Source: a virus (taxonomy: Duplodnaviria; Caudoviricetes). From it: 64,000 bases of DNA. A program made the position numbers and the translations under genes. Of this stretch, positions 1-64,000 are shown in pieces (positions within the stretch are counted from its first letter, which is position 1; each line of letters begins with the position of its first letter). The stretch is taken from positions 27,651 through 91,650 of the IMG/VR virus record IMGVR_UViG_3300033120_000804; one strand, 5' to 3'. The notes beneath the pieces were generated by a model, which saw only the letters and a list, made by a program, of their open reading frames with translations, did not search any database and had not been told where the DNA came from.

Positions 1-1
1 T

Positions 2-1933
2 TCTGTATTTGGAAACCCAGATAAAAAAGGGGAGTTTAATGAAGATGTAATCAAGAATATCGCTGAATATACCAATACTCCAATTGAAGAAGTTAAAACA
101 CTTTTAAAACCATATTTAAATATAAATCAAACTGATGCTCAAGCTTGGATAACATTAGATGTTTATAAAGAGAGAATGTTAGGTTTAGGTAAATGGACAG
201 AAGAACATGAAATTTCCTTTGATAAAATAAAAAAAGGAGAAACATTATCATTTAAAGATAAATCTATTTTAGCACAACCATTAAAAACTGTACATGTAGA
301 GTTAAAAAAGAATTCTCAGAATACAATGATAATGCATTATAATAAGCAGTCTGAAGCAGTATTACTTCCATTCTTAACCAAAGGTACAGAATTAGATAAC
401 CTTAGATTGGCTATGGAAAGCCAAAAAGTTGATCATATAATTGTACTAGATGGTAAAAAAGTAGGTGCTTCAGGTATTACTAATATTCTGGACGAACAAG
501 GAAAAATTAAACCTAGTTCTGATATTATATTTAATTCTACTAATTTATCTTATAGAGGTTTATTTCTACAACAAGATTTACCTCCTCACGGTATAGATAG
601 TAGACTAGTTGGTAGCCAAGCTGTTAAAAATGTAATGAGTGTTGTATCTAAAGATGAAATAGGTCTTAAATTAGTAGATCAATACCATTCAGTAATATCT
701 AAGTTATCTGATAGAGGTTTACTTAAAATTAAATCTGTATTAGGATATGATCCAGTATTAAAATTTACTGAAGATTCTAATGGAAAGTCAAGATTTTTTG
801 ATACTCTTCATAAAGAATTCTATAATGACTTATCAGATAACTATTTAATTGGTTTAAAAAAGAAATATCCTATTGATGCATTACCATTAAGAAATAAGAT
901 CCAGAATAAACTACATGCTCTTATTACTAAATCGGCTGTTAAACTACAGCAATTAGGAGGAGCATTAATTCAAATATCAGATTTAGGATTAATAGGCGTT
1001 GAAGTAGATATGAATACTCCAGTTAAAGATGGTATTATTTGGTTTAAAAATCCTACAGAAAAACTTAAAGCAATGAGTATTAATGAAAAAGGTGTTAAAC
1101 CTGCTCAAATATTAATGCCTTATGCTAAAATGATGCAAGATCCTAGAATTAATCTTATTATTAAAAATAAATTTGGAGTAAATTCATATAAAGAATTAAG
1201 TGCTAATCAAATTAAAGAATTAATTTCATCTAAAGTATTAGAAGGATTATCTTACCGTATTCCTAATCAAGGTCCTTCATCTAATGATGCTTTTGAAATA
1301 GTAGGTATATTACCCCCAGAAATGGGAGATAGTATTGTATCATTCTCTGATATTACTACTAAAACTGGATCTGATTTTGATATTGATAAAAGTTTTATTA
1401 TTCTACCTAATTATCATTTTGATGCAAAAGCTAATAAAATTAGATATGTAGAGTATGATCCTTTAAATGAAACCAAAGAAGGTTTAGAAAATAGACGTTT
1501 AGAGCTCATGAGAGAAATGCTAATGCGCCCTGAAGCATATTTATCAGTAATGGCTCCATTAGATGATCCTTGGTTAGAAAATGTAGCTAAAGATTTATTT
1601 CCTGAATCACTAAATAACAATGATTTACAATTTTTCAATGGAGTAGAACAGTTAAGTAATAAGATATTATTTGATAATGCTAAATCATTAGTAGGTACTA
1701 TTGCAAATCATATGAGTAACCATTCTTTATTTTTACATGAAGATATTGGATTCAATGATTATTACTTAGGAAAAGGAATTAAAACAGGTGCTGTAGAAAA
1801 AATTGAAAATAATGATGTATCTTTGTCAGAAGATAAATGGGAATTAATTGTAAGTAAAGATGATTCAATGACAAAAGATACTTGGGAAAGTTTATCCAAC
1901 AAAGAAAAAAATAAAATCTTAGAATGTTTATAA
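2..1933 (+). CDS. crAss-like virion RNA polymerase, catalytic (N-terminal) part; 5'-truncated by the window
   Basis: Frame is open from base 2 (…INQTDAQAWITLD…). Contains YRIPNQG and the catalytic GSDFDIDK motif typical of crAss-like virion RNAPs. Confidence 0.9.
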   Translation, partial: SVFGNPDKKGEFNEDVIKNIAEYTNTPIEEVKTLLKPYLNINQTDAQAWITLDVYKERMLGLGKWTEEHEISFDKIKKGETLSFKDKSILAQPLKTVHVELKKNSQNTMIMHYNKQSEAVLLPFLTKGTELDNLRLAMESQKVDHIIVLDGKKVGASGITNILDEQGKIKPSSDIIFNSTNLSYRGLFLQQDLPPHGIDSRLVGSQAVKNVMSVVSKDEIGLKLVDQYHSVISKLSDRGLLKIKSVLGYDPVLKFTEDSNGKSRFFDTLHKEFYNDLSDNYLIGLKKKYPIDALPLRNKIQNKLHALITKSAVKLQQLGGALIQISDLGLIGVEVDMNTPVKDGIIWFKNPTEKLKAMSINEKGVKPAQILMPYAKMMQDPRINLIIKNKFGVNSYKELSANQIKELISSKVLEGLSYRIPNQGPSSNDAFEIVGILPPEMGDSIVSFSDITTKTGSDFDIDKSFIILPNYHFDAKANKIRYVEYDPLNETKEGLENRRLELMREMLMRPEAYLSVMAPLDDPWLENVAKDLFPESLNNNDLQFFNGVEQLSNKILFDNAKSLVGTIANHMSNHSLFLHEDIGFNDYYLGKGIKTGAVEKIENNDVSLSEDKWELIVSKDDSMTKDTWESLSNKEKNKILECL

Positions 1934-1934
1934 T

Positions 1935-2288
1935 ATGAAAATACAAGAAATCTTAACAATGCTATTTGAAATTGAAATAGTAGCTCATGTAGCACATTTA
2001 CAAACTACATCTTATGCAAAACATATGGCTTTAGATCAATTATACAATGATATTGTAGAACACAGAGATACACTTGCAGAAGCTTGGCAAGGAGAATATG
2101 GTATAGTATCTGGATATGGTGATTTAAGTTTTAAAGAAGGGACTGATATTGTAAAATATTTAGGAGAGTGTTGTAAATCATTAGATACATTTAAAAAAGA
2201 AGTAGATGAGTCTTACATTCAACAAATACTAGATAATGTAAGTGAACTTTTGTATAAAGTTAAATACAAACTTGTAAATCTTAAATAA
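1935..2288 (+). CDS. Ferritin/Dps-like four-helix-bundle protein (DUF5856-like)
   Basis: AHVAHLQTTSYAKHMALDQLY…D.LAE.WQG.YG and terminal YKL..L pattern of phage ferritin-like proteins. Confidence 0.75.
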   Translation: MKIQEILTMLFEIEIVAHVAHLQTTSYAKHMALDQLYNDIVEHRDTLAEAWQGEYGIVSGYGDLSFKEGTDIVKYLGECCKSLDTFKKEVDESYIQQILDNVSELLYKVKYKLVNLK

Positions 2289-4273
2289 TGGCTTATTGTA
2301 TTGATATAAATCATTTTAAAGTAAAAGAATTAGCAGAACAACTAAATTTACCAAGAATAGTAACTGCTGCTAAAATAGCATTGTGGCAAGAAGAAAATAA
2401 TAATTTTGATCTATTTCCTGAAATAGAAGATTTATCTACTACTAAAGTTAAAGAAATTAATCAAAATAATACTTTACTATCTAATAGATTTGACGAGTCT
2501 GGAAATAAAATAGAAAATACATTAGGTGCTTTCATGAATGCTATTGTAGATGCTGCTAAAGATCCTTATATTTCTAGAGCTAATATTAATCAATTTACAG
2601 CTGGAACTGCTTTTATGTTAGCTAGAGCTGGAGTAGATAGAGAATGGATTGTATCATTTATTGGCCAACCCATACTTAAAGATTTATATTTAGAAACTCA
2701 AAAAGCAGAAAGTGAAGCATCTAGTGAAAAAAGAGATGATAAAGGAAAAAAATTAAAACCCTTAGATATAATAATTAAAAAATACAAAGGACAAGATTTT
2801 GTTAAGGAGCAATTAAAGAGTTATAAATTAAAAAAAGATAAATTAGGTAATATTATATTATCTACAGAAGAACTAATATCTTCTATTAAAGAACCTGATT
2901 TAGATAATTCAGACTTTGTTAATAGACAACTTGAAGTTTTAAATCAGTTTATTGAATGGCAAGGTAAATCAAGAGAATTAAATGATTTATTAAAATTAAC
3001 TAAGGTAGATGTAGATGGCGCATTTAGAAATTTAAATAGAGTAAATTTATATTTAAAACTATATAATAATGTAGTAGGTAATAATAAATTTATTGGTATT
3101 GATAATATTCTAGGAGTTAATCCAGAGTCTAAAAATATGATTGCCACCTATATTAAGAATGGGCCTAAAGCTGCTAGAGAAATGTATGGAAGTATGTTTT
3201 TAGAAGCAACTCCTGCATTTGATAACTTAACTGATCAAGTATTAAAATCAGCAGGTTACTTAGATCTAGGTATGACTAAGAAAAACGAAATGCTCTTAGA
3301 TTGGATTAGTAATGAAGTCTATGCTTATACAATTGCTAATACAGATTACTTTAATATAGAACAAGATCAATTAAAAGAAATCTTTTTTGGTTCTAAAAGC
3401 TCTCTTGATTTAGGGGAAGAAATAATTAAATATAGAAAAGATAATCCTAATATATTATTAGATTCTTTAAATATAGAAATATCAAGTAAGGATTTAACTA
3501 ATGGAGAATTTCTTAAAACACCTTGCAAAATAACTTTAGATAATAATGATCAAGTAAAACAATTACAAAATCAGTTTTATAAAGAATGGGAAAAATTATA
3601 TTATGATAATCCTACACTTGGTAAGAAATTAGTACAGTACGCATTTTACTCATCTGGATTCTATTCTAAGAATAGTTTACAAGATCATATTCCTTTGAAT
3701 ATCCTAAATTCAACAGGTTATTTTGATGATTTTACAGATAGTAGAAAATTCTATTCCAAAAATCAATTTGCTTTAGATGCTTCATTAGATACTATTTATA
3801 AAAATCTATATTATATCAATGAGTTAGTACCTAAAATTAACCTAGCTATTACAAGTGCAATAGCAGATGATAAAGGTAATGTATTTGATACAAATGATGG
3901 TTTTATATTAGCTGATTTAAATCCTAGTTATATTGCTGGATTAGATAGTAATAATTCAGTTGTATGGAAAAGATTTTTAAAGACTACTGATAACTTATAT
4001 CAATGGCAAGGTTATACTGAAGATGGATTGGGAGCTGTTTATTTAAAGGTAAATAAATTAGGTTTTAATAACTTAGGTAGATCACTTAAAGAATATAATG
4101 CAAATGACTCAATTATAACTGAAAATAATATAAGTTTACCAGAAGCTTTAATTAAAGTAGCAAGTGGATTAAGTTCTATAAAATACCCAGTAACTAAGTT
4201 TACTGAAAAAGATATTGAAAATGTAGTACAAAGTGATATTACAGAAAGATTAAATTATTGTAAAATAGTATAA
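2288..4273 (+). CDS. Virion RNA polymerase, C-terminal part (split gene)
   Basis: After a ~60 aa head it carries FMNAIVDAAKDPYI…N.N.FT…MLARAG, a motif I recognise as lying downstream of DFDID within the same polypeptide in crAss-like RNAPs. Confidence 0.75.
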   Translation: MAYCIDINHFKVKELAEQLNLPRIVTAAKIALWQEENNNFDLFPEIEDLSTTKVKEINQNNTLLSNRFDESGNKIENTLGAFMNAIVDAAKDPYISRANINQFTAGTAFMLARAGVDREWIVSFIGQPILKDLYLETQKAESEASSEKRDDKGKKLKPLDIIIKKYKGQDFVKEQLKSYKLKKDKLGNIILSTEELISSIKEPDLDNSDFVNRQLEVLNQFIEWQGKSRELNDLLKLTKVDVDGAFRNLNRVNLYLKLYNNVVGNNKFIGIDNILGVNPESKNMIATYIKNGPKAAREMYGSMFLEATPAFDNLTDQVLKSAGYLDLGMTKKNEMLLDWISNEVYAYTIANTDYFNIEQDQLKEIFFGSKSSLDLGEEIIKYRKDNPNILLDSLNIEISSKDLTNGEFLKTPCKITLDNNDQVKQLQNQFYKEWEKLYYDNPTLGKKLVQYAFYSSGFYSKNSLQDHIPLNILNSTGYFDDFTDSRKFYSKNQFALDASLDTIYKNLYYINELVPKINLAITSAIADDKGNVFDTNDGFILADLNPSYIAGLDSNNSVVWKRFLKTTDNLYQWQGYTEDGLGAVYLKVNKLGFNNLGRSLKEYNANDSIITENNISLPEALIKVASGLSSIKYPVTKFTEKDIENVVQSDITERLNYCKIV

Positions 4274-4275
4274 GA

Positions 4276-7200
4276 ATGTATATTTGTTTTGATGAAAATG
4301 ATGAAGGTTGGCAAAAATTAGTACAATCTTTTGGAGGTGATGAAAAAAAAGCATTTGCAGCTTGGGAAGCAAATAACTATAACTATTCTGATGATATATA
4401 TTCTAATATAGCTCAAGATGCAGTATTAGAAGAAGATGTAGCTGAAGAACCTAAAGATAAATATTATAAAGAGAAACAAATTGTTCTAGATAAAGCAGAA
4501 TCTATTCTAAAACATAAATTAAAGTCTTTAAAATATGCTGTAAATAAACATGAACATTTAGATACTTTGGTAACTCAAATGAATGGAGTACTTCAGGATC
4601 TAGAAAACTATGAAACTGACTTTGCAATCATTAAATTTATCCAGGGTTCAGAAAGAATGATTAACTCATCTTTAAAATGGCTGGAGAAAATTGAAAATGA
4701 CCCTTCTAAGCTCAATGCTAATACACTCAAAAGAATATACGAAAGTGTATCTCAATTTGAGATTTTAAACACTCTCTCAGAAGACTTTTTTGAAGATCCT
4801 GAGCATAAAGAAGAATATAGAAAAGTATCTGATTTATTAAGTAAGATTAATAATATTCATAATAGATATATTACTGAGGCTAGGGACTTCTTAGTAGACC
4901 ATATTACTCCTGGTTTTCAAAAAGTAAAAGCATTTTATGAAGAAAAAGCAGAAAGAGAGTATAATGAATCCAAGTTAAAAGTAGATAAAGCAAGAGGACT
5001 TAATAAAGAAGATCTTAGAAAAGCTAAGCAGGAATATATTTATAGATATTTAGCAGCTAATAAAACAACTATTGATAAAGAAACTAAAGAGTATGTAGAA
5101 AACATGGTTGTTCAAATTGCTGATATTAGCTCTTTAATTAGATTTATTGAGAACCCAAGAGACATTAATCATGATATTATTGGAGTTGCAACGGAAGCTT
5201 TAGATTTATCTAATAGAGATGTCAGACAAAAAACTATTAATAAAACATATGAAGGTGATAAATTAAACAAAGCTTTTATTGATTATATAGGTAAACAATC
5301 AGATCCTAAAAAACAATATGCAGAGTTATTTGCTACAGATGAAAAAGGAAATATATTACCTATATTAGTTAATGAAGATTCATTTAATTGGAAATCATTT
5401 ACAGAGAAGTATAAAGATACGCCAGTAATGGAATTACATACTTTTTTATATAATTTATCTAAAGAAAAAACAAAATTAACCGGAACATATAAATCATTAG
5501 GATTCAAATTACCATCTATTAATAAAAGTAATTTAGAAAGATTTTACTCAAATGGTAGTCTTGATACATTAAAACAAGGATTTTTAGATCATTTTAGAAT
5601 TACTGCACAAGATACTGATTATGGTCAAGTAGAAATAGATGAAGCTAATGATAAAAAATTAGATATTAAAAGTACTATTAAAGTTAAAGCTAATGCTCAG
5701 GGGTTAGAAAGATCTGAAATTCCTCTATATTATAGATATAAAATAGATGAAAAAGATTTAAGTTATGATATTGTAAGTTCATTCTTAATGGATTATAATA
5801 ATTCCTTGCAATTTAATGCTAGAACAGAGACAGGGTTATTTCTAGAAATGCTTAAAGATGTGGTAAATGAAGCTTCAGTAGAACAAAGAGTAACATTAAC
5901 TAAAAAACTAAAAATAGATAGTTTAACTGGTAAAACAGTAACTACTACAGCAGAAACATCTAACGTAGCTAAAGCACTAGAATCTTTAATTAGACATAGA
6001 ATTTATGGTATTTCAGTTGAAGGTGATCCTAAAACAGCTAAAATATTAAATCAAATAAAAAATGCTACTTCATTTATTACATTAGGAGGTAACGTATTAT
6101 CAGGAGCTGCCAATTATTTACAAGGAGAATCTGTAATGCTTATTGAAGCTATTGGAAACAAAGACTCAAAATTCTCTATTAAAGATAGAGCTAAGGCTAG
6201 TTTAAAGTTTGATAAAGATATTGGTAATATAATGAAAGATATAGGAGAAATAACTCCTACTAGTAAAACTAATAGATTAATTACTTACTTTGATGCATTA
6301 TCTGATTTTGAAGTAAATGAAAATAAATTTATTAAAAATAATAAGTTTAAAAAAGTAATGGATTCTGGAGCAATGATGTTTGCTAATCAATTTGCAGAAT
6401 ATACAGTTCAAACTGTATTAATGTATAGTAGATTAAATAATATCAAAGCTTTAAATAGCAGTGGTAAATATTTAACTAAAGAATTTACAGAAACAGCTAA
6501 TAGAGATGAAGCTATATCTATAGATGAAGCTATTGTAGGTTGGTCAGAAGAAAATAATCCTATATTTCATAAGTCTGTATCTAAAACAGATATTACTTCA
6601 GATTTAAGTGAAAAAAGTATGTTTAAAATAGAATCTGATATTAAAAGAATTAATAGAGATTTATATGGTAACTATGATTCTTTAAATAAAAGTGAATTAG
6701 AAAGAAATGCTTTTGGGGCCCTATTAACTCAAATGAGAAAATGGATTGTAACAGGTATTCAAAAAAGATATAGAGGTATTGGTAATGTAAAAACTAAAAC
6801 TGAAGATCTAGATATTAAACAAAGAAGTTTTAATACTCAAACAGATCAATTTGAAGAAGGTACTTATACTACATCAATAAAATTTCTATACAATTTAGTT
6901 AAAGAATGGAAAGCTTTAAGAATGAAAACAGTTCCTGAAAATTGGAATAAATTAACTAATAATGAAAAAGCTAATATTAAGATGACTATGGTTGAAATAG
7001 GTATGGCGATATCTTTATGGGCATTAGCTACTGCTTTAAGATCTGGAGATGATGATGATGAAGATAAACTATTATTAGCTTATTTATCTAGAAGATTATA
7101 TTCTGAATTAATATCATTTGCAAACATTAATGAAGCCCTTAGAACATTTAGAAGCCCTATGATGGTAACTAATACTATGGAATCTATAGTAGATGTCATT

Positions 7201-7350
7201 ACACAAGCTTCTACAGCTCCTACAGAAGAATATGAAACAGGTTTTAATAAAGGAGAAAATAAACTTAAACATAAATTAGTTAAATTGATTCCAGTTTGGA
7301 AACAATATGATAGAAACTTGGAACAATCTATGTTATTTTTAGAAAAATAA
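4276..7350 (+). CDS. Large virion cargo/ejection protein (1024 aa)
   Basis: Large helical protein directly after the RNAP, with the same Cys-containing N-terminal head. Position is typical of crAss-like cargo proteins. Confidence 0.6.
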   Translation: MYICFDENDEGWQKLVQSFGGDEKKAFAAWEANNYNYSDDIYSNIAQDAVLEEDVAEEPKDKYYKEKQIVLDKAESILKHKLKSLKYAVNKHEHLDTLVTQMNGVLQDLENYETDFAIIKFIQGSERMINSSLKWLEKIENDPSKLNANTLKRIYESVSQFEILNTLSEDFFEDPEHKEEYRKVSDLLSKINNIHNRYITEARDFLVDHITPGFQKVKAFYEEKAEREYNESKLKVDKARGLNKEDLRKAKQEYIYRYLAANKTTIDKETKEYVENMVVQIADISSLIRFIENPRDINHDIIGVATEALDLSNRDVRQKTINKTYEGDKLNKAFIDYIGKQSDPKKQYAELFATDEKGNILPILVNEDSFNWKSFTEKYKDTPVMELHTFLYNLSKEKTKLTGTYKSLGFKLPSINKSNLERFYSNGSLDTLKQGFLDHFRITAQDTDYGQVEIDEANDKKLDIKSTIKVKANAQGLERSEIPLYYRYKIDEKDLSYDIVSSFLMDYNNSLQFNARTETGLFLEMLKDVVNEASVEQRVTLTKKLKIDSLTGKTVTTTAETSNVAKALESLIRHRIYGISVEGDPKTAKILNQIKNATSFITLGGNVLSGAANYLQGESVMLIEAIGNKDSKFSIKDRAKASLKFDKDIGNIMKDIGEITPTSKTNRLITYFDALSDFEVNENKFIKNNKFKKVMDSGAMMFANQFAEYTVQTVLMYSRLNNIKALNSSGKYLTKEFTETANRDEAISIDEAIVGWSEENNPIFHKSVSKTDITSDLSEKSMFKIESDIKRINRDLYGNYDSLNKSELERNAFGALLTQMRKWIVTGIQKRYRGIGNVKTKTEDLDIKQRSFNTQTDQFEEGTYTTSIKFLYNLVKEWKALRMKTVPENWNKLTNNEKANIKMTMVEIGMAISLWALATALRSGDDDDEDKLLLAYLSRRLYSELISFANINEALRTFRSPMMVTNTMESIVDVITQASTAPTEEYETGFNKGENKLKHKLVKLIPVWKQYDRNLEQSMLFLEK

Positions 7351-7380
7351 TAGAAAGTAAAAAATTTTAGAAAGTAAAAT

Positions 7381-7408
7381 AAAAAGGGAGTTGCTACACT
7401 CCCTTTCT
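7381..7408. terminator. Bidirectional intrinsic terminator between convergent gene blocks
   Basis: aaaaagggagt-tgctac-actccctttc hairpin between genes ending at 7350 (+) and 7414 (-). Confidence 0.75.
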
Positions 7409-7413
7409 TCATT

Positions 7414-7836
7414 CTAAATTTCTGGTATTGTTTCTTTAGATTTATAAAATTGATATAAAGTCTTCATATCTTCATAACTACCTTTATACCCTTTCTTATT
7501 TTCAAGTCTAGAAATAGTAGAAGCTGAGATATTAGTTAAATCTTCTACATCTTTTTGACTTAATTCCAACTTCTCTCTAGTTTCTCTAAAATACAATAGT
7601 AATAAATCATATTCTGGCATTATTACAATTTCATTAGTATTAACTACAATAGGTTTTTCTTCTTTCAACATATGAGCTAATTCTAGTTCATAATATTGAG
7701 AATCTTTACTTGTAGATAATCTTTCTAAAGATAAAATTTCATTTTTATAATTTAAGATTCTAATTCTATAATAGAAATAAAATATTACTGCTACTATAAT
7801 AGCAGTACTTAAAATGGATGTTATAACTTCTATCAT
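7414..7836 (-). CDS. Membrane-anchored XRE-family HTH protein
   Basis: N-terminal hydrophobic helix. C-terminal REKLELSQKDVEDLTNISASTISRLEN is an XRE-type HTH. Confidence 0.7.
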   Translation of the reverse strand: MIEVITSILSTAIIVAVIFYFYYRIRILNYKNEILSLERLSTSKDSQYYELELAHMLKEEKPIVVNTNEIVIMPEYDLLLLYFRETREKLELSQKDVEDLTNISASTISRLENKKGYKGSYEDMKTLYQFYKSKETIPEI

Positions 7837-7848
7837 AGTTTTTTTAAT

Positions 7849-8052
7849 TTAGCTTATTTTAATTGATTTTATTTGTTTGCATTTAGGACATTCATAGATT
7901 TTTTTAATACAATAAGGATAATTAGAAAACTCATTTTCATATTTATTTATATATCTTTCAAATACCCATTCATGTTCACAAGTCTCTTTATTAGATATTA
8001 ATCCAATAACACATAATAATACTACTATTATTAAACATAAAATTATAATCAT
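7849..8052 (-). CDS. Small membrane protein with Zn-ribbon-like motif
   Basis: TM N-terminus, CEHEW…CPKCK. Confidence 0.5.
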   Translation of the reverse strand: MIIILCLIIVVLLCVIGLISNKETCEHEWVFERYINKYENEFSNYPYCIKKIYECPKCKQIKSIKIS

Positions 8053-8067
8053 AAATATTTTTTTAAA

Positions 8068-11000
8068 TTAAGCACCACACATCTCACAATCATCCGGATT
8101 ATCTAAACTACAACTTATTTGTTCTTGTATTTCTTCTTTCTCAGCAGTAAATTTAATAGCATCAGCAGCAGCTTTTGTTCTTAAATAATACATACCTGTT
8201 TTTAAACCTAATTTCCAACCATAAAAATGCATGGAAGTAAGTTTACCAAAATTAGCATTCTCCATAAATACATTCATAGATTGAGATTGACAAATAAATT
8301 TACCTCTATCTGCTGCCATCTCTAATATTTTCTTTTGAGAGATTTCCCAAACAGTTTTAAATACTTCTTTTACTTCTGTTGGAATCTCTGGAATATTTTG
8401 TACAGAGCCATTTTCATTTTTAAGCTTATTAATAATAGTATCATTCCATAAATCTAAACTTATTAATTTATCTACTAAATGTTTGTTAACCATTATAAAT
8501 TCACCTGATAAAACTCTTCTAGTATATAAATTAGAAGTATATGGCTCAAAACATTCATTATTACCTAAAATAGAAGCTGTTGATGCAGTTGGCATTGGAG
8601 CTAATAATAATGAATTTCTAATTCCATATTTAACAATCTGAACTTTTAATTTTTTCCAATTCCAATTGCTAGATTTCTCTACTTCTTCTGTTTTATTCCA
8701 CATATCATACTGTAAAATACCTTTAGAAGCAGGAGATCCTTCAAATGAATCATAAGGCCCCTTTTCAATTGCAAGATCCTTAGAAGCTGTTAAACTAGCA
8801 AAATAAATAGTTTCAAATATTTTATCATTTAGTTCTTTAGCTTCCTCTGAATCAAAAGCAATATTCATCATTGCAAATGTATCTGCTAATCCCTGAATCC
8901 CAATACCAATTGGTCTATGCTTAAGATTGCTTAATTTAGTTTCAGGAGTAGGGTAATGATTACTATCAATAACTCTATTTAAGTTAATAGTTAATTCATA
9001 AGATAAGTCATATAATAAATCATGATCAAAGAAATAACCTAAAAATTCTGATTTACTATTTGCTGCTAATTTGCCTCCATATCCTTTTACTAGACATTTA
9101 TTAACTGCAATAGAAGCTAGATTACAAACTGCTTGTTCTGTTGGAGAAGTATATTCTAAAATCTCAGTACAATTTCCGGTTAAAATGCCATTAAAAACAG
9201 CTTTGTGTTTTAAAGGTTCATTTACACAATAGGTGTCAGAAATAATAGTATTTCTTTCTATATCTATAACTTTTATATAATTTTCAGATTGTCTATTGCT
9301 AGATAAAGTTCTTGATAAATTAAGCCTTTTACAATCTAAACCTAAATCAAGTAATTTTGAAGTTTCAATTCCTCCTAAATATAATCTATATGCAGATTTA
9401 CACCATCTTTCACAAGATTCTCCATTTCTATTTTTAAAAGTTCTAAATGTCTCATCAGATTTAAGAGTTAATTTGCAATTAACCCCCATAGTATCTAACA
9501 TTTTTTTAACATTTTCTAGAAATTCTTTATTAACAGCAGTTATTTCTATATCTTTACCATTAGAATGACCATCTCCGTCACAATAACCAGCAAACCAGTC
9601 AAGTTTAACATTTAATGAATAATCAAGAGGTACTTTATATTTATTTTCCATTTCTGGGTATAAAGTAAGATTTAAAGACCCTTCTGTTGTTAATTTTCCA
9701 GAAGTAGTTTTAAGGTTAATATACCCCTTTTTATACAAGTCAATTTTTGATCCATATAGAGTTATTCTCTTATGTTTTCCAAAATCATGGCCATCTGCAC
9801 AATATAAACCATGTGTATAAGGATATAAAAAATCATTATTAGAATTATCAATAGCTGGCATTGAAAATCTACTAATTCTATCTCCTACTATTAAATCTTC
9901 AGCATTAACAATTTCTTCATATAATTTTCCTTTGTTATTTTTACCTGGACGTTTAACATAAAACTTATGATAAGGAGTACAATCTAAAATGCTACCATTT
10001 GAAAAACTAAAAGTATGTAAATTTACATTTTCCCCTGTTTTTCTTACAATAGTATCTGAAAATTGGGTACCATTCCATACTTTAACATTTTGATTTTCTA
10101 AAGATGAAATAATTTTATAACCTTCATCTGTTAATATTTCAGTATGAGCAGCCACACATAAATTTGAAGATTTTATTGTCCCTAGATTTTTCTGATTAGA
10201 TTTTTTATTCGCTGCGTCCTTGTAGACAACAAACGGCGTACCTGTTTCAATTTGGGAATCTAAAATCTTAGTCCAAAGTTCTTGAGCTTTAATAGTCTTC
10301 CTACCTTTGTTCTCAGCTTCATATCTCTCATATAAGAGCTTAAATTCATCTCCATATACATCAGATAGTCCTGGACATTCATTAGGACACATAAGAGTCC
10401 AGTTTTCATCAGCTTCTACCCTCTGCATAAATAAATCTGGTATCCATAATGCTGGAAATAATTCTCTAGCTCTTAATTCCTCCTTGCCAGTATTCTTTCT
10501 GATATCTAAAAAATCAAATACATCAGCGTGCCAAGGTTCTAAATACATTGCAAAAGAACCCTTGCGCTTATTTCCTCCTTGGTCCCACCATCTAGCTAGT
10601 TCATTGTATGTTTTTAATAAAGGAATTAGTCCTTTAGAAGTACCACCAGAACCTTTAATGTATGATCCAGTAGCTCTAATGTTATGAATAGCTAAACCAA
10701 TGCCACCTGAGGCAGCTGAGATAGTAGCTACATCTTTTGCAGTATCCATAATACCTTCTAAACTATCTTCTTTATTTGTCAATAAGAAACAAGAAGACAT
10801 TTGAGGTTTCGGTGTACCTGAATTAAACAAAGTAGGAGTTGCATGTGTGTAATAACCATTAGCTAAACTAAGATAAGTTTTTTCTATATTAACTATATCT
10901 AACCCATGAATGCCAATAGCAACTCTCATATACATATATTGAGGAGTCTCTACAATATTTCCATTAGATCTAATTAAATAAGACTTATATAATGTTTTTA

Positions 11001-11445
11001 AACCAAAATAGTTTCTTTCATAATCTAATTGAGGAGTTATAAGTCTCTCAATAAAATCTTTATTTATATTAAAATCAGCAATTAATTTATCAGAAACTAA
11101 TGGAGCATCTTCCCCTGTTTTAGCATCTTTATTATTATAAAGAATATCAACACATTCTCCAAAAGTTTTAGGAGTATTTTTATGAAGATTAGCAACAAGT
11201 ATTCTAGAAGCTAAATATGAGTATTCATAATGCTTAGTAGATAGCATTGCAGCATTCTCTGCTAATAATTCATTAATTTGTACAGTAGTTACTCCATCAT
11301 ATAACCCAGAGATAGTTTTCTGGGTTACAATACTAGGATCTACAAAAGTTAATTTAGGTTCTAAATTAGCTAAATGTTTTACATGTTCAGTTAACTTATG
11401 CCAATTAGCATCAACTAAATGTCCACTTCTTTTTTTAATTTTCAT
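8068..11445 (-). CDS. nrdA: Class I ribonucleotide reductase alpha subunit containing an intein
   Basis: ATP cone, TPTLFN, SSCFL, SNL|CTEI catalytic site, APMPTAS, KTGMYY, C-terminal CEMC. Confidence 0.97.
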   Translation of the reverse strand: MKIKKRSGHLVDANWHKLTEHVKHLANLEPKLTFVDPSIVTQKTISGLYDGVTTVQINELLAENAAMLSTKHYEYSYLASRILVANLHKNTPKTFGECVDILYNNKDAKTGEDAPLVSDKLIADFNINKDFIERLITPQLDYERNYFGLKTLYKSYLIRSNGNIVETPQYMYMRVAIGIHGLDIVNIEKTYLSLANGYYTHATPTLFNSGTPKPQMSSCFLLTNKEDSLEGIMDTAKDVATISAASGGIGLAIHNIRATGSYIKGSGGTSKGLIPLLKTYNELARWWDQGGNKRKGSFAMYLEPWHADVFDFLDIRKNTGKEELRARELFPALWIPDLFMQRVEADENWTLMCPNECPGLSDVYGDEFKLLYERYEAENKGRKTIKAQELWTKILDSQIETGTPFVVYKDAANKKSNQKNLGTIKSSNLCVAAHTEILTDEGYKIISSLENQNVKVWNGTQFSDTIVRKTGENVNLHTFSFSNGSILDCTPYHKFYVKRPGKNNKGKLYEEIVNAEDLIVGDRISRFSMPAIDNSNNDFLYPYTHGLYCADGHDFGKHKRITLYGSKIDLYKKGYINLKTTSGKLTTEGSLNLTLYPEMENKYKVPLDYSLNVKLDWFAGYCDGDGHSNGKDIEITAVNKEFLENVKKMLDTMGVNCKLTLKSDETFRTFKNRNGESCERWCKSAYRLYLGGIETSKLLDLGLDCKRLNLSRTLSSNRQSENYIKVIDIERNTIISDTYCVNEPLKHKAVFNGILTGNCTEILEYTSPTEQAVCNLASIAVNKCLVKGYGGKLAANSKSEFLGYFFDHDLLYDLSYELTINLNRVIDSNHYPTPETKLSNLKHRPIGIGIQGLADTFAMMNIAFDSEEAKELNDKIFETIYFASLTASKDLAIEKGPYDSFEGSPASKGILQYDMWNKTEEVEKSSNWNWKKLKVQIVKYGIRNSLLLAPMPTASTASILGNNECFEPYTSNLYTRRVLSGEFIMVNKHLVDKLISLDLWNDTIINKLKNENGSVQNIPEIPTEVKEVFKTVWEISQKKILEMAADRGKFICQSQSMNVFMENANFGKLTSMHFYGWKLGLKTGMYYLRTKAAADAIKFTAEKEEIQEQISCSLDNPDDCEMCGA
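9172..10158 (-). mobile_element. Intein (329 aa) with LAGLIDADG endonuclease in NrdA
   Basis: Starts CVAAHTEIL right after SSNL and ends HKAVFNGILTGN before CTEI. Internal motifs GLYCADG, FAGYCDGDG and TPYHKF. Confidence 0.93.
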
Positions 11446-12236
11446 TAATTTATTATATTATTGTTCATAAAAATCTCTTCTTCTGTATAGAATACACTAT
11501 ATAATTCTGCATCTGGATGTAACTCAGACCCTATTTTTTGTTCCAATTTTAATTTTTTTTCTGGATGTTTAGTCAATATCTTACCTAGATCACTATCTAT
11601 AGTAAAATTATTAAATGTAAGTATTCTTTCTTTTGCATCCTGTGAGATTCTAGAATATTTACCATCTATTATTTTTTGTACATCTTCTTTTCTATTATCT
11701 GGAACTTTAAAAGAATATATAGTTTGAAATTTATCAACTTCTATTGTATCCTCATATAGAGGATGTGTTTTTAAGTCATCTTCAAATTTAGTAAAATCAG
11801 CAGTCCCTGAAAATCTATATAATAAATATATATTATTTCCGTAATCTCCTTCAGCTTCTAAACCTATAAAACAATTTATAAATTCTTTACTAAATCTATA
11901 ATCTTCTTTTATACCTCCTAAAAAAGGCATAATAAAAGTACTTGATTTAGTTACACTTGTATGTGTGTAAAGATAGTAACCTTCTCCTAAAAATCCTTTT
12001 GTATTTTCTCTAGTTATTTTCTTTATTTTATATTTATCTTTCTTTAAGATGAGTAAATTATCCAAAGTTAAATTAAAGCAATCATGATAATTTAAACCAG
12101 TAATTACTTGATCAGGATTCTTTATTTCATAATCACTGTGTACAGGATTTAAAACAATAATCCTTTCATTATACTTGTAAAAATTAAGTGTTGCTTTATT
12201 ATTAGACAATGTTATTGAATAATTTTTTTTAATCAT
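11445..12236 (-). CDS. Hypothetical protein, replication module
   Basis: 263 aa ORF coupled to its neighbours by overlapping stop/start codons. Confidence 0.6.
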   Translation of the reverse strand: MIKKNYSITLSNNKATLNFYKYNERIIVLNPVHSDYEIKNPDQVITGLNYHDCFNLTLDNLLILKKDKYKIKKITRENTKGFLGEGYYLYTHTSVTKSSTFIMPFLGGIKEDYRFSKEFINCFIGLEAEGDYGNNIYLLYRFSGTADFTKFEDDLKTHPLYEDTIEVDKFQTIYSFKVPDNRKEDVQKIIDGKYSRISQDAKERILTFNNFTIDSDLGKILTKHPEKKLKLEQKIGSELHPDAELYSVFYTEEEIFMNNNIIN

Positions 12237-12958
12237 TAAGTGAGTATTTCTACAGGATCTCCTATAATTGGTATAGGAAGTCCTTCATTTATAAAATCAG
12301 TATCAGTTCTAAGAAGATAGACTTGTCTAAAGTTTTTTTGAAATTCATAAACTCCTATTGATACATTCTTATAATATTTTAAATACTCATTCAAAACTAC
12401 AGAAGGTAATTCATTTAAGTTACCACCTTCTATAATAGCTTTAGACTTTATTTCTCCAACACCAGGAATACCTTTAATGTTATCAACATTATCACCACTT
12501 AACGCCTGCTGCATAAGAAATTTATAAGCCTCTTCTTTTGTTGTTATTCCCTTGGCAAACTTCTTATAGTTAAAGTATTGTCCAGGAACTTGATTTATTA
12601 CATCTTTATCTGGAGAACAAATTACAGTTTCATCTGTTAAATTATTAGCTAAATAACTAATTACATCATCAGATTCTACATTTTCTATAAATGTTGCTCC
12701 ATAATGCTCAATCATATAGTATTTTAAAGTCTTAATAAACTTTAAAGATTGAGCAGGTCTTGTACCTTTATATTCTTTATTAATAGAATGCCTAAAGTAA
12801 GTACCTATTGAAAGATAAAGATAGTAATGTGTAAGTTTATTATATTTAATTATATTAGATAGTAGAGAGTCCACTTTCTTTATAGAATCTTGTATAGACC
12901 CTCCACTACCAATATAACAAATAGAATCTCCATCAATTAATCCTATTTTTCTTTTCAT
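12236..12958 (-). CDS. 5'-3' exonuclease / flap endonuclease (RNase H-like)
   Basis: LIDGDS, YKGTR, ESDD, SPDKD, GDNVDNIKGIPGVG motifs. Confidence 0.92.
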   Translation of the reverse strand: MKRKIGLIDGDSICYIGSGGSIQDSIKKVDSLLSNIIKYNKLTHYYLYLSIGTYFRHSINKEYKGTRPAQSLKFIKTLKYYMIEHYGATFIENVESDDVISYLANNLTDETVICSPDKDVINQVPGQYFNYKKFAKGITTKEEAYKFLMQQALSGDNVDNIKGIPGVGEIKSKAIIEGGNLNELPSVVLNEYLKYYKNVSIGVYEFQKNFRQVYLLRTDTDFINEGLPIPIIGDPVEILT

Positions 12959-13554
12959 TAAACTTTTTCTTTTTCTAGTATTTCAATATTAAATACTAAT
13001 TTGCGATCTTTTGGATCTGTAACCCAATGATATTTTTTACGTCCACTTTCTAATACATACTCAGGACTATCATTAGGGATAATTTTTTCTTCTATTAAAG
13101 CATCTTCAAAAAACTTCTCTAAAAGCCACATATTTGATATATCTGGCATCTTACCTCTATGTACTTCATATATGTCAACAGAGATGCTTAAATAACGGTT
13201 TTCATCTACTTTAATTGGTTTTAATTGCTCATTAATATACTTTGCAAAATAATTATGATAATACTGGGCTATTTTACCTCTCATTATGTAATTAAGTTCT
13301 GCATTGTATAGTGCTTGACCATTAAGAATCCAAATATTTTCTTTTCCTACTTTTATAGAATTTTTTAAAAATCTATTACCTAGATCATCTTTACAATATA
13401 ATTTTCCACCTACCAATGTAGGCTCCTTTGAACAAATTGCAAGATATTTCTTAGGTAACTTTTCCTTATCTTTAAATAACCAATATTTAGGACTAGTTTT
13501 TTTTGCTTTAACAAAATAATATTCCCATTCAGGAATAATTACATGATATACCAT
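12958..13554 (-). CDS. RusA-like Holliday junction resolvase
   Basis: PDISNM…KFFEDAL…IIPNDS matches the RusA D-x-x-N…K…D…(D/N)D pattern. Confidence 0.7.
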   Translation of the reverse strand: MVYHVIIPEWEYYFVKAKKTSPKYWLFKDKEKLPKKYLAICSKEPTLVGGKLYCKDDLGNRFLKNSIKVGKENIWILNGQALYNAELNYIMRGKIAQYYHNYFAKYINEQLKPIKVDENRYLSISVDIYEVHRGKMPDISNMWLLEKFFEDALIEEKIIPNDSPEYVLESGRKKYHWVTDPKDRKLVFNIEILEKEKV

Positions 13555-14545
13555 GTGTTTTTAAATAATTTGACAAATCTAATAAAGAATATTTTTTAAC
13601 ATAATCAGAACAATCTTTTACTTTGTATTCTTCTGGTACAAAGATATAAGAAATATCATATAAATTTGATAGTTCTAATGCATTTCTTTTTCCAGTAGAA
13701 TCATTATCATAAAGAATTACTATTTTTTTAAATCTTTGTTTCAAACTATTTATAAATTCTTCATAAATCTTTGACCCCTCAGACTGAGGAGCTATTGAAT
13801 AAATATTTAATTTAGATAAAACTAATATATCTTTCCATGATTTAGTTATAATTAATAAATCACCTTTATCAGGTAATAAATCATAACCTTGAAACACAGA
13901 GGTAGATACATTACTTAACCATTTTATTTTACTATAAGGTTGGTAAATTTTCCATAACTCATTATTATTAGAGTCTAGTCCAAAATAATAACCATAACAT
14001 AAATTACTAGCTTTATAATATATACCATTAATCCAAAATTCTTGTAAAGGAAAGATTTTTGCTTTTGTCAGATCTTCTGATGATATACTATAGTTATCTA
14101 GCCAGTATCTTTTATCATTTATATTTAAACTTCTTTTTCTTACTTGTATTATAGTAAATTCTTTCTCTTTAAATTCTAAATAATCTTTATTGTGTATAAT
14201 AGGTTTTTTAGTAGTAGTAGTATTAATATTGTAGATACTATTATACATATTTATAAGACCTAAATTAAAATCACTATTAATTATTGCTAAAGCATCATTA
14301 AAACTAACATTATATTTAGCTTTTACATAGCTGAAACAATTTAATTGATCTGGAAATCTAAAATCCCTATAAAATAGATCACTATTCTTAAATAGAATTG
14401 CACATGTTGGATTTTTATCATTTCTTAATTCACTACAGAATAATTTACCAACCTCATTAAAACCTGCTATATAATATTTAAAAATATCATACGATGTTAT
14501 CTTGTCTAATACAGCATTAGCTGTTAAAGCTAACATCACTTTCAT
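13529..14545 (-). CDS. DNA primase (Toprim)
   Basis: SELRNDKNPTC N-terminus, IITKSWKD, YDND, KDCSD. Confidence 0.88.
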   Translation of the reverse strand: MKVMLALTANAVLDKITSYDIFKYYIAGFNEVGKLFCSELRNDKNPTCAILFKNSDLFYRDFRFPDQLNCFSYVKAKYNVSFNDALAIINSDFNLGLINMYNSIYNINTTTTKKPIIHNKDYLEFKEKEFTIIQVRKRSLNINDKRYWLDNYSISSEDLTKAKIFPLQEFWINGIYYKASNLCYGYYFGLDSNNNELWKIYQPYSKIKWLSNVSTSVFQGYDLLPDKGDLLIITKSWKDILVLSKLNIYSIAPQSEGSKIYEEFINSLKQRFKKIVILYDNDSTGKRNALELSNLYDISYIFVPEEYKVKDCSDYVKKYSLLDLSNYLKTHGISCNYS

Positions 14546-14561
14546 AGTTTTACTTTATTTA

Positions 14562-15128
14562 TTAAAATGGCATACCATCTGGAGCAGGAGTTTCTGCCAT
14601 TGAATCAGTTGTACCTGTTGTACTTGGAGGTGCAGGTTTTACATAAATATCATATTGAGGGTTAGTAGTAAATTTACCCTTACCATCTTCTGCTGCAAAT
14701 GGAGGAAATGATGGGAATACTGCATACCAATTTCCATTACTTGTATTTTGTTTATAAATAATTTTAAGATCTAGTTTTTTACCATAATTAGGAGAAAATA
14801 CTTTTTCTTCCAATTTATTAATAAAATCAGCAAAAGAACTTACATCCTTTACAGCTTCATTATATTCTTCTTGAGATACTAATTTAGTACAAATATGTAG
14901 AATATTAGTATTTAAGATTTTAATCCCTGTCTCTTTATCAGAATCAAAAAATGATATATTAAGCATATAACCATTTGATTGTTTAAATGTTAATACTGCT
15001 CTTTTATCAGTGCCTTCTGCTAATCCAAAACTCACTATTTCATTACCTTTAACACATTCTCCCACAAGTTCTCTTGCAGTGATTAAAGATTTACCATTTT
15101 CATCTGTTGTATTACCGTATTTTTGCAT
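14562..15128 (-). CDS. Putative single-stranded DNA-binding protein
   Basis: Flexible acidic tail ending DGMPF; lies between the AAA ATPase and primase genes. Confidence 0.55.
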   Translation of the reverse strand: MQKYGNTTDENGKSLITARELVGECVKGNEIVSFGLAEGTDKRAVLTFKQSNGYMLNISFFDSDKETGIKILNTNILHICTKLVSQEEYNEAVKDVSSFADFINKLEEKVFSPNYGKKLDLKIIYKQNTSNGNWYAVFPSFPPFAAEDGKGKFTTNPQYDIYVKPAPPSTTGTTDSMAETPAPDGMPF

Positions 15129-15205
15129 AATAATTTTTTTCTAATTTATTTGTTTTTACTTTCCTTTACAAGCTCTTTTATTCTTATTTCTATCAAATCT
15201 TTTAG

Positions 15206-15520
15206 TCAATAAGGAAGATCGTCTTCTATTTTTTCTATAACTACTTCTTCAACTTTAGGTTTTCTAAATTCCTTTTGATTCTTCATCAATCTTTTAAATA
15301 CATCTTCTGAAAGATCTTCTTCAAAAAGTACTTTAGGGACAAATTTAGTTGCCTTAATATCAGGATCTTTAAAAACTAATCTTAACTCTTTCTCAGTTAA
15401 ATTATATTTTTCCATAATAGATCCAATTTCAGGATTATAAGCCTTATCTGTAGGTCTTTTTGAATATCCTGCTAAAATATCAGCTTTAATAGCTTCTCTT
15501 GATACTATAATTTCACTCAT
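15206..15520 (-). CDS. Hypothetical protein with SSB-like C-terminal tail (EDDLPY)
   Basis: ORF track; acidic DDLPY terminus. Confidence 0.55.
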   Translation of the reverse strand: MSEIIVSREAIKADILAGYSKRPTDKAYNPEIGSIMEKYNLTEKELRLVFKDPDIKATKFVPKVLFEEDLSEDVFKRLMKNQKEFRKPKVEEVVIEKIEDDLPY

Positions 15521-15530
15521 TATTATTTAT

Positions 15531-16220
15531 TTATGCATTATTATATTTGTGAATATATTCAGATACTAATCCTAAATCATTAGGAATATTAATATTTGGA
15601 AACATTCCAATAGGAGATCTAGCAGGATATTTACCATCATGATTAGTAATAAATGAATAACTTACCTTACTTTCCTCATTTTTAGAAACATCTGAATATA
15701 AAATTACTGTAAATAACCCCTCTAAAGTTAAATATGAATCAATCATATGTCCTATGGTTTTCATTTTATATCCTGTCTCTTTATCTTCTTCTGGGTGCCA
15801 CATAAAGTAGACATTTAAATCAGATCTTGTTTCTTTACAGGTAGTGATTAATTTAGCTAAATTAGCACCCATATCTGTAAATTTATTATAGCCAGTTTCT
15901 TTAGCTCTAGCCATAAACTCAAAAGCTAAAATGTATTGACCATCATCAATAATAATATCTTTAATATCTTCTCTAGAATCTGAGATATATTTGATTACTT
16001 TACAAATATCTTGTGAACTAGAGCTTTCAACTAAATTACCTCCTTCACTTATTTTACCACCATAGAGTTTTTTCCATCCTCTAAATGGTAAATCCTTGCC
16101 TGCTACATTAATTATAACAGTTTGTTTAGGGTCTAAACCCTTAATTTTTAATTCAGGTACTTCTCCAATACTAGTACTTTTACCAGTTCCAGATTTCCCC
16201 ACAATAGCAATTGCTGACAT
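15531..16220 (-). CDS. AAA_24/Sak4-like P-loop ATPase
   Basis: GKSGTGKS Walker A, IIIDD Walker B, KTIG..ID, A.SP.GMF. Confidence 0.85.
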   Translation of the reverse strand: MSAIAIVGKSGTGKSTSIGEVPELKIKGLDPKQTVIINVAGKDLPFRGWKKLYGGKISEGGNLVESSSSQDICKVIKYISDSREDIKDIIIDDGQYILAFEFMARAKETGYNKFTDMGANLAKLITTCKETRSDLNVYFMWHPEEDKETGYKMKTIGHMIDSYLTLEGLFTVILYSDVSKNEESKVSYSFITNHDGKYPARSPIGMFPNINIPNDLGLVSEYIHKYNNA

Positions 16221-16374
16221 TTAATAATTTTTAATAATTTAAAACCTTGTAGCAGGAACTGCAGATTAGTTCAATAGAATAACCATGTTGCTACAAGTAG
16301 AGTTCCCACTCTTATCTCTGCAGTCCCTTTTGTTTTGGTTTGTTTTTAACATACTATTTATTGATTAAGTATAT

Positions 16375-18627
16375 TTATGCTCTCTTTACCCAGAGACCAT
16401 CTTTTTGAATATATGTACTATTATCGTTTTTCAAACTAGCCATATATTGATATAATTCAGGAGTCATTTCAGATGCTTTAGGTAGTTCTCTAAAAGTACC
16501 TGAAGGGCCTATAAAGTTTAAGCCTACGTTAATATTAGGTTCTCCATCTCTATTTGCGATTATTTCTAAATTTCTATAATGATTTCCTAGTTTAAGAATA
16601 TCATATTTTTGAAACTCTTTCATTTGATAGAAAGAAGGATTAAATAATGCTAATATTACATTTGCATCCCGTACAGTATATTTACTATCTCCAAAATCTT
16701 TTGCAGTAGGTGTTAATCTACCAGATTTATGCCTTTCATCATTTTCACTATCAAAAGCTAATTGTTGAATTGCAATAGGACTCATTTTAAATAAGTTTCT
16801 ACAGAATACGAAATATGAAGATAGCTTATCAATGTTTTCCTTTAATTTAAAACCTCTCTCTTCCCTAAGTAAAGCAATATGATCAATAAATCCTAACCAA
16901 TATGCTTTTTTATTTTTAGGTATAAAGCTATCTACTCTCATAATAGGATCTTTAGCAGGGTCTTGTTGTATATTTTTATACAGTACTTCACCCTTTGTTT
17001 TGCCTTTATTAAATAGATAATTATAAATACCTGTAGGGTTATCTACATCAGCATGAATAGTTAAAATATCTTCTAATTCATCAAAATAGTTTCTATATTT
17101 TAATATTAAGTCATATAGTTCTCCGCTTATTTTATTCTTACCTCTAGATAATACTAAATTAGCATCTGCTATAATTCCATAGTCATGCCACAGTTTTCTA
17201 GAAATACCTTTAATAATCTTAGTTTGAACATCAATTTCATAAGAAAAATAATCAATATCCAACTCAAATCCATCTAACTCATCCTTATCTTTTAAGGCTT
17301 TATAATAGTCAAAAGCTCCATAAAGAAATATATCATCTGCCAGACTCGTTTTTCCCAGTGTTGTTAACGTAAAGGCTCTTTATCCTTTACTTCTATATAT
17401 TACTATATAGCTCAGACTATATCATCACTAGAATAGCCAAAATACTCTTTTTTTAAAATAATATTAAAAGTAGTATTTTCTATTCCAGGCAGGGCGCTCG
17501 TGTCAGCATTACTATCCTCAGCATTATCTGTTTGGATTTGGCTGTTAGTCGTTGAACCTTCTAAAGTATTACTACTTAAGCTTGGCTGCTGATTATCCTC
17601 ACCGACTGTGATAGGACTTCCCAGCAATTCACCCTGTTTTTTAAGGTCTTCTATTAAATATCTATTTTTATATAAATTACGTTTATTTTTCATAGCTCTT
17701 GAAATTGTTTGAAATGTTTTATTAAAAAAAGTACCACAACTTTTATAAGAATCAAATTCATAATAGATACCTGTGTAAGTATCTAAAACTAATAAAGCTT
17801 TCTGCCTCTTTAAAGAAACCTCTGTGTAATCTCTTCCTAAATATTCTTCTATAATTTTACTATCATTTGAATATTTCCATTGAAATCCCCCAGCAGTTCT
17901 ATGTTTTCCTTTTAGAACCCTTGTTATTTGACATGTTGAGATATTACATTGATCAGATGCTTTAGTAACAGAATTATATTCAATAATAAAATTACCCTTT
18001 AAATCATATTTCTTTATTTTCTTTTCACTATAACTTTTTATTTTTCCAGACTTAATTCTAATTAGTCTAGTCTCAGACATCTTTTTTCTTGATTCATCTG
18101 TTACAGTTAAACGTATAACATCTTTCTTTAAATTATAATCTCCAAAAAGATTAATCCATTTTTGTTCTACAATAGCTAAATTTTCAATACTACTCAATTC
18201 TAACAAAAAACAGATGAAATTTTCTTCAAAATATTTATTCCAAGCGGATTGAAGATATGAATTTTCATGCTTATTGTTACGTAATAAAGACCTATGTTTT
18301 AATAAACGATTTTTTATATTTTTTGAACTTCCTATATAACATTTATTATTAAATGTATTTTTAATGCAGTAAATCCCAATTGATTTCTCCCACTTATTGT
18401 CAATTTTCATATATCATATTTACACAAATATAATAAATATTATTTAATGAGGGATAAAATATTTAATTTTCTTTTTAAACCTTACTAGAAGCACCTATTA
18501 AATAATAAGTTTTCTGTTGTATGTTAGGTAAATATTGTTTAAGTCTTTCAAAAGCTATAGGTATTCCTTTATTGTTACCTTTTAATCCATCATCAATTTG
18601 TTCTAATGCTCTATCAAAATAACTCAT
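16375..18627 (-). CDS. DnaB-like replicative helicase, two exons (18627-18478 and 17355-16375)
   Basis: Exon 1 MSYFDRALEQID…YYLIGASSKV joined to exon 2 GKTSLADD… rebuilds the Walker A AxxxxGKT. Downstream motifs IDHIAL, IQQL, RDA, NRDG. Confidence 0.88.
17356..18477 (-). mobile_element. Group I intron in the helicase gene
   Basis: Exon 1 ends in U followed by an in-frame TAA; intron ends in G. Core elements on the minus strand: GAATTGCTGGGAA, AATCAGCAG, GTTCAACGACT, GATATAGTCTGA. Confidence 0.92.
17412..18410 (-). CDS. Intron-encoded GIY-YIG homing endonuclease with NUMOD repeats
   Basis: GIYCIKN…CYIGSS; NUMOD3/NUMOD1-like segments (KKMSE…, GGFQWKY). Confidence 0.92.
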   Translation of the reverse strand: MKIDNKWEKSIGIYCIKNTFNNKCYIGSSKNIKNRLLKHRSLLRNNKHENSYLQSAWNKYFEENFICFLLELSSIENLAIVEQKWINLFGDYNLKKDVIRLTVTDESRKKMSETRLIRIKSGKIKSYSEKKIKKYDLKGNFIIEYNSVTKASDQCNISTCQITRVLKGKHRTAGGFQWKYSNDSKIIEEYLGRDYTEVSLKRQKALLVLDTYTGIYYEFDSYKSCGTFFNKTFQTISRAMKNKRNLYKNRYLIEDLKKQGELLGSPITVGEDNQQPSLSSNTLEGSTTNSQIQTDNAEDSNADTSALPGIENTTFNIILKKEYFGYSSDDIV

Positions 18628-19004
18628 AAAGTTTTTCTATAGTAAAGTTCGTTTTCAATTATATCTAATAAATGTTGTTCTATGTGTGATTTATATATTA
18701 AAATATCTTTAAGCTGTCTTAATTTTAAATCTTTTATTAACACCCATTCAATTTGTAAGTCTTTATGTAATCCTTTGTATGTAGCAATTGACCATCTTAA
18801 ATTATTTCTTCTAGTCTCATGACTACCATCATCTAATATGGTCAATTCTTCCCAGTCCACTTCAGATACCCTTCTTAAGTAATCATTACCTCCATCTATT
18901 GCTACAGAGCCACATTTACAAAATTTAAAATCATGTATATGATAAGATTGTATAACTTCTTCACATACTGGACATCTAATTTTGTTACATAAATATTTAC
19001 TCAT
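18624..19004 (-). CDS. Conserved phage Zn-binding protein
   Basis: CPVCEEVIQS…HDFKFCKCGSVAIDGG..YLRR motif widespread in phages. Confidence 0.7.
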   Translation of the reverse strand: MSKYLCNKIRCPVCEEVIQSYHIHDFKFCKCGSVAIDGGNDYLRRVSEVDWEELTILDDGSHETRRNNLRWSIATYKGLHKDLQIEWVLIKDLKLRQLKDILIYKSHIEQHLLDIIENELYYRKTL

Positions 19005-19345
19005 AGTTTTTGCATTTTTATTAATTTTTTAAGAATTAGTTTTTCCATAGATAGATCTTCTTTGATATTAATATTTTCTTCTATTGGTTTTTCATTTAAA
19101 TGTATGATCTCATGTGAAAAAACCCAATAACATTTTGTGTAATCACTAATATTGATTTTTTTATCATCTAAAGTGTAAGCACTCCCCAACCTCCCCCCCC
19201 CTCCCACCAACCCAACTTCTTCACTAAAATTTATTAAGATTTCCTTTCGTCCTGCCATAGCCCTAATACTTTTCTCTTTAAAGCCTATTACCGTAGCATT
19301 ATATGTTTTCTCAAATAAAACTAAATCACCAATATTAAAGTCCAT
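19001..19345 (-). CDS. Hypothetical protein containing a G9 homopolymer
   Basis: ORF track; C9 run on + strand at 19193-19201. Confidence 0.55.
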   Translation of the reverse strand: MDFNIGDLVLFEKTYNATVIGFKEKSIRAMAGRKEILINFSEEVGLVGGGGRLGSAYTLDDKKINISDYTKCYWVFSHEIIHLNEKPIEENINIKEDLSMEKLILKKLIKMQKL

Positions 19346-19775
19346 ATTATTTTAAATAATATTTATCCAATGAAACCAAAAATATATTTGATAACACCAC
19401 ATTAATAAATTAAGTATACTTCCAAAAGTGTTTGTATTAAAACCAAAAGTTACAAGTAATGGAGCAATACTACATTCAAATATTTTTATCCAAGATAACA
19501 TTCTAATTACAGTAAAATAAAATGTTAAACAAAATAATGTTATTTTTAAAAATTCTATCATAACTAATAATCTATTTCTATATAAAATGTTTCCTCTTCA
19601 ATTCCAGGATGATTCTCTTTAAACCAAACATCTAACGGATTACTATTATCTAATGTATCAATATGCACTTCTACATAACAATTACTAGGATATTCTTTTA
19701 ACCATTGTGGTATTAACTCTTCTGGTATAGAAGAATAACTTACTACTTTACCATTAATTTCTTTTAAACTCATAT

Positions 19776-20366
19776 TTATATTTCTTTATGAAAAGATCCC
19801 CCTCCATTCTCAATTTGAGATAGATAATTATCTTTTCCTTTAATATCTTCAATCATTGAAGCTAAAGTAGAAGTTCTTTCTCCTTTTCTAACTTCTTTAA
19901 AAATGAAATAATCAGCACATTGCATATAATTGTAATTCTGCCTACTCATTTCAAATACATAGACTCTAGTAGCCTCATATATCTCTTCTTTGGAGAACTC
20001 TGGATACTCTTTGCAGAATATTACCATTTTCTTAAAACAGGCTCTCTTATCACCTCTAGCAGGTCTACCTGTAGTTCTAACACCTTCTGGAAAGATTTGT
20101 CTCCATTCATCTATCCAACTTTCAATTAAAAGAGGGGAAGAATCACTTTTGAGTATATCTATAAATGCTTGCCTCAATAGGATACTCCCCTCTGTTATCT
20201 TACAAAATCCTTTGGCTTCTAAGTTTTTATTTAAAATATTTATTTGTTGTTGAGTTAAACCAGGATAATCTACATTTTTGTAGATACAAATTAAATAACA
20301 ATATTCTGTTGGTGTTAAATTATACTTTTGTAACTTATATAAATTAAAAGAAATGTCCAGACTCAT
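19776..20366 (-). CDS. Conserved crAss-like protein upstream of the helicase (possible initiator/loader)
   Basis: wHTH-like N-terminus; W…FP…R…YM..ADYFIFK pattern. Confidence 0.5.
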   Translation of the reverse strand: MSLDISFNLYKLQKYNLTPTEYCYLICIYKNVDYPGLTQQQINILNKNLEAKGFCKITEGSILLRQAFIDILKSDSSPLLIESWIDEWRQIFPEGVRTTGRPARGDKRACFKKMVIFCKEYPEFSKEEIYEATRVYVFEMSRQNYNYMQCADYFIFKEVRKGERTSTLASMIEDIKGKDNYLSQIENGGGSFHKEI

Positions 20367-20629
20367 GTCTCCTTGCTTCTAATTCATAATCTTCTGTAGT
20401 AAATATCTCATGAAGATTATATAGCTCATTATAACTTTCTACATTTTCTTCTGTACAAATTACATCAAAAGTTTCACTGATTGCTTTGGCATATTCTTTA
20501 TTAGTTTTAATAAAAGAATTTTCTAATTGAACTGTTTTAAGCATTTTACCTAACTCATGTAATTCTACAGTTCTTTGATCTGTTTTTATATTTAACTCAT
20601 CTAACATAACTTATATTTTAAATTGATAA

Positions 20630-21055
20630 TTAACTAAAATGAAGTTCTAAAAACTCATTTAATTTATTACTTGTTTCCTTTATTTCATATAAATGACTCC
20701 TTACATCACCTTCTAAATACCAAACTACATACCCACGATTAGTTCTGAGATCAAATCCTAAACCTGAGGCTTTATTCCTAAGAAATTTATCTCCTGTATA
20801 TTTAAGCCAATAATGTTTACCATTATTTTTAGTAGAATAATTTAATGTCTTCTCTAATTCTACTTCAATACAAAAAGGAATATTATCAAACCCATCTATT
20901 TCCCCATGTCTATCTATATCTAAAATAATATAATTTTCTGAAGGACAGATGGCTAATTGATAACCATCTGGTACTTTACCTTCAAAAAAAATATTGTCTG
21001 GTACTAAAGACCATTTTACAATTGGAGTCTTTTCTTTTAAAAGAAAACTTTTCAT
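20630..21055 (-). CDS. Prim-Pol (AEP, bifunctional primase/polymerase) catalytic domain
   Basis: ILDIDRH (DxD), STKNNGKHYW (T..G.H), DLRTNRGYVV. Confidence 0.8.
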   Translation of the reverse strand: MKSFLLKEKTPIVKWSLVPDNIFFEGKVPDGYQLAICPSENYIILDIDRHGEIDGFDNIPFCIEVELEKTLNYSTKNNGKHYWLKYTGDKFLRNKASGLGFDLRTNRGYVVWYLEGDVRSHLYEIKETSNKLNEFLELHFS

Positions 21056-21360
21056 TACATTTTATATCCTTTAGTATTAGATGGATTAGTCCACCAAGTA
21101 CCATAATTATTATCATAAGCATATTCAAATACTCTATATAACTCTGCACTATCATCAGCAGACAAAGGTAGAGATAAAAATTCTTCAATAGCTTCTTCTA
21201 CTTCCTCTACTTCATCAATATCTAGATATAATGCATAACCAGAAATTATAGTAAAATCATAGTTTCTTCTACCATCTCCAAATGTTAATCCATTATTTTT
21301 AATAAAGTTTATAAGAATAGTTTTATTATCTATTTCTACTTCTTCTTTTGTTTTACTCAT
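21055..21360 (-). CDS. Putative PriCT-like helical primase accessory domain
   Basis: F.DGRRN motif followed by helices, adjacent to Prim-Pol. Confidence 0.4.
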   Translation of the reverse strand: MSKTKEEVEIDNKTILINFIKNNGLTFGDGRRNYDFTIISGYALYLDIDEVEEVEEAIEEFLSLPLSADDSAELYRVFEYAYDNNYGTWWTNPSNTKGYKM

Positions 21361-21560
21361 AATGCTTTTGAATAAGGGTTATTTTCAATCCATTCTGACA
21401 AAAAAGCATCCAATTCAGAACCTTCTAAACCTAAGTCAGAAAATTCTTTGTTTTTAATTTTTGCCCAGTTTTCTTTTGTATTTGCTAAATTTCCACTACT
21501 TCCAGAATTATCATCTGCTTGTAATGATGCTAACAAATCTTTAATTGTTGGTCCTGCCAT
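21357..21560 (-). CDS. Small acidic hypothetical protein
   Basis: ORF track; coupled to its neighbours. Confidence 0.55.
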   Translation of the reverse strand: MAGPTIKDLLASLQADDNSGSSGNLANTKENWAKIKNKEFSDLGLEGSELDAFLSEWIENNPYSKAL

Positions 21561-21561
21561 A

Positions 21562-22308
21562 TTAAAATGATTTTACTTTTTCTTGTAATAGTATAATTTC
21601 TTCCTCAGTAATTTCATGAGTCTCTAACCATACATTACATATTTGTTTAACTTTTTCTAGATCTCCTTTATAATTCTTAAGTCTATCATCAAAATCAGTT
21701 GATTTAAATACTGATTTATAACTTAACATTTCATCAATGATCTCTATGTATTTCAATACTACTTTATCTGTATTGTAACCTCTTTTGTGGTATTTAAAAC
21801 ATCTTTCTAATTGTCTTAAAATTCTTGAACACTTCCACAAATCTAATTCATAAAAAGCAAGATTCCATTTATTCCAATCAGCTGCCATCCCTGGAGAATC
21901 TGATAAATCAAGTAATTTCTGACTTCTTATATCAAAAGCTTTAGCAATAATGTTCATATCAAAAGTAGATAATACACCAAAAGCATTTTGAGATTGTTTT
22001 TTAAATATGATATTTATATCAACGCAAAGATTATACTTAAATTTTATAGTTATTAATCCTAATTTATTTAAACTTGATTGTTTCTTATTAATATACTCAT
22101 CAAATTTCCATTGTTCAAGAGGATCTAATATTTGAAACAAATCATTATAGTGCATTGCAAAAAGTACTTTAGTTAAGGATTGTTCATTATAGACAAAAAG
22201 ATCTACATCTTGTCCTGGAAAATAATCTAATAAAGCACTGCCTGTAATACAACCATCAATAGGCTGACTTTTCAGCCAACCTATTGCGTTGTTTATTTGT
22301 TCTACCAT
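21562..22308 (-). CDS. Pol-beta superfamily nucleotidyltransferase
   Basis: ITGSALL…QDVDLFVY (hGS…DxD), later TFDMNI and R..KY..RGY. Confidence 0.72.
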   Translation of the reverse strand: MVEQINNAIGWLKSQPIDGCITGSALLDYFPGQDVDLFVYNEQSLTKVLFAMHYNDLFQILDPLEQWKFDEYINKKQSSLNKLGLITIKFKYNLCVDINIIFKKQSQNAFGVLSTFDMNIIAKAFDIRSQKLLDLSDSPGMAADWNKWNLAFYELDLWKCSRILRQLERCFKYHKRGYNTDKVVLKYIEIIDEMLSYKSVFKSTDFDDRLKNYKGDLEKVKQICNVWLETHEITEEEIILLQEKVKSF

Positions 22309-22799
22309 TATAGCAAATCAATAACTTCTTTTAATGATTCTTGAACATCTTTGATTGTATAAATTTTATTCAATTTAACAATACCATTTCCAAAAAACAA
22401 TCCATGTTCTTCAAACTCATTAATGATATTGAATTCTTGCATAAAATCATTAAGACGAGACACATTAGCCATCTCTTCTTGATTTTTAGTAAATGCAAGA
22501 GCTTCTTTCTTCAATTTCTCTGTAATGTCCCCTACAGCTTTCTTAGGCATATCAAAGAACTCCTTTTTAGCTTTACCTTGTAGTTTAGCCATTACTTCAG
22601 CTTTTACTTGGTCTATACTAGCAGAAGCAGCAGTATCTTTAAATGTCTTCCCTTTACATGCTGCTGCAAATTCAACAATAAATTCTGCACGTCGTTGAGC
22701 TGCTACAAAATCTGCATTTGTTACTGGGCTTTCATCTTTTGCAGATAAATAACCTCCATTAAGTAATTGAAGTCCGTCTTTTTTGATAAATTTTTCCAT
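22308..22799 (-). CDS. Hypothetical protein in the AAA/VWA operon
   Basis: ORF track. Confidence 0.6.
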   Translation of the reverse strand: MEKFIKKDGLQLLNGGYLSAKDESPVTNADFVAAQRRAEFIVEFAAACKGKTFKDTAASASIDQVKAEVMAKLQGKAKKEFFDMPKKAVGDITEKLKKEALAFTKNQEEMANVSRLNDFMQEFNIINEFEEHGLFFGNGIVKLNKIYTIKDVQESLKEVIDLL

Positions 22800-22811
22800 T
22801 TTAACTTTTTT

Positions 22812-23840
22812 TTATTTATTTAAATATTTCACCCAATCTTTAATATGTTCCGTTGTACTGGGTGTAAACCAACGAGCATAACCTGCTAAAGTATCATTTT
22901 TACGAGTATGGAAAGAAATTACTTTTTTAATTTCCCACTTGTTTAATTTTTGACCATCTACATCAGCAATTTTTTTTGTACCTGAATTATAAGTATTTCC
23001 CCAATCATGACCTGGATTATCTTCATCCCCAAATACAATAGCTGTTTCATATTTCCTAACTTCTGAACTTAATAATGCTTTAAAGTAAATTTGATCATTA
23101 TCCATTTCATTTTCTTCATAGATTGTATCTACATTTAATGTATGGATATTTTCATAAGTATATAATGTAGATTTAGAACCAGTGATCATTATATCTGCAT
23201 AAAAAGATTCACCTAAATGTTTAGCTAACATTAAACAGGTAGAAGATACTCCTCTAGGAATACTTCCTGAAATATCAATAATAATTAAATTTCTACTTGG
23301 AGAATTCATTTCTACTCCTCCATACATACCTCCTAATTTCTTATTGTACATTAAAGGATTATGTGTTGCAAAATTATGGATATTAGTACTAATAGCTTCT
23401 TCAATACTATTTAGCCATACAGGGAATACATTTAATTGTTTTAGTTTATCTACATCAACAATAGCAGCATTATCCTTTAAAAAGGATTTAATTGAGCCTT
23501 TTCCTTCAAAATTTGATTTTACTTCTTTAGGTTCATCAGTTAACCAATATTCTTCATCTGATTCTTTATAACTAAAACATTCTAGTCCTCCAAAGCCATA
23601 TGATTCCATATCAAGAAATCCTGCATCCTTTAAAATTTGTTTAAAATTAAAAGGATAACCAGTTGCTACTGCTTTTTGATATAGAACCTCATATTCTAAT
23701 ATCCTTAAATAGTCATCATACTTAGATTCCTCACCATAAAAAAAAGGAACACCTATTGGTAATTCCTCTAATTCTTCTCTATTTGTAATAAAGAAGATTT
23801 TTGGTAATGGAATCTTTTTTTTACTTTCAAATAATCTCAT
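22812..23840 (-). CDS. VWA-domain protein
   Basis: LIIIDISGSI MIDAS (DxSxS) plus IVFGD; directly follows the MoxR-like ATPase. Confidence 0.75.
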   Translation of the reverse strand: MRLFESKKKIPLPKIFFITNREELEELPIGVPFFYGEESKYDDYLRILEYEVLYQKAVATGYPFNFKQILKDAGFLDMESYGFGGLECFSYKESDEEYWLTDEPKEVKSNFEGKGSIKSFLKDNAAIVDVDKLKQLNVFPVWLNSIEEAISTNIHNFATHNPLMYNKKLGGMYGGVEMNSPSRNLIIIDISGSIPRGVSSTCLMLAKHLGESFYADIMITGSKSTLYTYENIHTLNVDTIYEENEMDNDQIYFKALLSSEVRKYETAIVFGDEDNPGHDWGNTYNSGTKKIADVDGQKLNKWEIKKVISFHTRKNDTLAGYARWFTPSTTEHIKDWVKYLNK

Positions 23841-25771
23841 TCTTCATGTGTTTTACTAAATCTAACCAAGGCATCATTTCATTTGGAGCAAATGATTCAC
23901 CATTAGGCAGTTTTATGTTTTTCTTTGTTGTGTTTTTAATAGGAAGATTTAAAATAGGCATTAGTTTCTCTTCATATGGTGTTGGGCACTCTGCTATAAT
24001 CATTGAAATAGCTTTGTCTAAACTTCTTGGTGTGTCGAAATTTCTACCTGCAAAATCTTCTTCTTTAATAAGCTTTACTAAGCTTGTTACTTGTTTGGCT
24101 GTAAGCATATATTTTTCCATGATGTAGTTTTTAAACATATCAGGGTCAAATATAATAGGATACCAAACAAACCTTTCTTTAATTTGAGGAGTTAAAGGGC
24201 TCATTCCTTGTTCATTAGCAGCAGCTACAATCATAATATTAGGCAAAGATTTACCTGAAATCATTCTTCTGTTTTCCAATACAGTTAAACAAGCTGCTAA
24301 TACAGTAGGATTACCATTTAATAATTCATCAAAAAACAAAATATCTCCGTCTACTAAACTATCTAATTTATCAAAATTATAATAAATCATTTGTTTAAGA
24401 TCTTTATCTGGCCATTATGTTCACTTAGAGACGTTAATTCTAAGCAGTTAATTTAATAACATCTGTATCTTTCAATACAGTTCAGACTATATCTTGATCT
24501 CATAGAGATCTGTGTATTTCCATTCACTTGAATGTACTCCTTGCTAAAGGATAGTCGTTGAACGTTTCCCATTTTAAAGGGACTCCGCTGCTGATTGCCC
24601 ATTCGACATCTTAATAATTTTCAAACATTCACGCTTACTCTTTGGAGTTACGTTGTAGTTTATTAAGCTTTAGGGGTTTCCAGCAATTAACACAATATCA
24701 AATATACATCACTGTATATTAGGACGCTATAAGTGTTTTGCTTGCATAAAATTGCAAATATTTTTGATATTTTCGGTTAAGATATATATTTGAATCTTTG
24801 TAAATCCAATTTAGAAATAAACAAATATCATATCTTGAGAAACAAAGTTCTGCTACTTTATTTTTATATCTAATTCTTGTTTTTATATTAAATTTTTCTA
24901 ACAAGAAATCGGATAATTTTTCACAAAATAATGTACTAGAAGTAATTGAAATATCTTTTTCACCTAACCAACCATCGCCATCAAAAAAACCTCTTAAATA
25001 GTCTTTAAATAGTTCTTCTGGTACTTGTTCAGTTGTTGGTAAATCCAAATTAAATGTTTTTCTAGGAATACATCCTAATTCATTTAACCTATCAGATATT
25101 CTTTTATTTGAAATTTGCAAACCATATTGATCTGTTCCAGATGTCTTTCTGCAAAAAGTTAAAGGTTTATCTGGTTGAAGTAAATTATTTAATTTTACTA
25201 AAACTTCTTTATCAGATTCTTTTAAAAACATACTAACTTTAGTGTTATTCATGTGATTACAACCATCTGCACAAAGAAATCCAAGAAAATAAGCTTTTTC
25301 TTCACAATCAATTTTATCAAAGTAGTATTGATTTATATCATACTTTCTAAAATGATTTTCTTTTCTTTTACCTTTTAATCCCTCTCTATTCAAAAGACAT
25401 GCTATTGAGCTTATGGACTTACCAAACTTATCTGCAAGTTCTTTGTAAGTATACTGATAAGTATTATACATTTCAAATAATTCTTCTTTTTCTTCTTTTG
25501 TTAACCTATTTTGTTTCATGTTGTAAATATACAACAAAAACCTATTAATATCAAATTAAAACCTTATTTATTTCATCGCGATACCACTAATTTCAAAAGG
25601 AGACATTTGTGAAGTAATAAACTCAACTAACTTCACACCTTTTTCTTTTGCAAATTGCTCTATCAATTTAGTTTTTCCTAATCCAGGATTCCCAATAAAT
25701 AATGGAACAATTGTTTTTCTTAATTCTTCATTTTCATATACTCTTTGAAGTACGCTTGTTATATTCTTCAT
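23827..25771 (-). CDS. MoxR-like AAA+ ATPase, two exons (25771-25575 and 24412-23827)
   Basis: Exon 1 has GNPGLGKT and ends ISGIA-AT. Exon 2 starts G-CCA (M-P-D-K) and has LFFDELLNG, VAAAN, ERF, TPRS. Confidence 0.88.
24413..25574 (-). mobile_element. Group I intron in the MoxR-like ATPase gene
   Basis: 5' exon ends in U and the intron ends in G. Core on the minus strand: TAATTGCTGGAAA, AATCAGCAG, GTTCAACGACT, AAGATATAGTCTGA. Splicing restores the frame. Confidence 0.92.
24719..25537 (-). CDS. Intron-encoded LAGLIDADG homing endonuclease
   Basis: YFLGFLCADG and YLRGFFDGDG motifs. Confidence 0.92.
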   Translation of the reverse strand: MLYIYNMKQNRLTKEEKEELFEMYNTYQYTYKELADKFGKSISSIACLLNREGLKGKRKENHFRKYDINQYYFDKIDCEEKAYFLGFLCADGCNHMNNTKVSMFLKESDKEVLVKLNNLLQPDKPLTFCRKTSGTDQYGLQISNKRISDRLNELGCIPRKTFNLDLPTTEQVPEELFKDYLRGFFDGDGWLGEKDISITSSTLFCEKLSDFLLEKFNIKTRIRYKNKVAELCFSRYDICLFLNWIYKDSNIYLNRKYQKYLQFYASKTLIAS

Positions 25772-26225
25772 TTATTTTATTTATATTAATCTTTATATTC
25801 TAATTTATATGGTTTATAAATACTATCCCATAATTTTCTTTTAGCTTTATTAAATTGAATTCTTTTATCTTCTATAGATTCCATTAGTACAAATGATTCT
25901 TTTAATTTATCTAATGTTAATGGACTAGAATCCCAAATAAGCTTTTTACTTGTTCTATTTATATAGGCTATTAATCCCTCATCTTTTCTTCTTCTTGGTG
26001 TTCTTGGTCTAGGATAATATTCTTTATATAATTTTTGAAACTCAGATCTATATTTTTTATGAATTTTTACTGGTATTTGTTTATACAGTGTTTCCCAAGG
26101 AAAATAATTAGGATTATTAGTTATAATTTCATCTAATTGATTAGCTAGATCTTGTCCAACTGGACTTCCACTAGCTAATACAACAAATACAAATAGTACC
26201 TCATTAGGTATATTTTTATAATCCA

Positions 26226-26687
26226 TTACTTTTTAAGATTATTTCTTATTTCTTCAATAAATTCTACAATCCATTCATAACCAGCATCTACTCTTTTTCC
26301 ACTGTATTCATAATAATGACAAAAAGGTAGAGTACTTACTTGTAGTTCTTTTTTAAATCCAGGAAAAGTATCTAATTTAATAGTAATTGCTTCCTTAATA
26401 CAATTCTTAAACTCTTCTGAATTCTCTTCTAAAAATCTTTTAGTAGAAAATAGATCAAACACTGTTAATTCTCTACCTAATTGTTTAGCTTTATATCCAT
26501 GTAATTCTTTTAGTCTATTATCTCTAGTAATTAACCAATACCAGTATCCTTCTATTGATTTAAAATTACCATGATTAGGTATTTCAATTGGAGTGTAAGC
26601 AAAATTACTTAAAAATTTTCCTAGATTAGTTTTAGCTTTAGAATAGATATTAATATGTGTTACTCCATCTTCTCCTTCTATAATCAT
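26226..26687 (-). CDS. NADAR-like protein (T4 gp30.3-like)
   Basis: LGKFLSNF…F.SIEGYW…G..AKQLGR pattern. Confidence 0.6.
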   Translation of the reverse strand: MIIEGEDGVTHINIYSKAKTNLGKFLSNFAYTPIEIPNHGNFKSIEGYWYWLITRDNRLKELHGYKAKQLGRELTVFDLFSTKRFLEENSEEFKNCIKEAITIKLDTFPGFKKELQVSTLPFCHYYEYSGKRVDAGYEWIVEFIEEIRNNLKK

Positions 26688-26951
26688 TTGTCTAGTTTTA
26701 TTTTAAAGTCAGGTATTTTTATTCTTTCTTTGTTTAACTTTTGAACATTGTATAAATACTCAGTAATACAATATTTACCAAAAGTTATATAATTAATGAA
26801 TTTATGATACCATTTATTGTTCTTTACAATAGGTCCATCTGTAACTATTAAATCAAAGCTATCATTTGATTGTAATAAATCACTTTCAGTAAATACACCT
26901 TTATTTAAAGTTATTTTAAAACAACTTTCAGCTAATCCAAATAGTTTTTCT

Positions 26952-28088
26952 TTATTTTCCACTTTCTATTAAATAACGATATTGGATAAAACCTTTGAAA
27001 TTATTACACCAAGCTGCATAAGGATAATAAGTTTCACTTACATTTTCTAATTCTGTAAAATAATCATTTCCTTCTTTTGAAATATTTCTTTCTCCCTTAA
27101 AAAATCTTCCATATTCTTCATCACTCATAGCTTTAGCGCAATGTTCAAATGGTGAATAGTGTCCGTCTTTCAATAGTATATCATGCAGTTTAATATCAGC
27201 TTCATAGTCAATTTTAGGATTGTCACCTAAAGTTTGATAGGATAATCTAGCACACCTGGCAGTAGAAATTTTTAATTTTTGTAAATTCTGCAATTCTTTA
27301 ACTTGTTCTTTTCCATCTAAAAGTTCATTTGGAACATACATAAACGTCTGTCCATCTTCTTTAACTTTATGAAAAATTACAGAAGGATCAATGTTATCTC
27401 CATAAGGAATATGCCACTCTCCAGGTTGTAATTCTTTTGGTGTACTTTCATTATAAGCATCCCACATAGCTTCAGCCAAAGCCATCATATGAATTTCTGA
27501 TTGACCTTCATTCATTAATAGCCATTTTACAGTACTCCAATCTTCAACGTTCATATTTTCAGAAACATGAGTACTAGTAAAAGTAGGATTCCAAAATTTA
27601 TTTACAAAGTCTTTTTTACTTTTATAGTATTTATTTTCTGGTTCAGCATAGTAAAGAGGGCATCTAATATTAAAGAAATTTTCAAATTCAGTAGAAGTGA
27701 TTAAAACTTTATGCCACATAAATGGTTCAAGTAACCGATTACAAAGCTGTTTAGTTACTCTACTATTTAAAAATTTAGCTTGTTTAATAGCTTGAATACC
27801 TGCTTCTTTCCAATTATAAATAGCATAATCTATGTCACTTTGGTTAGTTAAATATTCAGTGCCTTGCATACCTTTATGGTCTTTTTGCCAAGCAATTGGA
27901 ATAAAAGGATTTTCTTCTACTGATTTTAGCATTTTTTCAAATGGAATAGCTCTACTTGATGCTGAATTTCTACTAAATAATCTATGTGTATTTAATTCTG
28001 CTAAAATAAATCTAGGAAATACAACTTCCATTGTAGTAATTCTATTTCCGTTACAAATTGAATCAGCTACTATTTTTGCACTAATCAT
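26952..28088 (-). CDS. thyX: FAD-dependent thymidylate synthase
   Basis: RFILAELNTHRLFSRNSASSRA, KQLCNRLLEPF, H.SPFEH. Confidence 0.9.
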   Translation of the reverse strand: MISAKIVADSICNGNRITTMEVVFPRFILAELNTHRLFSRNSASSRAIPFEKMLKSVEENPFIPIAWQKDHKGMQGTEYLTNQSDIDYAIYNWKEAGIQAIKQAKFLNSRVTKQLCNRLLEPFMWHKVLITSTEFENFFNIRCPLYYAEPENKYYKSKKDFVNKFWNPTFTSTHVSENMNVEDWSTVKWLLMNEGQSEIHMMALAEAMWDAYNESTPKELQPGEWHIPYGDNIDPSVIFHKVKEDGQTFMYVPNELLDGKEQVKELQNLQKLKISTARCARLSYQTLGDNPKIDYEADIKLHDILLKDGHYSPFEHCAKAMSDEEYGRFFKGERNISKEGNDYFTELENVSETYYPYAAWCNNFKGFIQYRYLIESGK

Positions 28089-28660
28089 ATTTATTTCTTA
28101 CGTTTAAATAACACCTTAATAAAATTAGGTATTGTAGTAGGCAATTCTTTATTCTGTTTTTGTGCTTCTTCAAATAATTTAAAAAATCCTCTTAAAGTAT
28201 TTTCATTTTTTAAACTATATGGTTTTTGAAATCCATTTTTCATAATTAATCAATAATGTTTAATTGTTTTAATATTTTACTTAATTCACTTTTATTTTTA
28301 ATATACCCATCAAAGATTTGCACATATTTAATTTCATTATCTACATCAAAACCTATTCTTACTCTATAAGATTCTTTATTAAAATAAAGTTGATATTTAT
28401 CTTTTTGATATTTATCTGTTCTAGTAGTTAGCATTAAAATATATTTAAATCTAAATTCTTCAATATTTTCTTGATCTAAGTATTTAACTCTAGTATTATT
28501 AGGAATAGTTAACCCTCTTTCTACATAAGTCAAATCATTAATAGAATCAACTGTAGCTTTTTGCCATTTTAAATTAGATATATCTTTTACTGTGCCATCA
28601 TGATTTTTATATTCATATTCAAATCCAATACAAAATTCATTTATTATAGGTATATAATAT

Positions 28661-29017
28661 TTATTTTCCATCATCTTTTTCCATTAATTTTAATTCTTCT
28701 AATGTAGTTTCTATACCTACATGTTTCTGATAATGAGGAGTTTCTTCTCCTTTTGTAATTTGAAAAGAACTAACTTCATCAAAATAAGCATACAAATAAG
28801 TAACTCTATCATAATTAACTGAATAAAGTGGAGGCTCAATTCCTAATCTAAATAACTCCTCTCTAATAGATCTAGAAAGTTCAATATCCCCATTTACTTT
28901 AAATTTCATTGTATTTCTAATAGGTATAGTATTTTTGATATTTTCTTCTATATATTCTAAATCTTCTTTCTGTAAAGAGATCAGTAATTTTCTTATTTCT
29001 CTATTACTATTTTTCAT
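28661..29017 (-). CDS. Hypothetical protein sharing its N-terminal motif with the DGR target paralogs
   Basis: IRKLLISLQKED, compared with IFKLLKSAQKDE and IQKLLRSLQEDE. Confidence 0.55.
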   Translation of the reverse strand: MKNSNREIRKLLISLQKEDLEYIEENIKNTIPIRNTMKFKVNGDIELSRSIREELFRLGIEPPLYSVNYDRVTYLYAYFDEVSSFQITKGEETPHYQKHVGIETTLEELKLMEKDDGK

Positions 29018-29023
29018 ATTTTA

Positions 29024-29485
29024 CTATTTAATATTATAAAAATCTTTATAAATATCTAAAAAAGTATCTCCTACAAAAACAGTATGTTCTGTACAACTAA
29101 AATAAACACAATGTCCATATAAATTTACAGTATCAGTTATGTATGAGTTATACTTAAATTTATCTTCTACTATTTGAAAAGAAGGATAGTATTTTAATAT
29201 TCGCTTATCTAAAAAATCTAATTCCAAATCTTTATTAAAAAAACTTTCAATTTGATTTAACCTTTCTTGTGCACATAATTTTTTAGGATTAATAAAATCT
29301 ATAAACTCTGACTCATGCCAATATCTTAAACCAGTAACCTTACAAAACTCTTTGTAATTTTTTACATTCTCCATTACATATTCTATAGTAACATCTTTAA
29401 AACCAATTGTTTCTTTTGGAATATCTTCTATTTTTTCATCTTTTTGAGCAGATTTTAATAATTTAAATATTTCTTTATTTTTCAT
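29024..29485 (-). CDS. Paralog of the DGR target protein (no longer TR-matched)
   Basis: ENVKNYKEFCKVTGL…AQE.L.QIE..F…YYP.F… aligns with 29676-30137. Confidence 0.8.
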   Translation of the reverse strand: MKNKEIFKLLKSAQKDEKIEDIPKETIGFKDVTIEYVMENVKNYKEFCKVTGLRYWHESEFIDFINPKKLCAQERLNQIESFFNKDLELDFLDKRILKYYPSFQIVEDKFKYNSYITDTVNLYGHCVYFSCTEHTVFVGDTFLDIYKDFYNIK

Positions 29486-29592
29486 TAATTTACTTTTTAT
29501 AAATCTTCTTCAATATTTTAATATTTACCAAAGCTTTTTAGTATCTTGATTTTTTGCCAAGAGGCAGGGTTTTCACTTAATTTGTAAGTAAA

Positions 29593-29653
29593 AGGTGACT
29601 ACGTCATTAGTATAATCATGATTATCATTGTAATCATTGAAGACTAACTCACT
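29593..29653 (-). repeat. DGR template repeat (TR)
   Basis: 61 nt aligning without gaps to 29747-29807; all 18 mismatches are at TR adenines (minus strand). Followed by the CCCTGCCTCTTGGCAAAAAAT spacer-like motif. Confidence 0.93.
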
Positions 29654-29675
29654 AAAAAGTCTAAATGAAAACCTG

Positions 29676-30137
29676 TTAAAGAATATCTTTGTATAAATCT
29701 ATATATGTTTTTCCTACATAAGTAGCAATCTCTTTAGTCTCAAAGCAGGCGACCACGCCAAAAGTACAAACAAGAGCAACATAGCAAACATGGAAGACCA
29801 ACCCACCACTCTTATTTATATTAAAATAAGGATAATATTTATATTGAGAATGATTACTCCAATCTTTTTTCCAGTTTTGACCAAAATAATGCTCAATTTG
29901 AGCTAACTTCTCTTGTGCAAGTGCTTTAGTTGGATTAGTTTTAGTTAAAAATTCTACTGCTAACCATTCTTTTAATCCCGTAACTTTACAGAATGCTTTA
30001 TAGTCTTTTACATTTTCAATAATATAATTGAAATCAACTTTCTTAATTTCAGTTTCTTTTTTAATTTCTATTTTCTCATCTTCTTCATCTTCCTGTAGTG
30101 ATCTAAGTAATTTTTGTATATTATATTTTTCTTTCAT
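29676..30137 (-). CDS. DGR target protein with C-terminal variable region
   Basis: Contains the VR near its C-terminus (GGLVFHVCYVALVCTFGVVA). Confidence 0.88.
   Translation of the reverse strand: MKEKYNIQKLLRSLQEDEEDEKIEIKKETEIKKVDFNYIIENVKDYKAFCKVTGLKEWLAVEFLTKTNPTKALAQEKLAQIEHYFGQNWKKDWSNHSQYKYYPYFNINKSGGLVFHVCYVALVCTFGVVACFETKEIATYVGKTYIDLYKDIL
29747..29807 (-). repeat. DGR variable repeat (VR)
   Basis: A-to-N diverged copy of the TR. Confidence 0.93.
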
Positions 30138-30823
30138 AATTATTATATTTATTTTCTAGGTTCCTAAAATTTGCATGTGAAGTCCATCCATTATAAGAAG
30201 CTCTTGATTTTTTATTATTATATTTTTTAATCATTTTAATATAATTTTTCTTAATTCTTTTTCTTATATTTGTAATATGGCAAAATATACAGAATATAAT
30301 TTAAAATACAGAGAAAAAGGCTTAAAGAACGATCCTTTTAGATTTCTATATTATAATACAAAAGGTAGTTCTAAAAGACACAATAGAGAATTTAAAATTT
30401 CTAAAGATTTTTTGTTAGAACTATATGCAAAACAAAAAGGTAAATGTTACTACACAAATAGAATTTTAAAAACTGAATTTGGTTTACAAGATTCTTTTTC
30501 TGTGGATAGAAAAGATCCTTCTATAGGATATTTACCAGAGAATACCGTATTATGTTGCTGGCAAGTAAATAGAATGAAAAGTAATGCTACTATTGAAGAA
30601 TTAATTCAATTTGCAAAAGATATATTATTAACCTTAAAATAGCTGACTATTAATGTGCTCTCAATAGGTTATTCACTTATAGAAATATTCCCTAACACCT
30701 CTTCTAATCCAGTAAAGATAGGCTATTAATACTCATTCTTCAAATTCACCTTTAAGAATTATCAGCTAAAATTAAATTATCTAAATCATATATTTGGCGG
30801 TATAAATTTCCTATTCTTTTCAA
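30121..30823 (-). pseudogene. Remnants of a DGR reverse transcriptase (N-terminus 30823-30752; C-terminus ~30280-30121)
   Basis: LKRIGNLYRQIYDLDNLILAD* and HITNIRKRIKKNY…SRASYNGWTSHANFRNL resemble the two ends of Bacteroidota-phage DGR RTs. The catalytic core is absent. Confidence 0.78.
30277..30642 (+). CDS. Free-standing HNH-like (His-Me finger) endonuclease, antisense to its neighbours
   Basis: QKGKCYYT…SVDRKDPSIGY..ENTVLCCWQVNRMK. Confidence 0.75.
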   Translation: MAKYTEYNLKYREKGLKNDPFRFLYYNTKGSSKRHNREFKISKDFLLELYAKQKGKCYYTNRILKTEFGLQDSFSVDRKDPSIGYLPENTVLCCWQVNRMKSNATIEELIQFAKDILLTLK

Positions 30824-30832
30824 TTATATATT

Positions 30833-32791
30833 TTAATGTTCCCATAAATCAGAAACTATTGCATCAGCTTTTAATATCACTCTTTTGCACCAAAAACTAC
30901 CTGCTAATTCCATTAGTTCTTGTAATTTATTTTTAGCTACTTCAGATAACATTTCATCAGATTCTAATACAATTTCATCATGAACAAGCAAAATAATTTT
31001 AATTTGATTAAACAAATAATTTTCTTGTAACCATTCATGAATTAATATTATTGCAAGTTTGGTTATAGACCCAGCTGTTCCCTGAATTACATAATTCTGA
31101 GCCGCCCTACCCATAGTACCTTCTAGCTTATTAGCTGTCTTATAGTCATTATGTAATTTAGCTTCTTGTAGTTTATTATAGTCTTTAAAATAAAATTTTC
31201 TTCTAGTGATTTCATCAATAAGTATATAACCTTGTTTAAGACTTTTATCTCTCTCTTTTGAAAAGAAATCTTTTAGACCAGGAAAAGCTTCAAAATAAGC
31301 ATTATATACTTCATCTCCTTCTTCTACTGATATGCCTAGATTAGCTGCTATAGTATATCCATTGCCTCCATAATCAATTGCAAATCCACTAGCTTTTACT
31401 TTTTGACGCAAATCCTTTCTTTTAGATTTAACATCTTTTAACTCTATATCAGCTAACTCTTTTTTATAGACTAATTTAGCAGTATAAGAATGAATATCTC
31501 CTAGATTTTTATCATAAAAAATAAGTAAATCTTTATCTAATGATTTATTTACTAGAATGATTTTTTCTTGTCCCGTGTAGTCAGCATTAATTAATTTTTT
31601 ACCTGGCAATGCATCAAAAGCATATCTAAACTCATGTTTACTCGGAATATTTTGGAGGTTGGGTCCACTAGAACTTATACGCCCTGTATTCAGAATTTGC
31701 CTGTAATTAGAATGTAATCTATTAGTAATTGGATTTAAATACTTAAAAAACTTAATACCAAAAGTAGTTATAGTTTGTTCAAATTCTTTAAACTTAATAT
31801 ATAAAGTTACAAATTCTTTCTTTTTAGAGTCTAATAAAGGGTCTAGAAGCAATATCCTAACCTCTTTGGCTTCTACTGTATAACTAAGCTTTTTAGTAGT
31901 CTTAGAAACAGCCTTAGGGCATATATCAAGATATTTAAAAAATTCTATTACTTGTTTAGATGAAGTCCATTGAATATTACATTTTAAATCATCACTAAAT
32001 AAATCTAATTGAGGATTTATAAATTTTGAATCTCTGTAATTTTCTATAATATAATCGTCTAATTCTTTTTTTAATTTTTGGAATTCAATTAGATTGTTAT
32101 CATAAGTTTTTATCCATTTATCTTTATTTAAATGAACCCCTGTATATTCAATTTCAGCTAATGCAGGTAGAAATCTCATTTCTAATCTGACTACTGGCTC
32201 TAAATCTTGTATTTTTAGTTTTTCTAATTGAAAATTCCTAATTAGTAATGGATGTAAAATATCTTCTGCACCATATTCTATTTGTCTTTGAGTGTAAGGT
32301 TTAGACTGTATATTCAAGAATTCTAATCTTGTACTCTTATCTACAGTTTTACCTAAATATCTTTTATTTAAAGCTTCTAAACTGTTCTCTAAATCATACC
32401 CACAATTTAGTATTTGCTCTACAATCATAGTATCATATAAGTTATTTATACGTATTCCATAATTATGTAACAAATGTTTGTATTCAAATTTTAAATTTTG
32501 TCCAACTTTAATTTTATTTGGATCTGTAAGTAATGGATACAATAAACTTATATCTATATTTCTTACATCAATAATATATTGATTAATCTCGTCTCCTATT
32601 TGTAACATAACAATCTTAGAAGTATAAGGATCTAATCCTTCTATATCTAGATATTTATTATATTTCCTAGTAGTTTCAATATCAATACTAATTACTTCTT
32701 TATATTTTAGATAATCAAAACACTCTTCAATAGAACAATGTTTTACTACATCTTGTAATAAAGAAGTTTGGTTTGTAATTAAATAAATCAT
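30833..32791 (-). CDS. polA: Family A DNA polymerase with 3'-5' exonuclease
   Basis: DIET exonuclease motif, TGRISSSGPNLQNIP, ADYTGQE (A), RQKVKASGFAIDYG (B), VHDEI (C). Confidence 0.96.
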   Translation of the reverse strand: MIYLITNQTSLLQDVVKHCSIEECFDYLKYKEVISIDIETTRKYNKYLDIEGLDPYTSKIVMLQIGDEINQYIIDVRNIDISLLYPLLTDPNKIKVGQNLKFEYKHLLHNYGIRINNLYDTMIVEQILNCGYDLENSLEALNKRYLGKTVDKSTRLEFLNIQSKPYTQRQIEYGAEDILHPLLIRNFQLEKLKIQDLEPVVRLEMRFLPALAEIEYTGVHLNKDKWIKTYDNNLIEFQKLKKELDDYIIENYRDSKFINPQLDLFSDDLKCNIQWTSSKQVIEFFKYLDICPKAVSKTTKKLSYTVEAKEVRILLLDPLLDSKKKEFVTLYIKFKEFEQTITTFGIKFFKYLNPITNRLHSNYRQILNTGRISSSGPNLQNIPSKHEFRYAFDALPGKKLINADYTGQEKIILVNKSLDKDLLIFYDKNLGDIHSYTAKLVYKKELADIELKDVKSKRKDLRQKVKASGFAIDYGGNGYTIAANLGISVEEGDEVYNAYFEAFPGLKDFFSKERDKSLKQGYILIDEITRRKFYFKDYNKLQEAKLHNDYKTANKLEGTMGRAAQNYVIQGTAGSITKLAIILIHEWLQENYLFNQIKIILLVHDEIVLESDEMLSEVAKNKLQELMELAGSFWCKRVILKADAIVSDLWEH

Positions 32792-33160
32792 AATATAAAA
32801 AAGGAAGACTTTTACATCTTCCTTATAATGTTAATAATATTTCTTACTATTATCTGTATAAATAATAGTAATTTTAGTTTCCTTTCTATTAAGGCTTACT
32901 TTTTTAACTTTCTTTGGTTGTTTCTGAACTTCTACATAATTAAATGATAATGTACATAAGCTTAGACTAAACACTAATAAAATTTTCATAATATTGAATT
33001 TAATTGAATTTATATTTTAATTTATTTTCTAAATTTTATTAAATAACAATAGGAAGCAGTATAGATACTTCCTATCACCTAACTTTACTAATTAACCAAT
33101 ACAAAATATGCAAACGTATATGAAATAATAATAATCTATACTTATTATTAAGATTTTTAT

Positions 33161-33367
33161 TTAATGTTTATCACTAAATAATCTAGATCTAACAGCAGCA
33201 TCTTTAGCTTCAAGAAGTTTTCTTAATGTTACTTCTTTTTCACTATTTTCTATGTGTGTGTTATTAATTTCTTCTGCCAATAAACAGAATGTTTTTGATG
33301 TTTCTTTTAAGTTTGGAGGTAAATGCTCATACTTAAAATAATCCATAATAGAATCTTCATTACTCAT
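33161..33367 (-). CDS. Conserved small phage protein
   Basis: YFKYEHLP…LRKLLEAKDAAVR motif common in phages. Confidence 0.7.
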   Translation of the reverse strand: MSNEDSIMDYFKYEHLPPNLKETSKTFCLLAEEINNTHIENSEKEVTLRKLLEAKDAAVRSRLFSDKH

Positions 33368-33857
33368 AATTAATTTTTTAAACTGTTCTATGAATTACTG
33401 CTGGCCCAGTCATAAACCAAGGTTCTCCACCGCCAGGAGCTGATATTGAATTACAATCTCTCCACTCCCAAAAACCTGTAGAAAGATTAATAGTTAAATC
33501 TCCAATTTTAAAAAACATTTCTCCTTTTCTATCAGCTTCCTGAAGATCCTTACAAGTTTCATAACCTTGTTCACCAGTAAGTTCAAGTCTGACTCCAGTG
33601 TCTTTGTTTTTTAATTGAAACCAATAATCTTTTCTTTTCTTAAGATCTTCTCCAATTTTCCAGTTTTCAATATCAGATTCATTAATACTAATGATTCCTC
33701 CTTCATCAGGAATTTTCATCCCTTGATCTACTAATGAGATACAATACAGACCAAATAGTACCATATCTTTTTTGTTAAATGTTGTTACCATCTTCTTTAT
33801 TTTTCATGGATTAACAAACTTGCTTACTCTAATCAAGGATTTTCAGCTTTCTCCTTG

Positions 33858-33929
33858 TGGTCCCTCAGAGAATCGAACTCTGGATCTAAAATTTATGAGA
33901 TTTTTGCTTTACCCCTAAGCTAAGAGACC
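33858..33929 (-). tRNA. tRNA with CAT anticodon (Ile2-like or Met); CCA not encoded
   Basis: Acceptor stem GGTCTCT/AGGGACC+A, anticodon arm AAAAT-CTCATAA-ATTTT, T arm CAGAG-TTCGATT-CTCTG. Confidence 0.9.
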
Positions 33930-33938
33930 TGCCTTTAA

Positions 33939-34376
33939 TTACAAAGATTCTACTTCTTTATAAAGTTTATTATTAACAGTAATTAACCCTCCTTTATAAT
34001 AAGTAATTGAATTACTTACAGTATGTTTAGATTCTTTTACTGCAAAAGACATTTCTTCTTTAACTTGTTTAAGTTTCTTAGTTTTATAAGGCCCCCTTCT
34101 AGCTTTAGGATTTCTAGACTCAAGTTTAGTAGCACTTTTCTTTTGTAATTTCTCAAACTCAATTGCTGTAACTCCTCTATATTTTGAATTAGATCCAGTC
34201 CCACTTAAAACAACTAAATAACCTTGTTTTACTAGCTCTCTTGTATAAGCACCAATAGAATGGTACGTTCTCTTGAAAATATCTGCTAATTCTTGATTAG
34301 ATTTTCCTTCAATTTTTAGTTTGATAAATTTGGCTCTATCTGGTAGAGTCCAATGTGTAAAATGATTATCTGCCAT
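33939..34376 (-). CDS. HTH DNA-binding protein
   Basis: GKSNQELADIFKRT..SI pattern. Confidence 0.55.
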   Translation of the reverse strand: MADNHFTHWTLPDRAKFIKLKIEGKSNQELADIFKRTYHSIGAYTRELVKQGYLVVLSGTGSNSKYRGVTAIEFEKLQKKSATKLESRNPKARRGPYKTKKLKQVKEEMSFAVKESKHTVSNSITYYKGGLITVNNKLYKEVESL

Positions 34377-34377
34377 T

Positions 34378-34626
34378 TTATGTTGTTTTAATTAAACTTC
34401 TAAGTTCTTCTGCTTTTTCTAAATACCATTGAGACTTTTTTATATCTAATCCCATTGGTTGACCTGGTTTAGATCCTAATCTCATTTTGTATTTAAAAGC
34501 TGTTATTTCACAATGAGTAATTACTGCTTCTATTCCCCAGATCTTAATCATCATATCAATAGTTTCCATTTGAAATTGTTTATAATGATCTGGGTTTACA
34601 AAATCATAATGTACGTTCTCTGACAT
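34378..34626 (-). CDS. DUF3310-like (T7 gp1.7-like nucleotide kinase) protein
   Basis: VNPDHY…ETID…AFKY..R.G.K…DIKKSQWYL. Confidence 0.75.
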   Translation of the reverse strand: MSENVHYDFVNPDHYKQFQMETIDMMIKIWGIEAVITHCEITAFKYKMRLGSKPGQPMGLDIKKSQWYLEKAEELRSLIKTT

Positions 34627-36702
34627 AATTTACTTTATTAATATATTTCCAAATTTCAAAATTCAGAAAAGGTTTACTACCTAAATTATTACTGGATTTT
34701 TTCAAAGCTTTTAATTTAACTTTGTCTTCTTCTGATTTTTGAAATTCAGATCTATTTAATACTAAAGCAGGTTTAATAAGATTATTTTTTTCTAAAACTT
34801 CTTGTTTTGTTATAGTATCAGATACTAGATCATTAATACTACTATTTTTATTTAAAGGTTTATTTTTAAACTGTTGTTTTATCTTCATTAATTGTAGATT
34901 TCTATGTTATTAGTTTTAAACTTTACTTTGTTATTACTTAGATAAAGATACTCTCCATTTAATTTAAATAAAAATAGACTATTACTTTTACCTGAATTAA
35001 AATCATCGTAGTAAAAATTTATAGTGAAACCTGCTCCATTTATATTATAAGATTTATCTTTTTTATTTATTTTAATTGTACAATTCTTAATTGTATCCTT
35101 TTCAAAGATTATAGTTGAATTACTATATTCTAAATACTCTTGACTAAATGTAATATTACTAATTAAAGTAAACATTACTAATATTAAATTTTTCATAATT
35201 AATTGATTAAGTTATCTACTATATATGCGCATAATATACCAAATAGTATTGATATTAAACATCTAAATTCAAAAGAATAATTGATTAACAAAGTCATTAA
35301 AATAGGATGTAAAATTAAAACTACAATTATGAACACCAATAAAAATATAGTTAATTTAGTCATCCTGATAAATAATTAGACAGTTAAGTTCTTCAGCATT
35401 TTGAATTTTCCAAAAATTCTCTTTAGATAAATATTTTTCAAGAATATCATCACATACAAATACTTCATACATTTTTGATTCTTGCTTTTTATTACTACTA
35501 TAGGCAGTAAAAATTAGAAAGTTTTTCTTAGTTCTTTTAACTGAAAATCCTGTCTCATATTCTACTATTTTAATTTTTTTAATAGTGTTAAGAAATCTTT
35601 TACTATTAAATCTAAGACTTTTCTCTTTTAAATTAGTTAAATTAATAAAATAGAGTTTACCTACTTTATAAAATCTAAATTTGTTTTTAGAAAAAAATCT
35701 TAGATTTAAACATTGAATTAATACCACTCCTAGTATTATAATAATTGCTATTATCATTTTTTATTTGTTAAGCTTAGTTAGTAATTTTTAGTAAGTTTGG
35801 TAATTAGCATTTTTTTTAATTGGTTTATTTTCATATTTTATCCAAAAAGAATTTTCAAAATAGTTAGCATCCCATTTTATTTTTCTAGAAGGCTCTAAAA
35901 ATAATTCATTGCCATTATAAGTCATTTGGGAATTATAATAATTTTCATTCATTATAAAATGAACATTATTATTGAATTCTACTTTAATATAAAATCTGCC
36001 ATTACAATCTTTAATCTCTTGTCTTATGTAATTTAATACTACAGATGAGCTATAATAAGGAATCTCATCTTCTATAAATATCTCTGAGTAAACTAAATCA
36101 GATAAATTAATTATAGTGTCAGGAATTTGTTTATTATATCTATAAATTGATAATGCTCCTTGAGTTTTTGCACTAAAAATAAAATTTACTTTAACTTCAT
36201 CTTGAATGGTTTTTTCAAGTTTTTCTAAAAGAATTTCTCTAGAATCTACTTTTTTATTACAAGAGTAAGCTATTACTCCTAATAAAATAATCATAATTGT
36301 TTTCATAATTTCTATTTTAAAGGTTGTCTAAATCCAGAATACTATCTATTTTTTCTGGCTTACATTTATATACTTTGTCAGTTCTTAAACTTTTTATTTT
36401 TACAGTATTTTGATTAATTAATTGTAATTCGTATTCTGGTTTAATAATATTTTTAGCAGGAGAAAAAACTCCAATTATTACAGTAGCTATTAAACAACCT
36501 ATGCAAGCTAATAGCCATATTGTAATATCAAAAAATCCTTCAAATGCACTAAGCATTTGATAAATAATAGTACCTGTACATATTACAAGTATAATAATTC
36601 CTAATGTTACCATATTTTTTATTTTAAATTGTTTTTATATATTAAACCCAGATAAACAAACCTATATTATTTACCTGGGTCAGTGTTCAACCATAAAAAG
36701 TC

Positions 36703-37062
36703 TTAAACTTCAGCATTGATTTCTGCTAATTTAGCTTCTAGAGTTGCTAATAATTCTTGTTTAGATTCTAGTTCTTCAACACTTGTTGTAACTCTATTTT
36801 CAGCAGAAATAATACCTCTAACATAAGTATCTCTATCATCAATAGATTTTCCGTGATTTAGAAGTGCTTTAGCTGCATTTTCTTTAGCATCTACAACAGA
36901 TTGCTCCAAATCAATTAATTCACCTTTAATAGCGTGAATATGAGTGTTTAAAGCAGCATCTGCTTGTCTTAATGTTTTTTCAGCTTGTGCTGTTGCATCA
37001 TCTCCTGTTACATAAGCAACAAATCCTTTAACAAAACTTTTCATTTTTTTTGACATTTTCAT
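36703..37062 (-). CDS. Coiled-coil protein
   Basis: Ala/Glu-rich heptad pattern. Confidence 0.55.
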   Translation of the reverse strand: MKMSKKMKSFVKGFVAYVTGDDATAQAEKTLRQADAALNTHIHAIKGELIDLEQSVVDAKENAAKALLNHGKSIDDRDTYVRGIISAENRVTTSVEELESKQELLATLEAKLAEINAEV

Positions 37063-38378
37063 TTTAAATTTATATTGTTTGTACTTACTACTGTTCCAAG
37101 TAGTTTCTTTTTTCCTCTTACTAATTCTAGTTTAGGATATTTTTCTTCTTTAATTGGTTCTAATATAGGATCAGCTAAATGATTAAATTTATCTAACCGT
37201 GATGAATCTCTGTTACCTACTCCGCTAGTCATATATGGATCCCATACTTTTACTTCAGGTTCAGCCCAGTAACCAGTAGTTAATCTACTCATATGTTCTC
37301 TAAATGTAATAGTAGAATTATTCCTTTCTACATTTCCTGAAGTCCCAGTTACTACTATATTTACATAAGAATCTCCTGGTTTCCATTTATTGCTAGGATT
37401 TAATAAATCAAAAGAAAACTTTTCAGCTTCTTCTTTAGTAGCAAACCATTTTACTATTCCTTTTTCTTCTTTTTTTGATTTTGAGCAATAGTATATTTCC
37501 TTTTTAATCGTAATAGTACCTGGTTTTTCTATTTTACCTATGACTCCTTTATTAAACTCCCCCCCTCCTATAGCATCTTCTTTTAAACTAACTAAATAAG
37601 TACCTACAGACCAAGGTTCTACTTTTAAATCCCAAGTTAATGGTTCACTTTCTCCTACTAGTATTTTTTCTTCCGTTAACTCTCTCCAATGGGGAATACA
37701 TTCATCTAAAGTAATAATTTTAAAATTACTAGTACGTCCTAAACAAAGGTTATATTTTTCTCCTATAGAAAATGTTCTATAGATTAATTCTTTAACAAAA
37801 TCATCACCAGAATTCCATTTAATACCTATGCTTAATACATATTCTTGAAATATTCTAACTTGCTCTTCATTTTCTAAAGTAATAGTAGTTCCCTTAAAAT
37901 CATTTTTTTCCCAAATAAATATGTTTTTAACAGATTTTTCATATAATTCAAGATCTTTAATATAGAATGTACTATTTCTAGAAACTTTATCAACACCTAC
38001 TGTTGCTTTATCATGAAAAATCTCAACTATATATAAAAAATCTTGATTTCCTTTTCTAGCTTTATAAACAGCTGTACAATTTTCTATTTTTAAGTTATTA
38101 ACTGTAACTGGTACAGTAGGGATTTTAACTTTATCTCCAACTTTAAAATTATAAACTGATTTAGTTCTATGATCTAAATGTGGGCATATTTTCAAGGCTT
38201 CTTCAAAATTAGATCTGTTCACTTTTTCCCAAAACCACCCTCCTTGTGTAGTTGCATACCAATCAAAACCAGCCATTATACTAAGATTTGAATGATATTT
38301 TTTTCCAATGTTTTTTAAACGTACTAAAGCGGCTTCATATATTAAAGGCCAATCATTTTTTAAATCTTCTATTAACAT
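37059..38378 (-). CDS. Mosaic hypothetical protein (439 aa)
   Basis: ORF track; several small SH3-like (F/W.VG) modules. Confidence 0.55.
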   Translation of the reverse strand: MLIEDLKNDWPLIYEAALVRLKNIGKKYHSNLSIMAGFDWYATTQGGWFWEKVNRSNFEEALKICPHLDHRTKSVYNFKVGDKVKIPTVPVTVNNLKIENCTAVYKARKGNQDFLYIVEIFHDKATVGVDKVSRNSTFYIKDLELYEKSVKNIFIWEKNDFKGTTITLENEEQVRIFQEYVLSIGIKWNSGDDFVKELIYRTFSIGEKYNLCLGRTSNFKIITLDECIPHWRELTEEKILVGESEPLTWDLKVEPWSVGTYLVSLKEDAIGGGEFNKGVIGKIEKPGTITIKKEIYYCSKSKKEEKGIVKWFATKEEAEKFSFDLLNPSNKWKPGDSYVNIVVTGTSGNVERNNSTITFREHMSRLTTGYWAEPEVKVWDPYMTSGVGNRDSSRLDKFNHLADPILEPIKEEKYPKLELVRGKKKLLGTVVSTNNINLK

Positions 38379-38384
38379 ATTTAT

Positions 38385-39338
38385 TTAGTTATTAATTTCA
38401 TTTAAAACAATTGGATCTGATGCCTCATCACCCCATGCTGTTAGAATAAGATAACCACCTTTCACTGGTTGTAATACAACTGGATCAGGGATATCTTTAT
38501 AGACTCTTTTCATCTTGTAACCATCTTCTACAGACATGTTAGTCATATCCATATCTTTTACTGGAGTACAAATCTGTAAAGACTTTTGATTTCTTTTAAT
38601 TGCTTTTTTGATATCAGATTCATCAATATTATTTTCTCTGTATTGAAACAATATTCCCCATCCTGGAATATTACTAAGAGGTGAAGTTACAGAAGAACCA
38701 AAAAAACAATAGTTAGATTTTTCCACATAGTTTATCCAAAAATCTAAATCACTTTGTACGTAAGTATATCCTGATTGTGGTAAATCTTTAACATTTAGTA
38801 AAGACCAATCTTGCATAATAATGTAGAATTCTCCTATTTCAGGATTAGTGTCATCTTCTTTTTTTAATTTAAAGTTTTCAACTTCTTTTAAATTTTTATC
38901 TGGGACAAAACCTTTAAATCTACCTACATCCCCACAAATTAAATTGTACTTAAAACAAATTTCTTTAACTTGTTCTTCGGTAATAAATTTGTTTAAAGGA
39001 TAAGCAAACTGATAATATTTTAATAACTGTAATTGTCCTTCAGATAGTTCTGCTGCTTTTATAATAGGTTTAGCTTCAGTTACTTCCTCAGCTTGTTTAA
39101 AACCTAATGATTCAAGTCTTTTAATTTTATTAATATCCTTTTGTTTGGCTTTATCTATAATTTCATTAGCTTGTTTAACCAAATTATCAGCAGCGGTAAA
39201 AAATTCATGATGAATTTCTAATACTTCTTTTGGATAACTTGAAATTATATTTTCTTTAATCTTTACTTTTTGTTCTGCTATTTGAACATCTGATATTTCT
39301 GGTATTACTTCCTTTTTCTTTCTTGTAAATAGTCTCAT
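38385..39338 (-). CDS. Conserved hypothetical phage protein
   Basis: C-terminal PDPVVLQPVKGGYLILTAWGDEASDP motif. Confidence 0.6.
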   Translation of the reverse strand: MRLFTRKKKEVIPEISDVQIAEQKVKIKENIISSYPKEVLEIHHEFFTAADNLVKQANEIIDKAKQKDINKIKRLESLGFKQAEEVTEAKPIIKAAELSEGQLQLLKYYQFAYPLNKFITEEQVKEICFKYNLICGDVGRFKGFVPDKNLKEVENFKLKKEDDTNPEIGEFYIIMQDWSLLNVKDLPQSGYTYVQSDLDFWINYVEKSNYCFFGSSVTSPLSNIPGWGILFQYRENNIDESDIKKAIKRNQKSLQICTPVKDMDMTNMSVEDGYKMKRVYKDIPDPVVLQPVKGGYLILTAWGDEASDPIVLNEINN

Positions 39339-40528
39339 ATTATTTATTTTAAGTTATTATTTTTTTAAAAACAATGAACATTTATTAGGATCAAAATTTG
39401 GATTAGGTATCCAAGAGCTAAGTGCTATAAATTTACCTTTATAAAAATTTCCAAGTTTATAACATACTACATTGTAAAAATTTTGATTGTTTATTCCTAA
39501 CACAGGACAAGGATGTAATTCACCATCATAAATATGTAATGCTTTAGAAAAGTGAGGTTCAAATATAGAATATCTTTTATCATTTCTATATTTGTAGGCT
39601 TCTTCAAAAGAAATAAACCAGGGATCTGATATTAGATCGTTATCTATTCTTAATTTTAAATACTTTAATAAGTAATTAAGTTTTTTATTAGTTTGCTCTA
39701 TATTCATTTTTATTTATTATAAGTTAAATACATAGCCTGTTGTCTAATGCCATACATTCTAGTTAAGACATTTGGTTCATACATAACAAAACCAAGACAA
39801 TAGTTTGCCATTTGTTTAGCATCAAATTTTCTACTTCTTCCTTGAATCATACCATCTTCATCAGCTAAACTAAATATAATTTCTGCTAATTCTTTTAATG
39901 ATTCAGATTCATTTACTTTTTGATATATTTCTAATTCTGTCATGATTATTTTAATTTATATACATTTTGTTGAATTAGTTCATATTGAGGACATATGGTT
40001 TCTTGTTTATTATATTCATTATCTATTTGAAACCCACTCGATAGGCATAGGAAAACTACTAGACTTCCAAAAAAGAATATAAAAGTAAATATCTTTAGTA
40101 TTTCACTATCTTTTTGACTAGCATTATCAAGCATTATATATAATGCAATTAGTTGAACTACTAATAAACATATAAATATTATTGTTTGTATTGTATTCAT
40201 ATTTAATTTTTTAAATAACAGACTATAACTGTTCCTAAACTTAGGAGTTTGAATTTCACTTGTGGAATCACTACATGTGTTTTCCAGCAATAACTGTAAT
40301 AAGGGAATAATAAAAATGGATGTTAGACATTAATATTACTCCAAAAAATAGTAGAGCCCCTAAAATATCTTATAGTAAGATACTATTACTCATTACAGAC
40401 CCATGCTGTCCTCTAACATCTTGGAAAGTTATTTAAGGTTTTACCAACCCACTGGTATCGGATTAGAGCTTACTACTAGTTTTATGACATTATTATCTAG
40501 TACTCTATTTGAGATCTTTATATTTAAC

Positions 40529-40999
40529 TTATGCTTCTTTTAAAAATGCCTTCATTTCAGCTAAAAGCATTTCTTTTTGATTTTCTTTGGTTAAGAATTG
40601 TGAGAATTTCTCTTTGTAACCAGTCAATTTATCCAAAGTTTCTTTATGATTAATAACTGCAATTCTTAGCATAATATCTGCTTTCCAATCATCTACATCT
40701 GAATCAGATTCTTTAAATACTGGAAAACTATCTAAACCCATTTCTTCAGCAGCAGCTTCATAAGCTTTTGATTTATTAGAAACAAAAGAAAATGCTTTGA
40801 TTAAGTTTCCCACATTAGTTTCTTCATGGATATTATTAAATCCATTTAATTTACCATGTGTTTTATACTTAGATTCTGTAATATGCTCTAAAGACTTAAT
40901 TTTAGCTTCTAATGCTCCAATAATACTTGGGACATCTGTACTACTTGATAATGATAATTCTGCTTTTACGGTTGTTTTTGTTTTTGTTTTTGTTGTCAT
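40529..40999 (-). CDS. Hypothetical helical protein
   Basis: ORF track. Confidence 0.6.
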   Translation of the reverse strand: MTTKTKTKTTVKAELSLSSSTDVPSIIGALEAKIKSLEHITESKYKTHGKLNGFNNIHEETNVGNLIKAFSFVSNKSKAYEAAAEEMGLDSFPVFKESDSDVDDWKADIMLRIAVINHKETLDKLTGYKEKFSQFLTKENQKEMLLAEMKAFLKEA

Positions 41000-41033
41000 T
41001 TTTATATTTGTTTTATTTATTATTTACTTTTTG

Positions 41034-41276
41034 TTAATATATTTCATAATTTGGTTCAGGATTATATAATTCTAAAGCTTGAATATATATACCATTCTCA
41101 GCTCCCCAAGCTATTTTTTTACCAATATTAGATTCAGAAATATCAGTAATCTTAAATTTAAGATTTTCTTTATAACCAGACCCACCAGCATCTTAGTCTC
41201 TTCCTCCGTCATCTTTTTTTGTAAATCCAGGTTTAGTAATTACTATATCTCCTATTTTGAATTGATTTTTATTCAT
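41034..41276 (-). pseudogene. EPNYEIY-tailed small gene with an in-frame TAA (41193-41195)
   Basis: MNKNQFKIGDIV…GGRD*DAGGSGY…ALELYNPEPNYEIY; the frame is intact on both sides of the stop. Confidence 0.7.
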
Positions 41277-41287
41277 ATAATTATTTG

Positions 41288-41554
41288 TTAATATACTTCG
41301 TAAGTAGGTTCTATTATAGAATTATTAAATAAATGTTTAAATTTCTTTGGAAAATCATCTATAGTAGCTTCTCTAATTACATTAGAGCAAGAATAAATTG
41401 ATAATGCTATATGTAATTTTTCACTTTTTGAATCTATAAAACTACTACAATAGGTGGTACGGTATCTGAATATTTCAAATTTTATTAATTGACATCTTGC
41501 ATTAACATACCACTTCCCTTTAATTAATTCAGTAGACTTCATAACTTGGTTCAT
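41288..41554 (-). CDS. Small protein ending EPTYEVY
   Basis: ORF track; shared C-terminal tag. Confidence 0.7.
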   Translation of the reverse strand: MNQVMKSTELIKGKWYVNARCQLIKFEIFRYRTTYCSSFIDSKSEKLHIALSIYSCSNVIREATIDDFPKKFKHLFNNSIIEPTYEVY

Positions 41555-41810
41555 TTAAAAATTTATAATTTTTAGGAAGTGAAACAACTTCAGCCCAAAT
41601 CTCATCTACATAAATGTAACCATATCCTACATCAAGAGAATCCCTTCCCTGTCCTAATCTACTTCTTGTAGAAATCCAATTTGGTTTATTAATTGCTGTT
41701 TCTATATATCCTCCTTTAACTCCAGAAGAATTTAAAGGATAATATTTAGTACCAATAGGATATTTTCTAGCTGCTTCTTCAGCTATTTTATCATAATTAA
41801 TATATTTCAT
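41529..41810 (-). CDS. Small protein ending EPSYEVY
   Basis: ORF track; A..KYPIGT…WAEVVSLP. Confidence 0.7.
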   Translation of the reverse strand: MKYINYDKIAEEAARKYPIGTKYYPLNSSGVKGGYIETAINKPNWISTRSRLGQGRDSLDVGYGYIYVDEIWAEVVSLPKNYKFLNEPSYEVY

Positions 41811-42048
41811 AATCTGGATCTTTACTTGTTGGTAAACTGATTATATTAGCCCATTTTCCATTCAAATAAAGCCACCTATCAGCATATCCATCTTTAACTC
41901 TTATATTACCACCTTCAATATAGGGAATATTAGTAACAGTTCTTTGTGCCCCATCAGGTATTAAATTACTATTATTATATACAGTACCAATAGGAAACAT
42001 TTGTTTAGCTTTTTCTAATCTTACTTCTAATTCTTCTTCATCAGTCAT
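41797..42048 (-). CDS. Small protein ending DPDYEIY
   Basis: ORF track; A..MFPIGT…WANIISLP (paralog of the previous ORF). Confidence 0.7.
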   Translation of the reverse strand: MTDEEELEVRLEKAKQMFPIGTVYNNSNLIPDGAQRTVTNIPYIEGGNIRVKDGYADRWLYLNGKWANIISLPTSKDPDYEIY

Positions 42049-42345
42049 ATTTTAATTTTTTAATTTTATTATCTAAATCTTTATTCCATTTATAATGAAG
42101 TCTATTAATAGAATCTTGTTCTTTCTCTCTTTTTAATTCTACATATTTATCATACTTTTTAGCTGTATCAGATTTATTATATTCATGTACTGAATTACCA
42201 AGTCCTATAATTGAAAATATTAAAATCACAAACCCTAATATTGCAGCGCTATCTGCATCTTCATGATATGAAACTATTCCCCAATTAATTACAATTATTG
42301 CTAGAATGACAAATACTAATGATGCTATTATACTATCCATAACTT

Positions 42346-43266
42346 TTACTCTTTTAATTTTTTAATTGTACTACCATCCTCATAAGTAATTATTATTACT
42401 CCAGAGTAATTATCATCAATACTTTGACCTAATAAGTTAGTAATACTAATTATTTTAATCTTACCAGTTCTATTATCTATTGATACAATCTCATTTTCAT
42501 AAACCATTTTAGAACCATCTAAATTAGTCTGTGACAGTCTATAGTAATTAATTACTTCTTGAAAATTACTATCATATACTACATAAGTATCTGAATTAGT
42601 AGCTGTAATATTATTAATTACTTCCCATTGTGTACCATTTGTACTTCTTTCTAATGTATAGTAGTCACAATCATTTTCAGACTCAATTAACCATACTAAT
42701 TTATTTTCTTTAGGTTGTTTATACCCCTTAAAAGATATTAGATTAATTGGCAGAACAACATTGCAATTAATATCAAAATCAGTTATCTTATAGCCAGAAT
42801 AATTAAAAACCCAATCTGAATCAAAAATAAATCTAAACATAAATGTTGTAGAAGTTGGAACTATAATTGCAGGAATAGTTGTACCTGCACCAAAATTACC
42901 AGTCCAACCTACTCCTATACCATAAGGATTTATCCAAGTTGCTCCACCATTTAAAGAGTATTCAATAAATAAGAAATCATATCCATATTCAGCATTACCA
43001 CTTGCTGTAAAAGTTATTGAAACAGATGACGCATTGCCACATGTAGTATTTCTAATAGGGGATGTATAAATTGAAAATTCAGTATCATTGTAATTACCAT
43101 TACAATTGGTAGTAACAACTGCACACCCAGCTCTCCATTGCAAATCTTTATTACCATCTCCGCCTGAACTATTCCAACCTGGATCAACTCCTGTAGTCCA
43201 ACTGTAGGGTAATTGACTTAATACTACAAATGGTATTAAGAATAATAGTATTATTAATTTATTCAT
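42346..43266 (-). CDS. Secreted Bacteroidota-type protein with T9SS-cargo-like C-terminal domains
   Basis: Signal peptide, beta-sandwich domain (YDFLFIEYSLNGGATW), VLPINLISFKG…YTLERS…YYRLSQTNLDG Ig-like module, and a TNLLGQ…YEDGSTIKK terminal domain. Confidence 0.75.
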   Translation of the reverse strand: MNKLIILLFLIPFVVLSQLPYSWTTGVDPGWNSSGGDGNKDLQWRAGCAVVTTNCNGNYNDTEFSIYTSPIRNTTCGNASSVSITFTASGNAEYGYDFLFIEYSLNGGATWINPYGIGVGWTGNFGAGTTIPAIIVPTSTTFMFRFIFDSDWVFNYSGYKITDFDINCNVVLPINLISFKGYKQPKENKLVWLIESENDCDYYTLERSTNGTQWEVINNITATNSDTYVVYDSNFQEVINYYRLSQTNLDGSKMVYENEIVSIDNRTGKIKIISITNLLGQSIDDNYSGVIIITYEDGSTIKKLKE

Positions 43267-44301
43267 AGTTTAATTTTTTAAAAAACTGTTCAATTTTGTT
43301 CAAATGCTTAACTCCATGACCAATATCATGGTAATGATCCTTTAGTTTTGTAATTTCTATCCTACTTTCTTTTAACAACTCCAACAGTTCGTCGCGTTGG
43401 TGTTTTAAGACGGTAATATCCTGTGATAATTCTGCAACAGCGAATACCACTTGTTCATTAGAGTAATCCACCGCTATTTGGATGCATCTTTTGGCTTGTT
43501 GATAATAGTCATCATCTTTCATCGATGGACAAGTAAAGTCCATTGATTGTTGAACATATAAGAGACTAATTCCTGAAATTTCAGAATACATCTTCTCCAC
43601 CAGTTTGGGAGGTAGTTGGTTTGATTTCATGGTCTTTTTATCTTAATTTTAGTTAGAACTTTAATAACTCTTAAACCTAATTTACTGTAAGTAGGTATAT
43701 TATTAATTGTAAATTTTCTTTTCATATTAGTATTTTTAAAAATCATAATACTTAGCTAAAATATATGCTGCGCTTATAAAAAATCCAACAGTTCCTAGAA
43801 ATAATAAAATCTCTCTACAATATTTATATATTAAAACACTGGCTCCAAATAAAAATGCTATTATAAAGCATAATATTATAAGATATAATACAGAAGCTAG
43901 AATTTTGTCATACCAAGGAGTATTTATAAATGGTTTTAATAGTTTTTTCATTTTCTTTATTTAATGTTAAAAATAACCCAAAGTGTATTACACTTAATAG
44001 GAAGTCCATTACTGGCCTGAGTATTCGTTACTAAACTCATTACTTTGGGTTATTAAAAGATTCTCTAATCCATTGCCATCTGGACTATATTAATGGAGAT
44101 TAAGATATTTTCTTTATCCACACCTTTCTATTTACCTAGGTTTAATACAGCTTTCAATAAACAACCTACTTTTTGGCAAGTAGTATAATATAGTAGTTCT
44201 TGCATACTATTTGATGAGATATGTAGGCTAGAAGCCAGCTTTACTCATGCTCTATATTACTGTTTATTATTAAGTTAGAGAATCTTTATTATCTAATTCT
44301 T

Positions 44302-45051
44302 TTATAAGTTTTCTTCAATCCATTTATTAACTTCTTTGTAATCATGATGATCACCTTTAAATTTAGATAGCTTTAATAAAAGATTTTTAGTTTCCTCTCT
44401 AGTCCAACTATCTTTAATTGGTTTAATAGTAATACAACTATGAGAATCTGTTTTAAAAGTACCACAATCCTCTCCTTCAGTTGCACAATTTATACAGCTT
44501 TCTGTGTATTCAACCAAAATCTTCTCAATTTTATTTCCTTTGTTAAATTCCTCAATATACTTTTGTATAAATTGTTTTGAAGGTTGTGGGAGTAATTTTG
44601 GATTTCCAGTACCAGAGCATTCATTACAATAACCTGATTGATCTCCTCCATACCCATTACATTTAATACACTCTTCATTTAATTTTAAAGAAGAATCTGT
44701 TGTTGCAATTATCTTTCTAACATCATCTTGAGAATTCAAAAATTCAGGATTTACAAACGCTTTAGATTTATTACATTGGAACGGTTTTGAATATTTTGTA
44801 TCTCTATTCATTGCTATGCACCAATCACCCTCTTTAATTTCTTCATCAGAAACTATGTAAAGATGTATCTCTCTACTATATTTTTTACTCCATGGTAAAT
44901 TTGTAATATACAATTCTTTTAAATTATGTCTTACAATAGTATAATGATCTTTTAGTTCTGGATCAAACTGTGTGTATATTCGATTTGTTGGAATTATAAC
45001 TACATTACATTCTTGATAATACTTACCATTGATTTCTTTAAGTTTGTTCAT
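44302..45051 (-). CDS. Hypothetical protein with an inserted CxxCxGxG Zn finger
   Basis: CIKCNGYGG…CNECSGTG. Confidence 0.6.
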   Translation of the reverse strand: MNKLKEINGKYYQECNVVIIPTNRIYTQFDPELKDHYTIVRHNLKELYITNLPWSKKYSREIHLYIVSDEEIKEGDWCIAMNRDTKYSKPFQCNKSKAFVNPEFLNSQDDVRKIIATTDSSLKLNEECIKCNGYGGDQSGYCNECSGTGNPKLLPQPSKQFIQKYIEEFNKGNKIEKILVEYTESCINCATEGEDCGTFKTDSHSCITIKPIKDSWTREETKNLLLKLSKFKGDHHDYKEVNKWIEENL

Positions 45052-45462
45052 AACTATTAACTTTTAGATTTATAATTTTAATTTATTTAATATTTTTAAT
45101 TTTTATTATTTCATCTCCTCTTATAGTAAGCAATTGATTATTAATTATCATTGTAGATTCTTCAAACTTAACTACTTCTTCTTGATATTCAGGTAATTTT
45201 AGAATGTATTTCTTAAATTCTTCGATTGATATTGCTTTACAATCTTCATGTTTATAAGCATTTTTAACGGTTCTAGAACCATTATATGTATCACCATAAA
45301 CAGAAATATAATAAACCATTGGGTAATTCTCTTTTATATAACTTTTATCCCAGTAGCCTTTATCAGGGAGACTTAATATATAATTAGAAATTAAATCTGA
45401 ATCCTCTTTATTAGTTGCTCTATCTACTTCCCATTTAATTGGTATATTATTTTCATCAATCA

Positions 45463-45807
45463 TTATAATACTCTATTAATTGCAGGTTTCTTTCTATATT
45501 TAATAGTATAAGTTATTGAAACTCCTCCAACTAATCCTCCAATTGCGGTCCATAAGATGTCTCTATCATCCGCAAAAGTTTTCTTTACGTATTGATCATA
45601 AGCTTCTTTGCCCACTGCAATTAATGTTGAAGTAGTAGTTGATACTAAAATACAAGCAAACTTGTTATCTTTTAATTCAGTTTTTTTGATTATTAATGAT
45701 GTAATACCTCCTATTAAAACTCCAGCACCAAAGTGCAATACTTTATCTTTTTGAATTTGAGCATTTGCTACATTAGAAAGTAGTAATGCTAATATTAATA
45801 TTTTCAT
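45463..45807 (-). CDS. Membrane protein, DKxxH…KE..D type (VanZ/YfiM-like)
   Basis: DKVLHFGAG…GKEAYD…D..DILWTAIGG. Confidence 0.55.
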   Translation of the reverse strand: MKILILALLLSNVANAQIQKDKVLHFGAGVLIGGITSLIIKKTELKDNKFACILVSTTTSTLIAVGKEAYDQYVKKTFADDRDILWTAIGGLVGGVSITYTIKYRKKPAINRVL

Positions 45808-47100
45808 AATATTGTTTTAGTTGATTAATATTATAATTTAGTTATTAAATTATATAGATTATTTAGTATATTTAAATTTCCAACCAGCTTCTTGCATATC
45901 TTTAATTGTAAGGTAGTTTTTCATCTTTTTTCTATATCTTTTTTGTCCTGGAAAATGTTTATAAAATAGTTCTAGTTCATTTTCATTAGCTTTACGTAAT
46001 TCTTGTATACAACTAATATCCATAAAAAGAGTAGAATCTTGGTAAGTCTCTTCATCTCCAATACAGAGTCCTGAAGATGTACCAATAGGATTTCCTTTAA
46101 ATAACCATTCATATGCAGAAAGAGCATAAAATATATCAGTTTCATTTAATATTGAAAAGTCTACTTTACTCATATTACATATCTCTTAATAAGACTAATG
46201 TTTCATAATCTTCTTATTCTAAACATTTTTCTTTGAATGATTCAATATTATTTATTGATACAAATTCACTAGCAGCCGTCCATTTTAATCCTTGATTAAG
46301 TTGCAACCAATCACAATTACATTTTACTATTTCATTATCATCTTCAATTTTCTGTCCTATATTTATTAATTGTATTCCACAATAACCACAATAAGACACA
46401 GCTTTTACTATATATGTATTACCTTTTTTACGTTGTTGACTTCTTTTATCTGAAGAAGTACTTGTAGCAAGTACTTCATCTCCTACTTTGTGTTTTATAC
46501 TATTCATATTAGTTAATTTACTGTTGCCAAGTAATCACCATTGATTCTAATTTATCTCCTAGTAAAGGACTTCCATAGTTTTCAAACTTCATTTTTATTT
46601 TTGGTTCTACTTCTAATCCATTAGGATACTCAATGATTAAAGGTAATTCTCTTTTATCTTCACTTATTTTTTGTAGTTCTTCTATAAATTTATTTATTGT
46701 CATAATAATTAGCTATTTAATTAAAGTTATTTAAATTTTTGAATTTCTTTTAGTATTTCATCAAATAAATCTGGTGTTGGATATGAGTTTAGATATTTAT
46801 TATTTATTTTAATTATGGGCCAAGTAATTGCTATTTTACAGGGAGAGCCCATTAATCCTATTGTACAAGTGTTTCCATATTCATCTGTATAACCTCTTCC
46901 ACAATTATCGTATGTACTAAATTCTTTTGGCTTACCTACAGTTTGTTTAAAACCATTATCAATAAGAAATAACTCAAATCCAGATGGTTTAAATGTACTT
47001 GTAAATAGTTCAGTTAGATGTTCTCTATAAGCCCAATATACTTTAAAAGACTTAAATGAATAGTAACCTTTGCCATTTATCCAATGTCTCCAAGTATGTT

Positions 47101-47361
47101 TCATGGTTTATAATCTTTTTTCATTTCAATGTAACCATCTATAGTATTACACTTTATTTCAAAACCTAAGTTTATATAAAACTCTAATAATGTAGGCCAA
47201 CATTCTAATGCTATTGGTAGCTGATATTGTTTTTGAAGATTATTTAATATTCTTCTACAATATCCTTTTCTTTGATATTCTTTGTTTACACTAATATGAT
47301 TAATAAATATTACATCACAAATATCATAATCAATAGTGTATATTTTATTGGTTGTTCTCAT
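47101..47361 (-). CDS. GNAT acetyltransferase
   Basis: ISVNKEYQRKGY (motif A) and FYINLGF. Confidence 0.75.
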   Translation of the reverse strand: MRTTNKIYTIDYDICDVIFINHISVNKEYQRKGYCRRILNNLQKQYQLPIALECWPTLLEFYINLGFEIKCNTIDGYIEMKKDYKP

Positions 47362-48134
47362 GACGTAATAGTTTAAATTAAGTTTTAATAGTTTTTTCTA
47401 CTGGTACATATCCTCTTTCATTAATAATTTTAAGCAACTCATATGCTAAACTATTAACTTGTGATTCAGATAATTGAATTACTTCTTTGTTATTCACTAT
47501 GATAACAGCAGTATTTTTAGGAGTAATTATCTTATTCTCCATTAATCTTAATGAGGTTTCTTTGTTATTTATGCTGTAAACTGGAAACCAATCAGTTTTT
47601 TCTTCACTGTCATCCATTATACTTTTTTTATAAATTGTTTATATGTAGGACTTTCTTTGTGTACAACTTCATGATTAGTTTTGCCACATTTACATTGAGT
47701 AATTAGAGAAGCTGTAGTTTCATTTCTATCTATGTTGTATAGTCTAATAGAAAAGTTACAATAGTGTTTTTTAAATATCATTAGCTATGTAATTAATAAA
47801 TTTAGTTTATACCTATTTTAATAGTGTTTAAATAGTGTAAGAATATATGATAATCTTTAGAATTAAAATCATCTTCTTTGATATTAAGTTCAATATTACT
47901 AAGCATATGAGCTTCAAAATGTCTTATATAATGAGCAGATATATACTTTTGTTCAGAGACAAATTTATGTTTTAATTCAGTTAATGACTTAGTAGATACT
48001 TGCCATATATTGTTAGTTATTATTTTATCTTTTGTAATCATTAGCTATATAATTAGAATGATTTAGTTATTTATGGTTTAGGTTATTGGTTTGATTATAT
48101 GTTTGAGTATCAGGATATCAGTTTTAATCACAAA

Positions 48135-48636
48135 CTAATCAAATAAATCTGTACAATCTACAATATAAAGTATTATTGCAGCCAGGATAATAAGTATAAA
48201 TAGACTCATATAGTTTTTATATTTATTATTATTCAAAAATATCAGTAGTCACTGCAATATATATACATACAGCTATAAATAACATTATTATTAGAAATTC
48301 CATAGTTAATCAATTAAAAGGTGTAGTATAACTCTTATTACCAGTATACTGAGGAGGAAAATTACTAATAGTAGCTTTAATACCACCAGCTTTATTAATA
48401 TCCTCCTTGTGTTCTAAATTAGGAATACCTAATATCTTTTGTTTAAATTTTTTAAATAGTTTCATAATTAAAAGTTTTTATATTTAGTCATCACTTAAAA
48501 TGATGGCTACAAATGTTAATATTAATATTAATGCTAGTCCTAACATAGTTTTAAAGTTTTAATCATTGTAAAATAATATATCTAAGATCACAATTACAAT
48601 ACATATTAATAGAAATGTAAATAGTAAATTTATCAT
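48135..48636 (-). CDS. Cluster of micro-ORFs: 48559-48636, 48484-48546, 48310-48465, 48229-48303, 48135-48209 (four are single-TM peptides)
   Basis: Translated by hand: MINLLFTFLLICIVIVILDILFYND; MLGLALILILTFVAIILSDD; MEFLIIMLFIAVCIYIAVTTDIFE; MSLFILIILAAIILYIVDCTDLFD. Confidence 0.6.
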
Positions 48637-49924
48637 ATTTTTATATTTAATAGTAAGTTAAAAAAGAACCACATCAATAATTAAATCAATGTGGTTCAAA
48701 TACAAGCTTACTCCACCTACAATATTGAAGCTCTTGTACATTTATAACACAAGCAAAAATCAAATGCAATTGTCTAGATTAAATTAATAAAAGACTTGTG
48801 TTAATATCTATTTCTGAGGATAATAATACTCATACAAAGTTAAATCATACATAATAATAAGTTTTAGGTTAAACAATTAGATACAGCTATTGTATCTTTT
48901 AAATAAGAAATAAAGACTTCCTAAGGTTGCACCTTAGATCTCTAATATTTGAACTACCAGTTAACCTGGATTCCCTGCAATTGGAAGAAGTCTTTATATT
49001 ATAGTAGCCATACCAATAGTCCACTATATTTTAAATGAGGTAAGGAGAATATCTTATAAAGCAATTAATCAATTAAGTATTAACCGAGATATAAGCATAC
49101 TCTCCAAACATTTTTAATTAGTATTTATCTTTTATAAAAGAAAACAATAAGTATATTCATGGTTTTTTTATAAGGCCAAACTAGAGCCAAGAGCCTTACT
49201 CACAAGGGTAGCTTTTATCATTTGGTGATCAATCCAAACTATACTAGATTTTTATACTTATTATTCTCTTTTAAGATTATTATATAAATTACGTGCTATC
49301 TGATTTTGGCTCAGAGCTATACTACCAGCAACCTTTCCTTAATTTATATAATATTATTAATAGTTTTTATATTGATCTTTATTAAAACAAGGAAATTAAT
49401 ATAGTTAAGGTTCTCAGAGATACGCTAAAATCTATTGGTCTTATGTTGCGTAGGATGTATCTATTGAGGGTCTTATTTTTACGGTTTATAGTCACTTGAT
49501 ATCAAAGTGAGTTCCTCCTTAACTATATTAATTAAAGCAACCCACTAAGAGTTGCTATTTTGAGTTATTGCAGCAGTTGTAATACAACCGTTTACAATAA
49601 TGAATGTTTTTTTCATGGTGAAGAAATTAAGGGTTTAAACACTATCTAAATACCATATTTAGATTAATTTAATGAATACCAAACTGCCTGAGGATACTCT
49701 GTATCTTCTAAGAACAAAAGATAAAACTCCCACATGAGATTATCCTTTACTGTGGTATTTAACTTTGACTAAGAGCAATGCTCCAAATACTGTGAAGAAT
49801 ACTACTCCAAAAAGAATTGATTCCATATGTTGAACTTTAATTGATTACAATTTAATAATAAAGGAGAGCAGCTAACGATACCAAACTACTCTCCTCTACT
49901 TAATCAAGGACTTGAACTAAGCCC

Positions 49925-50383
49925 TTAAAATACTTGTCCTGCTTCACCTGATACAACAGCTGGAGCAGCAACACCTGCATCAGCAGTAATAAGTTGATCA
50001 GCTACATTAGCAGCCTCAACAGAATCTTGTAAGAACACTGGTTGTCCACCTACGAAGATATTCTCCTTAGTTTGAGGATTCATCTTTTGACGATGACCTT
50101 CATACTGAGGAATGTTAGTCTCTTTGCGCGCAATACGCAATTCAGTACCCAACAATGCAGAAAGATCAGCACCTTCCTTAAGATTCAACTTATTTAGTAA
50201 TACTAATGGAGCGCGGAAATAAGCAGCACGAGAGCGCTCATTAATGATACCATTAGTCATAGTAAATGACGTTGATTTAACCATAACACTACCCCATTCA
50301 GGTTTAGTTGTTGAAGGACGAATAATTGCATGTTTAGCTGTGCCATCCTCATTTTTAGGGATGCATACGATAACTTTGCTCAT
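49925..50383 (-). CDS. First gene of the leftward (early) block, possible OB-fold protein
   Basis: 152 aa, beta-rich, higher GC with frequent CGT/CGC codons, at the strand switch. Confidence 0.6.
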   Translation of the reverse strand: MSKVIVCIPKNEDGTAKHAIIRPSTTKPEWGSVMVKSTSFTMTNGIINERSRAAYFRAPLVLLNKLNLKEGADLSALLGTELRIARKETNIPQYEGHRQKMNPQTKENIFVGGQPVFLQDSVEAANVADQLITADAGVAAPAVVSGEAGQVF

Positions 50384-50596
50384 AATTGAAATAATTAAAT
50401 AGAATTAAATTTACCTTATTTACCATATATAAGGCAGGGGTATTTTACCACCAAGATGTGTAAGGGGTGGCTTTTAGGTAGGTGGTCCTCAATTAAAATC
50501 CCATAAAAATTTTAAAAAATCTAAAAATAAAATTCCAAAAAAATATTTCTATAAAAAAATTATTGACATTTCCAACAAATAATTAAAAATATAAAC

Positions 50597-50604
50597 TACC
50601 TTTG
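50597..50604 (+). promoter_or_regulatory. Bacteroidota sigma-A -7 promoter element (TAnnTTTG). Further copies at 51226, 52589, 53379, 61118, 30265 (+) and 18425-18432 (-).
   Basis: TACCTTTG/TATATTTG/TATCTTTG/TATTTTTG upstream of late genes and endonuclease genes. Confidence 0.7.
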
Positions 50605-50627
50605 TAACTTAATTTAAATTAAAAAAT

Positions 50628-51185
50628 ATGGGTGCAAATAACCTTAATAAAAAAGCTTTAAAAAAACAAATTCCTCAAACAACAGAAGGACTAATATTAA
50701 TTGCATTTACATCAAGTTCTGATTTACCAGTAAGTATTAATGCAGATGATGTATTAAGTTTAGCAACAACTCCTACTTTAGATCAAGTAGTTGAAGCAGG
50801 AAATGTAGCTACAGGATCTATTACTGCAAGTTCATTTACAGATAGTAAAGGAGCAGTAAAGCCTTTTAAATATTACACTGGTCAATTATCAAAAGATGCT
50901 ACAACTTCAGACAATATAGTTGATAACCCCAGAGTTAATCAATTATCAGGACCTGTAGTATGGACTAGAGATGGAGTGGGTAACTACAAAGGAACTTTAA
51001 CTAGTGCTTTTCCTCAATCTAAAACAATTATATTATATAATTTTAAAAGAAATGGAGTTTCAACAGAAGCTGTATGTGATTTTACTTATGAATCTGATAA
51101 TATATTACGTTTAAAAATTTATACATCTAATGGAACTACTCCTATAGATGGATTCTTTTTACATTATAATATTATGGTATTTTAA
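50628..51185 (+). CDS. Putative virion/fibre-like protein
   Basis: TPTLDQVVEAGNVAT and WTRDGVGNYKGTL motifs of the kind seen in Bacteroidota phage fibre proteins. Confidence 0.45.
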   Translation: MGANNLNKKALKKQIPQTTEGLILIAFTSSSDLPVSINADDVLSLATTPTLDQVVEAGNVATGSITASSFTDSKGAVKPFKYYTGQLSKDATTSDNIVDNPRVNQLSGPVVWTRDGVGNYKGTLTSAFPQSKTIILYNFKRNGVSTEAVCDFTYESDNILRLKIYTSNGTTPIDGFFLHYNIMVF

Positions 51186-51621
51186 TTAATTATAGCTTTT
51201 ATTTGTTTTATTTAAGAATCTACCTTATATTTGTAGGGTAGATTTCTTTTATCTACTAATTACTCTTCCCAGTAGAACTGGGTTATAACTCACAAAACCT
51301 AATAAAAGATGGAAGTTGTGTTGGATCAGGTAAATGCTTATTATGAGCGTGAACAAAAAACATGTAAGATGAGGTTACGGTTACAGTTTCTGGTGTTGAA
51401 ATGACAGCAGTTTTTGGTGTGTGAAGATTTAAAATTCAAAAAAGGGGAGAGGAAAAGAATTTATAATTATATATTTATGACAACAGAAGATTTAGAAAAA
51501 TTAACTTTAATGTTAATAGAGTTAGATGAATTACAAAAAACTCCAGAATATCAAAAACAACAAAAAGAATCTTTTCTTAGATTTGTATTAACTGGAGAAA
51601 GTAAAATTAAAACATATATAA

Positions 51622-52578
51622 ATGAAAAACATTAAAGTACTAACAATAGATGGAGGGGGAATTCGTGGAGTAGCCATATTACCTCAACTTAGAAAGCTAG
51701 AAAAAGAATTAAAGGGAACTATAGTCAATAATTTTGATTACCTAGGACTTAATTCTACAAGTGGAATTATAGGCGTATTACTAGCCATTGGATACAGTGT
51801 AGATCAAGTAGAAGAGTTCTATTTTAAACATGGAGAAAATATATTTAAGAAAAAACCATTTAGATGGGGAATTTTTAAATCTAAATATGATGTAGACTTC
51901 TTTGAAAAGATACTAGATGAAATTATTGGAGATAAAAAACTATCAGATCTAAATATTAATATAGTTGTATCTGCTACAAATTACTCTAATAGATATGATG
52001 ACAAATTAGTATTCTTATTTAAATCAGAAAGAGCTAGATTAGACCCTTCAGCAGACTTTTATTTAAAAGATGTAGTAAGAGCTACAACAGCTGCTCCTAT
52101 TTACTTCAAAGGCTTTAAAATAACTAGTGTAGATGGTAAAACTAAACTACTATTAGGTGATGGAGGACTTTGTATTAATAATCCTTCACATATGACTTTT
52201 ATTGAAGCTACTAGAAATAATCCTGGTTGTGAAATATCTGTATTATCTTATTCTACTGGTATGAAAATCCCTTCTTTAGATAAGCAACAAAAAGATGAAA
52301 ATAACTTTTATACCAAAGGAATATTGGATAATGTAGATGATGTTATTGATATTCAAATGAAAGCTAATCAAATTATAGCAGATTTTAATATGAGAGCTGC
52401 AGTAGAAGAAAAACGTTGCAAAGCTTATTTAAGACTTAAGACAAACATTTCCTACTCAGATGGTAAAATAGATAATGCTTCCTACAACAATATGTTAGAT
52501 CTAAAGAGAGACGGCCAAGCATCAGCAGAATCTAATAATATGCTTCTTAAACATTTTATTGAAGTAATGAATTATTAA
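51622..52578 (+). CDS. Patatin-like phospholipase
   Basis: DGGGIRG oxyanion loop, ATTAAPIYF, GDGG..NNP. The nucleophile elbow is atypical (LNSTSG). Confidence 0.88.
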   Translation: MKNIKVLTIDGGGIRGVAILPQLRKLEKELKGTIVNNFDYLGLNSTSGIIGVLLAIGYSVDQVEEFYFKHGENIFKKKPFRWGIFKSKYDVDFFEKILDEIIGDKKLSDLNINIVVSATNYSNRYDDKLVFLFKSERARLDPSADFYLKDVVRATTAAPIYFKGFKITSVDGKTKLLLGDGGLCINNPSHMTFIEATRNNPGCEISVLSYSTGMKIPSLDKQQKDENNFYTKGILDNVDDVIDIQMKANQIIADFNMRAAVEEKRCKAYLRLKTNISYSDGKIDNASYNNMLDLKRDGQASAESNNMLLKHFIEVMNY

Positions 52579-52611
52579 AATAATATCCTATCTTTGTAAA
52601 AAGTAAATGAA

Positions 52612-52983
52612 ATGGAAAAGAAGATTAATTTTAAAAGACCTGTAAGGATTGCATTTAGATCTTATATAGAATTTATGAAGCCTTTTTTAAATGGAGCTAC
52701 AAGCAAAGAACTAGATGTTTTATCAGAACTAATATATCAGAATTTTCTAAAGAAAGATATTCCAGATATTAAAGATAGGTTTACAATTATTCTAAATTCT
52801 TCCAATAGAAGAACAATAGAAGAACAACTAAGTATGTCCTCAGCTTCATTTAGAAATGCTCTATTTTCTCTAAAAGAAAAAAAATTGTTAAATGATAGGT
52901 ATGAAGTAAGAAATTCTTTATTAATATATCCTACTAAAAGTTTAAATATTGAATTAAATATAGAAATAGAAGATGAGAAATAA
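52612..52983 (+). CDS. wHTH-like DNA-binding protein
   Basis: IEEQLSMSSASFRNALFSLKEKKLL. Confidence 0.5.
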   Translation: MEKKINFKRPVRIAFRSYIEFMKPFLNGATSKELDVLSELIYQNFLKKDIPDIKDRFTIILNSSNRRTIEEQLSMSSASFRNALFSLKEKKLLNDRYEVRNSLLIYPTKSLNIELNIEIEDEK

Positions 52984-53131
52984 AGTAGAAGATATACTAG
53001 AAGACTATTTAGGAGATCAATTTGACCCTAAAGAATTAGAAAAAGAATTAAAACTAGCTAAAAAAGCTGCTTTAGAAGATATGAAATCTAATAAAACAAC
53101 TAAGAAGACTAAAGATGCAAAAAAAGATTGA
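52973..53131 (+). CDS. Small basic protein (52 aa), not in the ORF track
   Basis: MRNKVEDILEDYLGDQFDPKELEKELKLAKK… fills the gap and overlaps both neighbours. Confidence 0.5.
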   Translation: MRNKVEDILEDYLGDQFDPKELEKELKLAKKAALEDMKSNKTTKKTKDAKKD

Positions 53132-53363
53132 ACAAAAACTTAAAGATATTTCATTAAGAAAAGGAATACCATTTGAAGTAGTTAAATCTATATTTGAATC
53201 ACAATTCTTATTGGCCAGAAAAGTAACCAAAGAATGTAAGCCTGATAATTTAAATACATTTAAAAATATTAGATTTAAATATTTAGGTTTATTAGTAGCT
53301 AGAAAACCTCAAATTATAAAAATACAAGAGAATATTCAAAGAATTTCTTTAAAAAAAGAATAA
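53115..53363 (+). CDS. IHF/HU-like DNA-binding protein
   Basis: IS…GIP.EVV..IFESQF…NIRFKYLGLL, the IHF-like pattern conserved near terL in crAss-like phages. Confidence 0.65.
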   Translation: MQKKIEQKLKDISLRKGIPFEVVKSIFESQFLLARKVTKECKPDNLNTFKNIRFKYLGLLVARKPQIIKIQENIQRISLKKE

Positions 53364-53412
53364 TTTAAATAAAAATTGTATATTTGCAGTATAAATAATT
53401 AAAATTGAGAAG

Positions 53413-53742
53413 ATGAATTTAGAAAAAAACAATTTTGTTGCAGACTTTCCAAGTCCAATGGGTGTGTTAGTAGTAATTAAAAATCCTATATTGGCTAAAA
53501 AAGAAGAAACACAAAAGGTTTTAAAAACATTACCAGATGCAGAAAAGGAAAAATATCTAATGGAGAATATGCTTCCTGAATTTGATTCTGTAGAAGTGTT
53601 AGCTAAAGGTCCAAATTGTGTTGCAGTAGAAGTAGGTAAAAAATATGCAGTAAAAGTAGATAGTGTTATGCGTGATAAACTTACTCTCTCTGATATGAAA
53701 TATTTGTATGTTAGAGAATCAGAATTTTTTGCAGTATGGTAA
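53413..53742 (+). CDS. GroES-like co-chaperonin
   Basis: VEVLAKGP..VAVEVG…YLYVRESE..AVW; adjacent to GroEL. Confidence 0.7.
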   Translation: MNLEKNNFVADFPSPMGVLVVIKNPILAKKEETQKVLKTLPDAEKEKYLMENMLPEFDSVEVLAKGPNCVAVEVGKKYAVKVDSVMRDKLTLSDMKYLYVRESEFFAVW

Positions 53743-55268
53743 GAGAAACTTGTAATATTATATTTGGAGAAGAAGTTAAACAGAGACTAATTCAAGGTAG
53801 TGAGAAGACAGCAAAAGCTGTCTCTACTACTTTTGGACCATTTGGTAAAAATGTAGCTTTAACTAAGATATATAATCTCCCCCATGTGACCCAAGATGGT
53901 GTTACTGTAATTAAAGAAATTAGTTTAAAAGATCCTGCGGAAAATGTAGCTTGCCAGGCTTTAAAAGAAGCATCTAAAAAAACTGCATTAGTAGCAGGAG
54001 ATGGAACCTCATCCACAGCTATACTTGCAAATGCATTAATTAAATATTGTTTTGATTATCTTAAAGATAAACCTACTAAAACTAATTATTTAAAACAACA
54101 ACTTTTTATTATTTCTAAGGAACTTGAAAAACAAGTACTTAAACAATCTAAAGAAGTAAATACAGAAAAATTAATTAGAAGCATTGCTAGTGTATCATCT
54201 AAAGGAGATCAAGAAATTGTAGATTTAGTTACTTCTGCATTCCTTACAATAGGTAAAGAAGGTATTGTCAATGTACAAAGTTCTAATAGTTATGACACCT
54301 TTATAGATACTACAGAAGGTGTAAGATTAGATAGAACTCATATTTCTCCTTTGCTAGAAGATAGAGATGGTAAAACTAAAGTTATACATAAAAATGCTAG
54401 AACATTAGTATGTGATCTTGATTTTACTACAGTCAACCATGCATTTAAATTATTTGCATTACAAGAAGAACTTGGAGTACCATTGTTAGTAATTTGCAAT
54501 GATCTTACAGGCAGCGCTTTAAGCACCTTAGCTTTTAATAAAGCTCAAAAAAATATACCTATTGAAGTAATTAGAGCACCTTTTATTGCAGATGCGAGAA
54601 GAGAAGCAATTAAAGACCTTGCCATTATTACTGGAGCAGTACCTCTAATGAAAGATAAAGGATATGATATTCTTAGTATCGATACAGATAAATTAGGATT
54701 TACAGATTCAGTAGAAATTAGTTTAAGAGAAACTAATATTATTGGAAGAAAAGGTGATATAGAAGAAATTGAAAATAGAATTCAATATTATAAAGATAAA
54801 ATTAAATCTGACACTACCGGACTAAAAGAAAACTACATTAAAAGAATGGCATACTTTACTTCAGGAGCTAGTGTAATTTATGCAGGAGGTGCAAATGATA
54901 TTGAAGTACAAGATAAAAAAGATAGAATAGATGATACAGTTAGAGCTGTTAAAGCAGCTTTAGATCAAGGATATGTAATAGGGGGAGTACAAGCTTATTT
55001 AAATGCCTACAATAAGCTTAAAATAGATCCTGAATTAGATTCTATTATCTTTAATTCTATAGTAGATCTTAAAAAAGTTATTTTTGATAATGGAGAACTA
55101 GATTTTAATGATCATGAAGTCTTAGAATCATTTAATAAATCTATTAAAAAGAATCATATTATTGATCCTACACTAGTAGTAACTTCTACAATTAAGAATG
55201 CAATTGGAGCTGCTATTATGATATTTAGTACAGATTGTATAGTAATTAAAAATGAAGAACATGGGTAA
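53736..55268 (+). CDS. groEL: GroEL-like chaperonin
   Basis: TFGPFGKNV, TQDGVTV, AGDGTSS, KDRIDD, IIDP. Confidence 0.9.
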   Translation: MVRETCNIIFGEEVKQRLIQGSEKTAKAVSTTFGPFGKNVALTKIYNLPHVTQDGVTVIKEISLKDPAENVACQALKEASKKTALVAGDGTSSTAILANALIKYCFDYLKDKPTKTNYLKQQLFIISKELEKQVLKQSKEVNTEKLIRSIASVSSKGDQEIVDLVTSAFLTIGKEGIVNVQSSNSYDTFIDTTEGVRLDRTHISPLLEDRDGKTKVIHKNARTLVCDLDFTTVNHAFKLFALQEELGVPLLVICNDLTGSALSTLAFNKAQKNIPIEVIRAPFIADARREAIKDLAIITGAVPLMKDKGYDILSIDTDKLGFTDSVEISLRETNIIGRKGDIEEIENRIQYYKDKIKSDTTGLKENYIKRMAYFTSGASVIYAGGANDIEVQDKKDRIDDTVRAVKAALDQGYVIGGVQAYLNAYNKLKIDPELDSIIFNSIVDLKKVIFDNGELDFNDHEVLESFNKSIKKNHIIDPTLVVTSTIKNAIGAAIMIFSTDCIVIKNEEHG

Positions 55269-55516
55269 AGCAATTTGGGGAATTCCTGTTTACAGCACTA
55301 TAAACTCTATTTTTGAACCATTAAATTATAATAAAGAAAATAGAGATACTAAAAATATATTATTAAAAATACAAGAATTAGTTAATAGTAAACCAGTTGA
55401 AACAATGGTATATGTACCCAAAGCGTTCTCTTCATTTGAATATGGTGAATTTACAGTAGCTTGCTTACCTGAAAATTTAATAGCTCAATTAGAATACAAT
55501 TCTAAAATAATTTTTT

Positions 55517-56104
55517 ATGACTACGATCAGCCCTAACTGGAATACAGATTTAAACTACTGGGAACTACATCCAGGAATGAAGAACTTTCCTAGCTTTAAA
55601 ATTCTATATGATAAAGATAAATCTAAGAGTAAAATAGAATCTTCTAAAGTAATGTGGGCAATAGCATTAATGGTAGATCCTCATGAAAAGAATCCTTGGA
55701 AAAATGTTAATCCATTAGATAAAAAAATGTTAATATCTATTGATTATTTACAAAATGAAAAATTCAATTGGGATACAGAAGAGATTGTCAACTTAATTGA
55801 AGAATATAAAGATAAATGTTTAACAGTTGCTGAAAAAGCATTAATAGAACTTCAAGCTAAATTAGCAGAAAGAGCTAAATTTATTAAGGAAACTAATTAT
55901 ACTCTTGATTGGTATGAGGAAACTGAAAAAGGAGGAGTTAAATTAATGAGAGGTACAGCTCCTCAGTTAGATAAAATGATGACAGAAACTAAAAAGATTT
56001 ATGATCATCTAGATTTAATTAAAAAACAAATAGAAACAGAAAATATTAGTGGATCTATAAAAGGAGGAGCCATTGAATCTGCTTCAGAAAAAGGAGAACT
56101 ATAA
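55517..56104 (+). CDS. Conserved crAss-like protein upstream of TerL (possible terminase small subunit)
   Basis: LYDKDKSK.K motif, C-terminal ..KGG; position before terL. Confidence 0.5.
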   Translation: MTTISPNWNTDLNYWELHPGMKNFPSFKILYDKDKSKSKIESSKVMWAIALMVDPHEKNPWKNVNPLDKKMLISIDYLQNEKFNWDTEEIVNLIEEYKDKCLTVAEKALIELQAKLAERAKFIKETNYTLDWYEETEKGGVKLMRGTAPQLDKMMTETKKIYDHLDLIKKQIETENISGSIKGGAIESASEKGEL

Positions 56105-56348
56105 TATGGAGAAAATTAAATTAAATTGTTATTTCAGTACTGAAGATTCAGATAGTGCTAAAAAACTAGGATTAGGTATAACAGCAGATAAGTTTGATAT
56201 TAAAGAAATTACTGTATTTAAATCTAAAATTGATTTTTATTATGAAGATGATTTCTATGGTAATGTATGTACTATGGTAATGATAGGAGGTGGAGAACTT
56301 TGTGTATTAGGTACAGAAAAAGAATTTGAAAATTTAATTAAATAAGAT

Positions 56349-58637
56349 ATGTCTTTTATTAGAATAAACAACAGAAATAATTTTTTAATAAGTGAAGTAC
56401 CTTCTATTCACCCAAAGTCTGTTGAATATCTAAAATATTGGAAAAGACATAAAAAAAGAGTTATAGAAGGATTTTGGAGTATTGATGATATAGATACCAA
56501 GATTAATGTAGATGAAGATTTTCCAGAAGGTACAACCTCAGATAAGTGGCGTTTTATGCCAAGTAACTTATACTTCTATGTTAATTTTGGTATTATATTA
56601 CACAAACCAGATGATGCTCCTAAATCAGCCCCAAAAGAAAAAATTAGACCTTCTTTAAGAGATATAGAGTGGGAATTTTTTTATAACTGGACAGAAGCCA
56701 AAGGTTTCTCAGGATTTAAAGATGATGATAATTATACTTGTAATAGGGACATGTTAATGTTATTCAAAGATCCTTATTATAAAGTAGACTCAACTTGTTA
56801 TAAAAAAGATGGTACAACATTAAAAGATTATATTCCTGCTAGAACTTATTTACGTAAACTACATTCTGCTAATTTAGGAATTCCTTTATGGCAAAATATG
56901 GCTCAAGATTTATTTCTATGTGGACCTCGTGGTACAGGTAAATCTTTTCTTACTGGAGTAGGTGTAGTTCAACATGAAATAATAACAGATGGGGCTAAAG
57001 AGTATACTGAACGTACTATTAAACATCCAGCTAAAGTAGAGATATTTGTAGGAGCAGCTATTGCTGCTAAATCATCTGAATTACTTCAAAAAACTCAACA
57101 AGGAATGGATAATCTTCCAGGCGCATGGGGTGAAAATACTGATGAATATACTCCATCTCCTTTGTATAAACAAATGTCAGGAGATATTAAACCTAATAAT
57201 ATGAAAAGTCCTTGGACTCATTCATATGATAAAAAAGTAGGAGGAAAATGGATTAAAGCAGGTAGTAAAAGTAATATTAAACATGGTACATATACTATAG
57301 AAAACCCAGAAGCGGCAGCTGGGGGACGTTATTCTACGTCTGTTGTAGAAGAATGTGGTTTATTACCAAATGCATTAGCAGTACACGGATCTAATACAGC
57401 AACCATGATGGACTTCCCCTGGAAATTTGGAGCAGGTTTATGGATTGGTACAGGTGGTAACGTTGAAAAGATTCAGGAATTTGAAATTATGTTTAGAGAT
57501 CCTAAAGGATTTGAAGCATTAGAATTTGATGATGAGTGGGAAGGTACTGGTAAAATAGGATGGTTTTTCCCAGCTTATTATGCAATGAATGAGTATAAAG
57601 ATGAAAATGGAAATACAGATGTAGAAGCTGCGACAAAAGCTTTGGTAAAAAGAAGAGAAGAAAAAAAGAAATCAAAAGATCCATCTGCATTAGCTTTGGA
57701 GATGATGAACTATCCTATTAAACCTTCTGAAATGTTTATGAATGCTAAGGATAATATATTTCCTCAAGCAGAATTAAAATCTCATTTAGCTGAAGTAGTG
57801 TCTAATCCTCATAGATATGAGAATGCTCATTATCATGTAGAGCTTGTTTGGGATACAGAAGGTAAAATAAAAATGGAGTATCTTAATAGTAATTTACTAG
57901 AAAGAGATTACCCAATTAAAGATAATAAAAATAGAGAAGGAGTTATTTGTTTATTTGAACTTCCTATAAAAGATGTAGAAGGACATACTGTAAAAAATAG
58001 ATATTTACAGGGAACAGATACATATGATGATGATGAATCAATTACAGACTCATTAGGTTCAACTTGGGTATTAGACTCTTTTACAGAAAGAATAGTAGCA
58101 GAATATACAGGAAGAAGAGGTACAGATGAGTTTTATGAAATAACTAGAAAATTAAACGTCTTCTACTCAACAGAACATAATTATGAGCAGAATAAAAAAG
58201 GACTTTATTCATATTATAATAATAAAAATAGTACACATTTATTATGTGACACTCCAGAATCTTTACGAGATGTTGCGGATATTACTATAAGTAAAGTTGG
58301 TAATAAAAGAAAAGGTACTACAATGGTAACTCCAGTAAGAGTATATGGATTAAGATTACTTGCTAAATGGTTAATTGAACCTGCTTATGGAGAAGATTCT
58401 GATTCTAATATTCTAAATTTACATAAAATAGAAAGTATAGGATTACTTAAGGAATTAATAAATTTTAACTATAAAAGAAATGCAGATAGAATATCAGCCA
58501 TGATAATATTAATGATTCTCAGAGAAGATAAATTAAAATATATAGAAACAAGAAAAAACAAAACTATTAAAAGTTTAGGAGAAGATGACTTTTTTAATAG
58601 AAATTATAATATTCACACTAAACAATATAGCATATGA
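56349..58637 (+). CDS. terL: Terminase large subunit
   Basis: GPRGTGKS, VEECG, GTGG, nuclease GTDTYDDD…SLGS, NADRISA. Confidence 0.93.
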   Translation: MSFIRINNRNNFLISEVPSIHPKSVEYLKYWKRHKKRVIEGFWSIDDIDTKINVDEDFPEGTTSDKWRFMPSNLYFYVNFGIILHKPDDAPKSAPKEKIRPSLRDIEWEFFYNWTEAKGFSGFKDDDNYTCNRDMLMLFKDPYYKVDSTCYKKDGTTLKDYIPARTYLRKLHSANLGIPLWQNMAQDLFLCGPRGTGKSFLTGVGVVQHEIITDGAKEYTERTIKHPAKVEIFVGAAIAAKSSELLQKTQQGMDNLPGAWGENTDEYTPSPLYKQMSGDIKPNNMKSPWTHSYDKKVGGKWIKAGSKSNIKHGTYTIENPEAAAGGRYSTSVVEECGLLPNALAVHGSNTATMMDFPWKFGAGLWIGTGGNVEKIQEFEIMFRDPKGFEALEFDDEWEGTGKIGWFFPAYYAMNEYKDENGNTDVEAATKALVKRREEKKKSKDPSALALEMMNYPIKPSEMFMNAKDNIFPQAELKSHLAEVVSNPHRYENAHYHVELVWDTEGKIKMEYLNSNLLERDYPIKDNKNREGVICLFELPIKDVEGHTVKNRYLQGTDTYDDDESITDSLGSTWVLDSFTERIVAEYTGRRGTDEFYEITRKLNVFYSTEHNYEQNKKGLYSYYNNKNSTHLLCDTPESLRDVADITISKVGNKRKGTTMVTPVRVYGLRLLAKWLIEPAYGEDSDSNILNLHKIESIGLLKELINFNYKRNADRISAMIILMILREDKLKYIETRKNKTIKSLGEDDFFNRNYNIHTKQYSI

Positions 58638-61045
58638 TGAATATGAGTAACATTTCTTTTCCTTATCAAAAGAAATCTTATAAAGAAAAAAATGATGATT
58701 GGAGAAAAAAATGTATAAATGCAGGTGAAAGTGCATGTTTATGGTCTTCAGGAGGTTTAAGAAAATCTTATTATAACAAAAGAATTAATTATAATTTATA
58801 TTCTGATATCTTAGATCAGGCAGATGTAGAAAGAATTATTAATCCTATGGGTATTTTAGGATTAAAATCTCCAGCTAAAATGCAAAATTACCCTATTGTA
58901 AACCCTAAAATAGATTTACTTGTAGGGGAATCTATAACTAGAAGATTTGATTATAAATTAAGAGTAGTAAATCAAGATGCAATATCTAGAAAAGAAGAAG
59001 ACCTTAGAACATCCTTAAAAGATTTAATTGTTAGTCAATTATCTGATCCAAATGCTGATGAACAACAACAAATGGAGCAATTAAATAATTTTAAAGATTA
59101 TTTAGATCATGATTATCAGGACATAAAAGAAAAAGTAGGTACTCAAATATTAAACTATCTTACTAAACATCTTAATGTAGATTATCTATTTTCTTTAGGT
59201 ATGAAAGATGTATTTATTTCTGCTGAAGAACATTATATTTGTGATATTGTAGCTGGAGAACCAGTAGTTAGTAGACTAAATCCTATGAATATTCATACAG
59301 TTAGGTCTGGTGAATCTCCTTGGGTACATGATTCTGATATTATTACTATTGAAGATTACATTTCATTAGGGATGGCTATTGATGAGTATCATGAAGATTT
59401 AACTCCAGGACAAATAGATTCATTAGAATCAGGTAGATTTGCTAATTCTTCTGGGGCTAAAAAAGGAATTGATATTGGAAGGTTTAATGATTTACCACTT
59501 GATCCTACTAAAGGAATTGATATTGGCAGATTATCTAATAATGGGTATGCTGATAAATTTGACCATGATGGTAATATTAGACGAGTAAGAGTTTATTGGA
59601 AATCAATGCGTAAACTTAAAAAAGTTAAATATTATGATGCTGAAGGAGATGAACAATTTGAATTATATGATGAAAATTATAAAATAGATAAATCTAAAGG
59701 AGAAACGGAAGAAATACTTTGGGTAAATGAATGGTGGGAAGGTCATAAATTAGGAGGGTCTAAAGATGTTAATCTAGATGAAACTGCTATTTATTTGAGA
59801 ATGAGGCCTAAGCCAGTACAGTTTAGATCTATGGAAAATCCATCTAAATGTCATCCTGGAATTGTAGGCAAGATTTATAATACAAATGATAATGAAGCTA
59901 TGTCTATTATGGATAGAGCCAAACCATTACAATATCTTTATAATATTCTTGCTTATAGATCAGAGTTAGCAATTGCTAAAAATCATGGTAAAATCATGCG
60001 TCTAGGTTTACATGAAGTACCAGAAGGTTGGGAAATTGATAAATGGTTATCTTTTGCTCAAGGTATGAACATCGCTGTATATGATGCTTTCAAAGAAGGA
60101 AATAAGGGAACTGCACAAGGTAAATTAGCTGGAGCAATGAATCAAAACTCCCCTGTTATTGATATGGAAATGGGTAATACTATTCAATTGTATATGAATA
60201 TGATGGCCTTTATCAAACAAGAATTAGGAGATATTGTTGGAGTATCTCAAGCAAGGCAAGGACAAATTCATCAAAGACAAGCAGTAGGCAATGTAGAAAC
60301 TGAATTAAATCAATCTTCTATGATTACTGAGTATTGGTTTCAAGAACATGAATTAGTTAAAGTAAAAGTATTAGAATGTTTATTAGAAACAGCTAAATAT
60401 GCCTGGAAAGATAAAGCTAATAAAAAAATACAATATGTTTTAGACGATGGTTCTACTATGTTACTAAACATAGATGGGGAACAATTTAATGAATCAGAAT
60501 ACGGACTTCAAATAAGTAACTCTGCTAATAATCAAAAATTACTTAACAGCATGATGCAATTAGCTCAAGCAGCTATTCAAAATGATAAAATGAATTTTTC
60601 TCAATTATTAGATATTTATTCTACTGAATCATTATCATCTATTAGAAGAAAAATAGAAAGAGCAGAAAGAGATAAATTCAAAAGAGATCAGCAAGCTCAA
60701 GAACAACAAATAAAAATGCAACAAGAACAACAGGCGTTCTTAAAACAAGCAGCTGCTGATGATAAAGCATTTAAAAGAGAAGAGTGGGATCGTGAAGATA
60801 CTAGAGAAGAAAAAAAACTAGAAAATGATTTAGAAAAAGAAAGAATGCGTCAAGATAATGTAGATTCAAGGTATTCTAATATAACAGATACAGGAGCTAA
60901 TATAAATATTGAACTTCAAAAATTAAAAAACCAAGCTCTTGAAATTCAAAAAGCTTATGAACAAAAAGCTAAAGAATTAAAAGAAACAGAAAGACACAAT
61001 AAAGAAACAGAAAAAATTGCAAAAACAAAACCCAAAACAAAATAA
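58634..61045 (+). CDS. Portal protein
   Basis: P.QK…K…W, NYPIVNPKIDLLVGE, W.NEWWEG.K.G, GVS..RQGQI; follows terL. Confidence 0.9.
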   Translation: MMNMSNISFPYQKKSYKEKNDDWRKKCINAGESACLWSSGGLRKSYYNKRINYNLYSDILDQADVERIINPMGILGLKSPAKMQNYPIVNPKIDLLVGESITRRFDYKLRVVNQDAISRKEEDLRTSLKDLIVSQLSDPNADEQQQMEQLNNFKDYLDHDYQDIKEKVGTQILNYLTKHLNVDYLFSLGMKDVFISAEEHYICDIVAGEPVVSRLNPMNIHTVRSGESPWVHDSDIITIEDYISLGMAIDEYHEDLTPGQIDSLESGRFANSSGAKKGIDIGRFNDLPLDPTKGIDIGRLSNNGYADKFDHDGNIRRVRVYWKSMRKLKKVKYYDAEGDEQFELYDENYKIDKSKGETEEILWVNEWWEGHKLGGSKDVNLDETAIYLRMRPKPVQFRSMENPSKCHPGIVGKIYNTNDNEAMSIMDRAKPLQYLYNILAYRSELAIAKNHGKIMRLGLHEVPEGWEIDKWLSFAQGMNIAVYDAFKEGNKGTAQGKLAGAMNQNSPVIDMEMGNTIQLYMNMMAFIKQELGDIVGVSQARQGQIHQRQAVGNVETELNQSSMITEYWFQEHELVKVKVLECLLETAKYAWKDKANKKIQYVLDDGSTMLLNIDGEQFNESEYGLQISNSANNQKLLNSMMQLAQAAIQNDKMNFSQLLDIYSTESLSSIRRKIERAERDKFKRDQQAQEQQIKMQQEQQAFLKQAAADDKAFKREEWDREDTREEKKLENDLEKERMRQDNVDSRYSNITDTGANINIELQKLKNQALEIQKAYEQKAKELKETERHNKETEKIAKTKPKTK

Positions 61046-61140
61046 TTTTAGCTATATAAAATCTAAATATATTTACGCAACGTAATAAAATTTAGTATTA
61101 TATTAAAAATCTTATTATATTTTTGTAAAAAGTAAATAAA

Positions 61141-62253
61141 ATGGAAGGAATTAACATTGAGGAATTAGAAAATTCAGAATCAGCAATTATAGAGACAGCT
61201 CTAAGTACAGATCCTGAAGATAAAGTAGAACCTGCTAAAACTCAAGAAGATAAAGCAGATAATACAAATAACAAAGAAATTGGAGGATTAGAACTTGATG
61301 CTCTGGCAGCTTTAGATGACATTATTATTGAAGACAAAGATAACCCAAAAACTCCAGGCAAGACAGAGCACAATTCATCTTCTCAAGAATCGTTTACTTT
61401 TTTAGCCTCAGCTTTAGTTGAGTCTGGAGTTTTATCTTTAACTGAAGAAGAATTAAAAGAAGTAAATGACGGAGATAAATTAATTGATGCTATTGGCAAA
61501 CAAATTGCAAAAAATGAATTATCTGATCTAACTGAAGAACAAAAAAAATATGTTGATGCTATTAGAGCAGGCGTAACACATGAAGAATATTCTAAAAGAC
61601 AATCTAATTTAGAAACATATAATAAAATTACAGAAGGACAAATTGAAGAAAATGTCCAACTACAATTTGAACTTATTAGAAGATCATTACTAATCAAAGG
61701 CATTAGTGATGATGAAGCTAAAGAATTTGCAGAAGCCGCTACTCAAAATGACAATGCTAGTAAAGTAGCTATTCAGGCTAAAAATAACCTTGTTGAGTTT
61801 GAAAAAACTACTATTAGTAAAAAAATTGAAGAGGCAGCAGAAGCAAATCAGAAAATCAAAGAAAAGGAGCAAGAAACTTTAAATAGTTTAAAATCCAAAA
61901 TTAATGAGTCTTCTGAAATAATCCCAGGAATTCCTATTAATTCCAAAACAAAAGAAAAAGTATTTAATTCTTTAACTAGTCCAGTAAATGTTTCAGGAGA
62001 TAATATTTTAAATGATGTAATGGAAGCTTATAAAGATCCTGATTACAAAATTAAATTACACACAATGCATGTCATTACAAATGGCTTTAAAGATTTTTCT
62101 AAATTTTTAAACACCAGTAGATCAAAAGCAGCTTTGGAATTAGAAGAAAAACTAAGAACACAAGGAACAACTGTTTATGGAGCTGGTAAATCAAATAACC
62201 AAGGATCAACTACAGCTAGTATTGCAGATGCATTAAAACAAATGAACTTTTAA
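61141..62253 (+). CDS. Scaffold-like acidic protein between portal and MCP
   Basis: Acidic N-terminus, coiled coil, conserved position. Confidence 0.65.
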   Translation: MEGINIEELENSESAIIETALSTDPEDKVEPAKTQEDKADNTNNKEIGGLELDALAALDDIIIEDKDNPKTPGKTEHNSSSQESFTFLASALVESGVLSLTEEELKEVNDGDKLIDAIGKQIAKNELSDLTEEQKKYVDAIRAGVTHEEYSKRQSNLETYNKITEGQIEENVQLQFELIRRSLLIKGISDDEAKEFAEAATQNDNASKVAIQAKNNLVEFEKTTISKKIEEAAEANQKIKEKEQETLNSLKSKINESSEIIPGIPINSKTKEKVFNSLTSPVNVSGDNILNDVMEAYKDPDYKIKLHTMHVITNGFKDFSKFLNTSRSKAALELEEKLRTQGTTVYGAGKSNNQGSTTASIADALKQMNF

Positions 62254-62273
62254 TAAATATAAATTTAAATTAA

Positions 62274-63770
62274 ATGTCTAATAGATTATCACCATTGCAA
62301 ATGACAGATGCTACAACATGGAAAGGTTTAACTACCGAAAACCATATTGGAGCTATTTGGCAAGCAGCCCCTCAAAAGGTATCTGATATGATTACGCTAA
62401 TACAGCAAAATTATTTTGGAAATAACATTGATAGTGTCTTGGCTCAATTTCCTACATTGGAATTTGACGATGATACTGATTATGTTTGGGAATTGCAATC
62501 ACAAGGACTAGATAATATTGAATTAGTAGAATGCCGTATTGATGGCGTAGCAGTAACTGCTGCTGATCGTCCTGGACGTAATTTTGCTGAATTTGAATTA
62601 GTCTTTCCTAAAAATGTGTTCTCAGACACACAAAAAATTGTCGGAGAACTAAATGAGATTTATCCTATTTTGGTTAGATCAGAAGGAAGACCAGAGGGAC
62701 TTAATACAGTATATACTTGTGTTATGTCAACTGGAGATCCTGAAATGTTTATTCCTTATGAGGAAGTAACAGCAGGCAAACGATTCTCTGGAGAATACTC
62801 CCCAGTAGAACGTACAATGTCTCGTAAAGGACGTGAAGTTGCATATAAGTCTCATATTTCTATGCGTAACTCCTTCTCACAAATCCGTATCCAGAAGAAA
62901 ACTCCTGGTAACATGAAAGACCGTAAATTTGGATCATATTTTATGAGTCCAGATGGTAAAGTTCATAAATTCTGGCAACAGTATGAATCATTTATGTTTG
63001 ATAATGCCTTCCGTGAAGATATTAATAAACTATATATGTTTGGTACATCTAACCGTTCTGCTGATGGTAGATATAGAATTGATGGTAAATCAGGCTATAA
63101 AATTACTGAAGGAGCTGGTATTCGACAACAAATGGAAGCAGCAAACTCTAGTTTCTATAATGTATTTGATATTGAAGAATTGAGTTCAAGATTGTTGGAT
63201 TTATCTGAAGGTAAATTAAATACAGAAGAACGTGGTTTTGTATTGCGCACTGGAGAACGTGGGGCTTATGAGTTCCATAAATCATTGGAAAAATTCTCAC
63301 AATTGTTTACTCCATTGTTGAATCAAGATAGAATGTACAAAGTATCTCAATCAGGTTTCCAAATGGGACTTGGTTATGGAGGACAATTTGTTGAATATCT
63401 TGGACCAAATAACATTAAAGTAAGTCTTTCCGTAGACTCTATGTATGATGACCGTAACCGTAATAAGTTACTTCATCCTTCTGGAGGTGTAGTAGAATCT
63501 TACCGTTATGATATTTTGGATGTAGGATCTTCTCAAGGAGCACCTAATATTCAAAAAGTAGGTGTTAAAGGACAACCTATTATCCACAAATACATTCCAG
63601 GATTGCGTAATCCATTTGATCCAGATGGAGCACTTAGTGCAATTGGAACAGCAGAAGATGCTTGGGAAGAGCATAAAATGTTTATTGGAGGAGCTATTGT
63701 ACGTGACCCTTCTAGAACACTAAGTTATATTAATAATATGCAAGCTGGGTACACTCCTGCATACGCATAA
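62274..63770 (+). CDS. Major capsid protein
   Basis: WKGLTTENHIG, GAGIRQQME, TGERGA.EF, crAss-type MCP; codon bias of a highly expressed gene. Confidence 0.9.
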   Translation: MSNRLSPLQMTDATTWKGLTTENHIGAIWQAAPQKVSDMITLIQQNYFGNNIDSVLAQFPTLEFDDDTDYVWELQSQGLDNIELVECRIDGVAVTAADRPGRNFAEFELVFPKNVFSDTQKIVGELNEIYPILVRSEGRPEGLNTVYTCVMSTGDPEMFIPYEEVTAGKRFSGEYSPVERTMSRKGREVAYKSHISMRNSFSQIRIQKKTPGNMKDRKFGSYFMSPDGKVHKFWQQYESFMFDNAFREDINKLYMFGTSNRSADGRYRIDGKSGYKITEGAGIRQQMEAANSSFYNVFDIEELSSRLLDLSEGKLNTEERGFVLRTGERGAYEFHKSLEKFSQLFTPLLNQDRMYKVSQSGFQMGLGYGGQFVEYLGPNNIKVSLSVDSMYDDRNRNKLLHPSGGVVESYRYDILDVGSSQGAPNIQKVGVKGQPIIHKYIPGLRNPFDPDGALSAIGTAEDAWEEHKMFIGGAIVRDPSRTLSYINNMQAGYTPAYA

Positions 63771-63786
63771 TAAAAAAACAACTAAT

Positions 63787-63815
63787 ACCTCCCTTGAAAT
63801 ATAGGGAGGTTATTT
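63787..63815 (+). terminator. Hairpin terminator after the MCP
   Basis: acctccct-tgaaatat-agggaggt followed by tattt. Confidence 0.7.
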
Positions 63816-63828
63816 AAAAACATTAAAT

Positions 63829-64000
63829 ATGGAAACAAAAGAGGCTGTAAACTTTAAACCATTTGCTGAGAAGATTGTAATCAAACCAATCATGAAAATT
63901 AGGAATCCGCTTGTTAATGATATTAATCATGAAGCTGCTATCCTTTTTGGTAATGCAACTATTAAATTTAGATTACCATTAGATAGATATGGTAATTTAC
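63829..64000 (+). CDS. Start of the gene following the MCP (3'-truncated)
   Basis: METKEAVNFKPFAEKIVIKPIMK… is open to the window end. Confidence 0.6.
   Translation, partial: METKEAVNFKPFAEKIVIKPIMKIRNPLVNDINHEAAILFGNATIKFRLPLDRYGNL

Follow-up and report, generated by a model that had tools for sequence, protein, structure and literature searches.

Paired terminal cysteines and a split virion RNA polymerase gene suggest end-to-end linkage of ejected proteins in crAss-like phages

The stretch of DNA analyzed in this study (the window) comprises 64,000 nucleotides of a viral genome (Caudoviricetes; IMG/VR record IMGVR_UViG_3300033120_000804, positions 27,651 to 91,650) and carries a portion of the module from which a crAss-like phage makes its ejected (cargo) proteins, in the order gp67-like protein, RNA polymerase (RNAP) N piece, RNAP C piece, and gp65-like protein. 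The RNAP gene is divided by a cassette of 681 nt (window about 1787–2467) consisting of a tail, a stop codon, a Dps-like gene, a start codon, and a head, and tail and head each contain one cysteine close to the newly created protein end. The same pairing of a terminal cysteine on the upstream and on the downstream protein recurs at the neighboring cargo junctions. Taken together, the results indicate that separately translated ejected proteins are probably chained end to end by docking and a disulfide, the clasp replacing the peptide bond that the split RNAP has lost.

The 3' part of the RNAP N piece occupies positions 2–1933 (+ strand) and was recognized by a phmmer match to PDB 6VR4 (E 5e-74). 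The whole gene, read from the genome, starts 2678 bases upstream of the window, encodes 1536 aa, contains the DFDID catalytic motif (GSDFDIDK) near position 1373, and ends with the stop codon at 1931–1933. The C piece (661 aa; 2288–4273, + strand; phmmer vs. 6VR4 E 7e-28, gp66 residues 1594–2114) begins in a TAATG overlap with the preceding gene. Since residues 29–593 of the first reading frame (ORF1) correspond to residues 960–1590 of gp66 (PDB 6VR4) and residues 60–604 of the C piece (ORF3) to 1594–2114, the two frames match successive stretches of gp66; the split is thus collinear, with about 50 and 59 residues extra. The alignment to unsplit gp66 that the initial annotation had proposed therefore delimited the added tail and head, and it agrees with that annotation on the end of the DFDID-containing frame at 1933, on the ferritin-like gene directly behind it, and on the resumption of RNAP sequence after a head of about 60 aa, gp66 homology being picked up in ORF3 only at residue 60. 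The RNAP of the window belongs to the crAss-like virion RNAP (gp66) family, as the DFDxD motif, the collinearity, and the gene position all fit. As deduced from blastp of the flanking proteins and from gene order, the RNAP genes of the structural block are flanked by gp67-like and gp65-like genes. For phi14:2 and crAss001, it is known from the literature that the RNAP is packaged in the virion and ejected.

The gene within the break (1935–2288, + strand) encodes a Dps-like mini-ferritin of 117 aa, identified by Pfam and PHROG matches and by its fold. The Pfam match to DUF5856 reached 75.3 bits (E 8e-21) vs. a curated cut-off of 34.6, and AlphaFold predicted a four-helix bundle (pLDDT 93.9) whose top PDB matches in Foldseek were all Dps proteins (TM 0.78–0.82, but with E values of 4e-3 and above). 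At the sequence level, solved Dps proteins gave no significant match. Four residues (H21, H30, D45, and E49) are invariant, and their spacing presumably resembles that of the Dps ferroxidase site. The likeness to Dps and other mini-ferritins thus consists of the predicted bundle and these invariant residues; the protein of the window, known here from sequence and model, differs from them in being shorter, phage-encoded, and placed inside a cargo junction. Its cysteines are ordinary internal ones, and none is terminal. The initial annotation, which had described the RNAP as split by a ferritin-like gene, was right in placing such a gene in the break; the splitting unit, however, is tail, gene, and head together, and ferritin-like genes also occupy ordinary junctions where nothing is split.

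The tail module forms the last 48 residues of the N piece (1787–1930, + strand) and is missing from P0010, an unsplit relative. Its sequence, with a high content of acidic residues and lysine, is predicted to be helical and carries its cysteine (codon 1925–1927) as the second residue from the C-terminal end; the split homologs P0011, P0012, and P0014 share the tail, including an identical ending. The head module comprises the first 60 residues of the C piece (2288–2467, + strand), as delimited by the P0010 alignment, by profile matches confined to N-termini, and by the AlphaFold model. In this model (alignment A5, pLDDT 77.8), an extended arm bears Cys4 (codon 2297–2299) and leads into a hairpin of two helices (residues 10–19 and 23–37), behind which comes a disordered linker. 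The head matched no Pfam family. The cassette is located in a variable loop of the RNAP, after the equivalent of gp66 residue 1590. Neither tail nor head is ordinary RNAP sequence, as both are missing from gp66 and from the unsplit P0010, P0013, and P0004.

Cysteines at a break, together with a true intein in the ribonucleotide reductase of the same genome, could suggest a split intein, with tail and head as its halves, or some other ligation system that rejoins the RNAP into one chain. This reading was rejected and is hardly credible: the tail cysteine lies 0–6 residues from the stop, hence no N-intein follows it; the residue preceding the head cysteine varies and is not a conserved Asn; and the two modules together amount to about 108 residues, predicted to be helical and, in the head, to form a hairpin instead of the HINT beta fold (about 130 residues), with no match to a Pfam intein family. 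The suggestion of the initial annotation that an essential gene may be split around a passenger gene without intein or intron is therefore upheld by the collinear split and by the lack of intein features, and among the chemistries it had considered, peptide ligation is unsupported for the same reason.

Comparison with close relatives revealed that the cassette comes and goes as a unit. P0010 shares 89% identity with the N piece and 87% with the C piece and aligns with the former up to residue 1488 and with the latter from residue 61, four residues replacing the cassette; the cysteines it lacks are exactly the two of the junction. Split and unsplit RNAPs form strongly supported sister pairs three times, with four state changes on the tree, and these repeated pairs indicate that the cassette was gained or lost as a whole. 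A single clade of split forms was rejected by an AU test (delta lnL 296, p 7e-5) in which the group was set by split state and which followed sight of a first tree. In near-identical phages with and without the split, both cysteines come or go together with it, and pairs of the P0010 type represent the cleanest comparative evidence for two ends that work as a pair. Further splits carry cysteine pairs of their own, namely in L031 (near gp66 residue 1275) and in L054 (last protein), so that tail and head pairs are present at two independent RNAP split sites and at one split of the last protein. Furthermore, the class A head was found at differing junctions in different phages. Together with the turnover between sister lineages, these placements confirm the modules as portable.

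A cassette of this kind might also be the neutral remnant of a selfish insertion, with the RNAP halves reassembling through their own large interface and tail and head serving no purpose at this junction. Such an origin would be in line with the natural splits of large RNAP subunits, which several lineages have without special modules, with homing endonuclease genes in the junctions of L084 and perhaps L078, and with the polyphyly of the cassette. Nevertheless, we regard it as very improbable, because tail and head are 46–72% identical between split lineages, equal to or above the RNAP body, because both cysteines are invariant, and because the head belongs to a large family: its profile matched 724 protein clusters among 1.84 billion representatives, and the best 150 of these matches all begin at residues 1–4, with a cysteine at residues 3–6 in 149 of the 149 fetched.

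The pairing recurs, as had been claimed, at the next junction of the window. Alignment A1 shows an invariant tail cysteine in the C piece (4259–4261), placed four residues before the end, and the gp65-like protein that follows (1024 aa; 4276–7350, + strand; blastp to phi14:2 gp65 E 1e-81) opens with a head (about 4276–4407) that is matched by the head HMM and holds the sole cysteine of the protein at residue 4. As the last link of the chain, this protein has no cysteine at its C-terminus. A third junction lies just upstream of the window, where a 1748-aa protein with a single cysteine at position −2 precedes the N piece, which has a cysteine at residue 4. The proteins are otherwise as poor in cysteine as first described, with three residues in ORF1, three in ORF3, and one in the gp65-like protein.

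To evaluate the prevalence of this arrangement, 78 loci encoding the gp67/gp66/gp65-like cargo module were surveyed for a tail cysteine at positions 1–7 from the end and a head cysteine at residues 2–8. In total, 104 of about 108 module junctions showed both, which are related by descent and do not represent independent events. Counted over all 118 unique junctions listed, 104 fitted the rule, and most of the other 14 were boundaries outside the module; real exceptions are L053, L074 (cysteine at −18), and the frameshifted contig L041. By chance, cysteines in both 7-residue end windows are expected at about 0.8% of junctions, given the genome background of 1.36% cysteine, and the observed frequency greatly exceeds this value. 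The proteins' interior is depleted about 100-fold, with 0.013% cysteine vs. 1.36% for the genome's remaining ORFs. Conservation of the terminal cysteines extends to all split homologs and throughout the order, and the co-occurrence of head and tail at consecutive cargo junctions, which the initial annotation had proposed to test, holds for nearly all of them.

The rule applies to well-known phages as well. The proteins g067-g066-g065 of phi14:2 and gp47, gp50, and gp49 of crAss001 are homologous to those of the window, stand in the same functional order, and follow the same rule, whereas their RNAP is one chain and that of the window is cut after gp66 residue 1590, with tail, head, and Dps-like gene added. 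In crAss001, gp47 (2341 aa) has its sole cysteine at −3, and gp49 (1349 aa) has its sole cysteine at residue 5; counter to the rule, the last cysteine of gp50 is at −10. Since the genes for gp47 and gp50 lie on opposite strands, the rule acts on proteins and not on translational coupling. The terminal pair was also found in cr4_1, cr8_1, and cr6_1; gut crassviruses keep this pair, but their interior cysteines are not purged. Fused polyprotein forms of the Crassvirales cargo module have been described (bioRxiv 10.1101/2020.03.07.982082), and neither that work nor the published crAss001 virion work mentions the terminal cysteines. In our data, fused polyproteins (3500–4720 aa) have a single, C-terminal cysteine and no internal copy of the head.

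These patterns bear on whether the cysteines act in pairs at all. Each could independently bond a virion part such as portal or tail, or act as a packaging or processing signal of its own protein, without any chaining. Disulfides stabilize the tail barrel of crAss001, as published, and the strictly N-terminal position of the head would allow it to be a capsid-targeting signal. Independent action is nonetheless improbable in light of the outer ends of the chain, which lack cysteine at the N-terminus of the first protein in 37 of 44 cases and at the C-terminus of the last protein in 60 of 62, whereas a per-protein signal would be required on the first protein as well. Moreover, both cysteines are lost together in the fused forms and in P0010, and both are gained at new splits.

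The closest precedent for chaining comes from cyanopodophage A4 (Anabaena phage A-4L), in which gp27 and gp26, two giant ejection proteins, are the products of neighboring genes. By cryo-EM, gp27 was seen to reach into gp26 with its C-terminal helix, and Cys1715 of gp27 to form a disulfide with Cys5 of gp26 (PNAS 2025, PMC12002296). According to the A-4L genome, the bonded cysteine is the only one in either protein; it lies three residues from the end of the upstream gp27 (1717 aa), behind a long C-terminal helix, and at residue 5 of the downstream gp26 (1114 aa). Near-terminal cysteine pairs in cysteine-poor giant proteins are therefore common to A4 and the window, which are likened by cysteine positions, the disulfide being seen in A4 alone. 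The A4 case differs in concerning one pair in the pentameric pre-ejectosome of a T7-like podophage, with no RNAP and no split gene, and the A4 paper describes no general rule, multi-link chain, or portable module. Of the proposed chemistries, the disulfide has thus gained a structural precedent.

In the crAss-like module, the upstream partner contributes a short helical tail with one cysteine 1–7 residues from the C-terminus, and the downstream partner a cysteine at residues 2–8 within an extended arm that precedes a small helical hairpin. The predicted complex of tail and head, built on alignments made in this analysis, reached an ipSAE of 0.40 vs. 0.02 for the best control; 58 of 80 solved complexes attained the mark, as did 2 of 110 mismatched pairs, and at 0.60 or below it was attained by only 7 of the 80 plus both passing mismatches. 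The runs agreed in at least 95% of contacts, with a partner pLDDT of at least 68. Co-folding of the cognate ends, as suggested initially, gives weak support for docking. The proposal of portable docking modules linking cargo proteins is supported to this extent, and none of the three observations named as speaking against it was made: tail and head differ from internal RNAP sequence, the terminal cysteines are conserved, and an interaction of the cognate peptides is weakly predicted.

Docking might, however, be all that takes place, the ends forming a non-covalent helical clasp that holds the RNAP halves and other cargo for assembly while the cysteines coordinate one metal ion between them or have a different role. 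The weakly predicted docking, the defined helical hairpin of the head with a helical tail, and the reducing cytoplasm as assembly site are consistent with such a clasp. We consider it unlikely, as the only invariant ligand on either side is a single cysteine, whereas a usual Zn site needs more, as the same sequence signature corresponds to a disulfide in the A4 structure, and as a strong purge of interior cysteine is expected where stray disulfides are the danger.

We therefore infer docking, a disulfide, and a role of both in packaging and ejection. The tail of each protein would dock on the head of the next, where the two cysteines would form a disulfide, and the joined proteins would represent one almost linear thread behaving like the fused polyprotein of other crassviruses. 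This thread may be packaged in fixed proportion and pulled through the narrow tail, its links being released again in the reducing cytoplasm, and the scarcity of interior cysteine would prevent wrong links. In the RNAP, the clasp would stand in for the peptide bond lost at the split, requiring neither intron nor intein. As virions are assembled in a reducing cytoplasm, the bond could arise only late or once the cell has lysed, and because the genome holds two class A pairs, mispairing or self-closure of the N piece would need to be avoided.

For crassviruses as for N4- and T7-like phages, it is still open how a podophage passes megadalton sets of giant proteins through its narrow tail, in which proportion and in which order. 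A rule of end-to-end tying would provide a direct and testable answer and would account for the interchangeability of fused and unfused gene arrangements. With about 50 plus 60 residues, or fewer in other classes, the clasp is small; it is also modular and seemingly redox-reversible, and could serve for joining proteins.

Tentatively, tail, Dps-like gene, and head may represent a new kind of mobile gene-splitting cassette, able to invade a loop of an essential virion enzyme since its own cysteine clasp rejoins the products after translation without intron, intein, or endonuclease, and its ferritin-like passenger may provide or regulate the oxidant or iron chemistry by which the clasp is closed or protected. 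All ten ferritin-like genes of the surveyed loci lie inside junctions with cysteine tail and cysteine head, and a passenger role in clasp chemistry would explain why both ferritin families occur only there. This exclusive placement is an unexpected lead connecting iron or oxidant chemistry with virion assembly. In the T4-like phage Aeh1, nrdA is reportedly split by mobE, a free-standing homing endonuclease gene. The cassette resembles such 'genes in pieces' and split inteins in that a mobile insert at a conserved site divides an essential phage gene whose two polypeptides still work, with the patchy presence at one site among close relatives that marks these insertions. It differs from them in lacking endonuclease domain, intein motifs, and splicing and in bringing its own docking ends. 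Insertion of a homing endonuclease gene was also considered for the break and set aside, as by Pfam it holds only DUF5856 and no endonuclease domain was found in the cassette. GIY-YIG genes sit in other junctions, namely that of L084 and perhaps that of L078.

The window covers the final 64 kb of the 91,650-bp virus record, which is 96% complete, and the region studied corresponds to the ejected-protein block of a crAss-like phage. On the plus strand, ORF1, the N-terminal piece of the virion RNA polymerase (RNAP) carrying the catalytic DFDID motif, is open at the window start and stops at 1933 (1536 aa in the whole genome); it is followed by a Dps-like gene of 117 aa (1935-2288, Pfam DUF5856), by ORF3, the 661-aa C-terminal RNAP piece (2288-4273), and by ORF4 with 1024 aa (4276-7350). 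A 1748-aa protein lies directly upstream of the N piece in the whole genome, its stop overlapping the N-piece start. Comparison with solved structures by means of phmmer placed ORF1 residues 29-593 on residues 960-1590 of phi14:2 gp66, an unsplit RNAP, and ORF3 residues 60-604 on gp66 residues 1594-2114. Because the two pieces match successive gp66 ranges, the split is collinear. Its site is new; approximately 50 residues ending the N piece (the tail) and 59 residues opening the C piece (the head) have no counterpart in gp66. Collinearity with an unsplit gp66, interrupted by an inserted tail and head, had been proposed in the initial annotation and was confirmed by these matches, and the sequence details quoted there were all correct on re-reading. 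Behind the cargo block, at the strand switch, a 140-aa protein featuring a hydrophobic N-terminus and an HTH_3 domain is encoded on the minus strand (7414-7836).

When the end of the N piece was used as query, P0010 was retrieved, an unsplit relative of 2078 aa sharing 89% identity with N-piece residues 1-1488 and 87% with C-piece residues 61-661. Four residues of this protein replace the 48 tail residues, the Dps-like gene, and the 60 head residues (approximately window positions 1787-2467), which together are referred to as the cassette. P0010 retains the N-terminal, C-terminal, and interior cysteines, only the two junction cysteines being missing. The same split, tail ending, and head were found in the relatives P0011, P0012 (with P0002), P0014 (with P0003), P0005, and P0001, and no split at this RNAP site was present in P0013 and P0004. 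P0001, a C-piece relative of 818 aa, additionally features about 170 extra residues (about 60-230) between head and RNAP body, for which no Pfam match was obtained.

In a maximum-likelihood tree of the 300-residue stretch surrounding DFDID, three split forms each grouped with an unsplit sister under strong support, and six unsplit forms enclosed one of these pairs. Four changes of state between split and unsplit are required on this tree, and a single clade of split forms was rejected by the AU test (delta lnL 296, p = 7e-5). Therefore, the cassette comes or goes at one site as a whole; the data are compatible with transfer on several occasions and equally with several precise losses. New here are the polyphyly of the split forms and the finding that a relative of 87-89% identity lacks the cassette. 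Identity of the cassette between lineages was about that of the adjacent RNAP core. Stronger conservation of the cassette than of its host gene, considered as a proof of transfer, was not clear-cut, the tail (46-54%) being less conserved than the adjacent N body (54-63%), with only the C body falling below the tail among the compared parts; hence, the argument for mobility rests on the tree. Neither target-site duplications nor terminal or flanking repeats were found at the cassette ends, and scans of viral and metagenome contigs for the window-type head, aimed at further loci with this split, revealed none. A DUF5856 protein with 64% identity is encoded on a 33646 bp contig that shares its source and its length with that of the P0014/P0003 pair, which indirectly suggests that the Dps-like passenger travels with the cassette and also sits in the P0014/P0003 break.

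To evaluate the terminal cysteines beyond this genome, 96 related loci from IMG/VR were surveyed, together with cultured or reference crassviruses, and in 78 loci the DFDID protein was found within a chain of large ORFs. Of 118 unique junctions, 104 combine a cysteine among the last seven residues of the preceding protein with one at residue 2-8 of the following protein, these counts not being independent since the junctions share descent. The other 14 junctions were mostly boundaries to proteins outside the module; real exceptions to the rule are L053, L074 (Cys at -18), and the frameshifted contig L041. The outer ends of the chains lack the cysteine, namely the N-terminus of the first protein in 37 of 44 cases and the C-terminus of the last protein in 60 of 62. 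Interior cysteines amount to 0.013% of residues in 202 chain proteins, the value for this genome's remaining ORFs being 1.36%. Likewise, gp47 of crAss001 has a single cysteine at -3 and gp49 a single one at residue 5. Fused polyproteins of 3500-4720 aa carry one cysteine in total, located C-terminally, and no internal head copy was detected in them with the head HMM. Further splits were observed in locus L031 (49-14818), where a 3247-aa fusion is followed by a 1674-aa RNAP C part, the break lying near gp66 residue 1275 with about 60 residues added as tail and 48 as head, and in locus L054 (13240-16743 and downstream), where the last protein is in two pieces. Each split features its own Cys pair, and the chains therefore span two to at least four links. 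In gut crassviruses, the terminal pair is retained and interior cysteines are less purged: L111 (cr8_1), L112 (cr6_1), and L020 (cr4_1) combine the terminal pair with 7-15 interior cysteines, unlike the IMG/VR loci. Many in-frame TAG stops in cr6_1 and cr4_1 point to recoding.

Among 1.84 billion representatives, 724 clusters were matched by a profile of the class A (window-type) head. In each of the 150 best-scoring clusters the match begins at protein residue 1-4, a cysteine is located at residue 3-6 in all 149 that were fetched, and 36 of the 49 long proteins among these contain no other cysteine. The terminal cysteines are thus conserved in homologs, as the initial annotation required, and the tail and head pairing noted there recurs at further cargo junctions. 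One tail motif is associated with the class A heads (Fisher p = 5e-5, obtained with crude patterns and without correction for shared descent). This genome has two class A pairs and one class B pair. In locus L064 (6128-15268), the RNAP protein of 3046 aa extends about 990 residues past its gp66-like part, followed by a class A tail-head pair with a DUF5856 gene between the two. Several RNAP-bearing proteins (P0027, P0038, P0042, P0044, and P0066) start just upstream of DFDID and have putative, precomputed Pfam hits to helicase-type P-loop families (PF13604, PF13538, and PF05970).

The head was modeled as an extended arm bearing the cysteine, a hairpin of two helices, and a disordered linker; no Pfam family matches it, and a SAP/HeH-like appearance is no more than an impression. 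The tail is predicted as a helix enriched in acidic residues and lysine, with the cysteine at its end. For the predicted tail-head complex, an ipSAE of 0.40 was achieved vs. 0.02 for the best of three controls (contact agreement between runs at least 95%, partner pLDDT at least 68), a result classed as weak support: 58 of 80 solved complexes passed the ipSAE mark, as did 2 of 110 mismatched pairs, and with values of 0.60 or under only 7 of the 80 solved complexes passed, along with both of these mismatches.

A split intein composed of tail and head was rejected, as intein features were not found in these segments. The terminal sequences could also represent a nucleotide-level signal for translational coupling. 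This reading is ruled out because gp47 of crAss001 is encoded on the strand opposite to gp50; moreover, tail and head can lie apart, with passenger genes of 0.35-1.2 kb between them, and both Cys codons are used. Most likely, docking and a disulfide chain the cargo proteins end to end. The tail would dock on the head of the next protein, a disulfide would join the two cysteines, and, the link being close to both termini, the resulting almost linear thread could pass a narrow channel; reduction in the host cytoplasm would then free the chained parts. Such near-terminal disulfide chaining would explain why the Cys position is so strict, why other cysteines are purged, and why split and fused genes are equivalent. 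The decisive precedent is known from cyanopodophage A4, in which gp26 takes up the C-terminal helix of gp27 and Cys1715 is bonded to Cys5 (PMC12002296). In the A-4L genome, this cysteine is the sole one of gp27 (1717 aa) and likewise of gp26 (1114 aa), the same signature as found here. The A4 paper describes one bond and no rule. Cargo, fused polyproteins, and tail disulfides have been described in crassvirus papers that do not mention terminal cysteines.

The DUF5856 gene also matches a PHROG annotated as starvation-inducible regulator. Since its sequence gave no significant match to solved structures, a fold search was needed: the high-confidence model of the protein is a four-helix bundle, its best PDB matches are all Dps proteins, and four candidate metal ligands are invariant. 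Every ORF of 70 aa or more from the genome and from 83 loci was searched with HMMs of both ferritin families, sampling about 20 kb around each RNAP. In total, ten ferritin-like genes were found, all ten inside a Cys-tail/Cys-head junction and none elsewhere in those loci. PF00210 ferritins occupy junction gaps of more than 300 nt in seven loci (L057, L077, L078, L087, L096, L097, and L074), and DUF5856 genes those of L064/L065 (15252-15617) and the window (1935-2288), representing three different kinds of junction. This association is new, no publication on it having been found. The ferritin-like proteins are not chain links themselves, because they have ordinary internal cysteines and no terminal ones. 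Either a long late operon can take up insertions without harm at the junctions only, or the iron/oxidant chemistry of ferritins may serve the clasp formed by the cysteine pair; the data fit both. A GIY-YIG homing endonuclease gene also resides in a cargo junction (L084, 12874-13635), as does a 243-aa ORF without Pfam match beside the ferritin of L078 (8825-9556), and the junctions seem to collect mobile or accessory genes. Elsewhere in the window, the large subunit of ribonucleotide reductase (1125 aa, minus strand, 8068-11445) is interrupted by about 350 inserted residues that include a LAGLIDADG domain; this insertion resembles a true intein, in a genome whose RNAP is split without one.
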